From IMG/VR virus record IMGVR_UViG_3300023296_000994: a stretch of DNA of 64,000 bases, one strand, 5' to 3'. The notes under the pieces were generated by a model. The model had not been told where the DNA came from. It was given only the letters and a program-made list of their open reading frames with translations, and did not search any database. Of the stretch, positions 1 to 64,000 are shown one piece after another. The position numbers and the translations under genes are program-made. This DNA comes from a virus. How positions within the stretch are numbered: the stretch's first letter is position 1; each line of letters starts with the position of its first letter.

Positions 1-217
<217 letters not shown>

Positions 218-227
218 TTATTTTCTT

Positions 228-596
228 TTAAATGTGCGCGCTGTTGCGGTCTGTCGGAGGCATTGGTGGAGGTGAAGGGTAGTCTGAACTCGATTTGTTT
301 TTCGGTCCTGTTCTGTTTATAATAGACAATAAATCAGATTCTTGGACTGCCATCAATCCGTCTGTATCTTCCATTACTTTCGCAGATAATTTAGTATACA
401 ATACGATATCACCCACAATACACTGCATGTCACCTCTGGCACCAGACAGTAATAATAATCCAGGACCCACAGCAACTACTTCAGCTGTGTTTACACCTTC
501 ATCATTTGTTTCTGGTACTATTACTCCACCGGATGTAATGTCTTGTTTGGTGGGCTTTATTATTACCCGGCCACCAATGGGAAAAAACTGCTTCAT
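228..596 (-). CDS. groES: Co-chaperonin GroES (Cpn10)
   Basis: PIGGRVIIKP...TSGGVIVP...AEVVAVGPG...VGDIVLY...ESDLLSII pattern; Pro-rich C-terminal extension. Confidence 0.92.
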   Translation of the reverse strand: MKQFFPIGGRVIIKPTKQDITSGGVIVPETNDEGVNTAEVVAVGPGLLLLSGARGDMQCIVGDIVLYTKLSAKVMEDTDGLMAVQESDLLSIINRTGPKNKSSSDYPSPPPMPPTDRNSAHI

Positions 597-628
597 AACT
601 TATTTTTTATTTACTATTATAAATATCA

Positions 629-1078
629 CTACTTTTTCTTAAAGCTCGTGAGCTTGGTTATTTTTTTCTTATCAAGACCATACGCCTGTAAGATAGATTT
701 TACATCATCCTTATCCATTATTTCTAAATATTGAATCACTTCGCGTGATGAAACTTTATACCATTTAATGAGGTAATCAATCAGTTCACTATCATACTTA
801 GATGTACCCTTTCCTTTAATGTATTTGTCATACGTTTTTACTTTGGGTAAGAAATCATAATAAACTTTATATACATCTCTTGGTTCTAATAATCCAATGG
901 AAAATATTTGAAATTCATTTACGAATTCAATTAAGTCCTGGTTCATACTTAGAAATCTATTTATAAGAAATGGACTAAACGATTTTTTATCCAACTCACT
1001 TAAGGTATTCCAAGGTACTTTCTTATCCTTTATACCTGCTAAGTGTTCGAAGATTGTTTTTGGTTTCGTTGTACTCAT
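629..1078 (-). CDS. Clamp loader small subunit (T4 gp62-like)
   Basis: FSPFLINRFLSM motif; next to the clamp-loader ATPase. Confidence 0.75.
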   Translation of the reverse strand: MSTTKPKTIFEHLAGIKDKKVPWNTLSELDKKSFSPFLINRFLSMNQDLIEFVNEFQIFSIGLLEPRDVYKVYYDFLPKVKTYDKYIKGKGTSKYDSELIDYLIKWYKVSSREVIQYLEIMDKDDVKSILQAYGLDKKKITKLTSFKKK

Positions 1079-1106
1079 TTTATATATTTACGTAGCTTAG
1101 CCTTTA

Positions 1107-1137
1107 CAATATAGTAAATCATTGGGACAAATCCAAA
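1107..1137 (-). promoter_or_regulatory. Putative host-RNAP promoter TTTGG-N19-TATATTG
   Basis: Same spacing recurs at 4515-4545, 9544-9574, 18054-18084 and 22154-22184. Confidence 0.65.
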
Positions 1138-1199
1138 TAAACTTAGTAAAGAAAAATGTGGTTCTCCGCATGTACCTAAAATGTGGTGTATAATATGCA

Positions 1200-2129
1200 T
1201 TAGTTTATAATATCTAAGATTCCCATAATGGTTGCCATTATATTAATTTCTGAGTCCACTACAAAGCTATCTTTATATTGGCCATCAGCCAACTTAATAA
1301 TTACTTCACCTTGTTTTTGTGGAGCATACTGATCTACATTGTCATAAAGAAACTTAAAGAATTGAGTAAAGTCCTTAACCTTACTATCAGCTATAGTCTG
1401 TCTTATAAGTACAAACTTATTTTCAGTACTTGCCTTAGATGTTAGGTGAATCAAACATTCATTCATGTAATTTGCCTGAATGATAGATTGCTTATCTATT
1501 GTCAACTTACCATTTATTATTTGACTTTGTGCCGATCCCAATATACGTCTTATGTCAGGGTATCCATTATTAACAATAGACACTACATCCGCATTGTCAA
1601 AGGATACTCCTTCTGCGCTGAGGATGGACACGAGCCTCTTAGCCACGTCTGCTTTGTTAGGAGGTGTTATGGCAAATGATTGGCATCTACTCTGTATAGG
1701 GTCTATAATTTTTTCAACGTAATTACATGTAAGAATGAAACGTGTAGTTTTTGAAAAAGTTTCCATTAAATTACGAAGGGCTGCTTGGCCGTTCGGAGTC
1801 ATATAATCACTTTCATCAAGAATACAAATCTTCCACTTTCTGAATCCCATTGAACTGGCAAAGTTTTTGATTTTGGTTCTTACCGTGTCTACGTTGTTTT
1901 CGTCAGACGCATTTATATAAAGTACATCCGCGTCAATTGAATTAGATATAATTTTGGCTAGTGTAGTTTTGCCAGTTCCAGCTTGACCATACAATAATAA
2001 ATGAGGTACGTCTCCCGATTCAATATATACTTTAACTTTACTTTTCAGTAATTCATTACCTACATATCCGTCCAAATCGGCGGGACGATATTTTTCTATA
2101 AATAACGTATGTTCTGTATTTCCTATCAT
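1200..2129 (-). CDS. Clamp loader AAA+ subunit (T4 gp44/RFC-like)
   Basis: EKYRP, Walker A GQAGTGKTT, INASDE, ILDESD, ALRNLME, SRC motifs. Confidence 0.95.
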   Translation of the reverse strand: MIGNTEHTLFIEKYRPADLDGYVGNELLKSKVKVYIESGDVPHLLLYGQAGTGKTTLAKIISNSIDADVLYINASDENNVDTVRTKIKNFASSMGFRKWKICILDESDYMTPNGQAALRNLMETFSKTTRFILTCNYVEKIIDPIQSRCQSFAITPPNKADVAKRLVSILSAEGVSFDNADVVSIVNNGYPDIRRILGSAQSQIINGKLTIDKQSIIQANYMNECLIHLTSKASTENKFVLIRQTIADSKVKDFTQFFKFLYDNVDQYAPQKQGEVIIKLADGQYKDSFVVDSEINIMATIMGILDIIN

Positions 2130-2560
2130 TATTCTCCAGTTGAACCGAATCCACCTTCACCACGTTCCGTATCTTCAAGTTCTTCAACCTCTTCAAATTC
2201 TACGGACGGAATTGGCATAATTACAAGTTGACCTATTCTATCACCTACTTTATAAATTTCAGCTTCTCTGTCACCCCAGAAACGAAGCATTAATTCACCT
2301 CTGTAACCACTATCAATAACACCAACACAATTAGATAACACCAATTGCTTTTTATATATTGAACTTCTGGGATATATCAGACCAACGTATCCAATCGGAA
2401 TTTCTATTGCTATGCCGGTTCCATATCGTATAATTGAATTCAATTCATGTTCTATCGATGTGGCAGTTAAATCTGATCCGGCATCACCTGGATTTGCAAT
2501 TGTAGGAATTACTGCCTTATCGTGCAGCTTCTTGAATTTGACTTTCAATTTCGTTTTCAT
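2129..2560 (-). CDS. dut: Trimeric dUTPase
   Basis: DAGSDL, PRSS, GVIDSGYRGE, GDRIGQLV, RGEGGFGSTG; probable start at 2560 (ORF track 2584). Confidence 0.95.
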   Translation of the reverse strand: MKTKLKVKFKKLHDKAVIPTIANPGDAGSDLTATSIEHELNSIIRYGTGIAIEIPIGYVGLIYPRSSIYKKQLVLSNCVGVIDSGYRGELMLRFWGDREAEIYKVGDRIGQLVIMPIPSVEFEEVEELEDTERGEGGFGSTGE

Positions 2561-2567
2561 AATTTTA

Positions 2568-3791
2568 TTATCGACCAACTTCACTTAAATATTTAGATTT
2601 CATTTCGTCCCATGAGATACCAACTGCATCAATGTAATACAAATGGTCTGGCTTAAGCCTTCCTTCTGTATGTAGCTTAGTATAACGTCTAATTGCTTTA
2701 GGTTTCCACCAATTATTAATGTAATCAATACCCTCTACAAACTTCTTTTTCATAACAAGTTCGTCTTCGGATATTTTTCCACATAAAAAGTCATTGCCAT
2801 TATCATATATAAATGCTCCGTAACAACCACGTTTGAACCCGTGCTGATACTTAGACTGTGATATTTTACATTCGGAAAATATTTTACTAATTATTTTCTG
2901 TTTGATTCCACTTACTGGGCCGCTGCGTGTATTGTCACCTTCTTCTATAGGGAGACCATCTTTACCACGTTCTTCTGTCACATTTATTTCATACCATTGA
3001 GTACGGTTTTCTTTTATCCATTGGTGCCACGGAGTATAAATTGAATCATCCGGCTTAATACTAATTTTCCCGGCGGATTCACCCAAAGTTTTGAAATGGG
3101 GAATAGCGTTATACTGTGAATGAATACCGTATAATGATGTTGTACCTACTGCTACAAGTGTCTGACCATACGATGATTTCCAATAATCCCTAACATCAGG
3201 GGTTGTTGTCATCGTTGCTATCAATTTTCCACCTAAGAAATTATAACCAAGTGGCTGTGTACATACAATGGTAGATGCTATACTTGTGTGGTTTAGTTTT
3301 CCGGCGGCAAATTTATCTTGTAAAGTCCACCCAATATATTTATCACGTACAGCAAGAGAAGTTATATCCGATGCCATTGATACTTGACCTAATAACTTAC
3401 CACTTACCCTATCCTTTATATTCAATTTGACATTTCGTCCTGGGTTAGGAGTCCAACTCATAGTATGAATCATACGGCGTATGTGGCTCCACTTAGTAGA
3501 TTCCTTTTCCGTTGTTACTATTTCAACGTAAGGGTCCAAGTTTTCTATTTCTCTTACCGTCAAATCATAATCATATATATCGGTGGGATTCCACTGATTA
3601 TCATATAGCTCTGCCAGTAGCGATTTATTTTTAATCACGGCTGGATCTTGAAGTTCAACCCATTTTTTATATAGGGTTTGTTCTTCCACAGTCATACTTG
3701 CCAACGTATCTAAGTTCTGAATTAAATTCTGCTTTTCTTTTGTAAAATCAAATTCATCATCAGGTACTTCGCTGTCCCAAAATGGATTCAT
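2568..3791 (-). CDS. DUF4338/DruA-like protein (putative GNAT-like fold), possibly DNA modification
   Basis: PGRN, RDKYIGW, QPLGYNFLGGKL, TTSLYG..SQYN motifs recalled from this family; sits within the replisome genes. Confidence 0.6.
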   Translation of the reverse strand: MNPFWDSEVPDDEFDFTKEKQNLIQNLDTLASMTVEEQTLYKKWVELQDPAVIKNKSLLAELYDNQWNPTDIYDYDLTVREIENLDPYVEIVTTEKESTKWSHIRRMIHTMSWTPNPGRNVKLNIKDRVSGKLLGQVSMASDITSLAVRDKYIGWTLQDKFAAGKLNHTSIASTIVCTQPLGYNFLGGKLIATMTTTPDVRDYWKSSYGQTLVAVGTTSLYGIHSQYNAIPHFKTLGESAGKISIKPDDSIYTPWHQWIKENRTQWYEINVTEERGKDGLPIEEGDNTRSGPVSGIKQKIISKIFSECKISQSKYQHGFKRGCYGAFIYDNGNDFLCGKISEDELVMKKKFVEGIDYINNWWKPKAIRRYTKLHTEGRLKPDHLYYIDAVGISWDEMKSKYLSEVGR

Positions 3792-4486
3792 TACGCTAAC
3801 TTGACCAAGTAATATTCAGATGTATAATCCGCCGTAGCGAATGTTAAATGACATAACCCTTTACTTGAAATCTTCATTGATGCACTTTCACTATTCTTAT
3901 TAGCAACAAGAATTGACTTTAAATAATCTGCTGAAAATTGAATGGGCTTCATATCGCCGGATGATGTACATTTAACTACCATTGATACACGATTGGTGTT
4001 CAGTGTGGAATATCCTAAGATAATTTCGCCTGAGTCTGCTGAATAGCTAAATGTAAATTTATCACTATCAGGAAGAGCTGCTTTAGATTTGATGAATCGA
4101 GTGATGAAATCAATATCAAGTTTAATGTCAGCTTCAAAATCGGGAATCTGCTTCATTTCTGGTACATCGGGAATAACTGCCATGTCCGATAAAACGTATG
4201 TTACTGCTGTATTACTATCAGACAACTTAATTGTACTATCAGAGTGTCTAACCTTAATGTCAGAATCAAGTACAGTTAACATCGATTTGAGTTGACTGGT
4301 TGTATATATACCAAATTCTCCAGCAGGAAAATCGGGTTCGTTTGATGTTACATTACCCAACAATGTTTTATCATCGGATATAAATGATACATACATTCCA
4401 GCGGAATCTGCTGAAATTTTAACAGATTCAACTTCACCTGATAGATTGTATCGGGTTATAAATCCGTCTAATTTAGATTTGTTCAT
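3791..4486 (-). CDS. Sliding clamp (T4 gp45-like)
   Basis: 231 aa; GEFGIY..SQL, ISSKGL..LTF....YTSEYYLV C-terminus; between polymerase and clamp loader. Confidence 0.85.
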   Translation of the reverse strand: MNKSKLDGFITRYNLSGEVESVKISADSAGMYVSFISDDKTLLGNVTSNEPDFPAGEFGIYTTSQLKSMLTVLDSDIKVRHSDSTIKLSDSNTAVTYVLSDMAVIPDVPEMKQIPDFEADIKLDIDFITRFIKSKAALPDSDKFTFSYSADSGEIILGYSTLNTNRVSMVVKCTSSGDMKPIQFSADYLKSILVANKNSESASMKISSKGLCHLTFATADYTSEYYLVKLA

Positions 4487-4514
4487 AGTTTACTTTACTT
4501 TTTTGGAGTGATTA

Positions 4515-4545
4515 CAATATAAGGATAATTACTGATAATACCAAA
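4515..4545 (-). promoter_or_regulatory. Putative promoter TTTGG-N19-TATATTG upstream of sliding clamp
   Basis: Exact motif and spacing. Confidence 0.65.
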
Positions 4546-4556
4546 TTATTATCAGG

Positions 4557-5461
4557 TTAAAATGAAAAGAATTGTGATGCGGTTTCCAAATTTTCATTTG
4601 GTAGTTCCCATCCAAGTGACGTATAGAATTGTTCCAACTTCTTACCGATTTCACTATTCCATATCTGATCATAATCAATGTATGTATTGATTATATTTAG
4701 GATTTCATCGGAATCTTTGTAGCCTGTGAAGGCAACTGATTCCAATCCAAGATTATTATGTAGTAAATATACCCACTTGATTTTATCACCGTCCTTAATC
4801 GGTTCATACTTAGTAGTAAGATTATAATGTGTAAGTAGTTGATTATGGGCTATACATGATTTGACGTGAGCAGGTGTACCTTTGGTAAACGCACCTAATA
4901 ATTGGTCTTTATAAGTGTATTTACTTATACCCTTTACACCTGAATTACGTCCCAATGATGTAATCGGTTGGTTAGATATATCTTTTCTGTATGCCAGAAT
5001 TTTGTTATCCACTGCCACCTTATTTTCAACTTTAAGTATGTCCATCAGTACCTCAGACATAATAGTTTTGAAGTATGGTGGAAATGATGACCTACGTACA
5101 TCTAGCCCCTTTACATCAAGTTTATCACAGTTAACCCCCTTATCATTAATAATCCACTGAGCATATCGTTTCTTTGCAACCCAGAATGCGCTCTTAGCAA
5201 TTGTTTCTTGTTTGATATTAAATCGATGTGATTCAATATTAAACATTCGAGTGGCCATAACATCATATGTCGAGTTAATATGATTTTGAATTTCACCTGC
5301 TACTGATAGAATGGCAGGTATCATTTGATCATCATTGTTTTCATCAATATCTGGATTACGTGTTTTTACAAGCGGCGTTGATTCGTAGAATACTGAGTCA
5401 GTTAAGTGTCCACGTAAATGTTATAATCTACGTGGACTTTTTCAATTTTTTTGATTTTCAT
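4557..5461 (-). CDS. Family-B DNA polymerase, C-terminal subunit (palm motif C + thumb); needs recoding at 5400-5407
   Basis: ATG 5461 gives MKIKKIEKVHVDYNIYVDT*; shifted frame from 5402 gives TDSVFYES...KKRYA...VKGLDVRRSS...IKDGDKIKWVYL; the ORF-track start (5324) omits the catalytic DTDS motif. Confidence 0.85.
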
Positions 5462-6126
5462 AAATAATAATAAATTCACACCCTAGATGGGTTGTTATTT
5501 CGTTTTGTCTTATTTTATCCTTTTCAATTCGATTAGTATGGAATGATTCGTAATATTCAATTACGATATTTTTTTCCTTACTATATCCATCAACCCAGTA
5601 GCCAAGTTCTTTAATATAAAATTCTCCGCCATTTTCGGCGTGTTGGAGGTCTACTATATCAAGTTCTTTTGCTTTGGCCTCAATGATGGAAATTGATGAT
5701 GGATTATAGTTTGGAGAAATACCATGCTTGGATATCAATTCGTCAATTCTCTTTAATCTTAGTTTCCTAACACTTTTGGGATTATCCATCGGATTCTTAC
5801 CAACCGAAGTCCAATACTTATATCGTATTTTCTTCATCGCGGCGGTTGCATTTTTCTTCCAAGTCGGGTGTTTATTTCTAGTTTCTATCATTGAATCAAT
5901 ACTATCCTTGCTATGTCGTTTTCCTTTAAATGGATTTTTATCACCACGAACATCAGCGTGATTCTTACTTAGACTTTCTTTATGTTTATCACTAAATAAT
6001 TTACCTGTCTTAGAACAACTCAAACATTTCTTATTTTCAGCTATAGCTTTTTCATGAAACCATTTAGTTTTAATTGTTATTTCGATGCCGCAAGTGGGAC
6101 AATTTCGTACATATTTTCATCATCAT
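5442..6126 (-). mobile_element. Free-standing homing endonuclease (Zn finger + NUMOD3-like repeats + Vsr-like/PD-(D/E)xK domain) inside the polB locus
   Basis: CPTC..CLSC (frame open from 6116), HKESLSKNH, KNPFKGKRHS, GYWVDGY...IVIEYYESFH; RBS GGAG and ATGs at 6120-6126 are one base out of frame. Confidence 0.75.
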
Positions 6127-6172
6127 ATCTCCTATAATAAGTATATGATTATTCAACTTTCTGTATGGAGTA

Positions 6173-8116
6173 CTAGACAACAATATCATCATCTTCCGTT
6201 AATTCACCAACTTGCTTCTTACTACCATCCATTAACGTAACAAATTCATTTACACCAAATATTAATTCTTTGCCATTTTCTAGTGTGAGTTTATGTGGAT
6301 TTATGTGTTCATTGTAGTATGCGTTGGCAATCTTTTCCGTAGTTTTAATAATGGTTTGACCACACTCTGTAACAGCTGCAGCATTATCAAGGTCATAAAA
6401 TCTGAACGTGGCAAGCCCAAGACAGCCATATAAACTATTAAGCATGATTTTTTGGGTATGCTGCCTTCTATCGTAGAATTTATACAAATCGGTGGCTCCG
6501 GCCTTACCGTGTGATTTCATTAACTTTGTATATTCTGTTCGTTTTTTAAACCAAACATCTAAGATTTCTGCAATGACACCAACTTTATCCTGTCTATACA
6601 ATACACCATTGGATGATACCGAATAGTTAGATTCTGATAATAGCTCTTGGAATTTAGCTTTGTTAATAGCAGGATAATAGTCGCCGTGACTATCTTCAAT
6701 AATGTATTCATCTATTTCATCGGATATATATCGTTCCGTAGTGAAATTATGAACCTTGCCCATCTTAGTTTCTGGACTAATATTTAGGCTCATAATAATA
6801 CTTGGATACAATGATGTTAAGTCCAAGTCATATACCCATTTATATAATCCGGTAATAGGTTCCTTTACATATGCTCCTACAAAATCAAGTGCCACCTTAT
6901 AATCAGTACCAGCTTCTTTTTCTAGTGGCTTTGATAATGTAAATGTTGATCCATCATATGAATCATACGATACAATAATATAGCTGGATGTAGATTTACT
7001 TATTTTTAATCGGCCTGTTCCAGGTACGTTTGTCAGTATGTTAGATTCCATATTAAGCTTCGTGGTTCCAACGGGATGCTTTCTACTTAATACTAATGAC
7101 AAACGGGGTGGTGAATTTGTTGCAATTCTATTATTCCGTCTAAGGAATGTTAATATAGCACCTTCCAGCCATTTAGATGAAAAAAGAAAATCTTCATATT
7201 GAGTGTGACCGGCATGAGTAATTGAACGAGCAAGGTCAATGAATTGTAGCTTACGGTCCATATCTACCACAAGTTCAACGTCTACCAAGTTATATTCTAC
7301 AAACGTTTCAATGTCATCTCTGAATAGTTCATCTAGGCTTCCAACGTATTCTATTTTACCCCTACCCAATACTTCCTTTGCAATAGTATCCAATCGATAA
7401 TTTGCTAGTTCACTATATGTGAAGTTTTTATATAGAGCAAGATAATCAAGGGATGATACACCTGCTATTAAATAACGGCCGCGTCTTTCATTCCAATCAA
7501 CTATACCAATCGGTGACAACCTATTAGCAACACCTTCCGAAAATACAGTCTTGATTCTGTTATAGAGATATGTAATATCAAAATAATCTATGTTCCACCC
7601 AGTTATAATGGTGGGATTTATTTGTTCCCATTTATTAAGGAATGCAAGTAGTAAGCTATCTTCATCTGGAAAAGATTGTACAATGGCTTTCTTAATCTTC
7701 TTATCTATTGATAAATCTGATATCACATATACATAATAATCATCTGTTGTAGAATCATGTAGCGCTATTGATGTGATTGCATTATCAGCATCAGTTAAGT
7801 CAGGTAACCCCGTTACCATTTCAACTTCAATATCAAACGTAACTACAGTATGGCCGGTGGAAATTTCATCACTGTCACCATACGTATCAATTAAGAAACG
7901 AATGATTGGATTTATATCGCTTTCGTGTAATTTACTAGTGGTATATTTATCCCATTCTCCAATTTTCCTTAATTTCTCCCCATAGATAGATTCAAATGCT
8001 CCATTAGCATCCGGTACATATGCATACTTATGGTATTTTTCTTGCTTGTAACCAAGCTCGTCATCCCAATAATGTATAGTATTGGTCTTCCTATCAAAGT
8101 GCACATTCTGATACAT
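6173..8116 (-). CDS. Family-B DNA polymerase, N-terminal subunit (exonuclease, motifs A and B)
   Basis: FDIEV (ExoI), GWNIDYFD (ExoII), YNLVD (ExoIII), DLTSLYPSII (motif A), KIMLNSLYG (motif B); ends before motif C with an intein-like tail. Confidence 0.95.
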   Translation of the reverse strand: MYQNVHFDRKTNTIHYWDDELGYKQEKYHKYAYVPDANGAFESIYGEKLRKIGEWDKYTTSKLHESDINPIIRFLIDTYGDSDEISTGHTVVTFDIEVEMVTGLPDLTDADNAITSIALHDSTTDDYYVYVISDLSIDKKIKKAIVQSFPDEDSLLLAFLNKWEQINPTIITGWNIDYFDITYLYNRIKTVFSEGVANRLSPIGIVDWNERRGRYLIAGVSSLDYLALYKNFTYSELANYRLDTIAKEVLGRGKIEYVGSLDELFRDDIETFVEYNLVDVELVVDMDRKLQFIDLARSITHAGHTQYEDFLFSSKWLEGAILTFLRRNNRIATNSPPRLSLVLSRKHPVGTTKLNMESNILTNVPGTGRLKISKSTSSYIIVSYDSYDGSTFTLSKPLEKEAGTDYKVALDFVGAYVKEPITGLYKWVYDLDLTSLYPSIIMSLNISPETKMGKVHNFTTERYISDEIDEYIIEDSHGDYYPAINKAKFQELLSESNYSVSSNGVLYRQDKVGVIAEILDVWFKKRTEYTKLMKSHGKAGATDLYKFYDRRQHTQKIMLNSLYGCLGLATFRFYDLDNAAAVTECGQTIIKTTEKIANAYYNEHINPHKLTLENGKELIFGVNEFVTLMDGSKKQVGELTEDDDIVV

Positions 8117-8406
8117 TAAACAGACATTGTTATTTCAGTGATGCGGTAGTTTCCCATATAGCTAAGTAAATCATGTGCATCATCTATCATAAATTTCATG
8201 TTTCTATCACCACCCAACCAATCCTTACGAATAAAATTGTCATATGATATGGGATTAGGTATATTGTACCCCATCGCTTTCGCGCGGTCTTTAATTAACC
8301 TAGCTGTCCGTGAACATCTACATACAATTACATCGGAAGTAGCTGCCGATTTACGTATCAAATGAGTTGTTTTTCCTGAGTTTCGTTTTCCTATATTTAT
8401 TTGCAT
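8116..8406 (-). CDS. Small P-loop NTPase-like protein
   Basis: GKRNSGKTT Walker A, FMIDD Walker B-like; 96 aa. Confidence 0.6.
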   Translation of the reverse strand: MQINIGKRNSGKTTHLIRKSAATSDVIVCRCSRTARLIKDRAKAMGYNIPNPISYDNFIRKDWLGGDRNMKFMIDDAHDLLSYMGNYRITEITMSV

Positions 8407-9536
8407 GTACTTAATTTTTTGTGTAAATTTTCAATCATTTTACCTTCGTTTAAAGATAAGTCATTTGCACGAGATATACAACTTAATTCCGATTTTTTTC
8501 TAAAATCATCATCATCTAAAACGGCGTCCAATAAACTAAACAGCTGTGTTTTCTTACTGAAAAACTGGCCGTCTGGGTCTATTTCATGATAACAATCCGA
8601 TTCTTGCCAAATCATAGGTGTGCCGTTCATCATACAATCAGTACCACTTACGGACCAGCCATAATTTGTCTGTCTCATTTGTATTCCAACCTTACACGTC
8701 TGTAATCTAGTGTAATATTCATGCTTTGGTACTTTTGTATTGTCTACCCATCCATGCGGAGGTGTACCATTCAATTGTGGAACCCACACTGTAAAGTCTT
8801 GTCGATGTGTTCTATATTCTTCCATTAGTTCCATGAACTTAGGATATCCTTTATATGCAGCGGCCCTATGATTGAATACAATTATATTTTCCGGATTGTT
8901 GCTAGCTGAAGTTACAATTTTTTCTTTGGGTAATCCTAAGTTCCAAACTGTAAGAATTCTATCCAATTTATCAATAAAGTCATCGTTGAATGTTTCCCTA
9001 GCTTCCGATAATACTCTGTTCTTTTGGTCTTGGGTATTTAAGTAGCACGTATCCATTTGAGACATACCAAGTAATTCAATTGGTAGCCACATCCACTTTG
9101 CTTTGCCAGCTCTACGGTCAATACCATTACAAGATTTCATTTCCCACCAATGGCAGTAACCAATTATCTTTGTGTCAATTGATTTTTTGTACCTACCTAC
9201 TTGCGGCCAATCTGGCAGATGAGAATAAATTACATCGTAGTCAACATCCCTTAATATAGCCATCAACTTATCAGACGGAAACGCGCGCTGGTTCATCATG
9301 TCACCAGGAATATCAATTTGATGTTGCTTTACATTTGGTAAATTTAACTTTTTACTAACGTTTCCCGTTGGCATTATTATATGCCAAAAGTATTCACCAT
9401 ACTGATTTAATCCTTTGATGTGGTTATGTATTACATCTACAAACGAATCCTTTTCTATATTGGATGAATTTGTAATATTAGGTATAACCAATACTTTGCG
9501 AGCTGATGCGTAATCTATACTATCCCAGAATTCCAT
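8397..9536 (-). CDS. GT-B fold glycosyltransferase (probably DNA-modifying)
   Basis: YDVIYSH, IIVFNHR...YKGY, WSVSGTDCMMNGTPMI (GT-B donor-binding helix equivalent); next to DNA polymerase. Confidence 0.75.
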   Translation of the reverse strand: MEFWDSIDYASARKVLVIPNITNSSNIEKDSFVDVIHNHIKGLNQYGEYFWHIIMPTGNVSKKLNLPNVKQHQIDIPGDMMNQRAFPSDKLMAILRDVDYDVIYSHLPDWPQVGRYKKSIDTKIIGYCHWWEMKSCNGIDRRAGKAKWMWLPIELLGMSQMDTCYLNTQDQKNRVLSEARETFNDDFIDKLDRILTVWNLGLPKEKIVTSASNNPENIIVFNHRAAAYKGYPKFMELMEEYRTHRQDFTVWVPQLNGTPPHGWVDNTKVPKHEYYTRLQTCKVGIQMRQTNYGWSVSGTDCMMNGTPMIWQESDCYHEIDPDGQFFSKKTQLFSLLDAVLDDDDFRKKSELSCISRANDLSLNEGKMIENLHKKLSTCK

Positions 9537-9543
9537 AAGTGTA

Positions 9544-9574
9544 CAATATACACATTTTAATTGACATTACCAAA
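9544..9574 (-). promoter_or_regulatory. Putative promoter TTTGG-N19-TATATTG upstream of glycosyltransferase/polB
   Basis: Exact motif and spacing; only a few nt from the ATG. Confidence 0.65.
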
Positions 9575-10358
9575 AATTTAACGAACTTTTTTCATACGAT
9601 GTATAATGGTGGTGTATTTCATTCATAAACACATCACTATTTTTAGGATAATCCTTTTCAGGATGTTTAAGTAATTGCTTAAGATTCTTTTTGGACCGGG
9701 GATTACCTATTAACTGAATATATCTATGCTTGGACGCTTCTATACGTCTCCAAAATTCAGTTATATTTTGCTTACCAATTTCGCGTCTCAGATGGTCCAC
9801 GTTACTAGATCCCCACTTAGAAAATACAGTTCTACTGTGAATCCACTTATACGGATTTTTTTGTAGTGACAATTCATAATTGGGCATTAATGCCAAATCT
9901 GTATTGGTTCCCTGGTATATCCAATTTGTAGCCTGATATATCCTACCTAAATGAGCTTGGCTGGCATCCGCATAGGATATCAGCGCTTTAATATCAGGGT
10001 CATTTTCCTTAATCCACTTGAATGTTTTACCAAGTGCATATGATTCTATATTTGACCCGTATCCATCATGTATATACAGTCGGGTCAATTCCAACACAGA
10101 ATCTATCGCCAGTGTGTCTGAGACGCTCGCTGCCGCTGATCGACCAACAGGATTACCGTAGATAGCGCAGCCAATTAATACATCGTCTCCGAACGTATCA
10201 GAGCTACTATCGACGTAATATATACCAATAGCGTACTTACATGAAGACCATGAATGTGTGTAATGATATTTTACAATCATTTTTTTGGCTACCACAGCAT
10301 TTATTTTTTTAATAAACACTTTTGATGTATCACAGTAATGTTTTCCTTCTTCTTTCAT
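9567..10358 (-). CDS. Mom-like GNAT DNA-modification protein, paralog 1
   Basis: IVKYHY, VLELTRL, ISYAD....HLGRIYQATNWIYQG, KHRY. Confidence 0.75.
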   Translation of the reverse strand: MKEEGKHYCDTSKVFIKKINAVVAKKMIVKYHYTHSWSSCKYAIGIYYVDSSSDTFGDDVLIGCAIYGNPVGRSAAASVSDTLAIDSVLELTRLYIHDGYGSNIESYALGKTFKWIKENDPDIKALISYADASQAHLGRIYQATNWIYQGTNTDLALMPNYELSLQKNPYKWIHSRTVFSKWGSSNVDHLRREIGKQNITEFWRRIEASKHRYIQLIGNPRSKKNLKQLLKHPEKDYPKNSDVFMNEIHHHYTSYEKSSLNFW

Positions 10359-10945
10359 GATATATCGTATGTAAATATGTGCTTTGGTTTTGTATCAATT
10401 AACACAACACCTTCATCTTTTTCTTTATATCTTCTATTGATTTCGACGCCATACGGTCTATCTAACATTGACAATGTACGAACATGAAATTTCTTTCCGT
10501 CTACCAGTAATGATTTGCCAGTAGAAGTCAATCCCAAATATTTGAAATTTGATGCTCTATAAATTACACCTGTGTGGCCTTGTTCGCCGTCTGCATATGA
10601 TATGACAAATTTCCAATTTGAATTTTTCTTTAACCACTTTAACGTCCGACTTACAAAAAATGATTCGGCGTTTTTAGGAGTGTCATCTATACAGCATAAC
10701 CTACGTAGTTCTAAAACTGCCATCGGATTATCTGGATAATATTTTGCTCCTGCTGCTGCACCAGCCGGCCTAGTGTAAACACAGACACCGACAATTTCGG
10801 GAATATTAAATTTTCCAGGGCGTAGTAAGCAGAACGTATGTTTGTGTTGAATATTAACGTAATCGGAATAATGCCAACACCTCATAAATGTACGAATCGA
10901 TTTATTAAACGAAGTGTGTTCTACCCAATATGATTGTAATGCCAT
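10355..10945 (-). CDS. Mom-like GNAT DNA-modification protein, paralog 2
   Basis: WHYS, VLELRRLC, NAESFFV, ISYADGEQGHTGVIYRASNFKYLG. Confidence 0.75.
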   Translation of the reverse strand: MALQSYWVEHTSFNKSIRTFMRCWHYSDYVNIQHKHTFCLLRPGKFNIPEIVGVCVYTRPAGAAAGAKYYPDNPMAVLELRRLCCIDDTPKNAESFFVSRTLKWLKKNSNWKFVISYADGEQGHTGVIYRASNFKYLGLTSTGKSLLVDGKKFHVRTLSMLDRPYGVEINRRYKEKDEGVVLIDTKPKHIFTYDIS

Positions 10946-10946
10946 T

Positions 10947-11612
10947 TTAAAAAAACTTGTTTATATACGATTCACGTACAATATTATCTCCGGCATCATA
11001 TCTACTATTTTGCCCCTTTGGATACGGTAACACATCATATTTTTCCATTAATTCTTTTCTTAATTTCTTTTTTTGATGCTTATTTCCCGTCACCTGAAAG
11101 TATCTATGTTTGCCTTCTTGTTCTTTGAATGTAATTGTATATCCCATACCAATCAGCGCGGGTATAGATGATGTACCGTATCTGGCAAATATTGTCCTAC
11201 GGTGAGTTTCTTCACCATTGACATATATTATCTTTTCTTTTGATGACATACCGGTATACATCCAATTAGTTGCTTGGTATATATATCCGTGATGACCCCA
11301 ATTCTGATCAGCATACGATACAACATGCGGGTCTTTAATTAGATTCAGGCATCCGGCTAAAAAGAACGAGGTAATGTTTTTTTGATTTAATTCGTTTGTA
11401 ACCAGCCTACTTAATTCGTATGGTGAATCTTCTAAATCAAATCTAGCGATGGCTGGAGAGAAAACACAAACTCCTTCAATGTGATTATTTATAAAAAGAC
11501 CGAAAGATTTCGATATAGTTGGCATTCTTTTTAGATAATGTTTATCCAAAAGCCAATCAGTACATACCGATTGTTTTATGCTAACTATATTAACGTTCTT
11601 AGTATCTATCAT
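10947..11612 (-). CDS. Mom-like GNAT DNA-modification protein, paralog 3
   Basis: KHYLKRMP, YELSRL, VSYADQNWGHHGYIYQATNWMYTG, KHRY, LPYPKG. Confidence 0.8.
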   Translation of the reverse strand: MIDTKNVNIVSIKQSVCTDWLLDKHYLKRMPTISKSFGLFINNHIEGVCVFSPAIARFDLEDSPYELSRLVTNELNQKNITSFFLAGCLNLIKDPHVVSYADQNWGHHGYIYQATNWMYTGMSSKEKIIYVNGEETHRRTIFARYGTSSIPALIGMGYTITFKEQEGKHRYFQVTGNKHQKKKLRKELMEKYDVLPYPKGQNSRYDAGDNIVRESYINKFF

Positions 11613-11614
11613 TC

Positions 11615-13471
11615 TTAAATTATTTCACACGAACCACCTGCACAGGCTAGTTCACCTGTAAGATCAGTATTATCTTCCGATTCAATTATCTTACTTACAT
11701 CGATTTCATGTAGGTTTTTAGACAACGATTCATATTCTTCTTTGGTAATATCCTGGAAAGGGGCTTGGACATAAGTATGATTTGAATAGGGTAGTACAGA
11801 CAACCCGTTGTAATGATTTCTATTATTCCACATCCAATCACCAACTAAATCCCATTCATCATCCTTGACTGATATGGTAGCTGATATATTATGTGTGTTG
11901 TTTCCATTTCTATGACCGGGATATATCCATTCTGTAGATAGTTTCTTTATTCTATCCAATAAATCAAATGTAGATTCAGTACGAATTATGGCGCCGAATG
12001 GAGCCTTCTGTGGTACTTCAATCACCGCTGTATCATGTGGCCGGAAATATTCATCCTTTACTAATTCGGGATGATTTTTTAATAGATAGGAATAAATAGC
12101 TTCATTCTTACCCACTCTAAGTCTACGGAGATAATAGTCATTGTGCCATGCGTGAGCTCCAGATGATGTACCAAGAGTCAATGAAGTTGTACCTGCTGGC
12201 TTACCACATGTGGTTCTAGCAGCTTTATTAATACCAATTAATTTAGCTACCCTTTCGTTTTCATCATTTACAATTTTAGCTGCTTCGGTCATATCATATC
12301 CCAAAACAATACCACTTGCAATACCTGTCATACTAACTCCAATAAGTGCATCTTTTTCAGTAGTACGTTGCCATACAGGTCTAAGATAATGAAAATCAGT
12401 ATAGGCCGCCTGTAGTGTTGCTATGAAGGATGCTGCTCTAACCCTATTATTATAATCTTCCTGTGATTCTATGTTAGAAGCATTTACCTCAACTAGATTA
12501 CAAAACTGATATGGTCTAAGTGCAATTTCACAGCAGGGATTAGTGCCCCAATCTTTATCATTTGATAGGTAGATTCCTGGTTCACCTGCGCCGGATAATT
12601 CAATACGTTTCCATAAATCAAAAAAGAATTCTTTACTGATTCTATGTCGCATCAATACCGCTGAATTATTAGCTCTACCACGTTGCGGATTGTTTTCCCA
12701 CCATGTACCACTTTTTGCTGATATCATATCATCATCATCGGCAGAAAATAATGCAATAAGCGCTGCTCTACGGATACCGCCGGCCAATACAGCGTCAGCT
12801 ATATGACATACAATATCATAAACTTCAATTGGAGATAACTTATCACCGTTGTTTTTATTTGATAAGATACCTCCAATTTTTACTAAACACTCTTTTAATG
12901 GTTGGGGGCCCGGAGCCTTTCCACCTGATGTTATCAACAATGAGCCTTTTGGTCTAATGTCTGAAAAATCAAATTTAATCTGGCTACCACCAAATAAATA
13001 ACTTTTCATTAAAACCTTAACTGCATCAGCCCAACCCTGAATTGAGTCATCGATTAAAAATCGTCTGGTTCTATTTGTATTTGGTCGCCTAATTTCAGGA
13101 AGAGATGCAACATGATGCTTTTGTACTGAAAAGCCTACGCCTGACCCACCCAGAAGTAGAAACATAATTTCACTAAATGAACGCCAGTCATCTATGGGTA
13201 GATATGCACAGTTATATAATCGATTGGGACTTATTTCAATTGGCTTCCCAGCAAACTGCATGGACCGCATTGAGGGTAAAATCTTTTTATCATAAACATA
13301 TGTATATGCGTGCTCAATTTCATCTGTCAACTGTGGATATTTTTTTAAATGCATACCCTTATTTCGGTCAACAAGTTCGTACCAAGTTTCCCTTCTTTTC
13401 AATTCGGGGATGTATTTGGCGTACTTCATGTGCACCGTAATTTCGCTAAGTATTTTGTTGGATATATCCAT
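11615..13471 (-). CDS. nrdJ: Class II (adenosylcobalamin-dependent) ribonucleotide reductase
   Basis: PSMRS..FAG, NCAY, GGIRRAA, TNPCCEI, KPAGT, C-terminal ACAGGSCEI; no beta subunit gene nearby. Confidence 0.92.
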   Translation of the reverse strand: MDISNKILSEITVHMKYAKYIPELKRRETWYELVDRNKGMHLKKYPQLTDEIEHAYTYVYDKKILPSMRSMQFAGKPIEISPNRLYNCAYLPIDDWRSFSEIMFLLLGGSGVGFSVQKHHVASLPEIRRPNTNRTRRFLIDDSIQGWADAVKVLMKSYLFGGSQIKFDFSDIRPKGSLLITSGGKAPGPQPLKECLVKIGGILSNKNNGDKLSPIEVYDIVCHIADAVLAGGIRRAALIALFSADDDDMISAKSGTWWENNPQRGRANNSAVLMRHRISKEFFFDLWKRIELSGAGEPGIYLSNDKDWGTNPCCEIALRPYQFCNLVEVNASNIESQEDYNNRVRAASFIATLQAAYTDFHYLRPVWQRTTEKDALIGVSMTGIASGIVLGYDMTEAAKIVNDENERVAKLIGINKAARTTCGKPAGTTSLTLGTSSGAHAWHNDYYLRRLRVGKNEAIYSYLLKNHPELVKDEYFRPHDTAVIEVPQKAPFGAIIRTESTFDLLDRIKKLSTEWIYPGHRNGNNTHNISATISVKDDEWDLVGDWMWNNRNHYNGLSVLPYSNHTYVQAPFQDITKEEYESLSKNLHEIDVSKIIESEDNTDLTGELACAGGSCEII

Positions 13472-13519
13472 TTAATTTTCCTGTATTTTTTGTTATTAGG
13501 TTTATATAAATATCAGCCA

Positions 13520-14875
13520 TTAGGCTCCGCCAGTCAATTCTTTGAACTTATTTTTCAAATAAGCTCTGGAATGATCGTCGCCATTGGCCATCGATGTTGC
13601 CATCTTAGTACCCTGGCTAGAGTTTCCGTCGAACACGTCAATTTTTCCATTAGATGCATTCATTTGGGTTGGCAATGTAATACCATCAGGTCCGAATCTG
13701 TTTTTGATAATGTGAATTCTACCAGTACCAGCTATCTTATCATCCAACTTTCTACTTAGCGACATTACAACATCAGCGGTCATAATCTTACTGTAGTCTT
13801 CTGATATCTTGTCGGCACCGATCACATCATCTTCAAGTGACGATCTGTTAGCTTGCGAGGCGGTCCACAGTGGAACTTCATATTCACCGGCCAACCCTCT
13901 TAGATGTTCGTATATACTACCGATTTCATGTCGAACTTCTTTACTTGTCAATGTACTTCGAAGCAAGTCTGCATAATCCACTATAATTAAATCAGGCTTC
14001 ACATCTTGAATCATACACTTTTCGATGTGACTTGATATAGTATTCGTTGTAGCTGATTTGGTATTGTAGTGTTTGATAATTAAATTACCGTCGAGTGTAG
14101 ATAATCTACGTTTAACATCATCTAAATTATACTTTAAGTTTTGGTTTGGTATTCCTGTTAGGATTGAATCATAACGTAACCCAACATATGCTGCATTTAA
14201 TTCAAGAGTATAATGTAAAACAGTATAGCCGGCCTTAATCGCATTTGCGCCGATGTTGGCCAATAACCAAGATTTACCAATACCAGCGGGGGCCACTACC
14301 ACACCTAATTCACCCTTACCTAAGCCACCATCAATCAGGTCATCGATTACATCCCATCCCGTTTCCTTACATGCTCGTACTGATTCTTCATATCGTTCAT
14401 CAATATTAACCATATAGTCATGGCCTATGTCACGGTCACTTCCAGCTTTCATAGCTGCATCAATCATTTCTTTAATAGAATCGTACTTACCATTCTTAAG
14501 TAAAGATACGGATTCCATAATAGCAGCTTTAAGCTTTTGATTCTTACAAAATTCTATACTTTTTTCCTTGACAAATTCTAAGTCAGCTGATTCTGTGTAT
14601 TTCCATACATCTTTTAAATGGTCAATGACCACTTCCTTTAATACTTTATCTTCTATTTCCGCTATGGCAACTTTCATTACTTCCAACGTAACATTTGATT
14701 TATACTTTATAAAATATGCACGAATTGCATCAATTATAAATTGATTGGCATCGCTTTCAAAGTATTCTGTTTCTAATATATCAATTATTTGATTTAAAAA
14801 AACCCTATCTTTGAATAGGGCTGAAAGTAGTTTTATTTGGAATACATATCCAAATTCACTTAATTTGTCGGTCAT
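13520..14875 (-). CDS. Replicative DnaB-like helicase (T4 gp41-like)
   Basis: APAGIGKS, YTLEL, IIVDYADL, WTASQANR, IKNRFG; probable start MTDKL at 14875. Confidence 0.92.
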   Translation of the reverse strand: MTDKLSEFGYVFQIKLLSALFKDRVFLNQIIDILETEYFESDANQFIIDAIRAYFIKYKSNVTLEVMKVAIAEIEDKVLKEVVIDHLKDVWKYTESADLEFVKEKSIEFCKNQKLKAAIMESVSLLKNGKYDSIKEMIDAAMKAGSDRDIGHDYMVNIDERYEESVRACKETGWDVIDDLIDGGLGKGELGVVVAPAGIGKSWLLANIGANAIKAGYTVLHYTLELNAAYVGLRYDSILTGIPNQNLKYNLDDVKRRLSTLDGNLIIKHYNTKSATTNTISSHIEKCMIQDVKPDLIIVDYADLLRSTLTSKEVRHEIGSIYEHLRGLAGEYEVPLWTASQANRSSLEDDVIGADKISEDYSKIMTADVVMSLSRKLDDKIAGTGRIHIIKNRFGPDGITLPTQMNASNGKIDVFDGNSSQGTKMATSMANGDDHSRAYLKNKFKELTGGA

Positions 14876-14879
14876 GGTA

Positions 14880-15932
14880 TTATGAATGTGTTTTTGATGC
14901 CATGGCATCTAAGGTGAAAAATACTTCACGTAACCACAAGTCTGGGTTTTTAATTGATCCGTTCATCATATCCTCAAGTATCATTTTGTTAATCATCATC
15001 TTGTTTAACCTGGGAATTGGATTAATAACTTGGTTTGATATTGAAGTTTTTGCATGCCCTGAAATATCTACTTCTTTAAGCTGCATTAATATATAGTTAC
15101 GTTCTACTATGTCGAATGAATTGCGGACAGCAGCAAGTAACTTAAGCGTAGATTCACTGTCAGTTACAAATTTCTTAATGTCATCCATTTCAACCTTATC
15201 GGATTCGAATAACATTGGTATTATTTTTTGTAGTGTCTTCGGCCCAGCGCCTTTAATACCACCAATACCATCTGATGTATCACCTATGAAAGTTCTATAT
15301 TCAAGGAAGTTATGAGCTTCAACTCCAAATTCTTCTTTAATAGTAGAATCAAAGTAATATTTTTTCTTTGTCGGACTCCAAACAGCTACTCTCTTATCTA
15401 CCAATTGAAGAAAATCCTTGTCCGTAGACATTATGAAACATTGTGCTTCGGTGTATATCTGCTGAGAAATATATGCAATAGAATCATCGGCTTCAATGTT
15501 ATCTATACATAAAACCGTCAATGGCATTTTCTCCAGATATTCCAACAAACGAACCATTTGCTGTTGCATAGAGATTTCTTCGTCTGCAACTGACAATGAT
15601 ACTTGGCGAAACGGAGTTACTTTGTTTTTTCTATTTTCTTTATATCCGCTATATAACTTTTTTCGTCTAACAGAGCCGCCCGCGCCATCGAAACAAATAA
15701 TTACTCTGGTGGGTTTGATATTCTTTATGGCGTATCCAATTGACAATAAGAACCCAGCCATACCACCAATATGAACACCATTTTCATTTGTTGCTGGATT
15801 TGCTGCGAATGCACGAATAAAAGTATTGAGGCCGTCCACTAACAAGACCCTAGAATTAGGGTCATTGTTAAGTGTGGATTGGCCTTCTTTTATACCGTCT
15901 AGTATTTTAAAATATCTAGATGACTTACTCAT
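14880..15932 (-). CDS. 5'-3' exonuclease / flap endonuclease (T4 RNase H-like)
   Basis: LLVDGLN, FDG, YKENR, EADD, STDKDFLQ, GDTSDGIGGIKGAGPKT. Confidence 0.93.
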   Translation of the reverse strand: MSKSSRYFKILDGIKEGQSTLNNDPNSRVLLVDGLNTFIRAFAANPATNENGVHIGGMAGFLLSIGYAIKNIKPTRVIICFDGAGGSVRRKKLYSGYKENRKNKVTPFRQVSLSVADEEISMQQQMVRLLEYLEKMPLTVLCIDNIEADDSIAYISQQIYTEAQCFIMSTDKDFLQLVDKRVAVWSPTKKKYYFDSTIKEEFGVEAHNFLEYRTFIGDTSDGIGGIKGAGPKTLQKIIPMLFESDKVEMDDIKKFVTDSESTLKLLAAVRNSFDIVERNYILMQLKEVDISGHAKTSISNQVINPIPRLNKMMINKMILEDMMNGSIKNPDLWLREVFFTLDAMASKTHS

Positions 15933-17047
15933 TGTTCGGGAATATCTGAATCAAGTGTTATTTCATCGGGCGCAATATCAGCTGTCTTATATGACATAAT
16001 CACAGCATCTGCGATACGGTCATAGATATCAGCTTTATTAGCCGGGTCTGATAACACTTTGGCCAAGAAATCCTTAGCTTGAAATTTGATTTCTTCTCCA
16101 GATTCTTGACTAACGTATGTATACCAAGCCCCGCCTTGTTTGACAATATCATAATCAACCATTACCGATAGCCATCCGGCTTCATCGCTAATACCCGAAT
16201 CAAAATATATTTCAAATTCAGCGGTTCTTAATGGCGGTCCCATTCGATTCTTGACCACCGTAGCTTTCGTTTTAATCCCAATTACATGATCTTTACCACC
16301 TATTTTTATTGACAATTTTCCAATTGACTTTAATCGTAAGCGACATGATGAATGGAATTGTAGAGCCTTGCCACCTGATGTAGTTAGTTTGTCACCAAAC
16401 ATCACACCAAGTTTTTCACGTAATTGATTTGTAAAAACCAAACATACGCGCTGGCGGCCGATAAGTTGAGTAATCTTCCGCATAGCCTTTGAAATAACAA
16501 TTGCTTTTCCGGTTGACCACCCATCTTTATTATAATCGGCGTCTTGTTCTAATTTAGTTGTGGCCGCTGCCACCGAATCAACTACTATAGTTACAAGTTT
16601 ATCTTTATCAGATTCTCTAACTTTCAAAATAATATTTTCAATTATTTCGAATATATCTTCTATAGTTTCGGTTTGAATATATAGTAGCTTTTCTAAATCA
16701 ATTCCAATTGCTGTAAGGAATTCTTCATGTATTGCGTTTTCGGTATCAATGAAAACAGCAATACCATCCTTTTTCTGTGTATTAGCCAAAACATGTGCAG
16801 CTACTAGAGATTTTCCAGATGCTTCCATGCCTGTTATTTCGGTAATCCTGCCAACGGGAATACCACCGTGCTTTCGATTTGATATAGCAAAATCGAGCAT
16901 CGATGATCCGGTTGAAATCCATTCCGTTAAATCGGTAGGGGTTTCTTCCGAACCATCCAAAAAATAAGCGGTCTTATGGTCCTTAAATTTTTTGTTTATG
17001 CTGTCAGCTATAACTTTACTTAAGTTATCCTTGTTCATCGGAGTCAT
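15929..17047 (-). CDS. recA: RecA/UvsX recombinase
   Basis: GRITEITGMEASGKS, FIDTE, VVDSVAA, FTNQLR, TSGGKALQFHSS, VVKNR. Confidence 0.92.
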   Translation of the reverse strand: MTPMNKDNLSKVIADSINKKFKDHKTAYFLDGSEETPTDLTEWISTGSSMLDFAISNRKHGGIPVGRITEITGMEASGKSLVAAHVLANTQKKDGIAVFIDTENAIHEEFLTAIGIDLEKLLYIQTETIEDIFEIIENIILKVRESDKDKLVTIVVDSVAAATTKLEQDADYNKDGWSTGKAIVISKAMRKITQLIGRQRVCLVFTNQLREKLGVMFGDKLTTSGGKALQFHSSCRLRLKSIGKLSIKIGGKDHVIGIKTKATVVKNRMGPPLRTAEFEIYFDSGISDEAGWLSVMVDYDIVKQGGAWYTYVSQESGEEIKFQAKDFLAKVLSDPANKADIYDRIADAVIMSYKTADIAPDEITLDSDIPEQ

Positions 17048-17213
17048 TCCAATTTGTAAGTATATGTCTAATATTAGTTAGGATATATTCTGTAATCTTC
17101 TGAATATTTCCGTTGAATACACCAAGCTTTACCAACTCAGCAGCAAGGCTGCTGAGTGGTTTTTCGATTTTAGCGTGTATTTCCTGTTTACCATCTGTAT
17201 CAATTATTGGCAT
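17025..17213 (-). CDS. Hypothetical protein
   Basis: Fills the gap between ssb and recA; probable start MPIIDT at 17213. Confidence 0.45.
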   Translation of the reverse strand: MPIIDTDGKQEIHAKIEKPLSSLAAELVKLGVFNGNIQKITEYILTNIRHILTNWNDSDEQG

Positions 17214-17220
17214 AGTATGA

Positions 17221-18000
17221 TTACTTTTCGTCCGAATTAAATAATTTGTCAAACGCATCACCTGCGTTATCAGTGGAATTCGCGCTTGTAGTAGAAAGGC
17301 TGTTAGCGGTTGTATCCGTATCAGTACCAGATTCTACTTCGTCGCCAGCTTCACCAGCGAACTTTTCCAGCGCTCCCTTCAAGTCATCGTAACTTACTTT
17401 TTCAAACACATCATAAAAATCAGTTTGGTCATTGATGATTTTCTTTGCGATATCCTTGTCTTCCGTTGCAGGAAGAGCATTCGGCTTAATAAGAAGTGTG
17501 GTACTTGGGAAGTTGTTAGCATCCCCAGCTGTATACTTCACTACGATATCGCGGCCTGATTTCAAGTCTGTGATATCACCATAGTCCGGGTCAGCCATGT
17601 ATGTAAGAAGTTCTTCGTACACTTTTTTACCGAATCCCCATAGTTTAACACCTTCACTTTCCTTTCCACGGACAATGACAGGTGCATACACACGCATCTT
17701 AGGATCCAATTTCCGTCCTTCTTTCCAATCATCTTTGTTGCCGGTGGACTTTAGTGCTTCGGCAAATTCAACAATAGGATCAGGTTCTCCGTATGTGGAA
17801 GGTGAAAGATAAGTTTTTCCTGCAAATCCATAATGGAAATAAGCTTCAATGAATGGGAAATCCTTATTGAATTGATATGGTACAATTCTAATTCGGTTAT
17901 CACCACCGGCATCTGGCTTCCAGGTATAATTTGATTTCTTGGTTGTTGTTTTCTGTAGGTTTGATAACCTGTTTTTGATTTGATCTAAATTTAAAGACAT
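17221..18000 (-). CDS. Single-stranded DNA-binding protein (gp32-like)
   Basis: RIRIVP, PFIEAYFHY, GVKLWGFGKKVY, DITDLKSGRD, acidic tail ending FDKLF. Confidence 0.85.
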   Translation of the reverse strand: MSLNLDQIKNRLSNLQKTTTKKSNYTWKPDAGGDNRIRIVPYQFNKDFPFIEAYFHYGFAGKTYLSPSTYGEPDPIVEFAEALKSTGNKDDWKEGRKLDPKMRVYAPVIVRGKESEGVKLWGFGKKVYEELLTYMADPDYGDITDLKSGRDIVVKYTAGDANNFPSTTLLIKPNALPATEDKDIAKKIINDQTDFYDVFEKVSYDDLKGALEKFAGEAGDEVESGTDTDTTANSLSTTSANSTDNAGDAFDKLFNSDEK

Positions 18001-18053
18001 AATGTTCTCTGTTTGGTTTTTGTTTGTTTAATTTGTTCCCAACGTCATTGTAC

Positions 18054-18084
18054 TAATATAGTACTTTCTTTTTGATTTACCAAA
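18054..18084 (-). promoter_or_regulatory. Putative promoter TTTGG-N19-TATATTA upstream of ssb
   Basis: Motif and spacing conserved. Confidence 0.6.
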
Positions 18085-18203
18085 TTTTTATCTGAATTCT
18101 TTTGAAATTCTTTATTATCTGGTAGTTCCTCCTTCTTTATTATATTGTAAATATACACATAAACATTCGAAAATACAAGCGGCCAATGTTAACAAATAGT
18201 TAA

Positions 18204-18548
18204 CTATACCTTCCATAGTATTTGAATACCCAATATAGTAACAGCTAATAGAACTGAAACCAGTGTTTTAAAGTTTATAGATTCGCCCATGAAATAGTAA
18301 GTTAAAAAAGCGAATATAATTATACCAATACCGAACCCTATGAATCTGCCAGGCCATATGACGCCATCGAAATAAGCGTAGGTATGTTTGGTACCCATTA
18401 TCATAATGTATGTGACAAGTACCGAACCTAAACTAACAAGTAGAGGATTCTTTTCAATTACTGGATAAATAAATTGACCATTAATTTGAAACCACAATAT
18501 AGACTGACTTATAAAGAATAGAATAATTGCGTATACTAAGTGAATCAT
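18204..18548 (-). CDS. Small multi-TM membrane protein (DMT/SMR-like)
   Basis: About four hydrophobic segments in 114 aa; YYFMGESI..K motif. Confidence 0.55.
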   Translation of the reverse strand: MIHLVYAIILFFISQSILWFQINGQFIYPVIEKNPLLVSLGSVLVTYIMIMGTKHTYAYFDGVIWPGRFIGFGIGIIIFAFLTYYFMGESINFKTLVSVLLAVTILGIQILWKV

Positions 18549-18940
18549 TGAGTTATATCTATTACGTCATATAGTTCAGTACAAATATCAATCAATTCAA
18601 AGTTTCTAACTATCAATAACATATTTCTAAAGTCCGGCCAATAGATAGAATATTGTTTATCCAGTATTCCATTATTTAGTTCCATTATCAATTTATTTAG
18701 TGCATTTATAGTGTATAGCGTACTTGTTTCTTTTTTTCTATGAACCGATATTGTATCGGGGAGCATAGTGTACTTTGATTTATACGATACATTATACGTA
18801 CACATCAATTCATCGTAATTATCGGCATTTTCCAATACAAATATTTTACTAAATGGTATATCGTGTGATTCTATAATAGAACTTATGTTATGGTCCAGTG
18901 TGGATGGACTAGAAAAGGTACATAGTAGTTGTGTTTTCAC
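18545..18940 (-). CDS. Conserved hypothetical phage protein
   Basis: QLLCTFS...TISVHRKKETSTLYTINALN; overlaps downstream gene. Confidence 0.6.
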   Translation of the reverse strand: MKTQLLCTFSSPSTLDHNISSIIESHDIPFSKIFVLENADNYDELMCTYNVSYKSKYTMLPDTISVHRKKETSTLYTINALNKLIMELNNGILDKQYSIYWPDFRNMLLIVRNFELIDICTELYDVIDITQ

Positions 18941-18953
18941 GCATATTCTCCAA

Positions 18954-21116
18954 TTATGATTTTGACTTAAAACAATTTTGCATAGCGGTACTGTATGTCA
19001 ATGTATTGTTTGTTTTGCCGGTTGCACCAGCCTTCGACCTGTAACTTTTCTTACCTATATCTATTGTATTACCATCCGAATCTATAGCGTATACAAACAC
19101 TGTTTTGCCTGTTATATTACCTTCGGAATCTTTACTGAATTCATCAGTTTCACTTAATCTAAATTTCTGCTTAAATTCGTCAGTACTACCTACGCCAATA
19201 CATTGACGTAGTATATCACCATTTACTTCTACCCCACCCATATTAATATCAAGGGCCTCACCAGCTATAGTACTTGAATCACCGGGAACATAGTTCTTTG
19301 TCGGATAATCCATTAAATCCAAATGAAATCCTCTAATACTTTCTTCTGCTTCCATTAACACTCCGACTTGGATTAGTTTATTCCCTACCTTTACCATAGT
19401 TTTATTTAATTCATTGACACGTTTACGCTGTAATGAAACCACACGTTTGCGTTGAACAGACAAATTTGATTTTACATCAATACCACCTGTATCTGGATGT
19501 AATGCTTGATACGCGAGGCCGATCTTGTTTATAACTTTAACATCCAAAGCCTTGCCATTACCCCCTGCAACCAATGACTGAATCATTCTGTATTTATCTT
19601 GTATCGAAAGCTGCTTAGCGCTTTTTCCAGAGGGTGCCAATAACTTATATTGATCTTTTATACCGGTTTTACCTATTATAGCCGCATCAATATTCTTTTT
19701 AATTGTCCCTTTATCGTTTTTTATAATACCCAATTGGACAGTTAATGGTAATTCTATCAATCTAGCAGCCATCGGAGTCGCCTGCTTGGTATAATTAGCT
19801 TCTATTTTAGATATCTTATTTGAATACGAAGTAACAATTGATTTCAATTTTTGCTTAACTGCCTTATTAGTTTTGATTTCACTTATATAATCTTTATAGT
19901 TTTCGCCTTCTTGGTTCAAGGTAGAATTATCCTGTATGTCACCTGTGGTAGTCTTATCTGAATGAAATTGAACTAATAGATTATTATTTTTATCCATAGC
20001 GAACGTAGCAGTATCAGACGGGTTCGTTCCGCTTCCACCTGCATTTATAAATTCAACTATATCTTCCTTATCCACCTTAGTTCCATTGGGTAATATAACG
20101 GTGTTAGCGTCAGCAACAGCCTTTACCTGAGATTCAATTGATTCAGATGAACCATAGTAAGTTTTTACTGTATCTATGGTACCAAAAAGTCCCTTGGATC
20201 GTAACGATTTAGCTCTATTAACAGTGTTATTAAACTTTACTTTCGCAGAACGACTTGCTACAATGCATTTACTATACAGATTAGGGTTATCTATATTATT
20301 TGGTATTTCACTTTTTTTAATGCCCGAAGTAGCCTTCTGTTCCTTACCAAGTTCACTATCCTTATAAGTGTCGTACATAGTTTGTGCCAAATCTTCGGTA
20401 GTCATTTCGTCATTATTCATTAATAAATGGACACCTTCACCAGACGCTATTTCATTAAACGCGCTTCCTGGTCCTCCAGGGGCCGGCTTTTTACCTGTAT
20501 TCTTTTCGTAATTAGCAATTCCATATTCAATTACATCTCGTTTTACATCAAAGTCATCTTCACCCGAAGTACCATGAACCTTAGTAGGTTCTTTGTCATC
20601 TTGCTTATCAGACGATTGTTCATCAGCGTCTGATCCGGGCTCAGGTGTAGTTAGTGTTTTCACAATTGCGGCTTTCCGTTCTTCACCCTCTTCCTTTTCC
20701 CTTTTTAGTCTATCGATATCCGATTCAGATCCATCATCCGTTTCTGCATCTGTATCATTGGTTGATGAACTACCACTTGGTGCCGTCTTTGTTGGTTTCT
20801 TTTCAGTATCATCTTCACCTGTTAGCTTATTGTATGCTATTTTTGCCGGATGTGCATCCGCTCTAGTTCTTGCAGACTTAGCTTTCATTTCAGTACTGGC
20901 ACCATCTTTGTCCACGTACTTTATCATTTCGTCATCTCCCACAGTACGTTCGGTGAGATGTAATATATATTCGTCAATGGCGCTTTGTGGCCACCCGTTC
21001 TGAATTAGAACTTCTCGAAACAATATTATATGAGAGTTGTTTTTTGGATCAACAACTCCATCATTTACTCTGTATTCCCAGTCGCGAATCAGTCTATGGA
21101 TATTAGTGTTTATCAT
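18954..21116 (-). CDS. Large hypothetical protein (possibly virion/internal protein)
   Basis: 720-aa ORF with charged low-complexity linker; GATATTTATA motif at 21204-21213 upstream. Confidence 0.55.
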   Translation of the reverse strand: MINTNIHRLIRDWEYRVNDGVVDPKNNSHIILFREVLIQNGWPQSAIDEYILHLTERTVGDDEMIKYVDKDGASTEMKAKSARTRADAHPAKIAYNKLTGEDDTEKKPTKTAPSGSSSTNDTDAETDDGSESDIDRLKREKEEGEERKAAIVKTLTTPEPGSDADEQSSDKQDDKEPTKVHGTSGEDDFDVKRDVIEYGIANYEKNTGKKPAPGGPGSAFNEIASGEGVHLLMNNDEMTTEDLAQTMYDTYKDSELGKEQKATSGIKKSEIPNNIDNPNLYSKCIVASRSAKVKFNNTVNRAKSLRSKGLFGTIDTVKTYYGSSESIESQVKAVADANTVILPNGTKVDKEDIVEFINAGGSGTNPSDTATFAMDKNNNLLVQFHSDKTTTGDIQDNSTLNQEGENYKDYISEIKTNKAVKQKLKSIVTSYSNKISKIEANYTKQATPMAARLIELPLTVQLGIIKNDKGTIKKNIDAAIIGKTGIKDQYKLLAPSGKSAKQLSIQDKYRMIQSLVAGGNGKALDVKVINKIGLAYQALHPDTGGIDVKSNLSVQRKRVVSLQRKRVNELNKTMVKVGNKLIQVGVLMEAEESIRGFHLDLMDYPTKNYVPGDSSTIAGEALDINMGGVEVNGDILRQCIGVGSTDEFKQKFRLSETDEFSKDSEGNITGKTVFVYAIDSDGNTIDIGKKSYRSKAGATGKTNNTLTYSTAMQNCFKSKS

Positions 21117-21117
21117 T

Positions 21118-22146
21118 TCAATTGTCTGCCTTCATATAGCCATAATGATTTCCTACACTACATCGCGATGGGAATTGCAATTTTGACTTAATAAGTTCTT
21201 TGATATAAATATCAGTCTTTTTCGTATCAAAGAGAAATGAATCATACGTATACAATACTAATTTGGATTCTAACGGAGATAATATATCAAATAATTCAGT
21301 CAAAATCAACACATTCATTTCGGTTTCATATGCCTGGATGAGATAGTTGAATAGTTTTCGTGGATTCATGTCATCAAAATTATCACCACTTAATCTACGT
21401 TCTGCAATCGGTGTTTCAATATACCCGTTCGATATGTACGATACCCATAGACGTTCAATATATTCATCGATTAACTTAAAAAAGGTTACGTTACTATATT
21501 CATCGGCAATTCCACCATATAACATTGTAAATGATATTGATTTGGATTGCTTATATTCATCATCAGTTATATCGTCCTTATCATAGTATAACTTAGCCAT
21601 GTGTGTATGAAAACTATCATCGGGTGCATCATATTCAATAAGAGTGGATATCAAACGTAAGTGATATGCATCGTAATCAAATTCAATAAGCTTTCCACCT
21701 TCAAACCTGGATTTAAATCTAGTTCGTGACCCATCATCTTTATTTAAAGCGGCGTAATTTACCCCTCCGTTGGAATTGGATGGGCGGCCGGTTTTTGTAT
21801 ATATGTTATAATGAGTATGCTCATATCCATCTGGAGTATATAATCCAGAGTCTTCTATCTTTCTAAAATATGGAATTAACTTATTTTTGTAAAATAACCA
21901 CGGCGTTGAAGTAGTAAGATTGTCATCAGCTATGGTAGAATAATAGCTCTGTAGTAGTGTGAGACGCTCCCTGTGCTTACATAAAGGTATAATCATGTCT
22001 ACATCGGTTCGCTTCCAATACAACCGTTTGTAGAACGAATGAGCATCGGTTTCAATAGTATCAACGTCAAAGGCACTATTATATTTCAGATAATGAGTTA
22101 ACTGTATATCGTCACATATAGATCGTATTTCGCTGATGACTCCCAT
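21118..22146 (-). CDS. Minimal family-A DNA polymerase-like protein (no exonuclease)
   Basis: TKTGRPSN, motif A EFDYDAYHLRL, motif B KQSKSISFTMLYG, FNYLIQ, motif C YTYDSFLFD. Confidence 0.8.
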   Translation of the reverse strand: MGVISEIRSICDDIQLTHYLKYNSAFDVDTIETDAHSFYKRLYWKRTDVDMIIPLCKHRERLTLLQSYYSTIADDNLTTSTPWLFYKNKLIPYFRKIEDSGLYTPDGYEHTHYNIYTKTGRPSNSNGGVNYAALNKDDGSRTRFKSRFEGGKLIEFDYDAYHLRLISTLIEYDAPDDSFHTHMAKLYYDKDDITDDEYKQSKSISFTMLYGGIADEYSNVTFFKLIDEYIERLWVSYISNGYIETPIAERRLSGDNFDDMNPRKLFNYLIQAYETEMNVLILTELFDILSPLESKLVLYTYDSFLFDTKKTDIYIKELIKSKLQFPSRCSVGNHYGYMKADN

Positions 22147-22197
22147 GGTTTGTAAATATAGGCATATTAATCGGTTAAACCAAGCGCTTTATGAAAA

Positions 22198-22671
22198 TTA
22201 TCGTCTTGGGATTCGACCTGGCGCCAATGATTCACCACCTATACGACCTATACGTACATCTACATCAGATGCATTAAATTGTAATGGATTATTCAAATGT
22301 AGCTTAAGACCAGGTAGCTGTACATTAAGTCTATGTATTTCAGATATATTTCTATCCTTTGCTGACGTAGTTCCAATCGTATACGGTGCAACCAAATTAG
22401 ATGTATCAGATAAAAACCACTTTAACGTACCTCGAAAATATAACCCCTTTGATAACTTACTGAATTTAGTGTTGTAAAATTTCTTACTAACTTCAATCGG
22501 ATTCGAATCATATCTTTTAACAAAATATCGATCCATTTGACCATTGGTATAATCTGTATCAGATGGTATTGGATAATATGAAATTACTTCTGAAAGGTAT
22601 TGAGATCCAGCAAGTATTTTATCTTTATTTTTAGTAAAGAACATTTTTAATTCTCTGTCGGTGATAATCAT
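22198..22671 (-). CDS. Hypothetical baseplate-region protein
   Basis: YYPIP...DY..G...RYFVKR motif; last gene of the tail operon. Confidence 0.5.
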   Translation of the reverse strand: MIITDRELKMFFTKNKDKILAGSQYLSEVISYYPIPSDTDYTNGQMDRYFVKRYDSNPIEVSKKFYNTKFSKLSKGLYFRGTLKWFLSDTSNLVAPYTIGTTSAKDRNISEIHRLNVQLPGLKLHLNNPLQFNASDVDVRIGRIGGESLAPGRIPRR

Positions 22672-25076
22672 TGTACTTTTCCTGATGGTTTAGGTGTACG
22701 TTTGTATATTTTATATAACAATCCAACTACGCTGGCGCCTGCAGCTACGGCTGATCCTACACCAGCAGCCTGTCCGTTTGTTCTTAAATCCATTAGTTGT
22801 TTAAGTCGATTTCTCCGGCGCGGTGCCATTGGAGCTTGAGCAGTAGTATTTTTCCCGCTTCGTAGGTCGAAATCTAAGTCAACGTCATTAATATAATCTG
22901 CAAAGAAATTAGCATCTTCTATGTATTTGATGCGAACTGCTGGCTTGTGTCTTAGCAGTGTACTAATATTAGTTTCCCATTTAGTAGTATCAATTGTGTG
23001 TGATACTTCATTACATTGAAACAATGTATTAGCTTTATATCTGTCTGGAAGCCATCCTCCTTCATTAATACCTTCTACTGTAAATGAATTACCCATGTAA
23101 ATTCCAGTGATTCCCGGTGTTACAATTGACAATTGAAGGCTTGCCAGAGGCTTGAAATCTAATCCGTCAGTACTATTCTTAAATTTATTAACAAGATTAA
23201 CAAGTGACGATTTTGCTGCACCTTTTTTATGTCCTGAATTTATGTATATGTATACATCGTTGAAATATTCAAGTACTGGATTTATTTCACCGGCCGCTTC
23301 GTTTGACTGATCTATTGTTATTAAATCAGGTGTGGCATTAGTAGTCGTAGGTGGTATTTTATTTCTAAGTTTATCCACTATTATCTGGTCGTTGTTATGA
23401 CCGTACAATGTGAAAAAAGATCCATCTTTTAATTCAGTAGAATATGATGCTCCAAGTGAAGAAGCGTACGCTGCAGATGCTAATCTATCGGATAGATTAG
23501 TTGTCATGTTAAGGCTCTTTAAGAACGGACGCTTAATAGTAAAGTCAAGTAACGCGTTTTTTGATTTTATCAAATCAATTATATCTGCGTTGATGCAATT
23601 AGTATCATATACGGCAAGGCCTGTTTGGTCATATGGTTTCCCGGCCATTGAAAATTCCCAAAGATTACCACATGATTCATTAATTCCACTTAACAGTCGA
23701 TTGATAAAATCATTTAAGCGTGGGTTATTACCAAGTGAATTATATATACGTTCAATATAAGAAACATTAACGGCAATATTTCGTAAATATCCTCTCTTTG
23801 GATTACCTGGAACAGTAAAATCTGCAAACTTGTAATCTATTGGCTCTGGTGGGCCAGCGGCCGATGTTTCTGGTGAAAGTACACGTTGGTATGGATATAT
23901 ATTGTGTTCTTTGTTTACATAGTTTTTACTACTATTTTTAATAACTGGTGTGGATGCTCCGGCAATATCAACCGTTTGAGTCTGAGGCATGAATTCTTGT
24001 CCAGGTAACATACATACATCTAAGTCACATGATCTTAATTCAGTAAAGTTTAATATTTGATTTGATTCTACACGTGCTTCACTTTCATTATATATTCTAC
24101 TATTTATCGGAGTATTTATATACGCTAATAAATAATCTTCGATAAATCCCCAAGTTACAAACATTCTATATTTAGCTGATACCGTTACTTCGCCGGGGAT
24201 GGAAGCCACAGAACCAAGCTTAGTAGCTACTGTCAATGCATCATCTGAATTTTTATATAGAGTATTGTATCCATCGCCGCGGAAATTAAGACCCGGTTTC
24301 TTTTTCATTTCGCCATGAGGGGCATCAGGATTGCGCCAATTGCCGCCCCACTCCATTCCGTTATTTAAATAGGCTCGGCCCAATGCTACCCAAAATGGGT
24401 GGTCTAAATTGGGCGGATATATTTCATCTATGGTTGCGCCGCGCGGGAGTTGTATAGCAATATCCACCGCTTGGGCAGCCGGCTTTCCTTTTGAATTTAC
24501 AAAGTTATGATACCCAAAATTTACTTGAGTATTCGGACCTTTATTGAGATGTTCCTGCCGAGCCGTACTTCTGTAAGTTTCCATTATTCTAGGATTAAAT
24601 CCTTGATTTTTCATTTCGGTTATCACCTTCACCACGGCTTGTTTTGTTACCGGATGTAATAAATCTAATGAAGTTTGAGATTTAGTTACATTTTCAGTGG
24701 TAGGTGTATTATTTGCAGGTGCTGTAGTCGTACTACTGTCAGGCCCAGAAGTTTCAGGCGATGAATAATTTGATGCTGGTTCTTTATTATCAGTATCAGT
24801 ATTCGTGTCATTGTATGGTAGATATAACGTTAATCCCTGTACAGTATCATCTTCATCGAGTATTATATATTTATCGGTAGCACTAAGAGTATCAGAGTTA
24901 GTACGGTTGTTTGATATATTACCATTATCTACGTATCGGTATCTATAATATACATCTTTTTCCGTAAGTATGGCTTCTGCTGCTACTTTGGTGAAAAATC
25001 GATTGGGATCATCTATACCCAAATCACTATCGTATGGATAGTTAATATGATATAATATTTTTTTTATGTCGTCCAT
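22668..25076 (-). CDS. Baseplate hub/tail protein with internal M15-family peptidoglycan peptidase
   Basis: ETYRS..RQ..L, H...AQAVD, WGGNW..PDAPHGE; C-terminal GITGIYMGNSF...LP..Y...F....VSHTI...WET hub-like pattern. Confidence 0.7.
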   Translation of the reverse strand: MDDIKKILYHINYPYDSDLGIDDPNRFFTKVAAEAILTEKDVYYRYRYVDNGNISNNRTNSDTLSATDKYIILDEDDTVQGLTLYLPYNDTNTDTDNKEPASNYSSPETSGPDSSTTTAPANNTPTTENVTKSQTSLDLLHPVTKQAVVKVITEMKNQGFNPRIMETYRSTARQEHLNKGPNTQVNFGYHNFVNSKGKPAAQAVDIAIQLPRGATIDEIYPPNLDHPFWVALGRAYLNNGMEWGGNWRNPDAPHGEMKKKPGLNFRGDGYNTLYKNSDDALTVATKLGSVASIPGEVTVSAKYRMFVTWGFIEDYLLAYINTPINSRIYNESEARVESNQILNFTELRSCDLDVCMLPGQEFMPQTQTVDIAGASTPVIKNSSKNYVNKEHNIYPYQRVLSPETSAAGPPEPIDYKFADFTVPGNPKRGYLRNIAVNVSYIERIYNSLGNNPRLNDFINRLLSGINESCGNLWEFSMAGKPYDQTGLAVYDTNCINADIIDLIKSKNALLDFTIKRPFLKSLNMTTNLSDRLASAAYASSLGASYSTELKDGSFFTLYGHNNDQIIVDKLRNKIPPTTTNATPDLITIDQSNEAAGEINPVLEYFNDVYIYINSGHKKGAAKSSLVNLVNKFKNSTDGLDFKPLASLQLSIVTPGITGIYMGNSFTVEGINEGGWLPDRYKANTLFQCNEVSHTIDTTKWETNISTLLRHKPAVRIKYIEDANFFADYINDVDLDFDLRSGKNTTAQAPMAPRRRNRLKQLMDLRTNGQAAGVGSAVAAGASVVGLLYKIYKRTPKPSGKVQ

Positions 25077-25100
25077 TTATATTCTAATTTAAAAACCAAC

Positions 25101-26072
25101 TCAATTACCATCTTCTTTTGGGATAGGGTCTAGACCCATGGTCGCCAATTCTTCCGGAGATATTAATCGGCCTGGGTCAACAAATCGATTGTCTAATCCA
25201 TTATTATTAGAATCATCGGGGGCGACGCCTATTGCGTTACCATTGATAATCAATTCACCTGGTAAAATTGCATCCTTACTTTCATAAAGAGAAGGAGTTT
25301 TAATTGGTATTATGTCAGGCAAATAATTAGTCGTGATAGGACGCTCCGCTAAAAAATAGGACGGTGCAATCAATTCTATATTGGCTATATATCCGCCGCC
25401 TTCGCGGCCTGAATATTGAAAACTATATATTACCCCCAGCATAGCACCGTATTTACCAGCGGTATTGTCATCGGGTCCTAAATTACTAGCCAAGAGTTCA
25501 TTTAATGGACTATCGACCGATAATATTTTTTTAAGTATTTTATCTTGAATTAACGGCTGTGTATCAGTATCTAATATATTAAGTAATCCACCATCATAGT
25601 CACTCCACCCCCATTCTAATACACATGATACACCTGGAACCATATAAAATTTTTCAATTAATTCAAGGTCTTTTTCATATGGTATAGTTATTGAAATAGA
25701 TGCTTTTTGAATTGAACCTAATTTACCTTTTTGACCTATAGATACGTTGGTTATTCCTGGACGTGGTGTATTACGTCTTGCATATGAATATTGTGTTCCA
25801 GCTTCTTCAGTTGACCAGCCGGATAATTTACGTGTGTATGGTGTTAATCCTTCACTCTTTACTACATCACCCTGTAATACCCAGTCCTTTGCATGTAGTT
25901 CATCATTAGTTTCAGAATCATATACATTCTTAGCATTGGATGTAAGCCGCATCCAAGGCGTTTTCTGATGAATAGATGGGTCTTTGCTCGCATACTTACG
26001 TTCTTCAATATCAATTCTATTTCTGATATTGGCGTGAATAGGATCTAAAAATACACCTCTTATACCACTCAT
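25101..26072 (-). CDS. Baseplate hub-associated protein
   Basis: KTPWMRLTS, PRPGI..V.I...G..GS, PG.SCVLEWGWS; baseplate context. Confidence 0.55.
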   Translation of the reverse strand: MSGIRGVFLDPIHANIRNRIDIEERKYASKDPSIHQKTPWMRLTSNAKNVYDSETNDELHAKDWVLQGDVVKSEGLTPYTRKLSGWSTEEAGTQYSYARRNTPRPGITNVSIGQKGKLGSIQKASISITIPYEKDLELIEKFYMVPGVSCVLEWGWSDYDGGLLNILDTDTQPLIQDKILKKILSVDSPLNELLASNLGPDDNTAGKYGAMLGVIYSFQYSGREGGGYIANIELIAPSYFLAERPITTNYLPDIIPIKTPSLYESKDAILPGELIINGNAIGVAPDDSNNNGLDNRFVDPGRLISPEELATMGLDPIPKEDGN

Positions 26073-26407
26073 ACTTGATTTTCATTTAATTTATCTTTAA
26101 ACGATTGGATGTCGGCCGGGATTCTTAATTGGATTCCCGGTGTAACGAATAGACTACCTTTACCCATACTATTAGCAAGTGCTATTATCCACCATAAAGA
26201 CATATCACTATAATATTTATCTGCCAATAAATCTAATCTATCGGTAGATTTAGAAATTATATATAAATCATTATTACTACGATCAGTTGCTGAATATAGT
26301 GTTGACTCCCTCATTTGAGGTGACTTATTTAACCCGGCTAGTTGATTGGGTATTTTAGGTTCTTTACCTATATACTTTTTTATCTTTGTGTATTGATATC
26401 TGGACAT
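26069..26407 (-). CDS. LysM-like baseplate wedge protein (gp53/tail X-like)
   Basis: DRLDLLADKYY.D..LWWIIALAN...PG.QLRIP. Confidence 0.8.
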   Translation of the reverse strand: MSRYQYTKIKKYIGKEPKIPNQLAGLNKSPQMRESTLYSATDRSNNDLYIISKSTDRLDLLADKYYSDMSLWWIIALANSMGKGSLFVTPGIQLRIPADIQSFKDKLNENQV

Positions 26408-26414
26408 GGTATTA

Positions 26415-27926
26415 TCAGTTTGTTAGTCCGCCTGGCAATCCCAGCGTACTTCCACCAGAAACGGAATCTATGGTTGTAATTGGTGATACTGTTGGTGTTT
26501 CCAATAAAAAATCAGAATCGGAATATGATCTGAATCCCTGGTTGTCGGTTGGTATAGTATTGTGAATAAATTGGAATCCTATATTTACACTGGCCGCTTT
26601 AGGTAATGCATTTCTAATTCGTTTTGTATTTGTATCATCAAACCCCAAATCAAACGGTATATCTGTGTTAGGAGATATGTTAAGTGAACTTATAAATCCA
26701 AGTTGCCCCTTATATAGTTCACCAATTGTTAATTTAATTAATGGTCCTATCATCCTATTTGTATCAGTCATTTTTGGCATTGTTAGCTTTGATAAAAAGT
26801 CAAGCTTTCGAAACATTGCTTTCAATTCTCTTGGATGATGTACATATACTTCAAATGTGAATGCAAGTGATCTATCCATGCCAGTATAGTTATATACCTT
26901 ATCAGGGCGGCCTAGATATTGATAAGATTCCCAAGACGGACTAAATGAATCTGCTATTCCTGATATTGTTCCTCTGAATACTGATTTGTTTCCTCCTAAC
27001 CTATCGAATCCAATGGGAATTAAATCACTGTTATTTAGGGTGTTTTGGTATAGATCTTCATCCACATATATGCCATCAATATCAGTTTGCTTCTTAATTC
27101 CAAAAAATTCTTTAATTGTATTTGATGTGGCATACGAATCAGTTTTTCTAGTATCCAATATTCCTACCCCTGGGATGGCTGGTATTAAATCGGATAGCTT
27201 TTTATTATTATATCCAACAGGCGGTGGTAATCTAAAGTCCCTCCCTGCTTTCTTAACTTCGAAAAACGGTGGCTTAGATTTTAACGTAGCGCCTTTATCA
27301 TATGGTCTTGTTTCTTTGTATAATTGTAATATAGCTTTATTAATACCAAACTTAATTCCATTCGGTGTTAATGCAAATTTTGAAAGTCTAACTACATCGA
27401 GAGCTGCTCGTTCATCGATAGCGCCAATACCAGAACCACCTATTCCCCATCGTTGCGGTTCCTGTGATTTACCTGATCTTTGAATACCCCTTAATATAAA
27501 TGGTTCCAAACTTCCAGGTGAATCATTCCGTAAATTAAATTTACTGTATTGCCTTAATAACGGCGATTTAGAATTCTGTGTTATTGCATATTTTGTTAGT
27601 GGGCTGGTTGATATATCTGTGGTGGATACAACTGTTCCATATCTATTATTAGTACTGAATAGATTCTTTTTAAATGTTTTTATTTCCCTGCCATCCGAAT
27701 AATTTTTATGTGATACATCCGATGTAATGGTTATGTTCTTCCCTGTTGTTGTCAGTTGAACACCCTTATTAGCCGATAGAAATTGGCTAGTAGTCATATT
27801 ACGTGTAAACCCTGTTGCGTATATATCAGCTATATTGTTTACCGTTCCTGGTACAATATTAGTTGGATTACGCTTCACGTATGAATCATAATATTCTTTT
27901 AGATTTTGTTTTAGTTTTATTGGCAT
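26415..27926 (-). CDS. Baseplate/tail-tube initiator-like protein
   Basis: FRGTISGIADSFSPSW...YLGRPDKVYNYTG..RSLAFTF, P.IKLTIG.LY....GFI.SL. Confidence 0.65.
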   Translation of the reverse strand: MPIKLKQNLKEYYDSYVKRNPTNIVPGTVNNIADIYATGFTRNMTTSQFLSANKGVQLTTTGKNITITSDVSHKNYSDGREIKTFKKNLFSTNNRYGTVVSTTDISTSPLTKYAITQNSKSPLLRQYSKFNLRNDSPGSLEPFILRGIQRSGKSQEPQRWGIGGSGIGAIDERAALDVVRLSKFALTPNGIKFGINKAILQLYKETRPYDKGATLKSKPPFFEVKKAGRDFRLPPPVGYNNKKLSDLIPAIPGVGILDTRKTDSYATSNTIKEFFGIKKQTDIDGIYVDEDLYQNTLNNSDLIPIGFDRLGGNKSVFRGTISGIADSFSPSWESYQYLGRPDKVYNYTGMDRSLAFTFEVYVHHPRELKAMFRKLDFLSKLTMPKMTDTNRMIGPLIKLTIGELYKGQLGFISSLNISPNTDIPFDLGFDDTNTKRIRNALPKAASVNIGFQFIHNTIPTDNQGFRSYSDSDFLLETPTVSPITTIDSVSGGSTLGLPGGLTN

Positions 27927-29581
27927 TATGATAATCCTTCGGGTACACTTCGTATCGACAAGCTTTCGTTTACTTTGTCTCTGTCCAATGTAATAGTACC
28001 TGATTGACGTACAGCTACAATAAGTTCTTTTAGTAATGCGTTTGTTTCACCACTGTTACCTGACAGACTTGTGCCGCCGATTAACAAGTCATCTTTATTG
28101 AATTTAATCGGTGGTTTTCCAGGACGTAAAATGAAGTCATCTACTTCTGTAGCTTCAGCTGCTACACTATTTCTACCTTTACCTCCAAATAATCGACTTC
28201 GTGCCATACGATCAAGCGCTGGTACTATCTTTTTCAATATTGCGTCTTGTATACCAATAACTGCATCTTGAATTTTTTCTTGTGGAGTTCTAAGTTCTTC
28301 TAACTTAGCTGCTACGGCTTCAGACCCATGCGAAGCTGCTATTTCTTGCATTTCAACAGCCTTAGACAGTTCATCAAACGATAGTCCAGCTGCGGATGCG
28401 AATGCTTCCTGTTCAAGTAGATTCGCATTTCGTAGGAACGGGCCAAACTGATCTATAACCGATTGAACAGCTTTAGCAGGGTCATTTAAAGCCAATGCTC
28501 TGGTTTTATCTAAGTTGAATGATTGGCCCGTAAGTGCTTCTAGCGTAAATTGCGATTCTAATGATGAACCTATGTCCAAGAATCCAAGAGCAACTGATCT
28601 GGCACGTTCGAAGTTAATACCAATACGTTTTGTTATTGCCACTTGCTTAATCAATTCGGCAGTTTGGCCCTTATATTGCATCCTTACACCCGCTGATAAT
28701 TTGACTAAATCCTTAGTTACCGAGCGTGCATCTACTTGAATGGTATTTCTTTTATTTTCAGCATCAAGTACAGATTCCAATTGAGAATTAAATTCACTGA
28801 CGTTTTGACCTGTAGCTAGTGTATATGCAAGTAATTGCCCGGCTTCATCATTACTTAATTTGAATTGACGAGTCAACTTTGTTACGTCAGCAACCATGTA
28901 CTTAGTCACTTTGGGCATAAACCCAAGTTCACTTGACATTGCAGTTAACGTTCCCAGTTGTTGGTCACGTAGCTTACCGTTCTTCGATAGCATTAGGTTT
29001 AATCCTCTGGCGGATTTTTCCGTCACACCGAATTCCATTCTAATTCGTTGAACTTTCTTTTCATTTGCCGCGAACAATTTAAGTAGGGCAGCGGCTGCCA
29101 ATACCAATAATCCGATGCCTGTTGCTGCAATTGCCCTAGTTATCATAGCAAATGCCATTTTACCAGCATTCATAATAGCCTTAAATGAACTTAGACCAGC
29201 CATTTTATTTTTCACATACGCGTCACCCAATGCTTGCGTCATACGGCCTATGCCCTTTTCTATCTGTAACAAGTCGGCAAGCTTATCACCCATTGGTAAT
29301 CTACGTAATTGGGCATCAAGTTTCTGTGCTCCCTTAAGTAGCGGACCATTGAATATCTTAGCCTGGTCTGTAAACATATCTTTAGCTTTTGCGGCCAAAT
29401 CTACTGCTTTAGATTGTAACTTTAGCTTTTCCTTTAATAGTTCAGTTTCTTTTTTTATAAGAGCATTAAGCTGGCCTTCAGTTTCAACACCATTATTCTG
29501 AACTTTTGTCAGTAAAGTTTGAAGCTGCTCAATTTGAGATTGAATGGCCGACAGGTCATTTATTGGATTTTTTGATGGCAT
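27926..29581 (-). CDS. Tape measure protein
   Basis: Helical Ala/Leu/Gln-rich, central hydrophobic stretch; follows the tail chaperone pair. Confidence 0.75.
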   Translation of the reverse strand: MPSKNPINDLSAIQSQIEQLQTLLTKVQNNGVETEGQLNALIKKETELLKEKLKLQSKAVDLAAKAKDMFTDQAKIFNGPLLKGAQKLDAQLRRLPMGDKLADLLQIEKGIGRMTQALGDAYVKNKMAGLSSFKAIMNAGKMAFAMITRAIAATGIGLLVLAAAALLKLFAANEKKVQRIRMEFGVTEKSARGLNLMLSKNGKLRDQQLGTLTAMSSELGFMPKVTKYMVADVTKLTRQFKLSNDEAGQLLAYTLATGQNVSEFNSQLESVLDAENKRNTIQVDARSVTKDLVKLSAGVRMQYKGQTAELIKQVAITKRIGINFERARSVALGFLDIGSSLESQFTLEALTGQSFNLDKTRALALNDPAKAVQSVIDQFGPFLRNANLLEQEAFASAAGLSFDELSKAVEMQEIAASHGSEAVAAKLEELRTPQEKIQDAVIGIQDAILKKIVPALDRMARSRLFGGKGRNSVAAEATEVDDFILRPGKPPIKFNKDDLLIGGTSLSGNSGETNALLKELIVAVRQSGTITLDRDKVNESLSIRSVPEGLS

Positions 29582-29595
29582 CTATTCAGTCCGTA

Positions 29596-29793
29596 TTACT
29601 TACCAGCGTTCTTTAAGTCTTCTTTATATTTTTTTAAAAATTCGTCCGTACTTTGAACAAGAGCGTCTACCTCACGCTTCAAATCAGCAATTTCGGACTG
29701 TAATTCACTATCTTGCGCATCAAATTTCTTAGCTAACTTAGATGGGTTAATATCTACTAGCGAAAATATAAATCTGGTAATCAAGCTATTCAT
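29596..29793 (-). CDS. Small hypothetical protein
   Basis: 65-aa ORF with promoter-like motif at 29808-29817. Confidence 0.5.
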   Translation of the reverse strand: MNSLITRFIFSLVDINPSKLAKKFDAQDSELQSEIADLKREVDALVQSTDEFLKKYKEDLKNAGK

Positions 29794-29834
29794 AGTAATT
29801 CCTTTGATATAAATATCACGGCAGGTGAATTCTA

Positions 29835-30072
29835 TTACTGCTGTGTATTAAGTAATGATTTAACAGAATCATCCATTGCTATAGATTGACCATCTTCAGT
29901 GCTGGAATTCACTTCCTCATAGAATTCTACAGACTGAGTAATATAAAACTTCCTTAGCCAAATGGGCATATTATACACATCTTGCCAAGTAAAACCACCC
30001 TTACCGTGGAATATCAGACCAAATATTTGTTGGTGCAGAATGGGCCTGTATTCAAGCCCCTGGCCAAAAAAA
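29835..30072 (-). CDS. Tail assembly chaperone C-terminal extension (GT-like, reached by frameshift)
   Basis: FFGQGLEYRPILHQQIFGLIFHGKGGFTWQDVYNMPIWLRKFYI; overlaps the end of the upstream gene at a T7 run with no good start of its own. Confidence 0.6.
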
Positions 30073-30885
30073 GTCAATGCCGATGGGTATATCAAAGAAT
30101 TCTGATATTTCCTCATCTTCTATTTCTACTTTTATCCTCAAATCTACATCAGGTTGGATTTTTTGTATATATTCCTTTAGTAATATAGAATCACTTGAAA
30201 GTAAATACGTATCTACAAAATCATTAATAGTCGAACGGGAATCATCGCCATCTACAGAAGTTATTATGTGCTTCATTCTAGTGGAGTTGGTTCTTTCTAT
30301 TCCAGATGTATTCTTTTTAGCCTGCCGCGTTAAGTCACTCTTTATAGCTGCTTCGGCATGACCATCTAATATCTTAAATGTAATTTGCTTATTAGAATTC
30401 GGTAATAGAAATGGTACGTTATTACCATGCTCTGTAAACAAATCTTCATCAAATTCTTTATCTTTTAATGTGGTGAGGTCTATTTCAACTTCATGCGGGT
30501 CATCTAACTTAGGAATAATAATTGAAACGCCGTATAACTTACCATATCCAAGTACTCGGGATGCAACCATTATCGCGTTCTTATCACCTAAAACCAAATC
30601 TCTATAATTAAACGATACACCTTCACCGTTACTAATTATCAATGATTCGAATAATTTGTCTAAAACTATTCCTTTTTTTATTAATGACGGTGTTGAAAGT
30701 ATATCTTCCTCACGGGCAGTCATATATTTCATTTCGACCATACCCGATCGTAAAGGATGGCCTTCTGGATATAGGAGGCCTTTTGACGGTAAATCGATTA
30801 TTTCAGTAGGAAACTTTAATTCTGTTTTGGTATACTGGGCAGCGACTTGCGCTTTTAGCGCATCATTTGATAATTCTGTTGACAT
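30052..30885 (-). CDS. Tail assembly chaperone / gp26-like hub assembly protein
   Basis: LPSKGLLYP, MTAREEDIL, L..GDKNAIM..SR..GYG, ends IDFFWPGA; between tube and tape measure. Confidence 0.8.
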   Translation of the reverse strand: MSTELSNDALKAQVAAQYTKTELKFPTEIIDLPSKGLLYPEGHPLRSGMVEMKYMTAREEDILSTPSLIKKGIVLDKLFESLIISNGEGVSFNYRDLVLGDKNAIMVASRVLGYGKLYGVSIIIPKLDDPHEVEIDLTTLKDKEFDEDLFTEHGNNVPFLLPNSNKQITFKILDGHAEAAIKSDLTRQAKKNTSGIERTNSTRMKHIITSVDGDDSRSTINDFVDTYLLSSDSILLKEYIQKIQPDVDLRIKVEIEDEEISEFFDIPIGIDFFWPGA

Positions 30886-30902
30886 AACTTATTTTCGTTT
30901 AA

Positions 30903-31391
30903 TTAGAATTGTAAAATTGCAAAATCATAGGAGAGCGAAAGAGTAATTGTTGAAAATGCGTCTTCAGCCCAATCCATAGCAGAAGGAGTCATATTCAATA
31001 TAAATGCTCCTTTAAGTGTCCATTCTTCTACCTTATCACCAAGTGGTCCTAAGACGTTAATAGTAATATCCTTTTTATAGAAGTCAGCGTAGCCTGCACG
31101 GCCTGTTACTGATTCATAATGTAACCTCATCCATTCCATTACCGCTTGTGCACCAGATGGTACAATTGGATCATACAATGTCAATTCGATATCCTGCCAT
31201 TCAGTCTTACCAGTTACATGTCGTTTTGTATTTATATGATCTAATGTTACTTTGTTAGTAGTAAAGTTTGGTCTTGCCGCACCTTTGATCATAAACGATG
31301 GGATTCCATCAACATACATAATAAATCTATGATTCTGTTTTGGCTGAAATGTACGGAACATTAGCTCATTAGGATCAATTAGTTCTGGCAT
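30903..31391 (-). CDS. Tail tube protein (T4 gp19-like)
   Basis: PKQNHRF, GKTEWQDIELTLYDPI, YKKDITI..LGP.G..VEEWTLKGAF, LSYDFA. Confidence 0.9.
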   Translation of the reverse strand: MPELIDPNELMFRTFQPKQNHRFIMYVDGIPSFMIKGAARPNFTTNKVTLDHINTKRHVTGKTEWQDIELTLYDPIVPSGAQAVMEWMRLHYESVTGRAGYADFYKKDITINVLGPLGDKVEEWTLKGAFILNMTPSAMDWAEDAFSTITLSLSYDFAILQF

Positions 31392-31413
31392 TATTCTTAT
31401 TCCTTTGTTTTAA

Positions 31414-32249
31414 TTACTGTATATAAGTATCATTAATTTTAGATTTATCTTTATTAAAATCGGATTCCCATATTATGCCAACAACATATCCATTAGATTT
31501 TAACAATTCAATTCTATCTAAGTCAGATTTCCATATATCTTCAGCTATCTTGTGAATTTGTGTGTGGTAATAATCTTTATCATACTTTATTGGATTACAG
31601 TGCCAATAATCACCAAAATATTCTATAACTTTATTTTCACTTGGTATAAATATATCTACTGATATGGCAACATCTTTTAAGAAACATTCAAGTTTAGCAT
31701 CACTATATTTTTGTTTAACTATTTCATATAGCTGTCGCTGTCCATTTGAAATTGATTTTCCGTTCGATTGTACGTGTGGTAAATATACTGCATATGGAAC
31801 ACCATACTTTTCCATCATTGTTTTTTTATTCAATTCTGGATTATTGTAATTCTCATCCCCATATCTTTTCAATTTGGTCCGTCTAACTTTATCTTGGCAT
31901 TTTTAGTATTCCAATGATTTTTTTCACTGTTAGCCCAGACTTGTAATTTCTTTCTTTTTTCAATTGATGAAACACTGCAGTAATTTGAACAATACTGGGC
32001 TGGTTTCCCGGAACTACGATGTTTCCAATTTTTATATCGTTCGAACGAAGTTCCGCAATTCAAACAATTTACAATTTCATGCGCTGTCGCCGATCTCCAA
32101 TCATGCATTGTTTTAATATCTTTAAATCGCTGGTGTCTATATTTCCAATCTATCCAAAATTCTATATTAGTCCATTCACATATTTTTTTAACTCGTTTTG
32201 GAGTACCACGATTAGATTTTTCTTTACTTATTGCTATAATTCCGTTCAT
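31414..32249 (-). pseudogene. Homing endonuclease (Zn ribbons + KYG repeats + Vsr-like domain) broken by a frameshift
   Basis: ORF 31869-32249 (CLNC, YCSNYC) joins ORF 31414-31872 (VDIF...VIEYFGDYWHCNP...IWESD) by a -1 shift near the A5 run at 31900-31904, giving ...CQDKVRRTKLKRYGDENYNN. Confidence 0.65.
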
Positions 32250-32254
32250 ACTTT

Positions 32255-33982
32255 TTAATCGCCAAATTGAGCACCTGTCGGCAATATCGAAAAATCAATG
32301 ATAATAAATTCTGCTGCACGTGCTGGTTGGATGTAAATATCACCTTTAAGTATATTACGATCAATTACATCAGGAGTATTGTTGGTTTCGTCCATTATAA
32401 CACGGAATGCATAAAGGCCCTGACCTTGTTGTACTGATTCCATATATGGATTAACAGTTGCCAAGAATCTATTTCTAAGAGCCGATGTGTTATTTTCGAA
32501 TACTAAGAAACGTGATGTAGATGCAATAAACTTCTTAAGGTTAATTAACAATCTACGTACATTAACACGGTCAAGTGATGTAGCTTTCTTTTGAAGTGTC
32601 TTTTGACCGAATACTGTAATTCCTTGTCCTGGGAATGTTGCAATTGGATTAATTCTACCATCATACAACGTATCACGGTTAGCTTTAGTCAACTTACGTT
32701 CTGCTTCTACAGCAACGTCAATACCACCACGAGTTAAACCAGCGGGGGCAAACCATTCGGCAGAAACTGAATCATTATATGATAATACACCTGGCATAAC
32801 AACCGAAGGTGGAACCCAAACGTTTTTATTAATTCTAGGCGCAGACATCTTAACCCAAGGCCAGTATGTAGCTGCGTATGATGAAATTAAGTTATTTGCC
32901 TGTGACGTAACTGTGGCCAATGTAGTTTGACCATGTGCTACAGGGTCAATTACAAGGAAAAGGTCACCCCGTTCTTCTGCTACTGTTTGCATTAATGAAA
33001 CGGTAGTACCGTGGTCTTGAAGGGTAACACCAGGTGCAACCATCAAGTTAATATCATATTCATCTGAATTCTTTAGTAATCGAATTGCAGGAGCATATGC
33101 GGTATTTGGGTCATATCCTTGGACGTTGGTTGCATATGAAGCAGAAAAGAATTGCTGTGGGTGAGTTACTTCACCATCTGATCCGGCGGACATAGCTCCA
33201 CCATCTGACCCCGAACCGGCAGTTGGAAGCGAAGCGGACGCGGCAGGGACGCGGACGTTACCATTAGTATCCAAATAATCCACAGTATCAACCACAGCCG
33301 ATACACGAACATAATTTGAAATAGGTGGATAATCGCCTGTTAACTGAATAAATGGATCACTTGTAGATGCATCCATTAATGTGTAATATTGATCACCTAT
33401 AGCACGTGCTATATAATTGGTTGAATTCGGGTCAAGTGATATATTATTAAATTGTTCTAAATATATCTTTCTATTTTCAGTATCATCGCCACGTCTAACA
33501 GACAGGGTAAATGTACCTGTTTCATTATTTACGTTTGATACTTCGTATCGTAAATTATTTTCAGTACCATTAGCCAATGCTTCATTAGTACCAATGGTTC
33601 CGGCGGAATTCATAATCGCGCCATCGCCAAATGTTGTCAATTTAAACGATGCGGTTGATGAAGGCGTTCCATAATACACACTGGCTGTTGCTGGTGTATA
33701 ACTTCCGCTTAGAATTCTAACAACAGTTAATGCACCGGAGTTACGTAGATAGTAATCAGCGGTTAAGCTGGTAAAATATTCGTAGTATTTACTACCACTT
33801 TGAAACGTAGTACCAAATTTTGCAGCATATTCGGAAAACGAATTAACTGTGATTGGTATCATTGCTGGACCTTTTACGGTAGGGCCAACTATAGCAGCAC
33901 CTATTTCCGAAACACCCTGTGGTATAAAAGATAAATCATTCTCTCTAGTAAATACACCAGGACTAACTATTTTTTCTGCCAT
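32255..33982 (-). CDS. Contractile tail sheath protein (T4 gp18-like)
   Basis: SPGVFTREND, YAATYWPW, WFAPAGLTRG, INPIATF, GQKTL, RVNVRRL, FENN. Confidence 0.95.
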   Translation of the reverse strand: MAEKIVSPGVFTRENDLSFIPQGVSEIGAAIVGPTVKGPAMIPITVNSFSEYAAKFGTTFQSGSKYYEYFTSLTADYYLRNSGALTVVRILSGSYTPATASVYYGTPSSTASFKLTTFGDGAIMNSAGTIGTNEALANGTENNLRYEVSNVNNETGTFTLSVRRGDDTENRKIYLEQFNNISLDPNSTNYIARAIGDQYYTLMDASTSDPFIQLTGDYPPISNYVRVSAVVDTVDYLDTNGNVRVPAASASLPTAGSGSDGGAMSAGSDGEVTHPQQFFSASYATNVQGYDPNTAYAPAIRLLKNSDEYDINLMVAPGVTLQDHGTTVSLMQTVAEERGDLFLVIDPVAHGQTTLATVTSQANNLISSYAATYWPWVKMSAPRINKNVWVPPSVVMPGVLSYNDSVSAEWFAPAGLTRGGIDVAVEAERKLTKANRDTLYDGRINPIATFPGQGITVFGQKTLQKKATSLDRVNVRRLLINLKKFIASTSRFLVFENNTSALRNRFLATVNPYMESVQQGQGLYAFRVIMDETNNTPDVIDRNILKGDIYIQPARAAEFIIIDFSILPTGAQFGD

Positions 33983-34075
33983 TTATAATCTCCGTTATGT
34001 TGTTTGTTCCTCTAATTAGAGTACTATTCACTATATAAATATATAACTATTCTACAAACCACTACCACTATAATA

Positions 34076-34315
34076 TCAACTTGATATAAATTCCCCACTA
34101 TCAATGTCAATAGTACCTGAGCCATACTTATCAGTTAGTACTTGAGCTGCATTGGTTTCATCTTGTCTAAGTTTATTTAAATCAATAGTTAGTGTATTTT
34201 GTTTTCTATCTAGTTCAATACGATCTATTGATATTTTACCAAGTTCATACGAAATGACATTATATCGTTCGCGTATTTCTGTTACTGTGGCTAATTCTTC
34301 CTGTGTTAACTTCAT
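34076..34315 (-). CDS. Small coiled-coil protein
   Basis: KLTQEEL...LTDKYGSGTIDIDSGEF; promoter motif upstream. Confidence 0.6.
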   Translation of the reverse strand: MKLTQEELATVTEIRERYNVISYELGKISIDRIELDRKQNTLTIDLNKLRQDETNAAQVLTDKYGSGTIDIDSGEFISS

Positions 34316-34355
34316 TTTTATTTTTTTTATTTTAAAATTCTATATATAAGTATCA

Positions 34356-36266
34356 TTATGTCGGTTGAACTATTAATGCTATAGCTCTGTTAAATGAGGG
34401 TAGCGTAACACTAGCAGTATTAGATGAAACTGTACCGGTTATTACAGTATCTTCAATTGAAGTATCGCAATCAAATGGCCTTGCATCAAATCCACCGGTA
34501 AAAGATACTGGAATAGATACTGATACACCCGTTCGAGCAGGACATTCAGCAGACGCTGTTAAATAATATGATGAAGAAATGTCGGCACTACCACTTTGTA
34601 TATCAAATATATACGCGGCGGTCTTGTTTTCATTTTGCATAGCCATCGCATAATACCCAGTATCCGTTGTTAAGTTATTTATTGCACTGTGTGTTTCTTC
34701 ATGAAAACTAGCGGATTTAGCAAATCTAATAGATGCGTAATTCATGGCTGGTGTATTAACCGTAGCTAAATGATTATTAATATCCCATGAACATCCGACG
34801 CCACATGCTCCAGAAAATGCGTTTTCCCAATATGCATGTTTATCATGTAATGCTCTGGTAATACCAAATAATTCCGAAGTCTTATCGGATTCTATATTAG
34901 CTGCTATCCACTGACCATTTCCCATCGAACCATTAATATATTTAGCAGTTGTAAGGTCAATATAATCAGAATTTGGATGGGTATAGTGATTGTATACAGC
35001 ATATAAGTTTTCTGAATCTGCGCTTATACTGATAATCTTGGGTTTAACTGGAGGATTGTGGTGTAGATGTGAACACCTAACATCCATATTAGCACCTGTG
35101 TGTTGTTCGGTGCCTGTTCCACCATCGCCTGTGGCTATCCACTGACCATATGGGTCGATAGATTCCATGTATGTTTTCATACCCTCATACCATGATTCCA
35201 AATCCGCTTTGCCGGTTGGTAATGTTGTATCATAATTGTGGCCGAATAAATAAACTTCAGCACATAATTCACGAATCATCCATCCAGTACGATATCCCCA
35301 CCGAGCTATTGAATATCGTAGTGAATTTTTAAAATAATCGGTTGCGGTATCAGTAGTAGTTAAATCTCGGGGGTGATTTAATGGACCGTTGTTATCTTCA
35401 TACCATATTGACGATGACCATTCTGAATTCCATGATGCTGTTACCTGATCGGAAAACGCGCTGGGTGCATCATCCCATAATAGTAACATTTGATTTAGGC
35501 CACCTCTATGAAAAAATACATTCCATGTTCCAATTCCCGCCGCATCACATGCAACATTTATATCATTTATGGCATTGGCCGCGAATCTACTTATAGTTCC
35601 TGGTATACCATTTGTATCCTGATTATCCAATAAATGTAAATCATTACTAAAGTTAAATCTAAGATAGTTCCACTCATCGGGATAATTTGACATTGAATCT
35701 ATAAGTACGGTATAGTCTGCGGGGTCAAAGTTGGCGGAACCCGAAACGTATTCTGGATCACCGGGCGTATATAACGTTGTACCGTATTGGGCATTAAATC
35801 CAGCGGGATAAAATGCTTGGCCACCTTTTAATGCTAATTGAGGTTCAGTGGGATGGTCCCTAATGAAATCAGTCATTAACCAACTAGAGCTATACTCAAT
35901 TACATCATTTTGTACAGTTGGAATTTCAGTATCTATTGCTACCGTTACATTATATATTCCATCTGGAAATCTAGTATTGGCCGTATATGTTTCACCATCA
36001 TTTTCATAATAAAATGGATGTGTATATACTTCCGCTTGTTGGCCGCTGGTGGATGCGAATGTGGCAATTACGCTTGCATTATCATAGTTACCCGGGTACC
36101 CTGCGTATGCAAATGATACCGGAAGATATTCAGATTCTAATGTACCCTGCTCTAATGTTATAAAATCTGATATATTAGTGATGGTAACGCCACTTATGTC
36201 GGTTTTACTGTTTATTATTATCATAATTACAATTACAATTACTACAGCTATAACTATAGGAATCAT
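34356..36266 (-). CDS. Putative glycoside hydrolase (GH5-like TIM barrel) with N-terminal membrane anchor
   Basis: Hydrophobic N-terminus; NYLRF, LRYSIARWGY, ELCAEV, SIDPY motifs; catalytic integrity uncertain. Confidence 0.5.
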   Translation of the reverse strand: MIPIVIAVVIVIVIMIIINSKTDISGVTITNISDFITLEQGTLESEYLPVSFAYAGYPGNYDNASVIATFASTSGQQAEVYTHPFYYENDGETYTANTRFPDGIYNVTVAIDTEIPTVQNDVIEYSSSWLMTDFIRDHPTEPQLALKGGQAFYPAGFNAQYGTTLYTPGDPEYVSGSANFDPADYTVLIDSMSNYPDEWNYLRFNFSNDLHLLDNQDTNGIPGTISRFAANAINDINVACDAAGIGTWNVFFHRGGLNQMLLLWDDAPSAFSDQVTASWNSEWSSSIWYEDNNGPLNHPRDLTTTDTATDYFKNSLRYSIARWGYRTGWMIRELCAEVYLFGHNYDTTLPTGKADLESWYEGMKTYMESIDPYGQWIATGDGGTGTEQHTGANMDVRCSHLHHNPPVKPKIISISADSENLYAVYNHYTHPNSDYIDLTTAKYINGSMGNGQWIAANIESDKTSELFGITRALHDKHAYWENAFSGACGVGCSWDINNHLATVNTPAMNYASIRFAKSASFHEETHSAINNLTTDTGYYAMAMQNENKTAAYIFDIQSGSADISSSYYLTASAECPARTGVSVSIPVSFTGGFDARPFDCDTSIEDTVITGTVSSNTASVTLPSFNRAIALIVQPT

Positions 36267-36278
36267 TATTATTAAATA

Positions 36279-38057
36279 TCACAGAAATGGATCTGTGGGT
36301 GTTATGGCGGTGGATGCTGATGCAATTGATGTTGACATTTCAGCGTATGTATGAAAGTCCTTACTTACTGCCGTTCCATTTATATCGCCATAGTGATGTA
36401 ACGAATAGTCCGTATAGTTACTTGGAAATGATTCGTTATTAGTTTGAAGTATTTTTTGGCCAATGGCATTAGATGCTATTTGATGCCTACGTGCTGATTC
36501 AGACATTACATATTCAATAGCAAGCCCAGTAGAATTACTTAAAACCAAAGATACACTTTGTGTTTCAAACGTACCTTCCACGGTAGAACTTGTGTAAAAC
36601 CAGGGAGTTGATATTCCTTTGGTAAATGGTATATCATAAAACATAGACGCTGTATTATACAATGAAAATATATCGCTATCTTCTGTTAAACTGGTATAGT
36701 ATCCAGGTCCGGGGTATTGTAACGATGAACTTAATAGAACCAATGTTGTATCAACCCTAGTAACCCAATGAGACGGTGGTAGGGTTTCGCCGCCAATACT
36801 TTTATTAATTATATTTAATGCAAAGTTCACATATTCTACTTCACGTAAATCATCAGTACCGAGTAAATTAAAAGTTACGTCCCAATTATCATAGCCGTGG
36901 CCGCCAAGTGGTGTATTATACCAATAGACATTTTTATTACTCTCACTTAAAGTGGCATATTGATCGTATGTTCCTTTGGCAACAGGCGCGTTTGTCTGAT
37001 AAAATAAATGGTTATCTCTAAATGGTACGAGCTTGTCTGCTCCAGCGCTTTGCATAATTACTGGATATGGTATTTCACGATTACGTATTATAGTGTCCAT
37101 TTCCACGGATGCAGTATATGATCCAAATGATTCTATGGACCCAATTACCTTTTTTTCCAAGCGATTTAATTTATTATTACCTAAATCATTTGCAAATGTA
37201 AGTTGTGCGGTCTGGGCGCCGCCTGCTGAATTACCCTGTATAATGTATTTTTTAATTGCGTTTGGTAATACTGTTTGAATATTATCATCAACCCAATCCC
37301 ATGCATCGATGGCGTCTATCGTTGCCATACCAGATGTTCCCAACGCAGTTTGTAAAAATTCAGTTCCATTATCAATACTAAATGACGGCGGCGTTGTATT
37401 TTGGTCGGTAAGACTATACCCCATAAGAGTCGACGTTACACCCAATAATCTTTCCGGTGATTGTACATCTGTAAGATTAAATAAAGACCCAGTAACTGCG
37501 GTCCATCCCCGTCTATATTCCACCGTTATACAATGGATTCCGGCCCGGCGAAACTGATTAATGGTTTCATCTGGAGTGGCCTCGAAATTAGAATACCCTA
37601 CGTCAAAGCCTCCGCCGTGGAAATAAAGTAATATCGGCGCGGCGACGGTGGGATCGCCAAAGCTTGATGTTGAATTAGTTGATTGTAATGGTGAAAACCC
37701 ATATGCTGGGTATACGTCCATATATAAAAGCTGGGCGTATCCCTTTGCATTAGTTCTAGTTAGTCCGCTATATCCTCTACTTCCAGTAACATCATTAATG
37801 AATTCCAAGAACTTAGCTTGTCTATCCCCTACAGCAGTAGCCTCTATATCGGAATTAATAGTAGCATAATTCGACGCGCTCCAAGTAGATGACGTAGGAA
37901 ATTCATCACTAGCTGTGGCCGTGTAGAATATTCTCTGGATACTGCCGCTGTTAAGTAGGGCTACTACCGTATCTAATTGACCTGTATTATTTCCTATTAC
38001 GTATGTATCTGGTTCAAATATACCTTTAGATACTACATTAGTCGTAAATTCAGCCAT
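36279..38057 (-). CDS. Alpha/beta-hydrolase (esterase, HSL-like)
   Basis: YFHGGGF oxyanion motif, VEYR, GNSAGG nucleophile elbow, D.LVP, GHG. Confidence 0.8.
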   Translation of the reverse strand: MAEFTTNVVSKGIFEPDTYVIGNNTGQLDTVVALLNSGSIQRIFYTATASDEFPTSSTWSASNYATINSDIEATAVGDRQAKFLEFINDVTGSRGYSGLTRTNAKGYAQLLYMDVYPAYGFSPLQSTNSTSSFGDPTVAAPILLYFHGGGFDVGYSNFEATPDETINQFRRAGIHCITVEYRRGWTAVTGSLFNLTDVQSPERLLGVTSTLMGYSLTDQNTTPPSFSIDNGTEFLQTALGTSGMATIDAIDAWDWVDDNIQTVLPNAIKKYIIQGNSAGGAQTAQLTFANDLGNNKLNRLEKKVIGSIESFGSYTASVEMDTIIRNREIPYPVIMQSAGADKLVPFRDNHLFYQTNAPVAKGTYDQYATLSESNKNVYWYNTPLGGHGYDNWDVTFNLLGTDDLREVEYVNFALNIINKSIGGETLPPSHWVTRVDTTLVLLSSSLQYPGPGYYTSLTEDSDIFSLYNTASMFYDIPFTKGISTPWFYTSSTVEGTFETQSVSLVLSNSTGLAIEYVMSESARRHQIASNAIGQKILQTNNESFPSNYTDYSLHHYGDINGTAVSKDFHTYAEMSTSIASASTAITPTDPFL

Positions 38058-38060
38058 ACA

Positions 38061-39659
38061 TTAAAATATATTTAAACTTTGACTCGAAATTAAATAATTG
38101 GCCGCGTTGCCTGATGATAAAATTACATCAACTTTAAACGGACCTGTTGTGTCCATTAATCCTACATTTGAAGATGCAGTTATTTCTAATTTTTCTCCAG
38201 CTAGTAATTGATAAAATGTATACCGGCGGCCGTTTGTTGCGGCCGATGGCGACGGTAATTTATAATTTACACTACCGCTTGCCACATGGGTTTCAGGGGA
38301 AAAATTAGTCAGTACAATATTTCCAGTTGTATTTTCATCGGGTGGGTGGATCGACCCACTCATATATCTAATAGTTCTATTTGCTTGTATACGTTGACTA
38401 TCGATACGATCGAGGCCGGTGTCGAATTGAATATCCAACACACTACCATTTTTGCTGCCGCTGGCACCAATAAAGTTTATAGTGTCATCATTAGTAAGTG
38501 CTAGTGAATCAAAACCTACGAGACCCACAGGATCTGATGATGACACGTTGAACCCACTAAATATAACTAACGGTCCATTTGTATATTTTTGTAACGCATT
38601 ATCCCATTTGATTACATGATTCGCGCCTTCTGATAGCGACCGCGTTACACCAAATAAATCATATACGGCTGATATTTCATTTGATCCTGTGAATGAATGG
38701 GCCACCACATTTGCACTAGTAGATATATACGCACTGCATGATATAACACCATCAACTATCAATGATTTACTAACAAATGTATTGGTATTACCAACACTAA
38801 ATAATGTTTGGCCCGTTGTGGTTTGAACATCAAGTAATACACCACCTACTGTATCTTGGACTCTGAATAATGTATCACCGTCACTATTACGAACGCGTAA
38901 AATATCAGAGCCGTCACCCGTTACATCATGTGAACCTGTAATATTAACTGAGCCTGTAACATGTGCTGGGCCCGTTAATATACTGGGACCTATATTAGTA
39001 AATCCGGTTGATCCGCTTACCGTAAATGAACCGGATAGTTCTAAATTATTTGTTGTAGCGTAATTTGATCCCGTTGGTAAAAATATGGATATATTTGACC
39101 CAGTGGGTGCCCATGAAGCAGATATTGTGTATGAAGATGATTCTGCATATGACGCTGATTCTATATATGATCCCGTGTCTGCATATGATGATGATTCTGC
39201 ATATGATGATGATTCAACGCTTGTTAAACCGGATCCATCACCAGTAAATGAACCCGTAAATGAACCAGTGAATGGTGCTGTTATTGCATTAAATTGTACT
39301 GAACTTGAAATTAATCCCGCACTATTTAATGTTGTAACATTAGTTTCATTAGTAGAAATCCGTATACTAAATGAAGATGAATCTGCGTTAAATGCACCGG
39401 TTATTTCAGATGCTATTTGTTCAGAGCTAGAAAGTATTCCGGCGGGGATTGAATCTAACCCATTCCAATCAAATGAACCTGTAATACCATTGGATACGTT
39501 TACTGAACCTGTTATTTGTATTTCGTTGGTAGTAGCATAAAATGAACCTGTCTGAATAAATATACCAGACCCGCCTCCACCTCCAGTTCCGGTTAACTGA
39601 GAACCATCACCCTTAAATGAACCGGAAAAGCTACCACTACGTAGTACAAAATCACCCAT
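38061..39659 (-). CDS. Ser/Gly-rich tail-fibre-like virion protein
   Basis: SGSFSGSF.GDGS.LT, SSSYA and TGS repeats. Confidence 0.6.
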   Translation of the reverse strand: MGDFVLRSGSFSGSFKGDGSQLTGTGGGGGSGIFIQTGSFYATTNEIQITGSVNVSNGITGSFDWNGLDSIPAGILSSSEQIASEITGAFNADSSSFSIRISTNETNVTTLNSAGLISSSVQFNAITAPFTGSFTGSFTGDGSGLTSVESSSYAESSSYADTGSYIESASYAESSSYTISASWAPTGSNISIFLPTGSNYATTNNLELSGSFTVSGSTGFTNIGPSILTGPAHVTGSVNITGSHDVTGDGSDILRVRNSDGDTLFRVQDTVGGVLLDVQTTTGQTLFSVGNTNTFVSKSLIVDGVISCSAYISTSANVVAHSFTGSNEISAVYDLFGVTRSLSEGANHVIKWDNALQKYTNGPLVIFSGFNVSSSDPVGLVGFDSLALTNDDTINFIGASGSKNGSVLDIQFDTGLDRIDSQRIQANRTIRYMSGSIHPPDENTTGNIVLTNFSPETHVASGSVNYKLPSPSAATNGRRYTFYQLLAGEKLEITASSNVGLMDTTGPFKVDVILSSGNAANYLISSQSLNIF

Positions 39660-39668
39660 AGTTATCCG

Positions 39669-40772
39669 TTACGTTGTTACTGCATCTGACAATATCTTAA
39701 ATGCATTACCTTGTGCTGTTAATTCATCGTTTTCGTAATCATACAACCCTTGAGTGGGTTGGCCACCAAGAGATTGATAATATGCACCGACTACACGATC
39801 ACCCAGCGTGTTTTGGAAATAATCTAAGTAATCATTTATAACACGGCCTGTCGTTTGTGCATCAAATTGATGTTGATTTTTCTTAGCCCATTCAGTAATC
39901 GATACTTTTACATTACTTGTGTAAATAGAATCTAACTGCGACATGAACCAATCCATGTATTGTACTGGTGTATACGTATCAAAATTATCTGGTGCGAAAT
40001 ATGGGTGGATTTCTAAACACAACTTTTCAGCTGGGTCATTGAACCTACTAACAGGGATTGCTGCAATCAATAAATCATTATATTCTTTGGCGCGAGCTTC
40101 ACGGCCGGAACGGCCAAGACCAACTAATGTAGGTACACCAATGTATCCTTCAAATCCTAATTCTCGTAGCCATTGAATTTTTTGTGGGTACGCTGGGATT
40201 TCTTCTGATGGAAGATCGGCTTGATACATTTCAGGTGCATACGGTTCATTACTGATACCAACGCCATGAATTTCAACATCGTTTTCCATTACGTAATCAA
40301 TGACTTCTTTAATGTCATCCTTATCCATATGTACATGTATGGTTAACCAAACACCACATCCCGCTTGCTTAGCTGCTTCAATACAGATTTTAAAATAATT
40401 TGGTTCGCCGGCGGGAACGGGAGGATTATCTACGCCCTTAAAGCCAGCGTACTTACTTTCACCGTAACCTTCACCTGTAATCCAATATCCTACAGTTGGC
40501 GTTCCAGATGGAATTCTAACACTTTTGACATTCATTAAACTTAGTGAATTGGCAATACGTGTTGCTATAGTTGTAGCGTTTTTTGTTTTGTGTACTTTAC
40601 TTCTAAATGAACCTTGGGCGCATACACCGTGATAAAATACATCGAGTGATACTGGTGGTTCCACAGGTGGTTCCACAGGTGGTTCCACAGGTGGTTCCAC
40701 AGGTGGATCTACAGGTGTGTTATTACTATTCCACCAATTCATAAAGTGTTTCCAAAAGCCCATAATCATCAT
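39669..40772 (-). CDS. Clan GH-A glycoside hydrolase-like protein with PPVE linker
   Basis: VRIPSG, GISNEP (acid/base), EIHPY, SITEW (nucleophile). Confidence 0.7.
   Translation of the reverse strand: MMIMGFWKHFMNWWNSNNTPVDPPVEPPVEPPVEPPVEPPVSLDVFYHGVCAQGSFRSKVHKTKNATTIATRIANSLSLMNVKSVRIPSGTPTVGYWITGEGYGESKYAGFKGVDNPPVPAGEPNYFKICIEAAKQAGCGVWLTIHVHMDKDDIKEVIDYVMENDVEIHGVGISNEPYAPEMYQADLPSEEIPAYPQKIQWLRELGFEGYIGVPTLVGLGRSGREARAKEYNDLLIAAIPVSRFNDPAEKLCLEIHPYFAPDNFDTYTPVQYMDWFMSQLDSIYTSNVKVSITEWAKKNQHQFDAQTTGRVINDYLDYFQNTLGDRVVGAYYQSLGGQPTQGLYDYENDELTAQGNAFKILSDAVTT
40651..40716. repeat. 12-bp tandem repeat (ACAGGTGGTTCC on + strand) encoding (PPVE)n
   Basis: About five units directly visible. 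Confidence 0.9.
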
Positions 40773-40811
40773 CCTTTTTAGTTGTTATCTTATATAAATA
40801 TCATCGACAAA

Positions 40812-41228
40812 CTAATAAATTACACTATAATCTGCTTCGTTAATAGGCATTACTTTTGTTGGGGAACCAATCGTGTCTTGAAATGGAAATTTACCCTGTA
40901 ATGACCACATTGTTTCAACACCATTATCAGTTAACATCTGTAAATACTCATCGGTAAAGTAGCCTTGAGGCATTCTTTGTGGTATGAATATGTTAGCGCT
41001 AGCCGAATTGGAAGCAGCGGTTCCGCCGCCTGCTACATATCTGCGATTATCTACGAAATGTCTATGTAGTTTTATATTTAATAATCGATTAACATAATTT
41101 GATGTATCACGTGGATCATACAATTCATTACCTGACCCATAATTTAAATACGTTGTTACACCTGATTGCTGACTTAATCTTACTTGGGTTTGAGCTTGTG
41201 ATATTCTTGGTCCGCCTATTGTTGTCAT
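40812..41228 (-). pseudogene. Truncated paralog of the 44478-46007 glycoside hydrolase N-terminus
   Basis: Shared QQSGVTTYLNYGS, NYVNRLLNIKLHRHFVDNRRYVAGGG, WSLQGKFPFQDTIG, KVMPINEADY; stops before the catalytic residues. Confidence 0.75.
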
Positions 41229-41240
41229 TGTATTATCCGT

Positions 41241-41939
41241 TTATGATGGTATATCTGTAGTAAATGTAGATAATGCTGTTAATATAGAAATTTCGGCTCT
41301 TATTCCTGAATCAATAGAATCGTTTTCAAGGCGCCACCAATTTAAAGGTGATAATGAAGTAAGATCACCTGGTAACCCACCATTATATATCACTTCAGCA
41401 GATGGGTTGGAATTAAATATTGCAAATTCGTCGATATAATATCCCGTGTTATTAGAACTTAATACAGAGCCCCCCGTTAAAATTTCATTACTTGTCCCTG
41501 AACCATTACTATCTGGGCCGACGAATGCCAACAAAGCCCCGTCTTGATAGAGCGTCCACTTACCAAAAACGCCTAAATCACCTGTCCCATCGTAACACCA
41601 TAAATGATGGTGCCAATTACCGTCCCTATGTGAATTATCTCTAGTTCTAATTGTTGATATTCCAGTTGATGTTGTTACTTGTATATAAGACCCAAAATTT
41701 GAAGCTACATTTGAAGTAAATCCTATTCTTGGAATGGCTGCCGGTGCACCGATGTTAGCTATAAATCCAGATGTAGCTGAACCAACTGGTATTTTTAACC
41801 AAAAACTAGTTGCGAATGGGGTATTATCATTGAAACCAGACCATCCAATGGGAGGTCGTATTTGTTGTGAACCATTAGATACGGCTGCATAGTTATTTGT
41901 AAATACTGATGATAATCTTGGTCCGAATGTAAATGCCAT
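41241..41939 (-). CDS. LamG/concanavalin-like lectin-fold virion protein
   Basis: SFWLK, DGNWHH, LYQDG, IDEFAIFN, IYNGGLP.DL, WWRLE. Confidence 0.75.
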   Translation of the reverse strand: MAFTFGPRLSSVFTNNYAAVSNGSQQIRPPIGWSGFNDNTPFATSFWLKIPVGSATSGFIANIGAPAAIPRIGFTSNVASNFGSYIQVTTSTGISTIRTRDNSHRDGNWHHHLWCYDGTGDLGVFGKWTLYQDGALLAFVGPDSNGSGTSNEILTGGSVLSSNNTGYYIDEFAIFNSNPSAEVIYNGGLPGDLTSLSPLNWWRLENDSIDSGIRAEISILTALSTFTTDIPS

Positions 41940-41955
41940 AAACTGTTTTCTTTTA

Positions 41956-42654
41956 TTAAATTCCGAAGCGGTGCTTAAATATGTTAAAAATTCGTGTTAG
42001 TTCTGAGTCTGTGATTGGACGATTATAAATAAGCGTGGGGCCAATGTCACCATCAATTTCTCCGGCGTTTTGCCCGCGTTCGCCAACTTGGAAGTCGTTA
42101 CCATTGTCGATCGTATTAGCGGGAGCGCTCGTAGTGTTTACAGACACTTGTACGGCGTTTACGCCATAGTCGATATAATTTGAAGGGTCGTATCTGCCTG
42201 ACATCATCACCCAGCGGTCGGACACGTCAAATGTGGCGACGCCGGAATTTCTGAGCGTTGATACGGTTTCGGCAACGTAGAACCGGGCAGCGTCAGTTAA
42301 TGAATTACCCAGCGCCCACCCTCGATTTCCGCCGCCTCCCAGTACACCTACCCCGCCAACGTTTACGTTTGTAAATGGACTCTTAACAAAAAACACAACA
42401 GTCATACCTGTCGTTGGGTGCAAGGTTGCGTGATACGGTGTAGTGATTTTGTCGTCTACACCGGGCATCCTAAACACTCCGCCAAAGTCGGTAGATATTA
42501 GTCCATTAAGCATTATTTCGCCATGATTGCCATTAACCGATAAATCAAAAACATCTGTGCCGGTGCCGGGATAGCATCGTGGATTACCATAATCATAATA
42601 TAACATCAGACCATTTCTGGGTGGTATGTCTCGTATGCCAATTACTCCGGACAT
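41956..42654 (-). CDS. LamG/concanavalin-like lectin-fold virion protein
   Basis: GLMLYYDYGNPRCYPGTG..V.DLS.NGN.G, DGDIG...IYNRP.T..E...IFN..K.RFG; probable start 42654. Confidence 0.75.
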   Translation of the reverse strand: MSGVIGIRDIPPRNGLMLYYDYGNPRCYPGTGTDVFDLSVNGNHGEIMLNGLISTDFGGVFRMPGVDDKITTPYHATLHPTTGMTVVFFVKSPFTNVNVGGVGVLGGGGNRGWALGNSLTDAARFYVAETVSTLRNSGVATFDVSDRWVMMSGRYDPSNYIDYGVNAVQVSVNTTSAPANTIDNGNDFQVGERGQNAGEIDGDIGPTLIYNRPITDSELTRIFNIFKHRFGI

Positions 42655-44372
42655 TATATTGACCTTACGATTGTTTTGATTTTCCAACTATCTGTATCTG
42701 TCTTACTTAATAAGTGAAGTTGAGATGCAGAAATTTCAGCCGATAAAAATACATTAGATGTAACGCCAATATCAGCTGTAGTTACTTCATTGAATGACGC
42801 GGTGCCATTATTCCATATTGCTGTTATATTTCCGGCACGTGCGTTAGATGCCGACGATACTGTATAATCGAAGAATGCTCCTTCATATGAAGATGTACTA
42901 ATTGAAAATACTGATTCCGTAACAGACGATGTAGTTGATGATATTAATGCTGTCGTATATAATGAACGTGCATTATATGTTCCAATATATGTTTCGTCAT
43001 TCGAATCAACTTCTAATATCGGTAAACCATATTCATTATTTACTGAGAATAGAGAACCCGTTAAACTGTCTGTGATACTGAATAATTCGCCGGATGTACC
43101 CTTAACCAAGAATACTGGATTAGCTGACCCTGATCCTTCAAGCGTTAGTATTGAATGTGATACAACTGACCCTGATAAATATATTGAACCTGTTATGTCA
43201 ATATCAGCTGATGCTGTTAAGTACGAACCTGACTGATACCAATCTGTATCTGAACCACCGCCGGCGGATGGAGCATATGATGCTGAAACGGCGTTTAATA
43301 CGTATGATGCTGTAACTGCATTTAGAATATAAGATGCTGTAACGGCTGTGTCACTGTATGATGCGGAAGCTATTCCAGTTAAACCAGAACCATCACCCAC
43401 ATGTGACCCACTAAATACAGACCCACTAAATGTAGTTCCATATACTGTATTCCATATTGCGGCCGTATGGCCTAAATCACTAATGTTTGTATATAATGGT
43501 ATCAACGCAGGCCCATCGATTACAACTGTAGTCGAACCACTTAATATTATTGTCTTTGCTTTTAGTTGAATATCATCTAATGCATTAACACTTATTATTG
43601 TTTCTTGTCCTGGGGTATTAGCATTTACATAAAATGTTGCACCATCACCATATAATTCTGAGGCATAAAAAGTTTTGTATTTATATCCATCATTAATTTG
43701 TACATCACCTGCTACAGATACACTTCCTGTTACAGTTAATGAACCGCTTATTATCGCACTTCCTGTATATGGGAATGTTGCTCCTGATCCGCCACTTAAA
43801 GCATAAGATGCTGTTACTGCGTGTGAGGCTGATAACACCGTCATTGACGATGATTGATCGGAGAATAAAATACTTCCCGAATCCATATAGTTCAATCTAC
43901 CGAAATCTCCGTAGGTTACAATTTTAGATTTATCGGTTGAATCCGATAGACTACCGAATAAAAAACTAGATGCCGAAAATGAACCCTGAAGTATAACATT
44001 ACGTGATGCAGTTAAAAACGTGCCATCATCATTCCAATCATAATCATCAGGAGCATATGATGCCGACAATACAGACATTGATGATGTCTGCGAATTAGTA
44101 ACAAAGGAACCAGTATCTATTGTAGCAGCCGATCCCGTATCAACTGTAATATCAAATGTAGTTGCGTTACCTTTCGTAAAAGTGATTACGTTACTGGCGG
44201 CAGAGGCAGTAACTAATAATGACCCAGTTATAACTCCTGATGCGGATCCGGATGGCCCTTGCGGTCCTGTTGGTCCCTGCGGTCCAAGTTCAACTACCGT
44301 AATAACAGTATCTAAACCGTTTATTACGGTCACTATATTACTTGTAGTATTTACATTTACACTATTAGACAT
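42654..44372 (-). CDS. Tail-fibre-like protein with short collagen repeat and ASY repeats
   Basis: GPQGPTGPQGPSG, (TASY)n, GSLFSVN...GLPILEV, C-terminal GAFFDY...NARAG. Confidence 0.65.
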   Translation of the reverse strand: MSNSVNVNTTSNIVTVINGLDTVITVVELGPQGPTGPQGPSGSASGVITGSLLVTASAASNVITFTKGNATTFDITVDTGSAATIDTGSFVTNSQTSSMSVLSASYAPDDYDWNDDGTFLTASRNVILQGSFSASSFLFGSLSDSTDKSKIVTYGDFGRLNYMDSGSILFSDQSSSMTVLSASHAVTASYALSGGSGATFPYTGSAIISGSLTVTGSVSVAGDVQINDGYKYKTFYASELYGDGATFYVNANTPGQETIISVNALDDIQLKAKTIILSGSTTVVIDGPALIPLYTNISDLGHTAAIWNTVYGTTFSGSVFSGSHVGDGSGLTGIASASYSDTAVTASYILNAVTASYVLNAVSASYAPSAGGGSDTDWYQSGSYLTASADIDITGSIYLSGSVVSHSILTLEGSGSANPVFLVKGTSGELFSITDSLTGSLFSVNNEYGLPILEVDSNDETYIGTYNARSLYTTALISSTTSSVTESVFSISTSSYEGAFFDYTVSSASNARAGNITAIWNNGTASFNEVTTADIGVTSNVFLSAEISASQLHLLSKTDTDSWKIKTIVRSI

Positions 44373-44477
44373 TTATGCGTAGGTATCCCAATATATTGAT
44401 TTACATATAAATATCAATTTATATTAATTAACTACACAAAATATAGCGTAGTAACTATAGTATTCATACGGAAACTA

Positions 44478-46007
44478 TTAAACGACTGAGCCTGATATTA
44501 CGAATCTAATATTTTCAGTTTCAGTTTCAAATGTAATAGATTTCAATGATGTGAAATCAACTTCAATAGTAGGTTTTTCACTTCCTGTTGGAGGTAGGCT
44601 ACCTGTCGGTACTGGGTCAGGCAAAATGACTGTAGATACAATGGTTGGGTCTGGTGTAAGTTCTCCAGAATTATCTTTATCGCTCCAACCCAACGTAATA
44701 AAATCGCCGGTAGGTCCAAGTAACGTAGCATAATATTCATTAGTTAATGAATTTGGATAGTATCCTGTAACGTCATATTCACCCCAACTTGAAATAAAGT
44801 CTTCATATATTCTAAGTGATGGCTTACGTGTTGATTCAGCATCCTTATATAACAATCCGCCGTTAAAATATGCACCCGAATCATATGCATCCTTACAATG
44901 CCAAAACGTAGTAGCCATATGCTTATCCAATGAACTCCACATTAATACTAATCGCGTCATTAATACACCATGAGATTCCAATTGTGTGAATCCTTCCTGT
45001 ATAGGAGCTGCATTTTTACTTGTATCTATATTGGGCGATGATGACCAGCCGGTTTCAGTACAATACCAACCTGCAATATCAAATTCATGGCAGAGGTCAT
45101 TTACCCATAGTCCTAGTTCGTATGCATCAACAAATTCAGGAGAAGCGCCTGTGTCAGTACCACCTTGCCCTTGATTTTGGTTAAGTTCTCGCATGTACCA
45201 ATGGAACGAAATATAAACATCGGATGGTACTTTACCACCGAATAATACTTTCAAATGGTCTAGCATTCTACGTAGGAATTCCCTATCATTTTTAATTCCA
45301 ATTGGAGGACCGGTCACTATCTTAATTGTTTGAGAGTACTTACGAACTTCAGTATAAACTGCGTAATAAGCTGCTGCTGTTCCTTCGGCTGTAATACTAT
45401 TTGTTGCACCTATCCAATCGGGGTTTACGTTTGGTTCGTTTAATACTTGGATAATTTGAACTAGTCCCATACCTGCCTTTGGTGTGTTACTTAAATAACT
45501 TGGATGGAGATTAGTAATAGAATTAGGGTCATGTTGCCATACATCAGCTGAGTCAATAAATGCTGATGAATCATCTGCGTATCTAATTGCCACTTGTCCG
45601 GCGTATTTTCCAAGTTCAAACCATACACCAGGATTACCCTGATCTGGATAATCTGCTTCATTGATTGGCATTACTTTGGAAGGTGTACCTATTGTATCTT
45701 GAAACGGAAACTTACCTTGTAATGACCATATATTTTCAACACCTGCGTCTTTTAATAGCTGTAGGTATTCGTCGGTCCAAAAGCCCTGAGGCATACGTGC
45801 TGGCATAAATTGATTAATACTATCTACATTGAATCCAGGAGGGCCACCTCCTGCAACATATCTACGATTATCAACAAAGTGTCGATGTAGTTTTATGTTT
45901 AATAATCGATTGACGTAATTACCAGGTCTTACTGGATTATATAATGTATTACTTGATCCGTAATTTAAATACGTTGTTACACCTGATTGTTGTTTTAATT
46001 TTATCAT
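44478..46007 (-). CDS. Clan GH-A glycoside hydrolase-like protein
   Basis: IQVLNEPN (acid/base), ISFHWY, WYCTETGW (nucleophile), GLL...RKPS. Confidence 0.72.
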   Translation of the reverse strand: MIKLKQQSGVTTYLNYGSSNTLYNPVRPGNYVNRLLNIKLHRHFVDNRRYVAGGGPPGFNVDSINQFMPARMPQGFWTDEYLQLLKDAGVENIWSLQGKFPFQDTIGTPSKVMPINEADYPDQGNPGVWFELGKYAGQVAIRYADDSSAFIDSADVWQHDPNSITNLHPSYLSNTPKAGMGLVQIIQVLNEPNVNPDWIGATNSITAEGTAAAYYAVYTEVRKYSQTIKIVTGPPIGIKNDREFLRRMLDHLKVLFGGKVPSDVYISFHWYMRELNQNQGQGGTDTGASPEFVDAYELGLWVNDLCHEFDIAGWYCTETGWSSSPNIDTSKNAAPIQEGFTQLESHGVLMTRLVLMWSSLDKHMATTFWHCKDAYDSGAYFNGGLLYKDAESTRKPSLRIYEDFISSWGEYDVTGYYPNSLTNEYYATLLGPTGDFITLGWSDKDNSGELTPDPTIVSTVILPDPVPTGSLPPTGSEKPTIEVDFTSLKSITFETETENIRFVISGSVV

Positions 46008-46052
46008 CTATTAACTTTAGTTTTGCTTTATTATAAATATCAGTGAAATTGA

Positions 46053-46145
46053 TTATAAATAGGGTCTTTTCATTGTCCCTGCGACGTTCTCGGTAAATTT
46101 CTTGTCCAGCGAAAGTGTCCGCCGTTGTTCTAATGTAAATGCCAT
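46053..46145 (-). repeat. Gene-start fragment copy 1 (MAFTLEQRRTLSLDKKFTENVAGTMKRPYL*)
   Basis: Near-identical to 47334-47417; follows a GHEA-motif gene. Confidence 0.8.
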
Positions 46146-46154
46146 GATGTTAGA

Positions 46155-46868
46155 TTATGGTACGTCAGTTGAGTAGATTGGCGGGTTGGTACTAACCTGG
46201 GTTATTGTGTCTGCTAAAGTGCCGGAATCTGTTAGGTTGTTTTCGCCCCTCAGCCAGTTTAACGGGCTGGTCGGGAGTAGGTCTAAATTGCCGGGGGTGC
46301 CGCCATTGTATAGGTCCGCAATGGCCGGGGCATAGTCAAAAAATGCCCACTCGTCTAAATATATCTCCCCTGATTTGCTCGACGCCAATATCTCAGCATC
46401 CCCCGTTGCTGACCAAGGCAGCGATGCGGGCGTGATCTGGGTGAATTTACTGCCCACCGCAAGACCATCAATATATAAATCAACATCGGCAAAGTCGTAT
46501 GTGTAGCTATTAGCAATAACAGCCACATGGTGCCAAGTGTTGTCATTTATCCCATAACTTGTTATTATCCTGTTTCTTAGGTTGCCGCCAAATTGTACAA
46601 GGTGGTCAAAATAGATATAGGTCGGGGCAAAACGAAGCCGCCAATAACCGGCACCCGGCGTGGATACCATTGTCAAAAATGGCAATTCAGTAGCAAATGC
46701 AACAGATGTTTTAATCCACATTGATAAGGCCCACGAATCGCCGGGGGCAACATTTGCTAAACAAGTCGCACCCGTCATTCTCCAAATCGAAGACTCGTAA
46801 AATGAATAGTCATTCGCAAAAGGTGGCGTTGCCTCATGCCCATGCCATGAATGATAAATTCTCGCCAT
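46155..46868 (-). CDS. LamG-like lectin-fold protein (GC-richer cassette gene)
   Basis: SMWIKT, INDNTWHHV, LYIDG, LDEWAFF, LYNGGTP. Confidence 0.75.
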   Translation of the reverse strand: MARIYHSWHGHEATPPFANDYSFYESSIWRMTGATCLANVAPGDSWALSMWIKTSVAFATELPFLTMVSTPGAGYWRLRFAPTYIYFDHLVQFGGNLRNRIITSYGINDNTWHHVAVIANSYTYDFADVDLYIDGLAVGSKFTQITPASLPWSATGDAEILASSKSGEIYLDEWAFFDYAPAIADLYNGGTPGNLDLLPTSPLNWLRGENNLTDSGTLADTITQVSTNPPIYSTDVP

Positions 46869-46869
46869 A

Positions 46870-47295
46870 TTATTCTAAATTTAAAAGAACCTTAAATACC
46901 GAACCTGTATCGGTTGGTGTATAATTGAATTGAATTGCATCACCATCTGAAATACTTTGTGATATAAATTCACTTAATCCATTTGAACTTGAAATGTATA
47001 ATGAACCGGAATCAATAGTTCCATTAACAATTGATTGTGTTGCAACTGTAAGCGTTGATGAATCTCTAAATGATGCTGTCGTTGCATATGATGTATTCGA
47101 TCCCAATGAAATCATATCAACATAATGTACGTCAGGTACTAGCCATTGAGACCCTGATAATTCACCTACTAATGATCCTGTTCCATTTACTACTTGTATA
47201 TTAACTGACCCGGTTGGTATTATTGTAGTGAATGGAGTATTATTCACATTAATTGAACCGGTTGGTATATTATTTACGCGTATTATTAAAGACAT
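46870..47295 (-). CDS. Hypothetical beta-rich structural protein
   Basis: TGS-rich; resembles the C-terminal extension of 48365-49765; promoter motif upstream. Confidence 0.55.
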   Translation of the reverse strand: MSLIIRVNNIPTGSINVNNTPFTTIIPTGSVNIQVVNGTGSLVGELSGSQWLVPDVHYVDMISLGSNTSYATTASFRDSSTLTVATQSIVNGTIDSGSLYISSSNGLSEFISQSISDGDAIQFNYTPTDTGSVFKVLLNLE

Positions 47296-47333
47296 TTGTT
47301 ATTTTATATAAATATCAATTAGATTGATTATAA

Positions 47334-47417
47334 TCAGTTCTTCATGGTGCCCGCGATGCGTTCGGTGGTTTTCTTGTCCAGCGAAAGTGTACGCCTTTGT
47401 TCTAATGTAAATGCCAT
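47334..47417 (-). repeat. Gene-start fragment copy 2 (MAFTLEQRRTLSLDKKTTERIAGTMKN*)
   Basis: Near-identical to 46053-46145; homology ends at the same codon. Confidence 0.8.
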
Positions 47418-47426
47418 GATTTGATT

Positions 47427-48242
47427 TTAATAAATCGTGTAGTAATTGTTGATGTTTGCCCTAATCCCGGCCTCGTTTGAAAATTGGTCTGTTTCGTACG
47501 TAATTATCTCGGCCATACAAGACCTGAACCCACGGCCAATTGAAGATGGTGGCCTAAAAAGAGAAGTTATTGTGATGTCTTTTATGACATCGGAATTAGT
47601 TGTTTGGGAATTGTTTATGTAGATGCTATTGGTTGGCCCATAGTTTACAAAGGTCTCTATGTAGGGGGAATTACTAGCAACAGTGTCAATTGAAAACAAA
47701 TTTTGTGCCCCCTTTGCGACGAATGGGAACCTCCCGGCAGAGGTACCGCCAATTGAGTAGCCATATGAAAGCAATGCGCCGGACAATATGTAATTCTGTG
47801 CGGATTGGGCGACTGGTTTTATAGCACAAAAAAGAGCATTGGTAACAAAAGAAGATGGATAATCATAGTACATAGTGCCTAGTTCAGCACTTATGGCAGG
47901 CTTCCCGGAAACATCATAAAACACTCCGTTTTTGAAATATGGCTTTTTCCCGGCTAAGAAAACAGCGTCCCTAGCATTACCAGACTGGTCGTAAATTATA
48001 TCAACATAGGTAATCCCGCCGTCAAGGTTGGAAAATGTTTGCGCCAACACGTCATCCACATCTTCACCTATAAATCCTACATCCAATGTGCCAGAAGAAT
48101 TGGATAGTTTATAAGCGTAAGTAGCTGTATTTTTTAGTTTTCTTGCACTTGAATACGCAAGATTCGCGCCTGGATACGTATCAAGTATCGGCGTGAACGC
48201 TGGCGCTGCCTCATGCCCAAAAAGGTAGTATCGCTTCGCCAT
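47427..48242 (-). CDS. Concanavalin/arabinofuranosidase-B-like beta-sandwich protein (GC-richer cassette gene)
   Basis: LDTYPGA..AYS.RKL, YDQSGNARDA, EIITY..DQ..N..GI..NINNYY.IY. Confidence 0.6.
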   Translation of the reverse strand: MAKRYYLFGHEAAPAFTPILDTYPGANLAYSSARKLKNTATYAYKLSNSSGTLDVGFIGEDVDDVLAQTFSNLDGGITYVDIIYDQSGNARDAVFLAGKKPYFKNGVFYDVSGKPAISAELGTMYYDYPSSFVTNALFCAIKPVAQSAQNYILSGALLSYGYSIGGTSAGRFPFVAKGAQNLFSIDTVASNSPYIETFVNYGPTNSIYINNSQTTNSDVIKDITITSLFRPPSSIGRGFRSCMAEIITYETDQFSNEAGIRANINNYYTIY

Positions 48243-48364
48243 TAGAACTCCAAAGTTAAGGTAGTAACCGTGCCCGTGATGTCGAACGTAATATCTGCCA
48301 AACGTGCTGAGGCCGGCTTCCTACCTTGATTAATAAATAAGATTCTGTGTAAATTCATAGTGGA

Positions 48365-49765
48365 TTAAAATGTAAGTGTAACCGATGTAACAGAACCGGA
48401 AATACTAAAACTAGATGAAACCGATGCTGCAATAGATTGAGAAATAAATGAACCAGATGCTGGATTGCCATCAACTACAACAGTTGATATTGAGCCGGCA
48501 CCTGCTAAACTTTGTGACGTTACTGTATATGAACCAGACCAAGCAGGTGATATGAATGTATATGTTGTTTCCGTTCCAGCCAATGAAATTACGAGTTCAG
48601 GGTCTATACTGACTGCTAGACTTCCCGATGAAGCAATACTATATGAATCAGTTGTTCCATCGGGAAAACTTAATGATAATTGGGCGGGGTAACAATAACT
48701 GTTAATGTCAATTTCATAACTTGAGCTATATACGAATTGAGATGAAGTAATTACACTTGAATCTGGATTCAATACTGAAAATGTAACATCATCGATTAAT
48801 ACATTACTCGCGCTTATTTCTCCGACTGGATCGGCTGCAGTATTAATAACAGGTATGTCTTCGGTTGTAGATGCAGGAACAAGTGAATACAACACACCAT
48901 TAATATTAATTGTTGCATTCCCGCCTACCCCGGTACCGTTTGGTTGGCCGCCGCCTACTGTAAGCAATGAGTTGTTTTGAGTAATCAAATTACCATCTAC
49001 ACTTTCACCAAAATGAACAACGGCTCTGGTAAATACCTTTTGACTTTGTTCTGTGGCAGCTTTCTGTATATTATCAGGTATAATATATCCACGTAATTGT
49101 AACGAAAATGAAGTTCGAATTGCTCTATCTTCACCTTGATTTACTTCTACCGTGTTTGAAAAATTATCAATTGCTGTTGAAAAAATAAAACGTTTTGGGT
49201 CGCCCCAGAAGGCGCCTTCTGCATAATTTATAGCTTCAATAATTTTATTCATTTGGCCGATGAAATCAGTCCAAATAATAAATTCATATGTTAAAGTTAC
49301 ATAATCAGGAACAACAACTCTATGTAATTCCCTTACTGGAATTCTACCAATTAACCTATCTATGTCATCATACTTATTAACCGGTGAACGTTGGTTTGTT
49401 ATGTACTGATGAATTTGAGGATTATTTGCATCTACATTACGTGATAAACTTCTATCCTTTTCAATGGATGTGCGCTTATACATGATAAGAGGTACTTGTG
49501 TCTTTCCTTCTTTATCTCTATAGAATGTAGTTTTTTGTACTGATTTCCATCTTTCTGGGCTGCCATAGATAACAGGCACCATTGATGATTCGTTATTACT
49601 ATCAACTACATGTGGCTTTATATGATTATCTATATAATACTTCACGGCTTCATCATGCTCGTAAAGTCCTACGGTAATATTTGCAACGTCATCATTTCTT
49701 CTAATAACATTGGCTCTATTTACCGTTTCTTGTTTAGACTTGTTTGCAGTTGGTTTCTTTGCCAT
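48365..49765 (-). CDS. Tail terminator/neck protein (T4 gp15-like) with long C-terminal extension
   Basis: VPVIYGSPERW, VPLIM.KR, PDYVTLTY.FIIWT....QMN.IIE; follows gp13/gp14-like genes. Confidence 0.7.
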   Translation of the reverse strand: MAKKPTANKSKQETVNRANVIRRNDDVANITVGLYEHDEAVKYYIDNHIKPHVVDSNNESSMVPVIYGSPERWKSVQKTTFYRDKEGKTQVPLIMYKRTSIEKDRSLSRNVDANNPQIHQYITNQRSPVNKYDDIDRLIGRIPVRELHRVVVPDYVTLTYEFIIWTDFIGQMNKIIEAINYAEGAFWGDPKRFIFSTAIDNFSNTVEVNQGEDRAIRTSFSLQLRGYIIPDNIQKAATEQSQKVFTRAVVHFGESVDGNLITQNNSLLTVGGGQPNGTGVGGNATININGVLYSLVPASTTEDIPVINTAADPVGEISASNVLIDDVTFSVLNPDSSVITSSQFVYSSSYEIDINSYCYPAQLSLSFPDGTTDSYSIASSGSLAVSIDPELVISLAGTETTYTFISPAWSGSYTVTSQSLAGAGSISTVVVDGNPASGSFISQSIAASVSSSFSISGSVTSVTLTF

Positions 49766-50283
49766 TAGCTGTAATATAGATTATCTGGATTTCCAGTGTT
49801 TGTTCTTTCAATTGAAAGATTTGAACGTCTTGTTAAATGAGCACTACATATGATTGAATGATTGCCACCAAATGTACCACCAACATGATCAGTATCAGGA
49901 TTCTTTCCTACCACAAATTGATTTTCAATAATCCCACCTACTTCCCAGAAATTTTCATTCCATTTTATAATATCACCTATTTCCATAACAATGTCCGCGT
50001 CATCTTTTAACGTGTCACGTAAAAATGCAAATGTCATGGATTGGTTTACATCTGACCCGAAGTCATCTGAATTCCATTGTTGATCATCTCTACCAATTAA
50101 ACATGGTATTCTAACAGGCTGCTTATATACTTTATTTATAGCTTCATCATATAGACTTTCTTGTACATCTGTGATGGATAGCTTAAATACATCTACAGTA
50201 ACATCGATGATGTTATTGATAAGTTCTTTATTTAAATGTCTGAAAAGAGAGATATCCCTTTCGCCACCATACATTGCACACAT
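49765..50283 (-). CDS. Neck/head-closure protein (T4 gp14-like)
   Basis: LYDEA..K, F.FLRD.L, EIGDIIKW...FWEV. Confidence 0.7.
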   Translation of the reverse strand: MCAMYGGERDISLFRHLNKELINNIIDVTVDVFKLSITDVQESLYDEAINKVYKQPVRIPCLIGRDDQQWNSDDFGSDVNQSMTFAFLRDTLKDDADIVMEIGDIIKWNENFWEVGGIIENQFVVGKNPDTDHVGGTFGGNHSIICSAHLTRRSNLSIERTNTGNPDNLYYS

Positions 50284-50290
50284 TATAATT

Positions 50291-51448
50291 TTATCCTAAG
50301 TATATACCAAGTGGAATTCGACCTAAAGTATCTTGTTGAAATTCAGATATATCTTTTTGCTGTTCCATTGTATTTCTACTTGAAGCAGCTTCTAAATCTT
50401 CTCTCAATTGAGCTACAAGATTTTCCTTTTCAGTTGCGCCTTCTGTACGAAGTGTATCACCGTCAAGCGTTACATCAGCCCCTGGAATAGGAATAGAACT
50501 ATACTTACTTCTTATGTTACCTAATAATTCTTTAACTAACGCAACTGTATACTTACGTATCCATTGTTTTCCAGGGTCATTTATTTGAGAGTATACCATG
50601 TTATCATATGGCACATTCGAATAGTCTGATATTTCACCTTGACCGCCTGTTGGTCCGAATGGATTTGACCGGTCACTGTTAACTATATAATGGAACCAAA
50701 GATCGTAATTTGATGTACTTGTTGGTCGCGGGAATATAGTTACTTGATTATTTTTTATATTGAAACTAAAAGCAGATCGTCTAATTGTATCATTAAATTC
50801 AATAGACTGCATTCTTAGTAAGTCATCATACATCGGCATCATTAAATAATTAACTGCGGGACTAAATTGCCCCCAACCGAATCCCGATAGCATTTGAGAT
50901 GTTCCTTGGCCGGAGCCCATATATGGGTCAAAGAATCGTGTTATAGCAGGCGATGCTTCATGAAACACACGTTTAACTTCTATTCTATTTCCACTTTCCG
51001 ATACATCGGCCCAAAGTGCCTGTAGGTCATAGGTCTGTTTACCACCCACCACGTTGATTGAGCCGCTCTTATACGTGACATCTCCCCCAGAACCACCTTC
51101 ACTACCATAAGTTTTACTAATGTCTATAATACGTGACAGGTTAGGTGTTATGTTTCTATGAGTTAGATTGGAACCGGTTGATGCACCCTTTAAATTCAAT
51201 AGGTTTTCACGTATATTAAATTGATTGACTTGAGCACCATATTCATTTACAGCTTCCTCGAAGACAGCATAAAATGAACACGCCTGTAATTCAATATCTA
51301 CTATAGGATATCCAAGACGTTTTGCAGCCCAAACGGCCACGGCTTCGGCATCACATTGAAACGTAGTGTCACTATCATATAATCCAAACGGAGTATCTCC
51401 TGGATAAAATGATGAACTACCTGGCCAAATTGGAATTGATACACTCAC
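50291..51448 (-). CDS. Neck/head-tail adaptor (T4 gp13-like)
   Basis: RLGYPIVDIEL, WIRKYTVALVKELLG.IRSKYS.IPIPG..VTLDG. Confidence 0.8.
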   Translation of the reverse strand: MSVSIPIWPGSSSFYPGDTPFGLYDSDTTFQCDAEAVAVWAAKRLGYPIVDIELQACSFYAVFEEAVNEYGAQVNQFNIRENLLNLKGASTGSNLTHRNITPNLSRIIDISKTYGSEGGSGGDVTYKSGSINVVGGKQTYDLQALWADVSESGNRIEVKRVFHEASPAITRFFDPYMGSGQGTSQMLSGFGWGQFSPAVNYLMMPMYDDLLRMQSIEFNDTIRRSAFSFNIKNNQVTIFPRPTSTSNYDLWFHYIVNSDRSNPFGPTGGQGEISDYSNVPYDNMVYSQINDPGKQWIRKYTVALVKELLGNIRSKYSSIPIPGADVTLDGDTLRTEGATEKENLVAQLREDLEAASSRNTMEQQKDISEFQQDTLGRIPLGIYLG

Positions 51449-51675
51449 TTACTTAGTTCCTTATTAATTTTTTTGAGAATTGAATTTATTTGTTTAATCG
51501 ATTTTCCGCGTTTCACCGGAATAATGGTATTCGATGTTATATTTTTTTGTGCATTAAGATAGGATGATGCATTTCTTTTTTTAATAATACTGGACCTATC
51601 ATTTACACGGAGCCAATGACCCCGACACCAGGTACTATTTGTAGTACCACCACAACCACATTTACAAACATTCAT
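51445..51675 (-). CDS. Small CxCGCG protein, probable homing-endonuclease remnant
   Basis: MNVCKCGCGG...GH N-terminus typical of phage endonuclease DNA-binding modules; no nuclease domain. Confidence 0.45.
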   Translation of the reverse strand: MNVCKCGCGGTTNSTWCRGHWLRVNDRSSIIKKRNASSYLNAQKNITSNTIIPVKRGKSIKQINSILKKINKELSK

Positions 51676-52073
51676 TAATACGTTACCTCTTTGGATAGTT
51701 TTATTTTTCCTTCTAATATTCTGGATACATATTCACAATTACCAGACCCACTATATATTTCTATATCATAGTATGCTCTATCGAACGTGAATTGACTGGA
51801 TGAATACGCCGATATATATACACCTATACTACCAGATGTTTTAGGTAATGTTGCTGATGCTGATGTAGGGGTTAAATTTAATCCCGTACCACATGTAGTT
51901 AAAGAAGATGATAAACTTGCGTACAAGTTCGAACCTTTCTTAGAATCTCTGATTTGCATCCTAGCTTCATAGTCAGTAAGGTCAATAGCGGACCCTGTTG
52001 AATCTTTGTAATCGATTCTAAAGTCTACTGTAGTACCTTGTTCTATTATGAATGTATAGTTTCCTGCTGCCAT
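51675..52073 (-). CDS. Virion structural protein (BppU N-terminal-like)
   Basis: YTFIIEQGTT, IDLTDY.ARMQIR, AYYDIEI, RILEGKI.LSKEVT. Confidence 0.65.
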   Translation of the reverse strand: MAAGNYTFIIEQGTTVDFRIDYKDSTGSAIDLTDYEARMQIRDSKKGSNLYASLSSSLTTCGTGLNLTPTSASATLPKTSGSIGVYISAYSSSQFTFDRAYYDIEIYSGSGNCEYVSRILEGKIKLSKEVTY

Positions 52074-52086
52074 ATTATTTCCCTAT

Positions 52087-52096
52087 TATAAATATC
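52087..52096 (-). promoter_or_regulatory. Representative copy of the putative late promoter GATATTTATA
   Basis: Recurs (incl. GATACTTATA/TATATTTATA variants) at 618, 13505, 21204, 29808, 31422, 34034, 34345, 40793, 44406, 46032, 47307, 54791 and 58585, each shortly upstream of a minus-strand start. Confidence 0.7.
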
Positions 52097-52107
52097 AAAT
52101 TAGGTAC

Positions 52108-52132
52108 AAAAAAAGGAGAACCGAAGTTCTCC
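52108..52132 (-). terminator. Rho-independent terminator after major capsid gene
   Basis: Minus strand GGAGAAC-UUCG-GUUCUCC followed by U7. Confidence 0.9.
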
Positions 52133-52164
52133 CTTTTTATTTTCATATTTTAATCGGGTTAGGA

Positions 52165-53823
52165 TTAAACAGTATCTAAGCCACCGATATATATTTTCCC
52201 AAAAAATTCCGGACGGACTACCTTTTTCGCGTAACGTGTCATAACCCCTTTACGTGGTGTAAAGTTAGTTGGGTCATATACAAGAGGAGTCATAATCAAT
52301 GGAATATATGGAGCATAAACTGCACCTGTTTCCAAGAATTGTGCACCACGGAATCCCATTAATAGAACATTGTCTAAGAAATATGGATTCTTGTATACAG
52401 TGAATCTATTGGCCAACGAACCAACCTTAGTAACACCCATTGCGTATGTTGTAGCTGTACCATCTGTAGTAGCTGCATATCCAGGAATAGATTCCAAGAT
52501 AGTTGATACTTCAGGTGAAACTACAATAAAGTTAGCGTTTCCTCTCATGGTAGACTGGTAAATCTTGTTACTAATCTTCTGTACTTTAGTACCAAGAGTT
52601 TGATACCATGTTTGTTGTGTGTAAGCCGCTGCTGCCCCAACCGAAGTTGCTGCTGCCGATGCGCCTGTACCACTTAGAGTGAAACCTAAATCTGCTGACC
52701 ATTGGTCGATGTGCAATGCTGCTTGTTCAATCATTGACAAGATTTCCAAGTCAATTTCCATAGCAACATATTCTGAAAGCATTGAAGTTAATTCAGCTTC
52801 AGCATCGATACTGTGATAAGCGTTAAGGTCTTGAGCGAATTCTGGTGACCAAACAACTTTCAACTTACGTGTCTTAGCTATGATAGCTTCTTGACGTAGT
52901 TCAACGTTGATTTCTGGAATGTTTAAGTTCGTACCAGATGTTGGACCTTGAATTGGATCAGAATCTTCGAAATCGCCACGTGAGTAAGCGTTACGAGTAT
53001 CGTTGAAATAAGTAACAGTTACCGAACTTGCTTGAACAGCGGCACCGAGTGCTTGTGTAGTGAAGAACGATGCAGACACAGCGTTAGCTTGGTTGTATGT
53101 TCTATTTCCACTTGCGTCAGTAACGAAGTTATAAGTAGGTAAGTTTGTTGAATCAACGATGATTGACCCACTAACAACAACGAAGTGTTGTACAGCGTTC
53201 ACATCTACATCGGTGCTAAGCGCACTTAGAGGAAGTGAAATCTTAGCGATAAGTCCACCGGCTACTGATGCTGACAATGCAGCGTCAAACCCAACTTCAT
53301 CCCATGATGCAGATGCAGCGGTAGTAACGGTTACAGCACTAGCGGTTACAGCCTTAAGCGAATAACCACCTTTACCTTTTCCATACAAACCACCTGAAGG
53401 CGTTGATGATGCACTGGTGTTACCCATGATATCAGCACCTTGTGTGAATCTACTACCGTCTTGTGTAGTACCGTATTTGAAATCCAAATAGAAAATTAGA
53501 CCTGAAGGCAAGTTCATCGGTTGAACCGAAACGAATTCTTTAGCACTAATTTGGCCGAAAATACGTCTAACAAGCGGAAGGGCTACACCATTCCAATCTT
53601 CTTTAGAGTTACTTTCACCTGCATTAGTAGTAGATGCTTCATACATCAACTGACGGGCCTGGTTTTCTAATAGAATAGCGGTATTATGCTTTTCATATTC
53701 AGCATCGATACCTTCCAATAGACCCGATTGAGCCCATTTGTCAACGTATGCACGTGTTTGTTCACGTTGAGCGCGAAACGTTTTGTTTGAGTCTTGTAAG
53801 AGCTCTGAAATATTCTTATTCAT
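52165..53823 (-). CDS. Major capsid protein (T4 gp23-like)
   Basis: LPLVRR, VSVQPMNLPSGLIFYLD, AKTRKLK..WS.E.AQDL.A.H.IDAEAEL, YAPYIPL, GVMTRYA. Confidence 0.96.
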   Translation of the reverse strand: MNKNISELLQDSNKTFRAQREQTRAYVDKWAQSGLLEGIDAEYEKHNTAILLENQARQLMYEASTTNAGESNSKEDWNGVALPLVRRIFGQISAKEFVSVQPMNLPSGLIFYLDFKYGTTQDGSRFTQGADIMGNTSASSTPSGGLYGKGKGGYSLKAVTASAVTVTTAASASWDEVGFDAALSASVAGGLIAKISLPLSALSTDVDVNAVQHFVVVSGSIIVDSTNLPTYNFVTDASGNRTYNQANAVSASFFTTQALGAAVQASSVTVTYFNDTRNAYSRGDFEDSDPIQGPTSGTNLNIPEINVELRQEAIIAKTRKLKVVWSPEFAQDLNAYHSIDAEAELTSMLSEYVAMEIDLEILSMIEQAALHIDQWSADLGFTLSGTGASAAATSVGAAAAYTQQTWYQTLGTKVQKISNKIYQSTMRGNANFIVVSPEVSTILESIPGYAATTDGTATTYAMGVTKVGSLANRFTVYKNPYFLDNVLLMGFRGAQFLETGAVYAPYIPLIMTPLVYDPTNFTPRKGVMTRYAKKVVRPEFFGKIYIGGLDTV

Positions 53824-53844
53824 TATGAATAATTCTCCTGTTTT

Positions 53845-54681
53845 TTAGATTAGACCTGCAAGCTTTTTCATGCGGTCTGAAAAATCGTTACTTTCTGTAA
53901 TGATTTCTTTTGGTTTTGTTGAGGCAATCGGCTTAGACGCGAGGCCTTCAGCGATTTTAACTTTCTTTGATGGTGCTTTGGACATCGATTGAGATAGTGT
54001 TTTGTACACCAACTTAATTTCTTTAAGTGTATCAGCGTCATCAAAGTTTTCGATTATTCTCATCTTTTGACTTTCATCAAGATTATGTAATCTAAACAAC
54101 TTATTAGAGAACAATAATTTAGCATTTAGAATGTTTACTTCGTTAAGTGTATCTTTCAATGTTCTGATTGTGTCGTATGCTTCTTGCAAGTCAGTTTCCA
54201 TCGTCGCAGTTTCATTACTTTCATCTACAGAATCATCTTCGGCCAATTCGCGAAGGATTTCATCTAAATCCAATTCATCGTCTTCGTCATCGCTTTCTTC
54301 ATCAGCATCATCTTCAACGTCAGATTCATGTACTGTGGCTACATCTTCAGCTTCTTCAAGCTCACGGATAATAGATTCAAGTTCTAAATCAGAATCGTCA
54401 TCGTCTTCTGCTGGCTTTGAATCTTCCTTTTCATCATCTTCGTCATCAGATTCATTTACTTCGGTAACATCTTCTGCTACTTCTGTAGTTTCATCTAATT
54501 CAAGATCATCATCTTCTAAATCTTCTACATCATCATCATCCATTTCGTTCAAATGTGCTGAAATCATGTCTTTGATTTTTGGTGAAAAAGTTTCTTCTAA
54601 TACTAATTTTGCGTTTGCGATTGCAGTTTCTCTAACAGCTTTAGCGTCAGCAATTGCTTCTTTTAAAAGGTCTTTTGACAT
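53845..54681 (-). CDS. Prohead core/scaffolding protein
   Basis: Highly acidic coiled coil immediately upstream of the capsid gene; LNEVNILNAKLLF.NKLF, RMKKLAGL. Confidence 0.8.
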   Translation of the reverse strand: MSKDLLKEAIADAKAVRETAIANAKLVLEETFSPKIKDMISAHLNEMDDDDVEDLEDDDLELDETTEVAEDVTEVNESDDEDDEKEDSKPAEDDDDSDLELESIIRELEEAEDVATVHESDVEDDADEESDDEDDELDLDEILRELAEDDSVDESNETATMETDLQEAYDTIRTLKDTLNEVNILNAKLLFSNKLFRLHNLDESQKMRIIENFDDADTLKEIKLVYKTLSQSMSKAPSKKVKIAEGLASKPIASTKPKEIITESNDFSDRMKKLAGLI

Positions 54682-54710
54682 TTTAAATTCTCCTTAATTT
54701 AATTTGGAAA

Positions 54711-54785
54711 TATAGCTATTGAGAGCTACAATGGGATAAAAACTGCGATTGATATTATATAAAAAAATAATATATTTTACGCAGT
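54711..54785 (-). promoter_or_regulatory. Two-hairpin 5' leader of the scaffold/capsid operon
   Basis: Inverted repeats ACTGCG/CGCAGT with inner ATATTA/TAATAT (54742-54785) and TAGCT/AGCTA (54711-54730), between promoter motif and RBS. Confidence 0.45.
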
Positions 54786-54818
54786 GTACATATAAGTATA
54801 CAGTATTTCTACAAACCC

Positions 54819-55103
54819 TTAATCATTGGCAAGTAATACAATATACGAATCAGACCAGCAAGTAGACTTTTTTCTGTCTAATTTAATGCGGTCAGCGTCA
54901 CATTTCTGATAGAATACTGCTCTATTGTTTCGTTCCCTTTTAGATGCAGATTTCTTTTCATAGTATGACTTCTTTTTTAATTTTGTAAATATGTCGCTTT
55001 CTTTTGAATTGCGCTTCCATATTTTTAATGCGGTATCTAATCCGCCGGTTGGTACACCAACTGAGTTGGAATTACCATATGTGTTATAACTTTTGTATTT
55101 CAT
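54819..55103 (-). CDS. rpsU: Phage-encoded ribosomal protein bS21 homolog
   Basis: V.V...GLDTALKIWKR..KES......KK.YYEKKS..KR; probable start 55103; between protease and scaffold genes. Confidence 0.75.
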   Translation of the reverse strand: MKYKSYNTYGNSNSVGVPTGGLDTALKIWKRNSKESDIFTKLKKKSYYEKKSASKRERNNRAVFYQKCDADRIKLDRKKSTCWSDSYIVLLAND

Positions 55104-55131
55104 ATTTTTATACTTTTTGTATTTTATTATT

Positions 55132-56136
55132 TTAAAATCCGACTGATATACTATCTTCTTTGCCGTCAACCCAACGTATACCAATACTAAGTAATGATTT
55201 TAAATCGCTGGATGCCAGGCGGCCACCTCTTATACCGGTATCGATGACTACAATATGTCCGTGAATACCATCAAATAAATCAAAATCTTTATTGTTGTAA
55301 AATAGCTTTACTATTTTTTTAGCTTTTGTTTGTGCTTTTGCTGGTAATTCATTAAGAGATACTTGGGATGCTTCATTAAGTATATCCTTAAGAGTTGGTA
55401 ATAATTTATCCATAGATTCAACGGTTATGTTCTTATCTTTTAAATGTTTCATTAGTTCTATCTTCGTATGTTTATTTCTAAGTTCCATGTAATCACCTTC
55501 GTAATCTACAAAATAAAGCTTTTGGGATGCTCTATCCCACCAAATATAATCATTACCAGGCATATACATTTTTGAAAATGACTTTTCTAGTTTGATTTTT
55601 TGCATTCCCTTTAAAAACTTCTTAGTATCTGATGTGGGAGTGGCTTCGATTAAATTGGCCAACAAAATATTATTTGATTCCTTAATTGGCGTCCATACAC
55701 CTTTATTTACATCAAAATCTACTTTTGGAAAAAATGTAGTTTTAGTTATTAGCTTTTTACCTCTTGGTTCTGTTTGCTTAACCTTATACCCTTTATTGGT
55801 AAAATCTAAAATTTCAGCAGAATAGCCATCCAAATGCTTATGCTTAAATTTATCACCTATATCTATTTCTGATAAATTGGATTTTTTATTAATAGATTCT
55901 TTTAACTTAAACTTAGATATAAATTCACGCTCATATTCATTTCCTGGTTTACCAGACAACGCCGATGAAAAATCCATTTTGGCCATAGCTCTTCCCTTTT
56001 TGTGAGGTCCGTTTACTATATAGCTAAATAGTGCTTCAGCATCCAGATTATTATCAACTATAAATTTATTAACAGCTGTAACTCTAGTTGCAGTCATATC
56101 AGCTATGTGTTTCACAAATCTACTATTAGGTTTCAT
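55132..56136 (-). CDS. Hypothetical head-region protein (mosaic of short domains)
   Basis: Lys-rich, with repeated (L/I)xE segments resembling prohead-protease cleavage sites. Confidence 0.5.
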   Translation of the reverse strand: MKPNSRFVKHIADMTATRVTAVNKFIVDNNLDAEALFSYIVNGPHKKGRAMAKMDFSSALSGKPGNEYEREFISKFKLKESINKKSNLSEIDIGDKFKHKHLDGYSAEILDFTNKGYKVKQTEPRGKKLITKTTFFPKVDFDVNKGVWTPIKESNNILLANLIEATPTSDTKKFLKGMQKIKLEKSFSKMYMPGNDYIWWDRASQKLYFVDYEGDYMELRNKHTKIELMKHLKDKNITVESMDKLLPTLKDILNEASQVSLNELPAKAQTKAKKIVKLFYNNKDFDLFDGIHGHIVVIDTGIRGGRLASSDLKSLLSIGIRWVDGKEDSISVGF

Positions 56137-56771
56137 TATTTAGTACTCGTTGGTATTGAACATTGGCAAGTTAATTCACATAATATGTCTGACACCAATG
56201 TATTTATTTTTAAATATCGATCAGTTGCGGAAGATACTACAGATTCAGATATACCATTTGGTGCCATAAATGCACCATGAGTAGATGGATTACTTACGAA
56301 ATCCCAACACACAAGGTCAAAATCATCTTTAACAGTTACCGTATCTTGTCGGCCAGTAGCTTCAACCGAACCCATTCCTCTGGAACTAATACCAAGTGCT
56401 ACTTGACTTTTCAATAGTTCTCTTAAAATATTTCCGGATGGAGTTGACAGTACTTCAACTTTACCTATAACATCATTACCTTCCCACCATATATTTCTAA
56501 ATATATGGGATACGTTTTTTAGATTAACTACCGATGATTCCGGATGGTCAAGTTCACCGAGTGCACGATTTTCTTTTATTTCTCTACCAATATATTTGAT
56601 AACTTCACGCTCTAATATTCGCTTAGGATATACCCTACCGTTTTGGTTAGGAGCTTCAGCACGTTGGATTACGCCAGTTACTATAACCTTACCATTATTT
56701 TTTTGCTCTGACTCCAACACCATTGCGGGAGATATTTCAAAGGTAGTATAATCAATTAATAAAGTTTTCAT
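56136..56771 (-). CDS. Prohead protease (T4 gp21-like)
   Basis: NQNGRVYP, ALGELDHP, VSH, TPSGNIL, GISSRGMGS, WDFVSNPST; probable start 56771. Confidence 0.95.
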   Translation of the reverse strand: MKTLLIDYTTFEISPAMVLESEQKNNGKVIVTGVIQRAEAPNQNGRVYPKRILEREVIKYIGREIKENRALGELDHPESSVVNLKNVSHIFRNIWWEGNDVIGKVEVLSTPSGNILRELLKSQVALGISSRGMGSVEATGRQDTVTVKDDFDLVCWDFVSNPSTHGAFMAPNGISESVVSSATDRYLKINTLVSDILCELTCQCSIPTSTK

Positions 56772-56905
56772 GGTGTTTTCCATACAGATCGTTTTACATA
56801 TAAATCAAAAAAAACTTCCGCTACTTCCTTTCGTATTATAGCTTGGATTCTTTTTATATCCTTACTTGTCAGTTCTTCTACAATATGAGTTTTCTTTGAC
56901 TTCAT
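56768..56905 (-). CDS. Small 45-aa protein missed by the ORF track
   Basis: MKSKKTHIVEELTSKDIKRIQAIIRKEVAEVFFDLYVKRSVWKTP; starts 1 nt after the upstream stop and has an ATGA overlap with the protease. Confidence 0.7.
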   Translation of the reverse strand: MKSKKTHIVEELTSKDIKRIQAIIRKEVAEVFFDLYVKRSVWKTP

Positions 56906-56906
56906 A

Positions 56907-57716
56907 TTAGAATTTTCTTAGTTTTTCACTTATTCTATACATCTTTTCAGATATCTTTTTCAAGTTAGATCTAGTTGGCTTCCAATATCCATCTTTACCC
57001 ACACCATCTTCCTTTTTTAACTTTAGATTCTGGTTAATGGTATGTTCTATTTCAAATAATTTTAGATTTATTTCTTTGATTGCAATATTAACTTTTTGCT
57101 TTGATGATGTTGATTCATCAGATTTATAATCTTTGTATCTGGCTTCATTAACTACTGATTCACTTTTGAATGGATTAAACAATCCCCTCTTAATTATTTC
57201 TTTTTTAGTAGATGGCGCTGCTTTAGCTTTTGATTGGTGGTTAAATTTAATTGGATTAAATTTTTCCAATTCATCTACATTTACATTACCGTCTGCATCG
57301 GTTTTTACTTCACCTGATTTATCATCTGCAAGTCTTACAATACCAATTGTCTTAGTTCTTTTGTTATAAACTAAATCATCAACGCTGAATACGCCAGCGT
57401 ATTCTTTAATAATTGATTTAGAATCAATATCATATAGTTCGGCCATCATTCTTTTGTACATTGTCATTGGTGATGTTTCATCATCTTTTCTAAGAGCGGT
57501 TTTTTCTTTTAGTTTTTTCACCTGCTTATATCCGGCAGATTCTATATCTTTTTTCTTAGCCTTACCAAAGGCCTTTGGAGTATTATATGCTCCAGCGCCA
57601 GCGGTTGTACTGATTTCTTCTACTGAATCTTCATCTTCAATATCTTCAACGTCATCAATATCGTCTGCTTCTAACAACAATTTAAATTTAGCGTCTAATG
57701 TTTCACTTAATTTCAT
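56907..57716 (-). CDS. Hypothetical head-assembly region protein
   Basis: E.STTAGAGAYNTPKAF motif; coiled-coil C-terminus. Confidence 0.6.
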   Translation of the reverse strand: MKLSETLDAKFKLLLEADDIDDVEDIEDEDSVEEISTTAGAGAYNTPKAFGKAKKKDIESAGYKQVKKLKEKTALRKDDETSPMTMYKRMMAELYDIDSKSIIKEYAGVFSVDDLVYNKRTKTIGIVRLADDKSGEVKTDADGNVNVDELEKFNPIKFNHQSKAKAAPSTKKEIIKRGLFNPFKSESVVNEARYKDYKSDESTSSKQKVNIAIKEINLKLFEIEHTINQNLKLKKEDGVGKDGYWKPTRSNLKKISEKMYRISEKLRKF

Positions 57717-58554
57717 TATTCAGTTCCCTTAGTAATTCATACGAACACATTACAGATAAGATGTGCTTATCCCTAACAACGTCATCGTCTTTAATATTGT
57801 TAAATTGGTTTTTGACTTCAGATAATTTTATTTTTAATATATTATCGTCAACTTTATTTATATAATAATTTAGCTTTTTATTTACGTCATTGACGCAGCT
57901 ATTAATATATGTTTTAAGCTTAGTAGTATTGGTTACATTATTAATGTATTCTCTTAAAATCGACTTTTGATTTTCATCTAAATCACCATACTTATCATTA
58001 AACTTACTTACAAGTATTTTGTATGTTAGGGCCCGTAGGTCTTTATCCTGCTTATTATATTCTTCTATTACAGCATCTTGTACATTATCACTTGCAGGTT
58101 GGGTACCTGTTATGGTTTCTACTAACGAATATCGAACGTTTATTTTATCCACAGGCGATGAAAACGTATTTTCGAACAGACGGTATGTAGATGCATTTAC
58201 TTTGTAATTAGGTATTTTGGTTTTAAAAAATACAATTTCATCAAAGCTATTTCGTATTTCTTTAATTAAATTGTATTTTTGGCGTCGTAACGTACTTTTG
58301 TTTAATTTACCATATTGTTCCAATACCGCATCGATAAACCGATTGGCTTTTTCTTCTGTATTGAAAGTAGCTTTCTGTAGTGCTTGGTACAATAAGAGTT
58401 CTTTTCTGAGTATATTATCAGATTTAAAGAATTCTCTAACTATACGTATGGCCGGAGAATTATCTACGTTATCAAGTGTGTCATTGGTAATTTGTCTTAC
58501 CAATAACTCAAATAAAATACCAGTATTTTTGTATTTTTTATGCTTTGTATTCAT
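57703..58554 (-). CDS. Conserved head-region protein
   Basis: KHKKYKNTGILFELLVRQI, KYNLIKEI, FNDKYG.L...QK.IL..YI; downstream of portal. Confidence 0.65.
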   Translation of the reverse strand: MNTKHKKYKNTGILFELLVRQITNDTLDNVDNSPAIRIVREFFKSDNILRKELLLYQALQKATFNTEEKANRFIDAVLEQYGKLNKSTLRRQKYNLIKEIRNSFDEIVFFKTKIPNYKVNASTYRLFENTFSSPVDKINVRYSLVETITGTQPASDNVQDAVIEEYNKQDKDLRALTYKILVSKFNDKYGDLDENQKSILREYINNVTNTTKLKTYINSCVNDVNKKLNYYINKVDDNILKIKLSEVKNQFNNIKDDDVVRDKHILSVMCSYELLRELNNEIK

Positions 58555-58597
58555 GAAGGTCTACCTTATGTAAGTATACTCTGATATAAATATAGTG

Positions 58598-60370
58598 TTA
58601 TACTTTTTCCAGTATATTGTCTTCGTTTAACATTCCACCTATTTTCTTGTCATCTGATTTTTTATTAAACAATGATTTTGCTATATATCGTTTTTCAGCT
58701 TCACTTATAGAGCGGTCTTTGTTTTTTGCATCCCTTGCCCGTGTTTCATCACCCACTGGGTCTCTGCCACGCGCAGAATCTTGAGTGCCAAACTTAGGGC
58801 CTTCTTTTGGTCTACCACCGAAATCAGTATCATCATTAGGTGTATCGGTTGGGACCGGTGTGGCTGATGTGTCATCTTTAGAAGGATCCATGCCTTCATT
58901 TTCAATTGAAGTTAGTATAAACTTACGTTTTGTATCTTCAACTACATTGGCCTTTTCTTTGGTAATATCATCATCTGATAATTTCCATATATTTTCATAT
59001 ATCCATTTTTCAGACAATAGTTTATTATCACGGAGCGATTGTGCCAAATCAGTTTTTTGTGACCACAATTCAATCATTTCTTGTTCGTGAATTGTAGATG
59101 AGTTTGTCAAATTCAATTCAAAGTCAACCAAATCAGCATCTTTGTATCCCTGAGAATACAAATGTACTATAGCAACTTTGGTTAATTCACTTACCATAAT
59201 TCGTTGAATACGCTCGATGGTTCTTGCAAATCGAACATCCATTGCAGCTAAAGTTGCTTTACCGTCAACACCTTCCTCATATCCAATAAATGCCTTTGGT
59301 ATTTTAAGAGCCGCAAACATTTTTTCTTTTAGATAATTTATGTCATCAATACCACTCCATTCCATTCCAGGAAGAGTATCTATTTCGGTACCTGTTTGAC
59401 CGCCACGTACTGGAAGATAATAGTCTTCCATCATATTTGATAAATTAAACTTAAGGTCGTATTGGCCTGTATTTTTATCTATGTATGGGGCTTTCTTTGT
59501 TTGATTAATAATATTTTGCATGTGGGTATCCACTTCATTAGGAGGGATATTACCAATGTCAATTTTAAATATTCGCTTTTCGGGAGCTCTCATAATTCTA
59601 TGAATCATCATTGAATCTTCCATCAATGTGAGCTGCTTCCATATTTTTCTGGCCGGTTCTACCATAGATTTACCATATGGTAAAAAATTGGCGTCTGATA
59701 GTAATCTAAAATGTGCTACTTCATAGTTTTCAAATCTACGTTGTGACTGTACAAGTGACCTACCCATACCGCCGCCGGCTTGGCCGCCAATAGTTGGGTC
59801 TTGTGTAAACCTAACATATTCAGGGTTATTTGGATCTAAGTCTTCTTCCCTAAGCATTTCATATGTTGAAATTGGAATTACATTAATAATACCAAGTTCT
59901 TCTACTATTTCTAATTTCAAATAAAAATCACCATACTTACACATGTTTCTACACCAGGGATATAGATTGAATTCAATATTCATTATATTATAAAATAGAT
60001 TATTTAACGTTTCTTCTATTTTACTATTCGAACTTTTTATAGTTAGAATATCACCAAATTCATCTCTAAGTGTAGATTCTTCTGAATATATGTCAAGAGC
60101 CGATGATATGATAGGATCTTGATCCATAGTTTCATAGTCACTAAACAAAATTAATCGTTGTGTATGATAATTAGATTTTTGATTATATCCAAGAGCCTGC
60201 GAACTTTGATGTAATCGATTATATCTGTCAACTAATCTATTGGTGGCTAGCTTATCGGTAGCCTGGACTTTATTAATATCAACTACCTGGAGACCCTCTT
60301 TTCCTTTCACCACCAGAGTTGATGTTGAAAACATTGTTTCGAGCCTACCAAAAAAAGTTTTATCTACCAT
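58598..60370 (-). CDS. Portal protein (T4 gp20-like)
   Basis: YE.MD.DP.ISSALDIY, KYGDFY, PYGKSM.E.AR, RIMRAPEKRIF.IDIG, EDYYLP.RG, ALKIPK, DVRFARTIERIQ. Confidence 0.95.
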   Translation of the reverse strand: MVDKTFFGRLETMFSTSTLVVKGKEGLQVVDINKVQATDKLATNRLVDRYNRLHQSSQALGYNQKSNYHTQRLILFSDYETMDQDPIISSALDIYSEESTLRDEFGDILTIKSSNSKIEETLNNLFYNIMNIEFNLYPWCRNMCKYGDFYLKLEIVEELGIINVIPISTYEMLREEDLDPNNPEYVRFTQDPTIGGQAGGGMGRSLVQSQRRFENYEVAHFRLLSDANFLPYGKSMVEPARKIWKQLTLMEDSMMIHRIMRAPEKRIFKIDIGNIPPNEVDTHMQNIINQTKKAPYIDKNTGQYDLKFNLSNMMEDYYLPVRGGQTGTEIDTLPGMEWSGIDDINYLKEKMFAALKIPKAFIGYEEGVDGKATLAAMDVRFARTIERIQRIMVSELTKVAIVHLYSQGYKDADLVDFELNLTNSSTIHEQEMIELWSQKTDLAQSLRDNKLLSEKWIYENIWKLSDDDITKEKANVVEDTKRKFILTSIENEGMDPSKDDTSATPVPTDTPNDDTDFGGRPKEGPKFGTQDSARGRDPVGDETRARDAKNKDRSISEAEKRYIAKSLFNKKSDDKKIGGMLNEDNILEKV

Positions 60371-60385
60371 GTTTTTATTTTTATT

Positions 60386-62407
60386 TTATAATAGCCACTT
60401 CAAGCTTTCTTCGTTTCCGTTCACATTCATATTCAATGAATTATGAGCATTTGCATTGTTGCCGGTGTAAACGCCCGATGGGCCACCTACTTTCTGAAAT
60501 AATCTAAGTGAATTTTTATTGAGTTCTATGCCGTCATTACGAAGTTTAAGTGCATAGTCTCTGATATATAATCCTATTGACCATGCCATTGTTAGGTCAT
60601 CATTATACCCACGTTGAGCTTCACATCTTGATCCTTTCCAAATAAACATGTACCATTCATCAACTAATCGTTGAGATTTGATAATACATGATTTTTCTCT
60701 ACTATACATATCAAGTTTTGATATCAAAAGCGGGCGGGTTTTGCCGGACGTTGTAAATCCTGGCGTCATTTGCGCCTTATCTTTTATATCATATCCTTTT
60801 TCCAATTGTACCGCGGCGTCCGTAACTCCTTCGTGTCTGTACGTGTAATATAAATTATTATATTCTCTGTCGATTGCAGGTTGTATCGCTGCCCAACCAA
60901 TATTTGCATTTTCAATAACCAAAAGCGCATTATTGTATTCGGTGGCCACGTTGACCATCATATTACCGAATTCTTTTGTTCCAATTAGCCCCTTATATTC
61001 AGCTACCTGCTCACACGCTTCAACATCTACTACGTGAAACGCAGAATAATCTGATGCGTCACCCCTTGCAACGTCAGCTACCAACATATAATCGCGTGAG
61101 TAATCGGGGTCTTTCCATACCCACAATTCACCGCCAGGACCTCTTTTTTCTTTTGGTTCGGAAACTTGGTTATCTTCATACCACTTTATTAATTCACCAC
61201 GTATAAGTGTGTTACCAGATGAAATAAAATCACAATTATGAGAAACCACACCATCCACATTAAAGATATTACCATTATCTACTTCAACTATATCATATAA
61301 TTCAATGGATTTATGTATCAATTGTATGTTTACTACGGTTACATATTGTGTATCCGGTACATCGGAATCAATTAGAGATCCTACTTCCAATTTATTTGCT
61401 AATATTTCCGCGCCATTATACATAAATGGATGCGTAGTAGAACATTTTAAAACGATATTATTGGATAATGATATAACGTAATGAGAAGCTTTTTCTAATT
61501 TACGGATACCAGTAAATGGCTGATATCCACTTGGCGTTGATATTTCATACTGTAAGTTCTGTTTAAATATCATATTTGTATTATAAAGTTCCGATAATGT
61601 AATATAAAATTCTTCTTTGGTTTTAGAATCACGTACTTTAATTCGGCTTTCGCCCCACAAACAATCGCATTCTTGAGCTGCCGCTCTTTCACCTAATAAT
61701 TCGTCTTGTTCGTCTCTCCAAGATTGGTCTCTATCTGGGTGTACTGACCAATGGAGTCTAAGTGAATTAAACTGGGCTTTGGTTGAACCCTCTTCTGAGA
61801 ACTTCCATTGCTTATGAAACCAATTACCAGTACCGTTTGGTGTTGATAATGCAATACACCTACCACCAGTAGCCAATGTTTGTTGCGCTGCAATCCAAAT
61901 ATCATCGATATAATCAATGAACGCTGCTTCATCAAAAATAAGAAGCGAAAGCGCTTCCGATCTTCCTGATTGCGGAGTCGATGAAATGGCTTTTATTTGA
62001 GACCCGTTTTTGAATCTAAGCGACAATTTATTATCTGTATCCGTTTGTTCTTTTAACCAAGATGGTAAATAGTCATACATGACACGAACTTTAGTAACCA
62101 TGTTTTTTGCTACATCCCTTGATGTAGCAATTACAAGTACGTTAAAGTCTTCTTTGAATGTCATTTGGTGTAATGCGTATCCAGCAACAAGCGTAGATAT
62201 ACCAAGCTGCCTAGACTTTAATATAATTTCATATCTATGAGATTGAATATCATCTAATGCTTTTTCTTGAAATGGATAAAGATTAAACAGCATTTTGCCC
62301 TGTGTTGGGTGCTGAATATGACAATACTTACGCATAAAGTATATTGGATCAGCTGCACACTTTTTGTACTCCGATGCTATAAGCTGTTTTAAATTAGGAT
62401 TGCTCAT
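60386..62407 (-). CDS. Terminase large subunit (T4 gp17-like) containing a mini-intein
   Basis: KSRQLG.ST, LIFDEAAF, LSTPNG, ADVARG..SDYSA, VIENAN.G, YNDDL. Confidence 0.95.
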   Translation of the reverse strand: MSNPNLKQLIASEYKKCAADPIYFMRKYCHIQHPTQGKMLFNLYPFQEKALDDIQSHRYEIILKSRQLGISTLVAGYALHQMTFKEDFNVLVIATSRDVAKNMVTKVRVMYDYLPSWLKEQTDTDNKLSLRFKNGSQIKAISSTPQSGRSEALSLLIFDEAAFIDYIDDIWIAAQQTLATGGRCIALSTPNGTGNWFHKQWKFSEEGSTKAQFNSLRLHWSVHPDRDQSWRDEQDELLGERAAAQECDCLWGESRIKVRDSKTKEEFYITLSELYNTNMIFKQNLQYEISTPSGYQPFTGIRKLEKASHYVISLSNNIVLKCSTTHPFMYNGAEILANKLEVGSLIDSDVPDTQYVTVVNIQLIHKSIELYDIVEVDNGNIFNVDGVVSHNCDFISSGNTLIRGELIKWYEDNQVSEPKEKRGPGGELWVWKDPDYSRDYMLVADVARGDASDYSAFHVVDVEACEQVAEYKGLIGTKEFGNMMVNVATEYNNALLVIENANIGWAAIQPAIDREYNNLYYTYRHEGVTDAAVQLEKGYDIKDKAQMTPGFTTSGKTRPLLISKLDMYSREKSCIIKSQRLVDEWYMFIWKGSRCEAQRGYNDDLTMAWSIGLYIRDYALKLRNDGIELNKNSLRLFQKVGGPSGVYTGNNANAHNSLNMNVNGNEESLKWLL
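61235..61663 (-). mobile_element. Mini-intein (143 aa, no endonuclease) in terminase
   Basis: QECD|CLWGES...CSTTHPF...YDIVEV...VVSHN|CDF: Cys1, TxxH-type block B, His-Asn, Cys+1. Confidence 0.93.
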
Positions 62408-62415
62408 ATTTCTAT

Positions 62416-62928
62416 TTATTCAGCTGCTTCAGCTGCTCTGGCTGCTCTACGTCTACGTCTACGTGTTGGCTTTTTATTAAAATCTTCGTCTGTTAGTTCC
62501 ATTTCCATATCTATTTTATCATACACAGACACGTTATTATTCACAGCGTGTGATTTTTCATAGGTTCTACCTGCAAAATATGCACCGTAGACTGTTAACA
62601 ATAACGTTTGATATATTGGCTTATAAGCATCATCCAACGTAAATTGACCTACATTGCCGTCAAAAAACGTAATGAATACAAATACAACCGTTAAGAAAAT
62701 CAATGCAACGGGCCGTATGTTTTTTGATAGTTTGTTATCGGATGTCATATCGGCTTCCCAACGAGCAGTTACGTTGTTGGCAGCTTGTGCCTCCGCATTC
62801 AATACCATCTTCTTAAATTCTGATTTGACTTGTAGTTTTTCTTCTTTAGTAGTAACTACATCGTCTATAATACCACCAACCTTTTCAATTAATTCTGAAC
62901 CAGCTGAGGTTAAAAGTCCTCCTAACAT
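62416..62928 (-). CDS. Holin (GTA 3TM-holin-like)
   Basis: IIDDVVTTKEEKL, RWEADM.SD..LSKNIRP, TM segments, YFAGR.YEK; Arg-rich tail. Confidence 0.7.
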   Translation of the reverse strand: MLGGLLTSAGSELIEKVGGIIDDVVTTKEEKLQVKSEFKKMVLNAEAQAANNVTARWEADMTSDNKLSKNIRPVALIFLTVVFVFITFFDGNVGQFTLDDAYKPIYQTLLLTVYGAYFAGRTYEKSHAVNNNVSVYDKIDMEMELTDEDFNKKPTRRRRRRAARAAEAAE

Positions 62929-63025
62929 ATCATATCTCCTATTTATTATTGTTTCGTTTGAATGAATAATTCAATGATTACACTTATTATAACCATTACA
63001 AATATCCATCCAAGTGCATTCATTA

Positions 63026-63382
63026 TTAAAACAAATCGTTTGCTATTTTAATAATCATACCTACTATAGCTGCATAAGCTACCCATAGTGCTTTTTGAAC
63101 ACTACCTTTCCATTCCGTTACATGGCCCATTTTACTTGTCAGTGTATCAACGGCTTTAAGCTTTTGTACGGTCGTTTCTATGTTCGATGTATTTTCATTC
63201 ACCTTTACAATTATACCATCATCAGGATTTAGTAATCGCGTTTCTATCCGCTTTACATCAGATGAAAGAGAGGATAACGAGCGTTGAATGGTTGGGAAGT
63301 CATTTGCTTCCCATTCTCCATTTTCTTTTCTATTATTTATATCGTCATATAACGATTGAATCATTTCTTTTTGTGTAGGCAT
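63026..63382 (-). CDS. Coiled-coil protein with C-terminal TM helix
   Basis: LLNPDDGIIVKVN; hydrophobic C-terminus; next to holin. Confidence 0.55.
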   Translation of the reverse strand: MPTQKEMIQSLYDDINNRKENGEWEANDFPTIQRSLSSLSSDVKRIETRLLNPDDGIIVKVNENTSNIETTVQKLKAVDTLTSKMGHVTEWKGSVQKALWVAYAAIVGMIIKIANDLF

Positions 63383-63933
63383 TATTCAGTTTCCATGTTT
63401 TTTAGTTTATCTTCAAAGTCCGTTAAATTTGACTGCTTGTTGGCCCATTTTTCAACGTGCCCTGCTTCGGAAATATATGACTTTGCTGACGTATCCAACC
63501 ATTCGGAATACTCATCTTTAATTTCTGATAACCAAAAATCAAGGTTATCTTTTCTAGTTTGATTTACATATTCATCCCACTTGCCGTCAATCTTAAGTTT
63601 AGTATGAAATTTGGATACACAACTACCACACATCTGTAGTACATTCCAATAATACTTAGAAATCTGATCATTCATGGAGCCGGTACACTTAGGACATGAT
63701 ACTGGTCTTTGAATAATACTTCTGGCTTTACTTAATTTAGTAACTGTTTTCTTTATACCATTTTTAATAGTCCACTGCTTTCCTGCCTCGTCCCATACAT
63801 CACCTTCAATTCTTGGTGTGTTCTGCCTAATGGCATTATACCCCGTTTGGATTTTAGTTTTGGTTGTATATTTCCCCATAACGATATTTCTCATACGTTC
63901 TGCTTTGTGGGATGGAACTCCTTTAATTGCCAT
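63382..63933 (-). CDS. Hypothetical Zn-finger protein
   Basis: EGDVW.E.GKQWTIKNGIK, CPKC...CGSC. Confidence 0.6.
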   Translation of the reverse strand: MAIKGVPSHKAERMRNIVMGKYTTKTKIQTGYNAIRQNTPRIEGDVWDEAGKQWTIKNGIKKTVTKLSKARSIIQRPVSCPKCTGSMNDQISKYYWNVLQMCGSCVSKFHTKLKIDGKWDEYVNQTRKDNLDFWLSEIKDEYSEWLDTSAKSYISEAGHVEKWANKQSNLTDFEDKLKNMETE

Positions 63934-64000
63934 AATTTTAAACTTTTGGTTTACCGAATACGGTTTCTTTTATTTTTTTACCACCGGTTAATATACGAAT

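Follow-up and report, generated by a model that had tools for sequence, protein, structure and literature searches.

The window, a 64,000-nucleotide stretch of viral DNA (IMG/VR virus record IMGVR_UViG_3300023296_000994), carries polB as its only DNA polymerase gene, on the minus strand and within a lytic-type T4-like replication module. As the sequence shows, polB has been invaded by a homing-endonuclease element and split into N and C subunits, and the C-terminal part has a stop and five extra bases within its catalytic DTDS motif. The locus comprises the following features, in which the terms take-off and landing refer to the proposed decoding discussed below.

6173..8116, minus strand: ORF of the polB N-terminal subunit (647 aa), with exonuclease domain and polymerase motifs A and B (PF03104, PF00136)
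6173..6301, minus strand: C-terminal extension of the N subunit, ~42 aa plus stop, ending ...KLTLENGKELIFGVNEFVTLMDGSKKQVGELTEDDDIVV, without homology to unsplit PolB
5442..6170, minus strand: free-standing homing-endonuclease gene (HEG), with a NUMOD3 motif and a Vsr-like C-terminal nuclease domain
5402..5461, minus strand: leader mini-ORF of the C subunit, MKIKKIEKV + HVDYNIYVDT, ending at TAA
5408..5437, minus strand: 12-bp RNA hairpin with a 6-nt loop, its last base directly before the take-off codon
5405..5407, minus strand: putative take-off codon ACU (Thr, the T of YVDT), ACN in all gapped relatives
5400..5404, minus strand: predicted untranslated UAACU, comprising the stop UAA (5404-5402) and the overlapping landing codon ACU (5402-5400), with the same position and design in relatives
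4557..5399, minus strand: rest of the polB C subunit, DSVFYES..., 280 codons plus stop, with the second half of motif C, palm and thumb (PF00136)

Read on the minus strand from 5461, the leader consists of the codons ATG AAA ATC AAA AAA ATT GAA AAA GTC CAC GTA GAT TAT AAC ATT TAC GTG GAC ACT, with the ATG at 5461-5459 and the final ACT at 5407-5405, followed by TAA (5404-5402), CT, GAC (5399-5397) and TCA; the first frame is MKIKKIEKVHVDYNIYVDT-stop. A second ACT (5402-5400) shares the final A of TAA, and after the five extra bases the frame picks up as DSVFYES. This second frame reads ...RRL*HLRGHLTDSVFYES... and is open until the stop at 4557, with a stop upstream and no ATG, GTG or TTG ahead of TDS. 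An earlier note on this DNA had described the same succession of ACT, TAA and a second ACT 5 nt on, with a frame continuing to the C terminus, and our reading reproduces it exactly; its statement that the downstream frame has an upstream stop and lacks a start codon before TDS was borne out by frame translation. The PolB of Microcystis phage Mel-JY01, which is uninterrupted, reads ...KDYIQYIDTDSVFVSSLPLVKNRYPDID and, because it is contiguous there, the two pieces encoded in the window must adjoin in the protein. YVDT and DSVFYES align onto the contiguous YIDTDSVF of Mel-JY01 and 48 unsplit relatives, with the frame interrupted by 5 nt. By tblastn, the single polB of the window appears as two segments that break at 5402, and no second polB was detected in the window. 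Searches among sequenced phages found no close DNA relatives, and we found no published report of a polB hop. Motif C of the window would read GACACTGACTCA without the insert.

Homology of the N subunit to other gp43-type PolB proteins stops near 6302 (tblastn places Mel-JY01 PolB residues 1-552 onto 8116-6302). The extension beyond this point (6173..6301) belongs to the inserted element and is inferred to be, probably, a docking segment for the C subunit; a homologous tail closes the polB-N ORF in LR756508 and in the contigs L097 and L105. The callable HEG ORF spans 6023-5442 (193 aa); the zinc-ribbon part (6116-6024) is in frame with it, and a 1-nt offset at an A-run (6117-6114) separates it from the ATGATGATG start (6126-6118). 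The HEG alignment contains a conserved H-AENGGE...VD...N-VIEYDE..H...D..R block, whose VIEYDE..H motif is VIEYYESFH in the window HEG, a gene that is probably decaying. It shares 37% identity with the HEG of L099, a homologue with weak DUF559/MTES_1575 matches, and 67% with that of L101 (alignment A3). Within the leader, MKIKKIEKV is an element-derived N-terminal extension, and HVDYNIYVDT stands in for the host codons as far as the first half of motif C, an arrangement that corresponds to the NTE and HomR of the MobA element. The leader overlaps the HEG ORF by 20 nt, out of frame (HEG stop at 5442, leader ATG at 5461), and homologous leaders, MKIK(K/T)I..., are present in all split relatives. 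No tRNA genes were found in the window, so no phage-encoded tRNA-Thr was found there.

Recurrence of the interrupted motif C and its hairpin

The same design, in other sequences, was found in about 45 contigs (~36 metagenome and 9 viral) from many projects, and comprises a Thr codon, TAA or TGA, a second ACN and GAY TCN. Homology-based searches for the break, which are pattern-independent, returned the 5-nt forms ACC TAACT GAT, ACG TAACT GAT, ACG TGACA GAT, ACA TGACG GAT and ACT TGACT GAC, together with rare 7-nt forms (ACT TAGAACT GAT, in L093, and ACC TGAAGCT GAC, in L095). Pattern scans yielded 9 viral and 45 metagenome contigs more, with 36 true polB; nine contigs (L104, L109, L110, L111, L120, L125, L135, L142 and L147) were rejected because they match by chance only, lacking homology to polB and having stops in every frame. 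The TRA stop and the ACN landing codon were set by the scan pattern, and their conservation rests on the smaller homology-derived set, where landing is on ACN in seven of eight lineages; the exception has a 7-nt gap and GCU as landing codon, with a G-U pair at its first position. Among the 28 5-nt cases, ACN is followed by ACN in all 28 (AC being fixed by the pattern scan), the two codons being identical in 11 and different at the third base in 17. The same-tRNA requirement of bypassing for take-off and landing codons is met; the matched codons proposed in the earlier note are exact in the window, but across relatives it is ACN that is conserved and not exact identity. The requirement for a stop in the A site at take-off is likewise met, with TAA in 13 and TGA in 15 of the 28 5-nt cases and TAG or TGA in the 7-nt forms.

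The 5-nt insert is missing in about 48 unsplit relatives. One contig (L138) carries the gap and hairpin within an unsplit polB, far from any start codon, and two others (L101 and L103) carry a split polB with an HEG and without the gap; this nuclease can therefore be carried without the gap. In close gapped pairs the frame after the gap has dN/dS values of 0.063 and 0.038 and is thus under strong purifying selection, which indicates that it is translated and, in the absence of proteomic data, gives only indirect support to a single polypeptide across the gap. We set aside P0023/L149, in which an ordinary deletion of ~7 nt just after DTDSVFYQA represents a different design, and same-design sites elsewhere in the window (48618, 44292 and 39226, minus strand), which are false positives inside continuous long ORFs.

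At 5437-5408, GUCCACGUAGAU-UAUAAC-AUUUACGUGGAC forms the 12-bp hairpin with one G-U pair, ending at the take-off codon, that the earlier note had described. Its minimum free energy is -19.1 kcal/mol (z = -4.41), and none of 200 shuffles folds equally well. Covariation was computed on the gap-free class with 6-nt loops (alignment A2) and with a register-anchored script; the MAFFT alignment (A1) misregistered the 5' arms. Pairing reached 96.7%, against 17-43% when the arms were slid, with double changes in 5 of the 12 pairs and a covariation score of 0.400 versus 0.212 (0/500 shuffles), and in the register-anchored arm test 23 arm combinations gave 9.52/10 paired (0/10000 shuffles). The middle stem triplets pair as ACC/GGT, TCG/CGA, ATC/GAT, ATT/AAT and GTG/CAC and, because they covary, the amino acid encoded in the 5' arm (G, R, D, N or H) tracks the 3'-arm codon. 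On the sense strand of the stem, G-U pairs are common and C-A pairs rare, a bias that fits an mRNA structure.

The scan pattern left the hairpin out, and every true polB match to the pattern has a 10-14 bp stem, or an interrupted equivalent, up to the take-off codon; natural loops range from 6 to 23 nt. The hairpin is missing in the 9 chance matches, in 44 ungapped homologues and in 3 split-but-ungapped relatives. A conserved stimulatory mRNA structure, as expected for bypassing, is thus present in the form of a covarying, gap-associated stem, and the search for the insert and a covarying hairpin in related polB genes that the earlier note had proposed found both. A 4-bp mini-hairpin around the landing codon was also considered and rejected, the variable pair forming in 12 of 28 cases against a chance expectation of 10.5, without covariation.

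Origin of the inserted element

The genomic layout points to an origin of the gap in a homing-endonuclease cassette rather than to the regulatory throttle that the earlier note had raised as a possibility. Compared with the unsplit L078, L105 carries a 1,028-nt insert (tail, HEG, leader and 5' arm) in place of 21 nt, and identity between the two is 71-73% from the insert to ~60 nt beyond the gap and 88-98% in the flanks. By sequence comparison, this near-isogenic pair shows the gap in a co-conversion tract beside a ~1-kb insert with a Vsr-like HEG. The gap state requires at least nine changes on the polB tree, and the gap behaves as part of a mobile cassette. A MobA-type order of parts, namely nuclease ORF, overlapping out-of-frame extension, replacement codons and bypass insert, is met in the window, and the L078/L105 comparison agrees. 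The MobA element itself has the same part order, and its bypass insert blocks self-cleavage (bioRxiv 10.1101/2022.08.31.505936).

The sequence shows that the element contributed the replacement codons up to YVDT, the UAACU insert and the upstream complement of the 12 nt before the Thr codon. The 5-nt insert breaks highly conserved motif-C DNA, the probable target of the element nuclease, and might in this way protect element-bearing genomes; this immunity role of the gap is only an analogy. Once fixed, the insert would stay even though the nuclease decays, as is apparently the case in the window.

A free-standing Vsr-like homing endonuclease between gene halves, as found here in polB, has been described for fractured genes with split inteins (Dassa et al. 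2009, PMC2677866), and a split gp43 is known from the Aeromonas phages 25 and 44RR (cited in PMC2677866). The resemblance extends to polB in two genes, a Vsr-like nuclease between them and element-derived extensions on the halves. Unlike in fractured genes, the polB extensions are too short (~42 and 9 aa) and there is no functional split intein, and no coding gap is described in those systems. The tail lacks a junction Cys/Ser, the leader lacks a terminal His-Asn and together they amount to ~50 aa; neither tail nor leader had an intein match by phmmer against PDB (a single-sequence test) or in Pfam, which speaks against a split-intein origin without disproving it. Introns are not indicated either: Rfam gave no match to a group I or II intron or to any other RNA family at E <= 1 in 4400-8300, and the residual interruption is only 5 nt, so a group I intron separating the two halves of polB was rejected.

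Decoding of the interrupted frame

We consider it probable that peptidyl-tRNA-Thr restores the frame by a programmed hop over 5 nt, that refolding of the hairpin on the exit side of the ribosome assists it, and that the catalytic subunit of the only polymerase cannot be made without this hop. The mechanism is inferred, with no support from proteins, ribosome profiling or RNA. On the C-subunit leader, a translating ribosome would hold ACU (Thr) in the P site and UAA, followed by C, in the A site, where termination would be slow. The 3' arm of the hairpin would then lie in the mRNA exit channel and, on emerging, pair with the exposed 5' arm, biasing the mRNA forward and preventing back-sliding. 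Peptidyl-tRNA-Thr would leave ACU and re-pair 5 nt downstream at the second ACU, GAC would enter the A site, and synthesis would go on to give exactly YVDTDS; the junction peptide would read ...NIYVDTDSVFYES..., and plain termination would release a 19-mer. The comparative data support the earlier suggestion that a shift of the Thr-tRNA from the first to the second ACU restores YVDTDS, still without evidence from protein or RNA. Refolding of mRNA on the exit side has been found to promote forward bypassing (PMC7026636; bioRxiv 10.1101/2024.12.09.627546). Against a hop stand the third-base mismatches in 17 of 28 cases (e.g. ACG to ACU) and the GCU landing codon, with which re-pairing would in many cases have only two base pairs, or a G-U pair, to rely on. 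We favor the hop because of the ACN-stop-ACN-GAY design, the 5- and 7-nt forms, the covarying hairpin tied to the gap, the selection on the downstream frame and the gapped polB that is unsplit, and it is the only model that fits all comparative data.

The 5- and 7-nt gaps would each yield exactly two inserted codons if the ribosome shifted by one nucleotide at the stop (-1 for 5 nt, +1 for 7 nt), leaving two extra residues in motif C (DT-LT-DS, DT-RT-DS or DT-EA-DS). Such programmed frameshifting is also stimulated by an A-site stop and nearby RNA structure, and the sequence alone cannot fully exclude it, but we think it unlikely: GAC ACU UAA contains no slippery X XXY YYZ heptamer, re-pairing of tRNA-Thr is impossible at -1 (YAC) or +1 (CUU, CCU) in any variant, and opposite directions of shift would be required at one homologous site. 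In family-B polymerases the catalytic turn consists of DTDS; the motif is contiguous in 48/48 ungapped relatives and in Mel-JY01, and a frameshift leaves the conserved Thr codon before GAY unexplained. The same argument against frameshifting has been made for the Hau3 terminase (PMC10732093). Termination followed by re-initiation, which would produce an enzyme in three pieces (the N subunit, a peptide of 19 aa with YVDT at its end, and a C part from ~TDS), seems to us very unlikely, even though the TGA variants place an NTG over the stop (ATGA, GTGA, TTGA), a classic coupling arrangement, and gene callers start there to give MTDSV and VTDSV. In 13 of 28 variants, including the window, the stop is TAA and the overlapping NTA is no start; the gap of L138 lies within an unsplit polB with at least 144 codons upstream, a severed DTD turn would put charged chain ends at the metal site, and re-initiation offers no role for a hairpin that ends at the Thr codon.

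Neither of two further explanations retains more than a slight chance of being correct. One holds that polB has died as a pseudogene or that errors of sequencing or assembly produced the 5 nt; ordinary frameshift errors do happen in such assemblies, and L149 has a plain deletion. Yet an identical 3,768-nt stretch including the gap is present in two independent assemblies (ENA and JGI), the ORF occurs on 9 contigs, and the same site and design recur in ~45 contigs from JGI, ENA, TARA, NCBI and SRA-derived assemblies in diverged backgrounds; a pseudogene is further opposed by the dN/dS of 0.04-0.06 after the gap, the covarying hairpin and the presence of a single polB in the window. The other possibility is that the 5 nt are removed or skipped in RNA by editing, a micro-intron or transcriptional realignment, with the hairpin as recognition element, and a conserved hairpin beside the insert could in principle guide such processing. 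There is, however, no homopolymer run for polymerase slippage, we know of no mechanism that excises 5 nt from RNA, and it is signals of translation that are conserved, namely a sense codon followed directly by a stop and, in the new frame, another codon with the same meaning.

The proposed polB hop shares much with T4 gene 60 and MobA. In both, a free-standing homing endonuclease interrupts a gene essential for replication, and the cassette has a patchy distribution. The downstream part opens with an element-derived extension that shares bases with the nuclease ORF in a different frame; replacement host codons come next, then an insert whose stop directly follows the take-off codon, and a landing codon that the same tRNA can read. 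Structured mRNA on the 5' side of the gap also plays a part (PMC7026636; bioRxiv 10.1101/2022.08.31.505936). The host gene here is polB and not topoisomerase II, the nuclease is Vsr-like (GIY-YIG in L093) and not MobA, and the gap is 5 nt (rarely 7) versus 50 (20 in one clade). Here, too, the landing codon overlaps the stop, no stem-loop spans the take-off codon and stop, support for structure is confined to the stretch upstream of take-off, no nascent-peptide signal has been shown, and take-off occurs at codon 19, or beyond codon 600 in L138. The earlier note had likened the site to gene 60. The hairpin is indeed there, but all of it precedes the take-off codon, whereas the take-off stem-loop of gene 60 includes that codon, so the two do not correspond; the hairpin is closer to the 5' stem-loop of gene 60, which refolds where the mRNA leaves the ribosome. 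The locus meets neither the host gene and nuclease nor the gap and take-off stem-loop that would mark a homologous member of the T4 gene 60/MobA family.

The Hau3 terminase (PMC10732093) also has short frame-disrupting inserts in an essential phage gene, placed at conserved protein junctions, and bypassing was inferred there since frameshifting adds residues at a conserved site. It differs in having a rare UUA in the A site instead of a stop, in the proposed sensing of host physiology and in the few genomes that carry inserts, and neither a homing endonuclease nor a covarying upstream hairpin has been reported for it. In synthetic and low-level tRNA hopping in E. coli (PMC5009743), P-site peptidyl-tRNA similarly crosses a stop by a few nt to a matching codon; that hopping is unprogrammed and inefficient, whereas polB is an essential gene and its site is both conserved and equipped with a covarying hairpin of its own.

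Taken together with the cassette, the data make it likely, in our judgment, that a widespread HEG-cassette family renders the replicative polymerase of environmental T4-like phages dependent on a minimal 5-nt hop, driven mainly by refolding of the exit hairpin and without a take-off stem-loop or long gap. Natural programmed bypassing is firmly established in T4 gene 60, its homologues and some yeast mitochondria alone, and shorter counterparts were expected and not found (PMC5009743). If true, no natural programmed bypass would be smaller than the polB hop, which would offer a clean test of whether exit-side mRNA pairing alone pushes the ribosome forward, bearing directly on the proposal that pairing of the exiting mRNA drives forward movement (bioRxiv 10.1101/2024.12.09.627546). 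The design is simple (Thr codon, stop, Thr codon and upstream hairpin, in an essential gene), and the natural variants constitute a mutational series, with 5- and 7-nt gaps, loops of 6-23 nt, all third-base combinations and split and unsplit genes. It would also be a second, independent homing-endonuclease element that carries a recoding signal into conserved active-site sequence.

Gene callers truncate or split the gapped polymerases, and phage annotation and completeness tools will therefore rate them as broken. For the window, gene calling gives the C subunit as 255 aa, starting at an internal Met.

The split polymerase gene

The window contains one copy of a T4-type family-B DNA polymerase gene (polB), which lies in pieces on the minus strand, with the sliding clamp and clamp loader as neighbours in a replication module. 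The parts are as follows.

8116-6173, minus: N-terminal polB ORF, 647 aa, with the exonuclease domain and motifs A and B
6301-6173, minus: tail of the N subunit, the last ~42 residues, an extension beyond gp43-type homology
6023-5442, minus: 193-aa ORF with a NUMOD3 motif
Start codon at 5461, TAA at 5404-5402, minus: C-subunit leader ORF, MKIKKIEKVHVDYNIYVDT
Five bases past the TAA, in another frame, to a stop at 4557, minus: remainder of the C subunit, DSVFYES...

Resemblance of the N-terminal ORF to other gp43-type enzymes ends at about residue 605 (position ~6302). The C subunit is broken within the catalytic DTDS of motif C by five extra bases (UAACU, 5404-5400), hereafter the gap, and the frame downstream of it has an upstream stop and no start codon ahead of TDS. 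Re-reading of the sequence bore out an earlier note on this DNA in every detail: the coordinates of the break, the pair of ACT codons spaced at 5 nt, and a 12-bp hairpin at 5437-5408 with a single G-U pair. At the corresponding site, the PolB of Microcystis phage Mel-JY01, which has no interruption, reads KDYIQYIDTDSVFVSSLPLVKNRYPDID, so the window protein must be contiguous over the break. A Mom-like DNA-modification protein (phrog_1384; 9567-10358, minus) and a protein of 407 aa with DruA-domain (Pfam) relatives (2568-3791, minus) flank the replication module.

Recurrence of the gap and its hairpin

The gap is neither an assembly error nor the mark of a pseudogene, as judged from identity between assemblies, recurrence and dN/dS ratios, without mapping of raw reads. 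The C-terminal ORF is recorded from nine contigs, and ENA ERZ27315625 and JGI 3300022885, from separate archives and samples, match the window over 3,768 identical nucleotides, hairpin and gap included. A 5-nt break exactly at DT|DS was present in 8 of 80 viral loci obtained by homology (as ACC TAACT GAT, ACG TAACT GAT or ACG TGACA GAT), the others being unsplit and unbroken. When the C part was used as a protein query, many relatives turned up with genes called from TDS, from just past it or in the wrong frame, and the contigs behind these odd calls supplied further 5-nt forms (ACA TGACG GAT and ACT TGACT GAC). Forms of 7 nt were also found, ACT TAGAACT GAT in two SRA runs and ACC TGAAGCT GAC in two distinct phage contigs. 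Pattern scans matched 9 viral and 45 metagenome contigs; nine of the latter were chance matches without polB, leaving 36 true cases. Related phage polB genes carry the same design on diverged backgrounds. Between close gapped pairs, dN/dS past the gap was 0.063 and 0.038, which indicates that the downstream frame is translated. In contrast, an unsplit relative (L149:450-640) has a plain deletion of ~7 nt directly after DTDSVFYQA that breaks the frame without any stop-plus-hairpin design; misassembly or a dead variant is the probable explanation.

Sequence comparison ties the hairpin to the gap. The fold of the window hairpin is far more stable than that of shuffled sequence (-19.1 kcal/mol, z = -4.41). 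Although the hairpin was not part of the search patterns, every true gapped polB has a 10-14 bp stem or an interrupted equivalent, with a loop of 6 or 17-23 nt and the last pair touching the take-off codon, whereas ungapped homologues have at most 7-8 weak pairs and split-but-ungapped relatives (L101, L102 and L103) just 3-6. In a gap-free alignment of ten sequences, 96.7% of cells paired, compared with 17-43% when the partner was slid by 1-3 columns; 5 of 12 pairs had changed on both sides, and the covariation score (0.400 versus 0.212) was reached by none of 500 shuffles. With all 23 different pairings of arms considered, 9.52 of 10 positions were paired, matched by none of 10,000 partner shuffles. 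The 3′ arm codes for the polymerase residues (N)-V/I-Y-x-D, and the 5′ arm sits in the leader, where its middle codon tracks the complement of the 3′ arm (5′ arm/3′ arm: Gly GGT/Thr ACC, Arg CGA/Ser TCG, Asp GAT/Ile ATC, Asn AAT/Ile ATT, His CAC/Val GTG). G-U pairs are common and C-A pairs rare on the sense strand, placing the structure in the mRNA.

Probable decoding across the gap

The earlier note had proposed that peptidyl-tRNA-Thr moves from the first ACU (5407-5405) to the second (5402-5400), and we consider such a programmed hop probable, on strong comparative evidence and without experimental proof. The pre-gap codon is ACN in all cases, with the stop directly after it, and the new-frame codon directly before GAY is ACN in seven of eight homology-derived lineages; the eighth has GCU, which the Thr anticodon could meet through a G-U pair. 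(In the pattern-derived set the landing AC was imposed by the scan pattern.) These features, with the occurrence of 5- and 7-nt gaps at one homologous site, favour re-pairing of peptidyl-tRNA-Thr over a 1-nt frameshift. The latter we regard as very improbable: no variant has a Thr-compatible codon at -1 or +1 or a slippery heptamer, and such a shift would lengthen the DTDS turn, contiguous in every ungapped relative, by two residues. Re-initiation after termination at the stop is likewise unlikely, since 13 of 28 variants, the window included, use TAA and have no start-like triplet overlapping the stop, and since one unsplit polB (L138) carries hairpin and gap at least 144 codons away from any start.

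The position of the hairpin suggests how it might assist the hop. Given the general footprint of the ribosome, the 12-nt 3′ arm is still covered while ACU occupies the P site. It would pair with the exposed 5′ arm only as the mRNA advances. Exit-side mRNA pairing has been proposed as a driver of forward movement (preprint, bioRxiv 10.1101/2024.12.09.627546), and we infer that the window hairpin may help by this route.

The site would work like T4 gene 60 yet is not a member of that family: host gene and nuclease are both different, the gap has a tenth of the length, and a take-off stem-loop is lacking, with support only for a structure upstream. Among short natural cases, the closest candidates are inserts of 10 nt in the terminase of Streptomyces phage Hau3, which rely on the rare codon UUA and have been seen in a few genomes (PMC10732093). 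A full-text search, with many subscription journals outside its scope, found no published report of bypassing in a polB gene, an absence that is not proof.

The homing-endonuclease cassette

Sequence comparison indicates that the gap came with a homing-endonuclease cassette. At least nine changes of gap state are required on a tree of 82 C parts, four of these forced by well-supported branches, and gapped L105, L116 and L037 fall among the nearly identical unsplit L072 and L078. In L105, 21 nt of L078 have given way to an insert of 1,028 nt (tail, nuclease gene, leader and 5′ arm), with the 5-nt gap 30 nt beyond it. Between the insert and a point ~60 nt beyond the gap, identity is 71-73%, versus 88-98% in the flanks, the mark of co-conversion during homing. 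A second insertion of ~0.9 kb relative to L078 lies directly downstream of polB in this cassette-bearing phage (L105:4387-5310). Every stage of the homing cycle was seen among the relatives.

Stages of the homing cycle among relatives
Intact nuclease with gap: L099, L105
Nuclease deleted, split and gap retained, with remnant and direct repeat: L097/L098
No nuclease, 7-nt gap: L095/L096
Gap within an unsplit gene: L138
Nuclease and split, no gap: L101, L103

In L097 (2380-2500) and the same region of L098, the nuclease gene between the polB halves is deleted; a direct repeat (ATAACTAAATATGgAAAT / ATAACTAAATATGAAAAT) and the terminal codons of that gene, ..KYENKNN*, are left. Both loci keep the split, the hairpin and the gap, here ACA TGACG GAT. 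L138:1-1446 (OLLH01000268.1, a 196.7-kb contig) encodes an unsplit polB from motif B through ...NVHVENNDYVIYVDT, with the same hairpin arms as the window, the gap ACC TAACT GAT and no nuclease gene; it could be either the ancestor state or a cassette that has lost tail, nuclease and leader.

The T4 MobA element has the same order of parts, namely nuclease ORF, out-of-frame overlapping leader, replacement host codons and untranslatable insert; in the window, the leader overlaps the nuclease ORF out of frame by 20 nt. In the MobA element the bypass insert, not the flanking polymorphisms, prevents self-cleavage (bioRxiv 10.1101/2022.08.31.505936, a preprint that does not mention a polymerase). 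That the gap might similarly protect the element-bearing genome is an analogy and not a finding, given the loci with nuclease and split but no gap.

Dassa et al. (PMC2677866) were the first to describe the Vsr-like family to which the window nuclease belongs. An unrelated GIY-YIG plus NUMOD3 (SegE-like) nuclease occupies the same slot in L093 (208-1095), a locus with a 7-nt gap containing TAG; the overlap of its end with the conserved leader gives it the same ..YENKNN* ending. In the window, the nuclease gene seems to be in decay. The zinc-ribbon segment (KYVRNCPTCG...CLSCS; 6126-6024 region, minus) is in frame with the 193-aa ORF but has three in-frame TGA codons ahead of it, and an A-run (6117-6114) puts it 1 nt out of frame with the ATGATGATG start. 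The conserved VIEYDE..H motif reads VIEYYESFH, with Asp replaced by Tyr. The region is identical in two independent assemblies, so a homopolymer error confined to a single contig does not account for the offset. Instead of decay, a +1 frameshift might serve to keep nuclease expression low, an untested alternative.

The tail (6173-6301) and the leader MKIKKIEKV (5435-5461) are conserved among cassette-bearing phages and presumably hold the two polymerase halves together. A single-sequence PDB search gave no intein match (best E ~1). Full inteins were observed in the polB N parts of L001 (1501-4554; LR756508.1), within motif B (KILIN|C...), and of L099 (1-1402), with Pfam matches to Intein_splicing and LAGLIDADG, showing that several mobile elements accumulate in one polymerase gene.

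Follow-up and report, generated by a model that had tools for sequence, protein, structure and literature searches.

The locus described here raises the question of how a phage obtains a DNA polymerase from a gene that is divided by an endonuclease gene and then, a few codons into its second part, broken again by an in-frame stop and a change of reading frame within a catalytic motif. The original prediction was that the two halves of this polymerase (PolB) carry non-splicing remnants of an intein, which reassemble a two-chain enzyme as a charge-complementary clasp. Our analysis points to a mobile cassette that splits the gene, to a ribosomal hop of +5 nt that completes the C-chain, and to half of a Hint domain that serves as the clasp; on the sequence comparisons set out below, we give this reading a probability of roughly 0.55.

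Ribosomal bypassing has been known for decades from essentially one example in bacterial viruses, gene 60 of phage T4 and its homologues, a single topoisomerase gene; shorter counterparts, "long presumed" to exist, have been expected and not found (reviews, e.g. PMC5009743). The gap in PolB would, if the proposal is true, be the second natural case of a hop of the T4 gene 60 type.

Layout of the split polymerase gene

The window, by which we mean the whole stretch of 64,000 nucleotides that was analysed, contains no tRNA genes. The gene belongs to an uncultured aquatic T4-like phage. It has no close match among the isolate phages in GenBank, the best being Microcystis phage Mel-JY01 at 42% identity, whose polymerase is unsplit at the match to the N-subunit. 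The features of the locus, in order of transcription, are as follows.

6173..8116, minus strand: PolB N-subunit gene, 647 aa plus stop, with the exonuclease domain and motifs A and B; its end precedes motif C
6176..6298, minus strand: C-terminal tail of the N-subunit, 41 aa, PHKLTLENGKE...DDDIVV, acidic
6024..6172, minus strand: spacer with the 5' region of the endonuclease, with AGGAG at 6133-6129 and ATGATGATG from 6126
5442..6023, minus strand: free-standing homing-endonuclease gene, 193 aa, TTG start, with a weak NUMOD3 match and a putative Vsr / I-Bth0305I-like nuclease domain
5405..5461, minus strand: first 19 codons of the C-chain; MKIKKIEKVH is the IntC-like basic head and VDYNIYVDT the native PolB strand, ending at the Thr of DTDS
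5408..5437, minus strand: RNA hairpin with a 12-bp stem and a loop of 6 nt; the 3' arm finishes with the Asp codon that adjoins the take-off codon
5407-5405, minus strand: putative take-off codon ACT
5400..5404, minus strand: coding gap TAACT, made up of the in-frame stop TAA (5404-5402) and CT
5402-5400, minus strand: putative landing triplet ACT
4557..5399, minus strand: remaining PolB C-chain, 280 codons plus stop, from DSVFYES... onward, with the KKRY motif and thumb

The order of the motifs (exonuclease, A, B, C, KKRY) and the Pfam and PHROG matches are those of a Family B DNA polymerase of the T4 gp43 type, with motif C complete only when 5 nt are skipped. The N-subunit matches Pfam DNA_pol_B_exo1 and DNA_pol_B and positions 15-569 of PHROG 262; its PolB profile matches end at about residue 608, so that the last ~40 aa are not polymerase. 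The end of this subunit had been placed correctly, since the open reading frame 8116..6173 finishes exactly there. Beyond its stop the frame does continue as YSIQKVE*, as had been read, although the interpretation of this peptide as a relic of the same strand finds no support.

The Vsr-like gene that had been noted between the halves is the 193-aa reading frame 6023..5442. Its C-terminal domain, in a model with pLDDT 60-79, resembles Vsr (1cw0, Z 7.3) and I-Bth0305I (3r3p, Z 7.0, 21% identity) among many PD-(D/E)xK folds, and sequence searches of Pfam, NCBIfam, PHROG and the PDB gave no family name. The protein ends in ..YENQKN*, and its last codons overlap the ATG at 5461.

A five-nucleotide gap within motif C

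The ATG at 5461 opens MKIKKIEKVHVDYNIYVDT, a reading frame that ends at TAA (5404..5402) after 19 codons. The PolB frame resumes 5 nt past, in a different frame (DSVFY...), with TAACT parting the Thr and Asp codons of the YxDTDS motif, which uninterrupted relatives read through continuously as ..DYNIYVDTDSVFY.. The sequence that had been given as the start of the C-subunit is thus as quoted, but the reading frame it opens is not that subunit. With the C-chain interrupted after 19 codons by a stop and a change of frame, a clasp that brings two chains together could not yield a working polymerase unless recoding also took place.

Simpler routes across the gap were considered and rejected. There is no slippery site for -1 or +2 frameshifting, the products of which (YVDTLTDS or YVDTTDS) would break the motif, and no homopolymer for transcriptional slippage. 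The resumed frame (5399..4557) has no start codon before Met26 (5324), and a start there would delete DTDS, yet the 25 preceding codons are under selection.

The same 5-nt break is found in at least 14 distinct sequence variants from at least four PolB lineages in IMG/VR, JGI and ENA assemblies, all with the same layout of N-subunit tail, MKIK head, hairpin of 10-13 bp that finishes directly ahead of the Thr codon, and gap of a stop plus two bases. The gap reads T[AG]A plus 2 nt in 14/14 variants, with TAA or TGA, and never TAG, directly after the take-off codon. In 11 of the 14 the landing triplet has the form ACN, with the third base varying freely (T, A, G, C), although these variants are phylogenetically related and the ACN counts are not independent. 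The remaining 3/14 have ATG or ATT as the landing triplet; tRNA-Thr might still pair with AUG or AUU by means of a G.U at the middle position. A scan for gaps of 8 nt recovered no PolB, given which the gap length is specific, and a scan for the MKI head without a gap gave only an unsplit PolB with a chance ATGAAAA.

The nine codons before the gap have a pN/pS of 0.10 and the 25 start-less codons from the gap to Met26 one of 0.24; by these ratios both flanks of the gap are under purifying selection and hence translated. Because the break recurs in so many variants, we conclude that it is neither chance nor an assembly error. A stop and frame change within the catalytic motif, together with an endonuclease that also looks frameshifted, could be taken to mean that the polymerase gene is dead, as a pseudogene or through misassembly, and that another enzyme replicates the phage. 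This is very unlikely indeed, given that a break of the identical type occurs in independent assemblies, that both flanks are under purifying selection, that the hairpin covaries and that ~930 codons are otherwise undamaged.

The hairpin that precedes the take-off codon is composed of the head codons and the native ..IYVD codons. Across eight variants 96/96 cells are paired (100%), with compensatory changes in five pairs, whereas slid controls are 18-46% paired. Its z-score is -5.1, and its folding energy is -16 to -21.5 kcal/mol in split variants compared with -0.8 to -6.1 kcal/mol in 36 unsplit relatives. The hairpin is missing from all 36 of these uninterrupted relatives and from true IntC genes; other lineages have a hairpin at the same position with a different sequence.

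The cassette, located ~9 codons upstream of motif C, would comprise five parts: the tail, the Vsr/I-Bth0305I-like endonuclease, a new start with the MKIK head, the hairpin and the five extra bases. We propose that initiation at 5461 is followed by translation of 19 codons and a pause in which ACT, with its peptidyl-tRNA-Thr, occupies the P site and TAA the A site. This tRNA would then unpair, the mRNA slide by 5 nt, and the tRNA re-pair on the ACT that overlaps the stop, after which decoding would restart at GAC to give ..YVDTDSVFY.., identical to unsplit relatives; the predicted junction peptide of the C-chain made in this way is ..NIYVDTDSVFYESTPLVK. Re-formation of the hairpin at the mRNA exit may favour forward sliding, and the Lys-rich nascent head could also contribute. 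Against the proposal, the non-programmed stop-hops known from E. coli have a low efficiency, whereas good yield is what a replicative polymerase needs. We put at even odds the more specific claim that this would be a natural, conserved 5-nt programmed bypass inside DTDS, with an exit-side hairpin and a matched Thr codon, carried by an endonuclease cassette with an allele-protecting gap and a recycled split-intein clasp, and that it would be the first short-distance counterpart of gene 60, of independent origin.

The alternative that bears most directly on the gap is termination followed by reinitiation, in which a peptide of 19-23 aa would be released at the stop and translation would restart within the gap, with the hairpin blocking backward sliding of the post-termination ribosome. 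The polymerase would then consist of three chains, namely the N-subunit, a mini-peptide that contributes the strand together with the first Asp of DTD, and a C-fragment beginning (M)(T)DS.... Such a restart is possible in about half of the variants. L167 (TAATG) and L174 (TGATG) have an ATG directly before the Asp codon, in what are classic stop-start overlaps, and several TGA variants (L024, L093, L095 and L152) create GTG, ATG or TTG one codon earlier; both observations speak against a hop, and some variants resemble transitions to reinitiation. A Family B polymerase from Pfu that was split by accidental termination-reinitiation remained active (PMC3061061). The window and four other TAA variants, however, offer only TTA, GTA or CTA plus ACN before the Asp codon, and their resumed frame has no start-like codon after the last upstream stop. 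In 3/8 TGA variants a C stands at the position needed to complete NTG, so that there is no selection for a start, and no Shine-Dalgarno sequence lies ahead of the gap. The C-fragment would, moreover, be without the universally conserved head, and the catalytic DTD hairpin would be divided between two chains. We therefore regard reinitiation as rather unlikely. Should the candidate bypass prove genuine, it would offer a compact and testable system for ribosome sliding, with a minimal gap, an RNA element that is simple and covaries strongly, and over 12 natural variants.

Intein origin of the tail and head

A profile built from 13 tails aligns with positions 56-95 of the 98 in bona fide split-intein N (IntN) fragments (hhalign probability 95.2%, E 2.5e-8), the reference fragments being those that flank homologous endonucleases, taken from related endonuclease loci. 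Structure prediction for the tail by itself gives an ordered unit of four strands (pLDDT 76). In an exhaustive comparison of this model with 48,161 chains, ranks 1-25 are all inteins or Hint domains (VIA; Z 3.0-5.8, rmsd 1.7-2.6 Å, 44-47 aa aligned), with the tail aligned to the N2-lobe region of inteins, such as residues 49-96 of Npu DnaE IntN, which is also the best match by Foldseek (prob 0.97, TMq 0.74, E 0.59). A sequence-only comparison of the tail with Pfam gave no intein, nor did PDB profile searches with five tails or with the window tail alone; the PDB profile search with 13 tails recovered none either, the best intein being Pab PolC at E 0.39. The homology is thus visible only by profile-profile comparison with IntN fragments and by structure. 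An hmmsearch with the tail profile against six-frame translations of the window and all loci did not place a further copy of the tail in any other gene.

True IntC fragments begin MKIKSIKPINK.., and the head, MKIK.I.., agrees with this start. An intein-like character had been expected for both segments and is upheld for each; as regards homology, profile comparison and predicted fold bear out the tail as what is left of the N2 lobe of an IntN fragment. The expected opposition of charge is likewise found, with -6 for the tail and +3 for the head in the window and, across 13 lineages, 0 to -6 for tails and +2 to +5 for heads.

The absence of the catalytic intein residues is also as had been described, with residue 1, the block B His and the terminal Asn all lacking in the window. 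PolB sequence runs directly into the tail, with no residue-1 nucleophile (Cys/Ser1) and no block A (N1 lobe). The Thr-x-x-His of block B, TPNH in true IntN, is GVNE in the window and GGNV, YENN or FPNQ in other lineages, the His being kept in L095 only. On the C-terminal side, blocks F and G, the terminal (His-)Asn and a +1 Cys/Ser/Thr are absent, the native VDYNIYVDT beginning after ~10 head residues; a true IntC, that in L129, is 35 aa long and ends in HN before T. Because the N1 lobe with residue 1, the Thr/His of block B, blocks F and G and the terminal Asn are missing, the tail and head are, by their sequences, incapable of splicing. A working split intein that joins both chains by protein trans-splicing would suit an architecture like that of fractured genes, and a real split intein does occur in an Aeromonas phage PolB, but the presence of only the equivalents of IntN 56-95 and ~10 IntC residues contradicts it and makes it next to impossible.

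In real split inteins electrostatic capture is the first step of association. We propose that the two PolB chains likewise associate without splicing, the acidic half-Hint tail pairing with the basic head, and such a role as a docking clasp is plausible because tail and head are kept in all lineages with opposite charges. The tail has conserved key positions (LE[ND]G, N, [DE]L.E.DD) in all split lineages. It evolves faster than the polymerase (pN/pS 0.44 against 0.10-0.32), however, and the halves of split polymerases usually self-associate, both of which would suit a tail and head that are inert baggage, the flanks of a split intein that moved with the endonuclease and were kept as a stop and a start while the halves bind by their own interface. 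This is doubtful in view of the conserved positions and charges, the predicted order of the tail, and the retention of both segments by every lineage, among them five without the endonuclease and a 38%-identical jumbo phage. With such a clasp, the locus would be a candidate case from nature of an intein that has lost catalysis and serves only in assembly; protein engineers might use a module of this kind as a split-intein tag that is small, steered by charge and does not splice.

Known systems and mobility of the cassette

Comparison with the mobA/gene 60 locus of T4 (Bonocora et al. 2011; Manning & Atkins) reveals many parallels. In both, a free-standing homing endonuclease has broken up a gene essential for replication at the point where a metal-binding motif is encoded, and the upstream chain gains a C-terminal and the downstream chain an N-terminal extension. 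The downstream gene also contains, a few codons from its start and ~20-30 nt from the split, a non-coding insert that opens with an in-frame stop. The T4 cassette has such extensions, its endonuclease undergoes swaps and losses, a stop follows its take-off codon, and its take-off and landing codons match (bioRxiv 10.1101/2022.08.31.505936); the PolB locus likewise has matching putative take-off and landing codons, an Asp before the take-off residue, and an endonuclease that is swappable (VSR, GIY-YIG) or lost with the gap kept, in a patchy and recent distribution. The differences are equally clear. The gene is PolB rather than Topo2L, with no sequence homology seen, the gap is 5 nt rather than 50, and the landing codon overlaps the stop. 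The PolB gap has no take-off stem-loop or mini-SD and instead a conserved hairpin 5' of the take-off codon, whereas in gene 60 homologues a hairpin in that position is not the best-conserved element (bioRxiv 10.1101/2022.08.31.505936). The nascent peptide is only 19-27 aa long here, the extensions are recognisable intein remnants, and the putative PolB bypass is proposed from sequence comparison.

In E. coli, the stop-hops described by Weiss et al. 1987 involve a peptidyl-tRNA that leaves a stop-flanked codon and re-pairs at a matching codon +5 or +6. These are synthetic or incidental and inefficient, whereas the PolB site is conserved, in an essential gene, and has a dedicated RNA structure.

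Fractured genes of marine phages (Dassa et al. 2009, PMC2677866), such as gp41-1, share with this locus the order of host N part with IntN end, endonuclease, and IntC start with host C part, as well as the overlap of the endonuclease 3' end with the downstream start; the predicted nuclease fold would be shared as well. In contrast to these genes, what the PolB locus retains of the intein is no more than the N2 lobe and ~10 residues from the start of IntC, so that splicing is impossible; the insertion lies in a variable loop, and the host gene has an extra 5-nt gap. PolB1 of Aes123, from Aeromonas T4-like phages, has a cysteine-less split intein between DTD and S (PMC11923092; PDB 9HTH). It too is a T4-like phage PolB in two chains with Hint-derived ends and the motif C region as target; its intein, however, is complete, splices and lies inside DTDS, whereas the Hint pieces described here are truncated and lie 9 codons upstream, DTDS carrying the 5-nt gap. 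The gp43 of Aeromonas phages 44RR and 25 is split into two cistrons that form an active complex (Petrov, Karam et al., in PMC2677866), with a homing endonuclease between the cistrons in phage 25 (PMC2677866); neither intein-like extensions nor a recoding site have been reported for these phages.

The gap probably shields cassette-bearing genomes from cutting by the endonuclease, much as the 50-nt gap of T4 protects against MobA. Its site in motif C we take to be the most conserved DNA of the polymerase and a known homing site of inteins. If so, the most conserved stretch of an essential gene could be open to colonisation by selfish endonucleases. Gene callers will label such polymerases as broken, and recognition of the pattern corrects their annotation in a widespread group of aquatic T4-like phages.

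The endonuclease in the window is probably decaying; three-frame translation and comparison with homologues place the frame that encodes its Zn-ribbon (CPTC..CLSC) one base off from the ATGs in the spacer. Homologues in loci L113, L115, L129, L131 and L133 sit in true split inteins. The endonuclease has been lost in five lineages, with a spacer of 18-110 nt and the tail and head retained, and in the 38%-identical jumbo phage the PolB halves are 4.4 kb apart, again with tail and head retained. Among near-identical polymerases the distribution of the cassette is patchy, the endonuclease often being missing. The PolB tree indicates at least six gains or losses of the cassette, with a split and a whole gene as sisters at a distance of 0.09. 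Outside the cassette nucleotide identity is ~80-97%, and it falls in the immediate cassette flanks in one of the three pairs compared (L074/L075).

Organisation of the split polymerase gene

PolB, on the minus strand of the window, is split into two parts by an endonuclease gene, and its C part is interrupted in motif C (YxDTDS). The region has the following features:

Features of the split PolB region (ORF boundaries from ORF calls)
8116..6173, minus: PolB N-subunit ORF, 647 aa
6023..5442, minus: 193-aa ORF between the PolB halves
5437..5408, minus: 12-bp RNA hairpin, directly 5' of the Thr codon of motif C
5404..5400, minus: five extra bases, TAACT, between the Thr and Asp codons of YxDTDS

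Pfam and PHROG profile matches place the end of the polymerase part of the N-subunit at about residue 608, and because polymerase coverage ends there the last ∼40 residues (the tail) are foreign. The sequence of this end, as quoted in the original prediction, is confirmed in ORF 8116..6173. The final codons of the 193-aa ORF overlap an ATG at 5461, the start of MKIKKIEKVHVDYNIYVDT; the ORF opened there, whose MKIK start we term the head, is terminated by TAA at 5404..5402. What is left of the polymerase, from DSVFYES... as far as its stop at 4557, is in another frame, which has no start codon upstream of Met26, and in unsplit relatives the sequence runs continuously as ..DYNIYVDTDSVFY.. across motif C. 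Since the head ORF stops, PolB resumes in a new frame and the relatives are uninterrupted, exactly five bases are extra in the window. The C-subunit first described matches the head ORF as far as its stop; the break itself, TAA and then a frame change, had gone unmentioned.

The five-base gap and synthesis of the C-chain

At least 14 distinct sequence variants of gap-bearing PolB came from pattern searches of IMG/VR and of JGI/ENA metagenome contigs and from loci retrieved through protein similarity. They belong to several polymerase lineages whose C parts are only 38–62% identical to that of the window. In every variant the N-subunit carries a similar tail, a short ORF begins MKI(K/I/N).., and the five-base insertion occupies the same site. 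This insert consists without exception of T[AG]A and two further bases, never beginning with TAG, and the codon preceding the stop is always ACN. In 11 variants the last A of the stop and the two bases after it spell ACN (Thr), the third base being any of T, A, G and C; two variants have ATG here and one has ATT. A scan for polymerases with an 8-nt insert found none.

Across eight variants, pN/pS is 0.10 for the 9 codons before the gap, 0.24 for the 25 codons after it, which lie ahead of any possible start, and 0.32 for the rest of the C part. Because selection acts on either side of the gap, both frames appear to be read as protein, and the frame change must therefore fall within these few bases. 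We conclude from these sequence comparisons that the gap is a conserved feature rather than damage.

Native ..(V/I)Y(V/T)D codons form the 3' arm of the hairpin, and head codons form the 5' arm. Pairing is standard in 96 of 96 pair cells over eight variants, with both sides changed in five pairs, and falls to only 18–46% when the partner is slid by 1–3 columns as a control. Folding energies are −16 to −21.5 kcal/mol at gap-bearing loci compared with −0.8 to −6.1 kcal/mol in 36 unsplit relatives, and the window hairpin has a z of −5.1 against shuffles. Other lineages have hairpins of 10–13 bp, in the same register and of different sequence; no equivalent is seen in genes for true split-intein C fragments (IntC).

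The C-chain is most likely made by a +5 ribosomal hop over the gap (probability roughly 0.6). Judged from the variants, a five-base hop by tRNA-Thr is the single event that would restore DTDS in all of them. Peptidyl-tRNA-Thr would leave its ACN codon while the stop occupies the A site, and would re-pair five bases downstream at the A[C/U]N triplet (ACT to ACT in the window); in the hop-joined C-chain the peptide VHVDYNIYVDTDSVFYESTPLVK would span the gap. At take-off the 3' arm of the hairpin would lie inside the ribosome and the 5' arm would be newly emerged, and re-folding could then favour forward sliding.

The main rival, termination followed by reinitiation at the gap, seems unlikely. 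Two variants (L167, TAATG; L174, TGATG) do place ATG directly before the Asp codon, but neither the window nor four other TAA variants have a start-like codon there; NTG codons arise in several TGA variants, but with no bias toward them. There is no Shine-Dalgarno sequence, and although such a split leaves an engineered Pfu polymerase active (PMC3061061), the resulting fragment would be without the conserved head. L167 and L174, both from IMG/VR, could represent natural intermediates on the way from a hop to stop-start reinitiation.

Intein origin and possible docking role of the tail and head

Sequence searches of Pfam and the PDB with the tail returned no inteins. With the endonuclease as bait, homologues were retrieved from IMG/VR. 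Several of these sit in genuine fractured genes, where a 98-aa split-intein N fragment (IntN; C-I-A-G-D-S ... T-P-N-H ... DLTEDMELKTL*) closes the upstream protein and the downstream protein starts MKIKSIKPINK...HN|T. Complete split inteins (Cys1, TPNH, HN|T) at five such loci (L113, L115, L129, L131 and L133), in a host protein (..TEK|C.. / ..|TDGQALAISW..), provided the IntN and IntC used for comparison. At other IMG/VR loci (L124, L127 and L135–L137), a terminase-large-subunit-like gene is split by homologues of this endonuclease; the split intein is cut atypically there, the IntN being short at ∼30 aa (CLWG[DE]S..) and the IntC long.

A profile of 13 tails matches positions 56–95 of the 98-aa IntN with 95.2% probability (hhalign). 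Folded alone, the tail is predicted to form a four-strand unit (pLDDT 76). Exhaustive structural comparison of this model with 48,161 PDB chains gave only 35 chains at Z ≥2, and ranks 1–25 are all inteins or Hint domains (the intein fold), aligned with rmsd 1.7–2.6 Å over 44–47 residues; they include Npu DnaE IntN residues 49–96, and NrdJ-1 and gp41-1 residues 41–86, the gp41-1 IntN end being checked against PDB 6qaz. Foldseek likewise ranks the Npu DnaE split intein first, but with a query of this length its E-values do not reach significance. Profile and predicted structure thus identify the tail as the N2 lobe of an IntN, and sequence comparison identifies the head as the first ∼10 residues of an IntC. 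The original prediction had called both segments intein-like; for the tail, the IntN profile match and the Hint-only leading structures bear this out. It was also right that the splicing residues are missing: splicing is excluded by the lack of the N1 lobe with its residue 1, of Thr/His in block B, and of blocks F/G.

A docking role for these segments, originally proposed as a clasp, is probable. Every lineage has both tail and head, among them five that have lost the endonuclease, in which the genes are only 18–110 nt apart. An uncultured jumbo phage (LR756508) also has a similar tail on its N-subunit and a C-subunit starting MKTKKIKNI.., with 4.4 kb between the genes. Net charge is 0 to −6 for tails and +2 to +5 for heads; in real split inteins the first, electrostatic contact is that of the N2 lobe with IntC (PMC11923092). 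The alternative is that both stubs are tolerated baggage; the tail has a pN/pS of 0.44, constrained, yet less so than the enzyme.

In the jumbo phage (484 kb, LR756508.1) unrelated genes lie between the PolB halves (L106 3001-6054 and L107 484-2349) and the 5-nt gap is absent. Two full inteins interrupt its PolB: the N-subunit has one in motif B, and the C-subunit has the other exactly between D and T of DTDS (..YCVYTD|S...VVHN|TDSVFY).

Cassette mobility and comparison with T4 gene 60

At least six gains or losses are needed to explain where the 14 gap-bearing genes fall on a maximum-likelihood tree of 62 C parts, in which one split and one whole gene are sisters at a distance of 0.09. Nucleotide identity outside the cassette is roughly 80–97% in three split/whole pairs. 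In one comparison (L074/L075) it is lower across the ∼20 nt that precede the tail and the ∼60 nt that follow the gap, the pattern that co-conversion would leave; in another (L024/L079) it is 98% over the first 60 nt past the gap. By its distribution, the split-and-gap element is a mobile cassette.

The content between tail and head varies, comprising the window type of endonuclease, a 275-aa Zn-finger form that shares its nuclease domain, a GIY-YIG enzyme, ORFs of 157 and 334 aa, or no endonuclease at all. The 5' region of the window endonuclease (6024-6133, minus) has a good AGGAG and a ATGATGATG start, but its conserved Zn-ribbon (RNCPTCG..CLSC), which follows an AAAA run, lies in the +1 frame; homologues read M..KKWKRNCP.C in a single frame. 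That the Zn-ribbon is one base out of frame with the ATGs suggests that the gene is decaying; otherwise a +1 slip would be needed.

The proposed PolB hop resembles that of T4 gene 60 in having a take-off codon followed by a stop, a matching landing codon, Asp ahead of the take-off residue, a positively charged nascent peptide and mRNA pairing behind the ribosome. The cassette also shares with the MobA/gene 60 element its mobility and the swapping or loss of its endonuclease. In MobA/gene 60 the gap shields the host allele from the endonuclease (bioRxiv 10.1101/2022.08.31.505936), and T4-like polymerases have a proven homing target in their DTDS DNA, as in the Aes123 split intein at DTD|S (PMC11923092). 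Because DTDS is a homing site, both in Aes123 and for the jumbo phage intein (D|TDS), it is reasonable to infer that the 5-nt gap may confer immunity to the endonuclease.

We regard the PolB cassette as a minimal and independent analogue of that of gene 60, made from split-intein debris. A survey of gene 60 placed all homologues in the topoisomerase gene, the cassette there 'remains unique' (bioRxiv 10.1101/2022.08.31.505936), and a 2016 recoding review noted that shorter counterparts have long been presumed to exist (PMC5009743). The literature searched contained no report of a ribosomal hop in a polymerase.

Elsewhere in the window, three tandem paralogous ORFs (263, 196 and 221 aa; 9567-11612, minus) adjoin a 379-aa ORF; the polymerase is on one side of them and a class II ribonucleotide-reductase-like gene on the other. 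At 2-596 (minus), a GroES-like gene and the first part of a GroEL-like one adjoin the clamp-loader genes, an unusual cargo in a T4-like replication module.

What the first reader, a model, noticed from the sequence alone, without database searches (positions are those of the whole stretch)
8397..11612. DNA hypermodification cluster: three tandem Mom-like GNATs plus a glycosyltransferase between RNR and PolB
Seen: three adjacent divergent paralogs share HY, ELxRL and SYAD-x4-HxGxIY(Q/R)A(T/S)N(W/F)xYxG, followed by a GT-B enzyme, a tiny P-loop protein and polB. Established: phage Mu Mom is a single GNAT-fold enzyme that modifies adenine against restriction, and T-even phages use GT-B enzymes to glucosylate DNA. 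No base hydroxymethylase is visible in this window. Inference: a multi-step or multi-specificity modification pathway (for example acylation of a sugar-modified base, or several sequence contexts) that may produce an undescribed base.
Basis: partly seen in the sequence, partly recalled or inferred. Interest (0 to 1): 0.78.

Follow-up and report, generated by a model that had tools for sequence, protein, structure and literature searches.

The report
Triple Mom array plus GNAT–glycosyltransferase pair
An uncultured marine T4-like phage carries three divergent copies of the Mom DNA-modifying enzyme, and its neighbouring glycosyltransferase is most tightly paired not with them but with a fourth, Mom-like (DruA/DUF4338) enzyme, which suggests two separate and still untested DNA-modification systems.

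Summary
Window 9567-11612 (- strand) encodes three adjacent paralogs, 32-34% identical. All three are clear Pfam Mom members and keep six of seven Mu Mom catalytic residues. Window 8397-9536 encodes a confident GT-B (GT4-like) fold.

No cultured Mom-bearing phage record shows more than one Mom match (0 of 280 and 0 of 270, two queries). This uncultured lineage carries 1-3 copies from at least five old subfamilies, at variable positions. That pattern fits independent enzymes with different specificities, not steps of one pathway.

The glycosyltransferase family is small and found only on phage-like contigs. Its most consistent neighbour is a DruA/DUF4338 gene, here at 2568-3791:
- The pair is adjacent in five rearranged gene orders of this lineage.
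- DruA lies directly upstream of the glycosyltransferase in 49 of 58 loci of a second, 35-39%-identical lineage, where no Mom gene lies nearby.
- The pair is also adjacent in a third context.

The DruA-like model's best structural match is Mu Mom. No hydroxymethylase, TET enzyme or C5-methyltransferase was found in large relatives.

Most likely there are two systems: several Mom enzymes marking DNA, and a separate GNAT-plus-glycosyltransferase module. All chemistry is inferred. First-stage notes on this same stretch had already linked the DruA-like gene to it.

The parts
10947..11612 (-). MomA: Mom-family GNAT of a rare subtype; ends in ...NKFF
   Evidence: PF25680 E 1.7e-25. Keeps H58, Y59, R111, S124, D149 and Y159 in Mu numbering. 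In the tree it groups only with L039.
10355..10945 (-). MomB: Mom-family GNAT, short form lacking the basic C-terminal tail
   Evidence: PF25680 E 6e-32, covering profile positions 13-150 of 202. The catalytic residues are kept. It sits on a long branch with L012/L015/L020, where the ortholog lies between PolB and the clamp gene.
9567..10358 (-). MomC: Mom-family GNAT of the commonest subtype in this lineage, with a variable linker and a conserved C-terminal (F/Y)W tail
   Evidence: PF25680 E 8.3e-44. All 62 subtype-C sequences end in (F/Y)W. W263 is invariant in alignment A5.
8397..9536 (-). GT-B (GT4-like) glycosyltransferase, conserved throughout the lineage
   Evidence: AF2 pLDDT 91. Foldseek matches to MshA, BshA, PimA and a phage HY126 GT. 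It is 66-80% identical in 80 related loci. H223, R224, D300 and E318 are nearly invariant.
2568..3791 (-). DruA/DUF4338-like GNAT, the likely functional partner of the GT
   Evidence: PF14236 E 2.5e-14. The model's best match among 48,161 chains is Mu Mom 8bv8, Z 9.2. It lies next to GT homologs in other lineages.
8116..8406 (-). 96-aa P-loop protein; accessory and probably not part of the system
   Evidence: phrog_1828, function unknown. No homolog in 80 related loci, where the GT abuts PolB.
3791..4486 (-). Sliding clamp (context; candidate docking platform)
   Evidence: phrog_223 DNA polymerase processivity factor, E 4.6e-9. Conserved between PolB and the DruA-like gene.
4557..8116 (-). PolB in two ORFs (6173-8116 and 4557-5324) separated by a NUMOD3 endonuclease gene (5442-6023); context
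   Evidence: Pfam DNA_pol_B, exonuclease and NUMOD3 matches. PolB ends in ...QFFSF.
11615..13471 (-). Class II (B12-type) ribonucleotide reductase-like gene, the upstream border of the array
   Evidence: TIGR02505 E 3.4e-80, below its cut-off; Pfam Ribonuc_red_lgC.

Best explanation
The locus holds two related but separable modules inside the replication operon of an uncultured marine T4-like phage. Module 1 is MomA, MomB and MomC. They are three anciently diverged Mom-family GNATs. By homology with Mu Mom, each most likely transfers an amino-acyl group from a charged tRNA to a base in double-stranded phage DNA (adenine N6 in Mu), which blunts host restriction. They act in parallel. They probably differ in DNA sequence context, because the putative DNA-binding insertion is their least conserved part, and possibly in amino-acid donor. 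They are not successive steps of one pathway. Module 2 is the GT-B glycosyltransferase together with the DruA/DUF4338-like, Mom-like GNAT at 2568-3791. This is a conserved two-gene unit. The GNAT probably performs the first (acyl or amino-acyl) transfer and the GT then elaborates the product with a sugar. Shown here: the family and fold assignments, the residue conservation and the phyletic and synteny patterns. Inferred: DNA as the substrate, tRNA as the donor, the order of steps and the anti-restriction role.
For: Mom membership and retention of H58, Y59, R111, S124, D149 and Y159. No cultured Mom-bearing phage record has a second match: 280 records gave 280 places and 270 records gave 270 places. 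At least five Mom subfamilies occur in the lineage, and the window's A+B+C combination is unique in the sample. All 10 large related records checked have 1-3 Mom genes, lying anywhere from next to the GT to more than 10 kb away. Between subtypes, the region aligned to the Mu 175-209 insertion is 6-25% identical against 29-48% in the core. The GT has a confident GT-B fold and is more conserved (66-80%) than PolB (45-68%). The GT was present in 34 of 35 loci that were fetched by their DruA gene and had enough upstream flank. The GT is adjacent to DruA in five rearranged gene orders: L028, L039, L068, L075-80 and L078. In a second GT lineage, DruA lies directly upstream in 49 of 58 loci, often with overlapping stop and start, and 0 of 80 loci have a Mom hit. 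A third context has GT next to DruA beside a terminase gene. The DruA-like model's top structural match is Mu Mom at Z 9.2, the only match with Z of 8 or more, followed by FemA/FemX. A cyanophage homolog was independently judged Mom-like (PMC12801897). DruA-like genes occur without this GT in pelagiphages and cyanophages, as expected if the GNAT performs the first step. Large relatives have a canonical ThyA and no match to the Tet_JBP or C5-methyltransferase models.
Against: There is no biochemical evidence for any of these proteins. R151, essential in Mu Mom, is N, E or S here, and W48, needed for Mu dimerisation, is not kept. Substrate or donor may therefore differ. MomB lacks the C-terminal tail. 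In the commonest gene order a Mom gene lies closer to the GT (0.03-3 kb) than DruA does (3.3 kb), and every large lineage-1 record has Mom, GT and DruA. Co-occurrence within this lineage therefore cannot separate the partners. One lineage-2 fragment has a Mom gene 18 kb from its GT. Lineages 1 and 2 may share the pairing by descent. The GT lacks the first Glu of the GT4 EX7E motif. No acceptor hydroxyl on DNA is known for it. DruA versus Mom gave no sequence-profile signal, and the DruA model is only moderately confident (pLDDT 73).
Confidence: 0.5

Rival explanations
1. One reading: the three Mom paralogs and the GT form one multi-step hypermodification pathway. For example, a Mom installs a serine- or threonine-derived group and the GT glycosylates it, or the Moms acylate a sugar placed by the GT.
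For: MomC and the GT are only 30 nt apart here and adjacent in several relatives (L009, L012, L023, L039). Every large lineage-1 record carries both Mom and the GT. The genes are co-oriented and tightly packed.
Against: 280 cultured phage records have a Mom and none has this GT family. In L055-type and L075-80-type genomes the Mom genes lie more than 10 kb from the GT while DruA stays beside it or in its usual place. None of the 80 lineage-2 GT loci has a Mom within 8 kb, whereas 49 of 58 have DruA. One Mom is enough in a 100%-complete 266-kb relative.
Confidence: 0.15
2. Some or all of these enzymes act on substrates other than DNA. The Mom or DruA-like GNATs might acylate tRNA, proteins or small molecules. 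The GT might glycosylate virion or host proteins, or a metabolite.
For: GNAT and GT4-like folds are highly versatile. The closest PDB matches of the GT act on small molecules (MshA, BshA). Its best named viral structural neighbours are actinophage GTs of unproven role. From my own knowledge, some mycobacteriophage GTs glycosylate virion proteins. R151 and W48 of Mu Mom are not kept. No acceptor hydroxyl base pathway was found.
Against: The only characterised Mom enzyme modifies DNA (PMC13219725). All these genes sit among PolB, clamp, clamp loader, dUTPase and RNR genes in two lineages. Distant GT homologs lie next to polymerases, topoisomerase and a Dam-type methylase. The Moms are basic (pI 9.1-9.4).
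Confidence: 0.2
3. The three Moms are redundant copies or subunits of one hetero-oligomeric enzyme that makes a single mark. Mu Mom is a dimer.
For: Mu Mom works as a tight dimer (PMC13219725). The paralogs are translationally coupled. MomB is truncated and could be a non-catalytic partner.
Against: All three keep the full catalytic set, including S124. Subtypes occur singly (MomC-type alone in a complete genome) and in varied combinations. A fixed hetero-oligomer would be expected to be inherited as a set.
Confidence: 0.1

Closest known systems
Bacteriophage Mu Mom (PF25680; PDB 8bv8), the Gly-tRNA(Gly)-dependent N6-carbamoylmethyl-adenine DNA modifier
   Same: Same Pfam family and GNAT fold with the extra insertion. 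H58, Y59, R111, S124, D149 and Y159 are conserved. Phage-encoded.
   Different: There are three divergent copies in tandem instead of one. R151 is replaced by N, E or S, and a His stands where Mu has R154. W48 is not kept. The genes sit in the replication operon rather than under a late, Com-regulated mom locus. MomC carries a conserved aromatic C-terminal tail. Donor, base and motif are unknown.
DruA (DUF4338, PF14236) of type I Druantia defence
   Same: The window protein at 2568-3791 passes the Pfam cut-off. Its predicted GNAT core is nearest to Mom.
   Different: It is phage-encoded with no DruB-E partners. It is paired with a GT-B gene and embedded beside PolB, the clamp and dUTPase. The function of the family is not established.
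Phage DNA glycosylation systems: T4 alpha/beta-glucosyltransferases on 5hmC, TET-plus-GT systems, and 5-hydroxycytosine arabinosylation (PMC13326640)
   Same: A GT-B fold enzyme encoded by a T4-like phage among DNA-metabolism genes. The phage HY126 GT is among the structural matches.
   Different: Neither the window nor large relatives show a hydroxymethylase, 5hoC synthase, TET or C5-methyltransferase. The partner is a GNAT instead. There is no sequence similarity to any cultured-phage GT. The first Glu of the EX7E motif is missing.

Membership tests
Mom (PF25680) | Profile match above Pfam's gathering score | tested here: met
   90.3, 111.4 and 150.1 bits against a cut-off of 27.1. The profile of the three matches PDB 8bv8 at E 2e-19.
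Mom (PF25680) | Catalytic or essential residues H58, Y59, R111, S124, D149 and Y159 of Mu Mom | tested here: met
   Invariant in MomA, MomB, MomC and five other subtypes aligned with Mu Mom.
Mom (PF25680) | R151 (essential in Mu) and W48 (dimer interface) | tested here: not met
   R151 is N, E or S and W48 is S, K or V. An invariant His stands where Mu has R154.
Mom (PF25680) | HTH-like insertion (Mu 175-209) and basic C-terminal tail | tested here: inconclusive
   An aligned segment is present in all three but is only 11-20% identical to Mu or to each other. MomB lacks the tail after the last strand.
Mom (PF25680) | Transfers glycine from Gly-tRNA(Gly) to adenine N6 in dsDNA | not testable with these tools
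   This needs expression and LC-MS or in vitro assays as in PMC13219725.
GT-B glycosyltransferases (GT4-like) | Two Rossmann-like domains with an inter-domain cleft | tested here: met
   pLDDT 91 and pTM 0.89. Foldseek E about 1e-12 and TM 0.67-0.70 to MshA, BshA and GlgM.
GT-B glycosyltransferases (GT4-like) | Pfam GT4/GT1 profile above the gathering score | tested here: not met
   The window protein scores 19.4 bits against 28.5 for Glyco_transf_4. 17 of 38 family members hit Glycos_transf_1 at E of 0.01 or better.
GT-B glycosyltransferases (GT4-like) | EX7E motif and phosphate-binding Arg/Lys | tested here: inconclusive
   R224 is kept in 35 of 38 sequences, K229 in 24 of 38 and E318 in 35 of 38. 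The second Glu is Asp (D300, 37 of 38). The first Glu position (292) is not conserved.
DruA / DUF4338 (PF14236) | Profile match above the gathering score | tested here: met
   53.6 bits against 27, E 2.5e-14.
Druantia type I defence system | DruA together with DruB-D and the DruE helicase | tested here: not met
   The neighbours are the clamp, PolB, dUTPase and clamp loader, with no Dru partners. It is therefore a family member but not a Druantia system.
Hydroxymethyl- or hydroxy-pyrimidine glycosylation systems | A thymidylate-synthase-like hydroxymethylase or hydroxylase, or a TET plus C5-methyltransferase, supplying the acceptor OH | tested here: not met
   None in the window genes scanned. 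Large relatives have a ThyA that passes the thymidylate-synthase equivalog cut-off (330.3 against 325). They have no C5-methyltransferase or Tet_JBP hit, although the Tet control matched in no genome at all. The rest of this phage's genome was not available.

The most novel reading that the evidence does not exclude
This abundant uncultured marine myophage lineage makes several undescribed DNA bases. Different Mom paralogs would draw different amino acids from charged tRNAs and place them at different motifs. The DruA-like GNAT plus GT pair would build a glycosylated, amino-acid-derived purine adduct: a sugar added to a hydroxyl supplied by a Ser/Thr-type 'momylation', with no hydroxymethyl-pyrimidine involved. 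The conserved C-terminal aromatic tail would tether MomC to the sliding clamp, coupling modification to replication. If so, DruA of Druantia would also be a DNA-marking enzyme.
Probability: 0.15. Interest if true: 0.88.

Novelty: new variant of a known kind. Interest (0 to 1): 0.62.

Why it matters
Mom was shown only in 2026 to be a tRNA-dependent DNA amino-acyl transferase, and only glycine on adenine is known. A natural set of at least five divergent Mom subtypes, up to three per genome, is a ready panel for asking whether the family writes other amino acids or other motifs onto DNA.

The conserved DruA-like GNAT and GT pair offers the first concrete functional hypothesis for the DUF4338/DruA family, which also sits in Druantia defence systems. 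It would also be a route to glycosylated DNA that needs no hydroxymethylated pyrimidine.

The phages concerned are widespread in marine and other aquatic viromes: more than 500 IMG/VR stretches were found for each gene family. Any such modification would affect host-range biology and the sequencing and cloning of environmental viral DNA.

Tried and rejected
(1) My first inference, that the GT occurs in genomes without Mom, came from the ±10 kb loci. I withdrew it because whole-record searches found 1-3 Mom genes in all 10 large relatives.

(2) Profile-profile comparison of the DruA-like protein with the Mom paralogs gave no signal, with probability 0.5-1.7%. The link rests on structure alone. 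Foldseek on the same model gave only weak acetyltransferase hits.

(3) Complex prediction of the sliding clamp (A4) with MomC (A5) returned 'no answer' with a score of 0.02. This is neither support nor evidence against the clamp-docking idea.

(4) tblastn of the GT and of a distant GT homolog against 50,697 cultured phage records found no match. Megablast of the locus also found none.

(5) Rfam found no group I/II intron or other RNA family in the split polB region.

(6) The promoter and terminator scans were no better than shuffled sequence.

(7) A profile of the clamp against PDB sequences gave nothing. The clamp assignment rests on phrog_223 and a weak NCBIfam hit.

(8) The Tet_JBP search matched nothing, not even in the control genomes, so that negative result is weak.

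(9) The 231-aa gene was considered as a module member. It was rejected because it is the sliding clamp.
Full report
**What is there**

The window is one coding strand of an uncultured phage. All long ORFs are on the - strand, and no whole genome is held for it.

Around the finding, in order of transcription:
- DnaB-like helicase (13520-14908)
- class II RNR-like gene (11615-13471)
- three Mom-family ORFs (10947-11612, 10355-10945, 9567-10358)
- a 379-aa ORF (8397-9536)
- a 96-aa Walker-A protein (8116-8406)
- PolB N-part (6173-8116), a NUMOD3 endonuclease gene (5442-6023) and PolB C-part (4557-5324)
- a 231-aa sliding clamp (3791-4486)
- a DruA/DUF4338-like gene (2568-3791)
- dUTPase, then the clamp-loader subunits

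The nearest cultured PolB is Microcystis phage Mel-JY01 at 42%, followed by T4-like cyanophages. The phage is therefore a deep T4-like lineage with no cultured representative.

**The three paralogs**

All three pass Pfam Mom (PF25680) far above the cut-off, and phrog_1384 as well.

Their profile finds the Mu Mom crystal structure 8bv8 at E 2e-19. Aligned with full-length Mu Mom, they keep H58, Y59, R111, S124, D149 and Y159. These residues were shown or proposed to be catalytic in the 2026 study, which established Gly-tRNA(Gly) as Mom's donor (PMC13219725).

There are three departures from Mu Mom:
- R151, essential in Mu, is N, E or S, and an invariant His stands where Mu has R154.
- W48, at the Mu dimer interface, is not kept.
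- MomB lacks the basic C-terminal tail.

**How unusual is a Mom array**

Two tblastn searches of 50,697 cultured phage records found 280 and 270 Mom-bearing records, each with exactly one match.

In 80 related IMG/VR loci the Mom genes fall into at least five old subfamilies. Subtype C is the commonest, subtype D usually sits beside it, and E, A and B are rare. The window has C plus the two rare types and lacks D, a combination not seen elsewhere in the sample.

Whole-record searches of 10 large relatives gave 1 Mom in three records (including a 100%-complete 266-kb genome), 2 in five records and 3 in two records. The genes lie anywhere from next to the GT to more than 10 kb away.

Between subtypes, the segment aligned to Mu's DNA-facing insertion (175-209) is 6-25% identical, against 29-48% for the core. 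This pattern fits independently acting enzymes with diverged recognition. It does not fit obligatory successive steps.

**The glycosyltransferase**

With a 38-sequence alignment the protein folds at pLDDT 91 into a GT-B fold. The best PDB matches are GT4-type enzymes (MshA, BshA, GlgM, PimA, a phage HY126 GT) at E about 1e-12.

Sequence profiles support this only weakly for the window protein itself. Across the family, 17 of 38 members hit Glycos_transf_1.

R224, D300 and E318 are nearly invariant, but the first Glu of the EX7E motif is not conserved.

The family is small: 147 clusters at 50% identity among 1.8 billion representatives. It is absent from cultured phages. Within this lineage it is very conserved, at 66-80% against 45-68% for PolB.

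**Which gene is the GT's partner**

In the commonest order, Mom(s), a variable slot, GT, PolB, clamp and DruA, a Mom lies closer to the GT than DruA does, so this order alone is ambiguous. Other evidence favours DruA:
- In five rearranged orders (L028/29, L039/41, L068, L075-80, L078) the GT lies beside DruA. In L075-80 and in the L055 type the Moms are more than 10 kb from the GT.
- Of the loci fetched through DruA with enough upstream flank, 34 of 35 contain the GT.
- A second GT lineage (about 450 aa, 35-39% identical) has a DruA gene directly upstream in 49 of 58 loci with at least 1.3 kb of upstream sequence. Stop and start often overlap. No Mom hit occurs in any of its 80 loci. The setting is again beside PolB, RecA and DnaB.
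- A third context has GT next to DruA beside a terminase gene.

One fragment of the second lineage does carry a Mom gene 18 kb from its GT. A role for Mom therefore cannot be excluded.

**What the DruA-like protein is**

It passes PF14236. Its model is of moderate confidence (pLDDT 73). Aligned against 48,161 PDB representatives, it matches Mu Mom best (Z 9.2, 171 residues). This is the only match at Z of 8 or more. AHL synthases and the aminoacyl-tRNA transferases FemA and FemX follow.

Sequence profiles show no link to Mom. Homologs occur without this GT in Pelagibacter and cyanobacterial myophages. One cyanophage homolog was independently described as structurally Mom-like (PMC12801897).

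**Where would a sugar go**

No hydroxymethylase lies among the window genes scanned. Four of five large relatives encode a ThyA that passes a thymidylate-synthase equivalog cut-off. No C5-methyltransferase or Tet_JBP match was found, although the Tet control was uninformative. The known routes to an acceptor hydroxyl on DNA are therefore not evident. This is why I propose that the GNAT product is the acceptor. That step is inference only.

**Other observations**

- All 62 subtype-C Moms end in (F/Y)W after a variable linker. PolB ends in QFFSF and MomA in NKFF.
- An earlier scan note suggested that these tails dock on the clamp. The tail conservation is real, but the complex prediction gave no verdict.
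- The slot upstream of the GT is hypervariable in relatives. It holds a GmrSD-like nuclease, a GT2 gene plus an amine oxidase, or a MazG-like gene.
- A GIY-YIG/ParB-like ORF abuts the GT in both GT lineages.
- The 96-aa P-loop gene is unique to this phage.

**Verdict**

There are probably two systems: a multi-specificity Mom array, and a separate module of a DruA-like GNAT plus a glycosyltransferase. Both are new variants of known kinds and neither has been tested experimentally.

Noticed in passing
window 9567-10358 (C-terminus); alignment A5: All 62 subtype-C Mom orthologs end in x(F/Y)W-COOH after a roughly 25-residue variable linker. PolB in the same phages ends in QFFSF/QFFGF and MomA in NKFF. 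This may be a clamp- or replisome-docking tail.
   Followed up: partly
window 4557-8116: PolB is in two ORFs separated by a free-standing NUMOD3 endonuclease gene (5442-6023). Most relatives have a contiguous PolB, and a few (L034, L044, L068) also carry the endonuclease. Rfam finds no intron.
   Followed up: partly
L046:2835-4184 and L222:6706-7962: A 420-450-aa ORF with GIY-YIG-like and ParB-like motifs lies directly upstream of the GT in 28 lineage-1 loci and 18 lineage-2 loci. The two forms are 38% identical (E 2e-95). It is probably a homing endonuclease that targets the GT neighbourhood, or a further module member. It is absent from the window.
   Followed up: partly
L058:3521-5218 (also the L050, L051, L055, L057 group): A phage-encoded GmrSD-like protein (DUF262 N-domain plus HNH) sits directly upstream of the GT in a sub-lineage. 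GmrSD enzymes cut glucosylated DNA, so this is an odd neighbour for a putative DNA glycosyltransferase.
   Followed up: no
L028:11142-13506: Two tandem DruA-like paralogs follow the GT. Pelagibacter phage HTVC008M also shows two DruA-like places, so the DruA-like family duplicates as Mom does.
   Followed up: no
L015:4333-6715: A GT2-family glycosyltransferase and a flavin amine oxidase occupy the variable slot between the helicase and the Mom genes in some relatives.
   Followed up: no
window 21118-22146: A 342-aa minimal family-A polymerase-like ORF (weak DNA_pol_A hit, below the cut-off) sits alongside the PolB replisome.
   Followed up: no
window 8116-8406: A 96-aa Walker-A protein (phrog_1828) is inserted between the GT and PolB. 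It has no homolog in 80 related loci.
   Followed up: partly
L088:1495-2598: ThyA of the relatives is 367 aa, longer than the models it matches, and aligns to them in two or three stretches. This suggests an insertion in an otherwise canonical thymidylate synthase.
   Followed up: no
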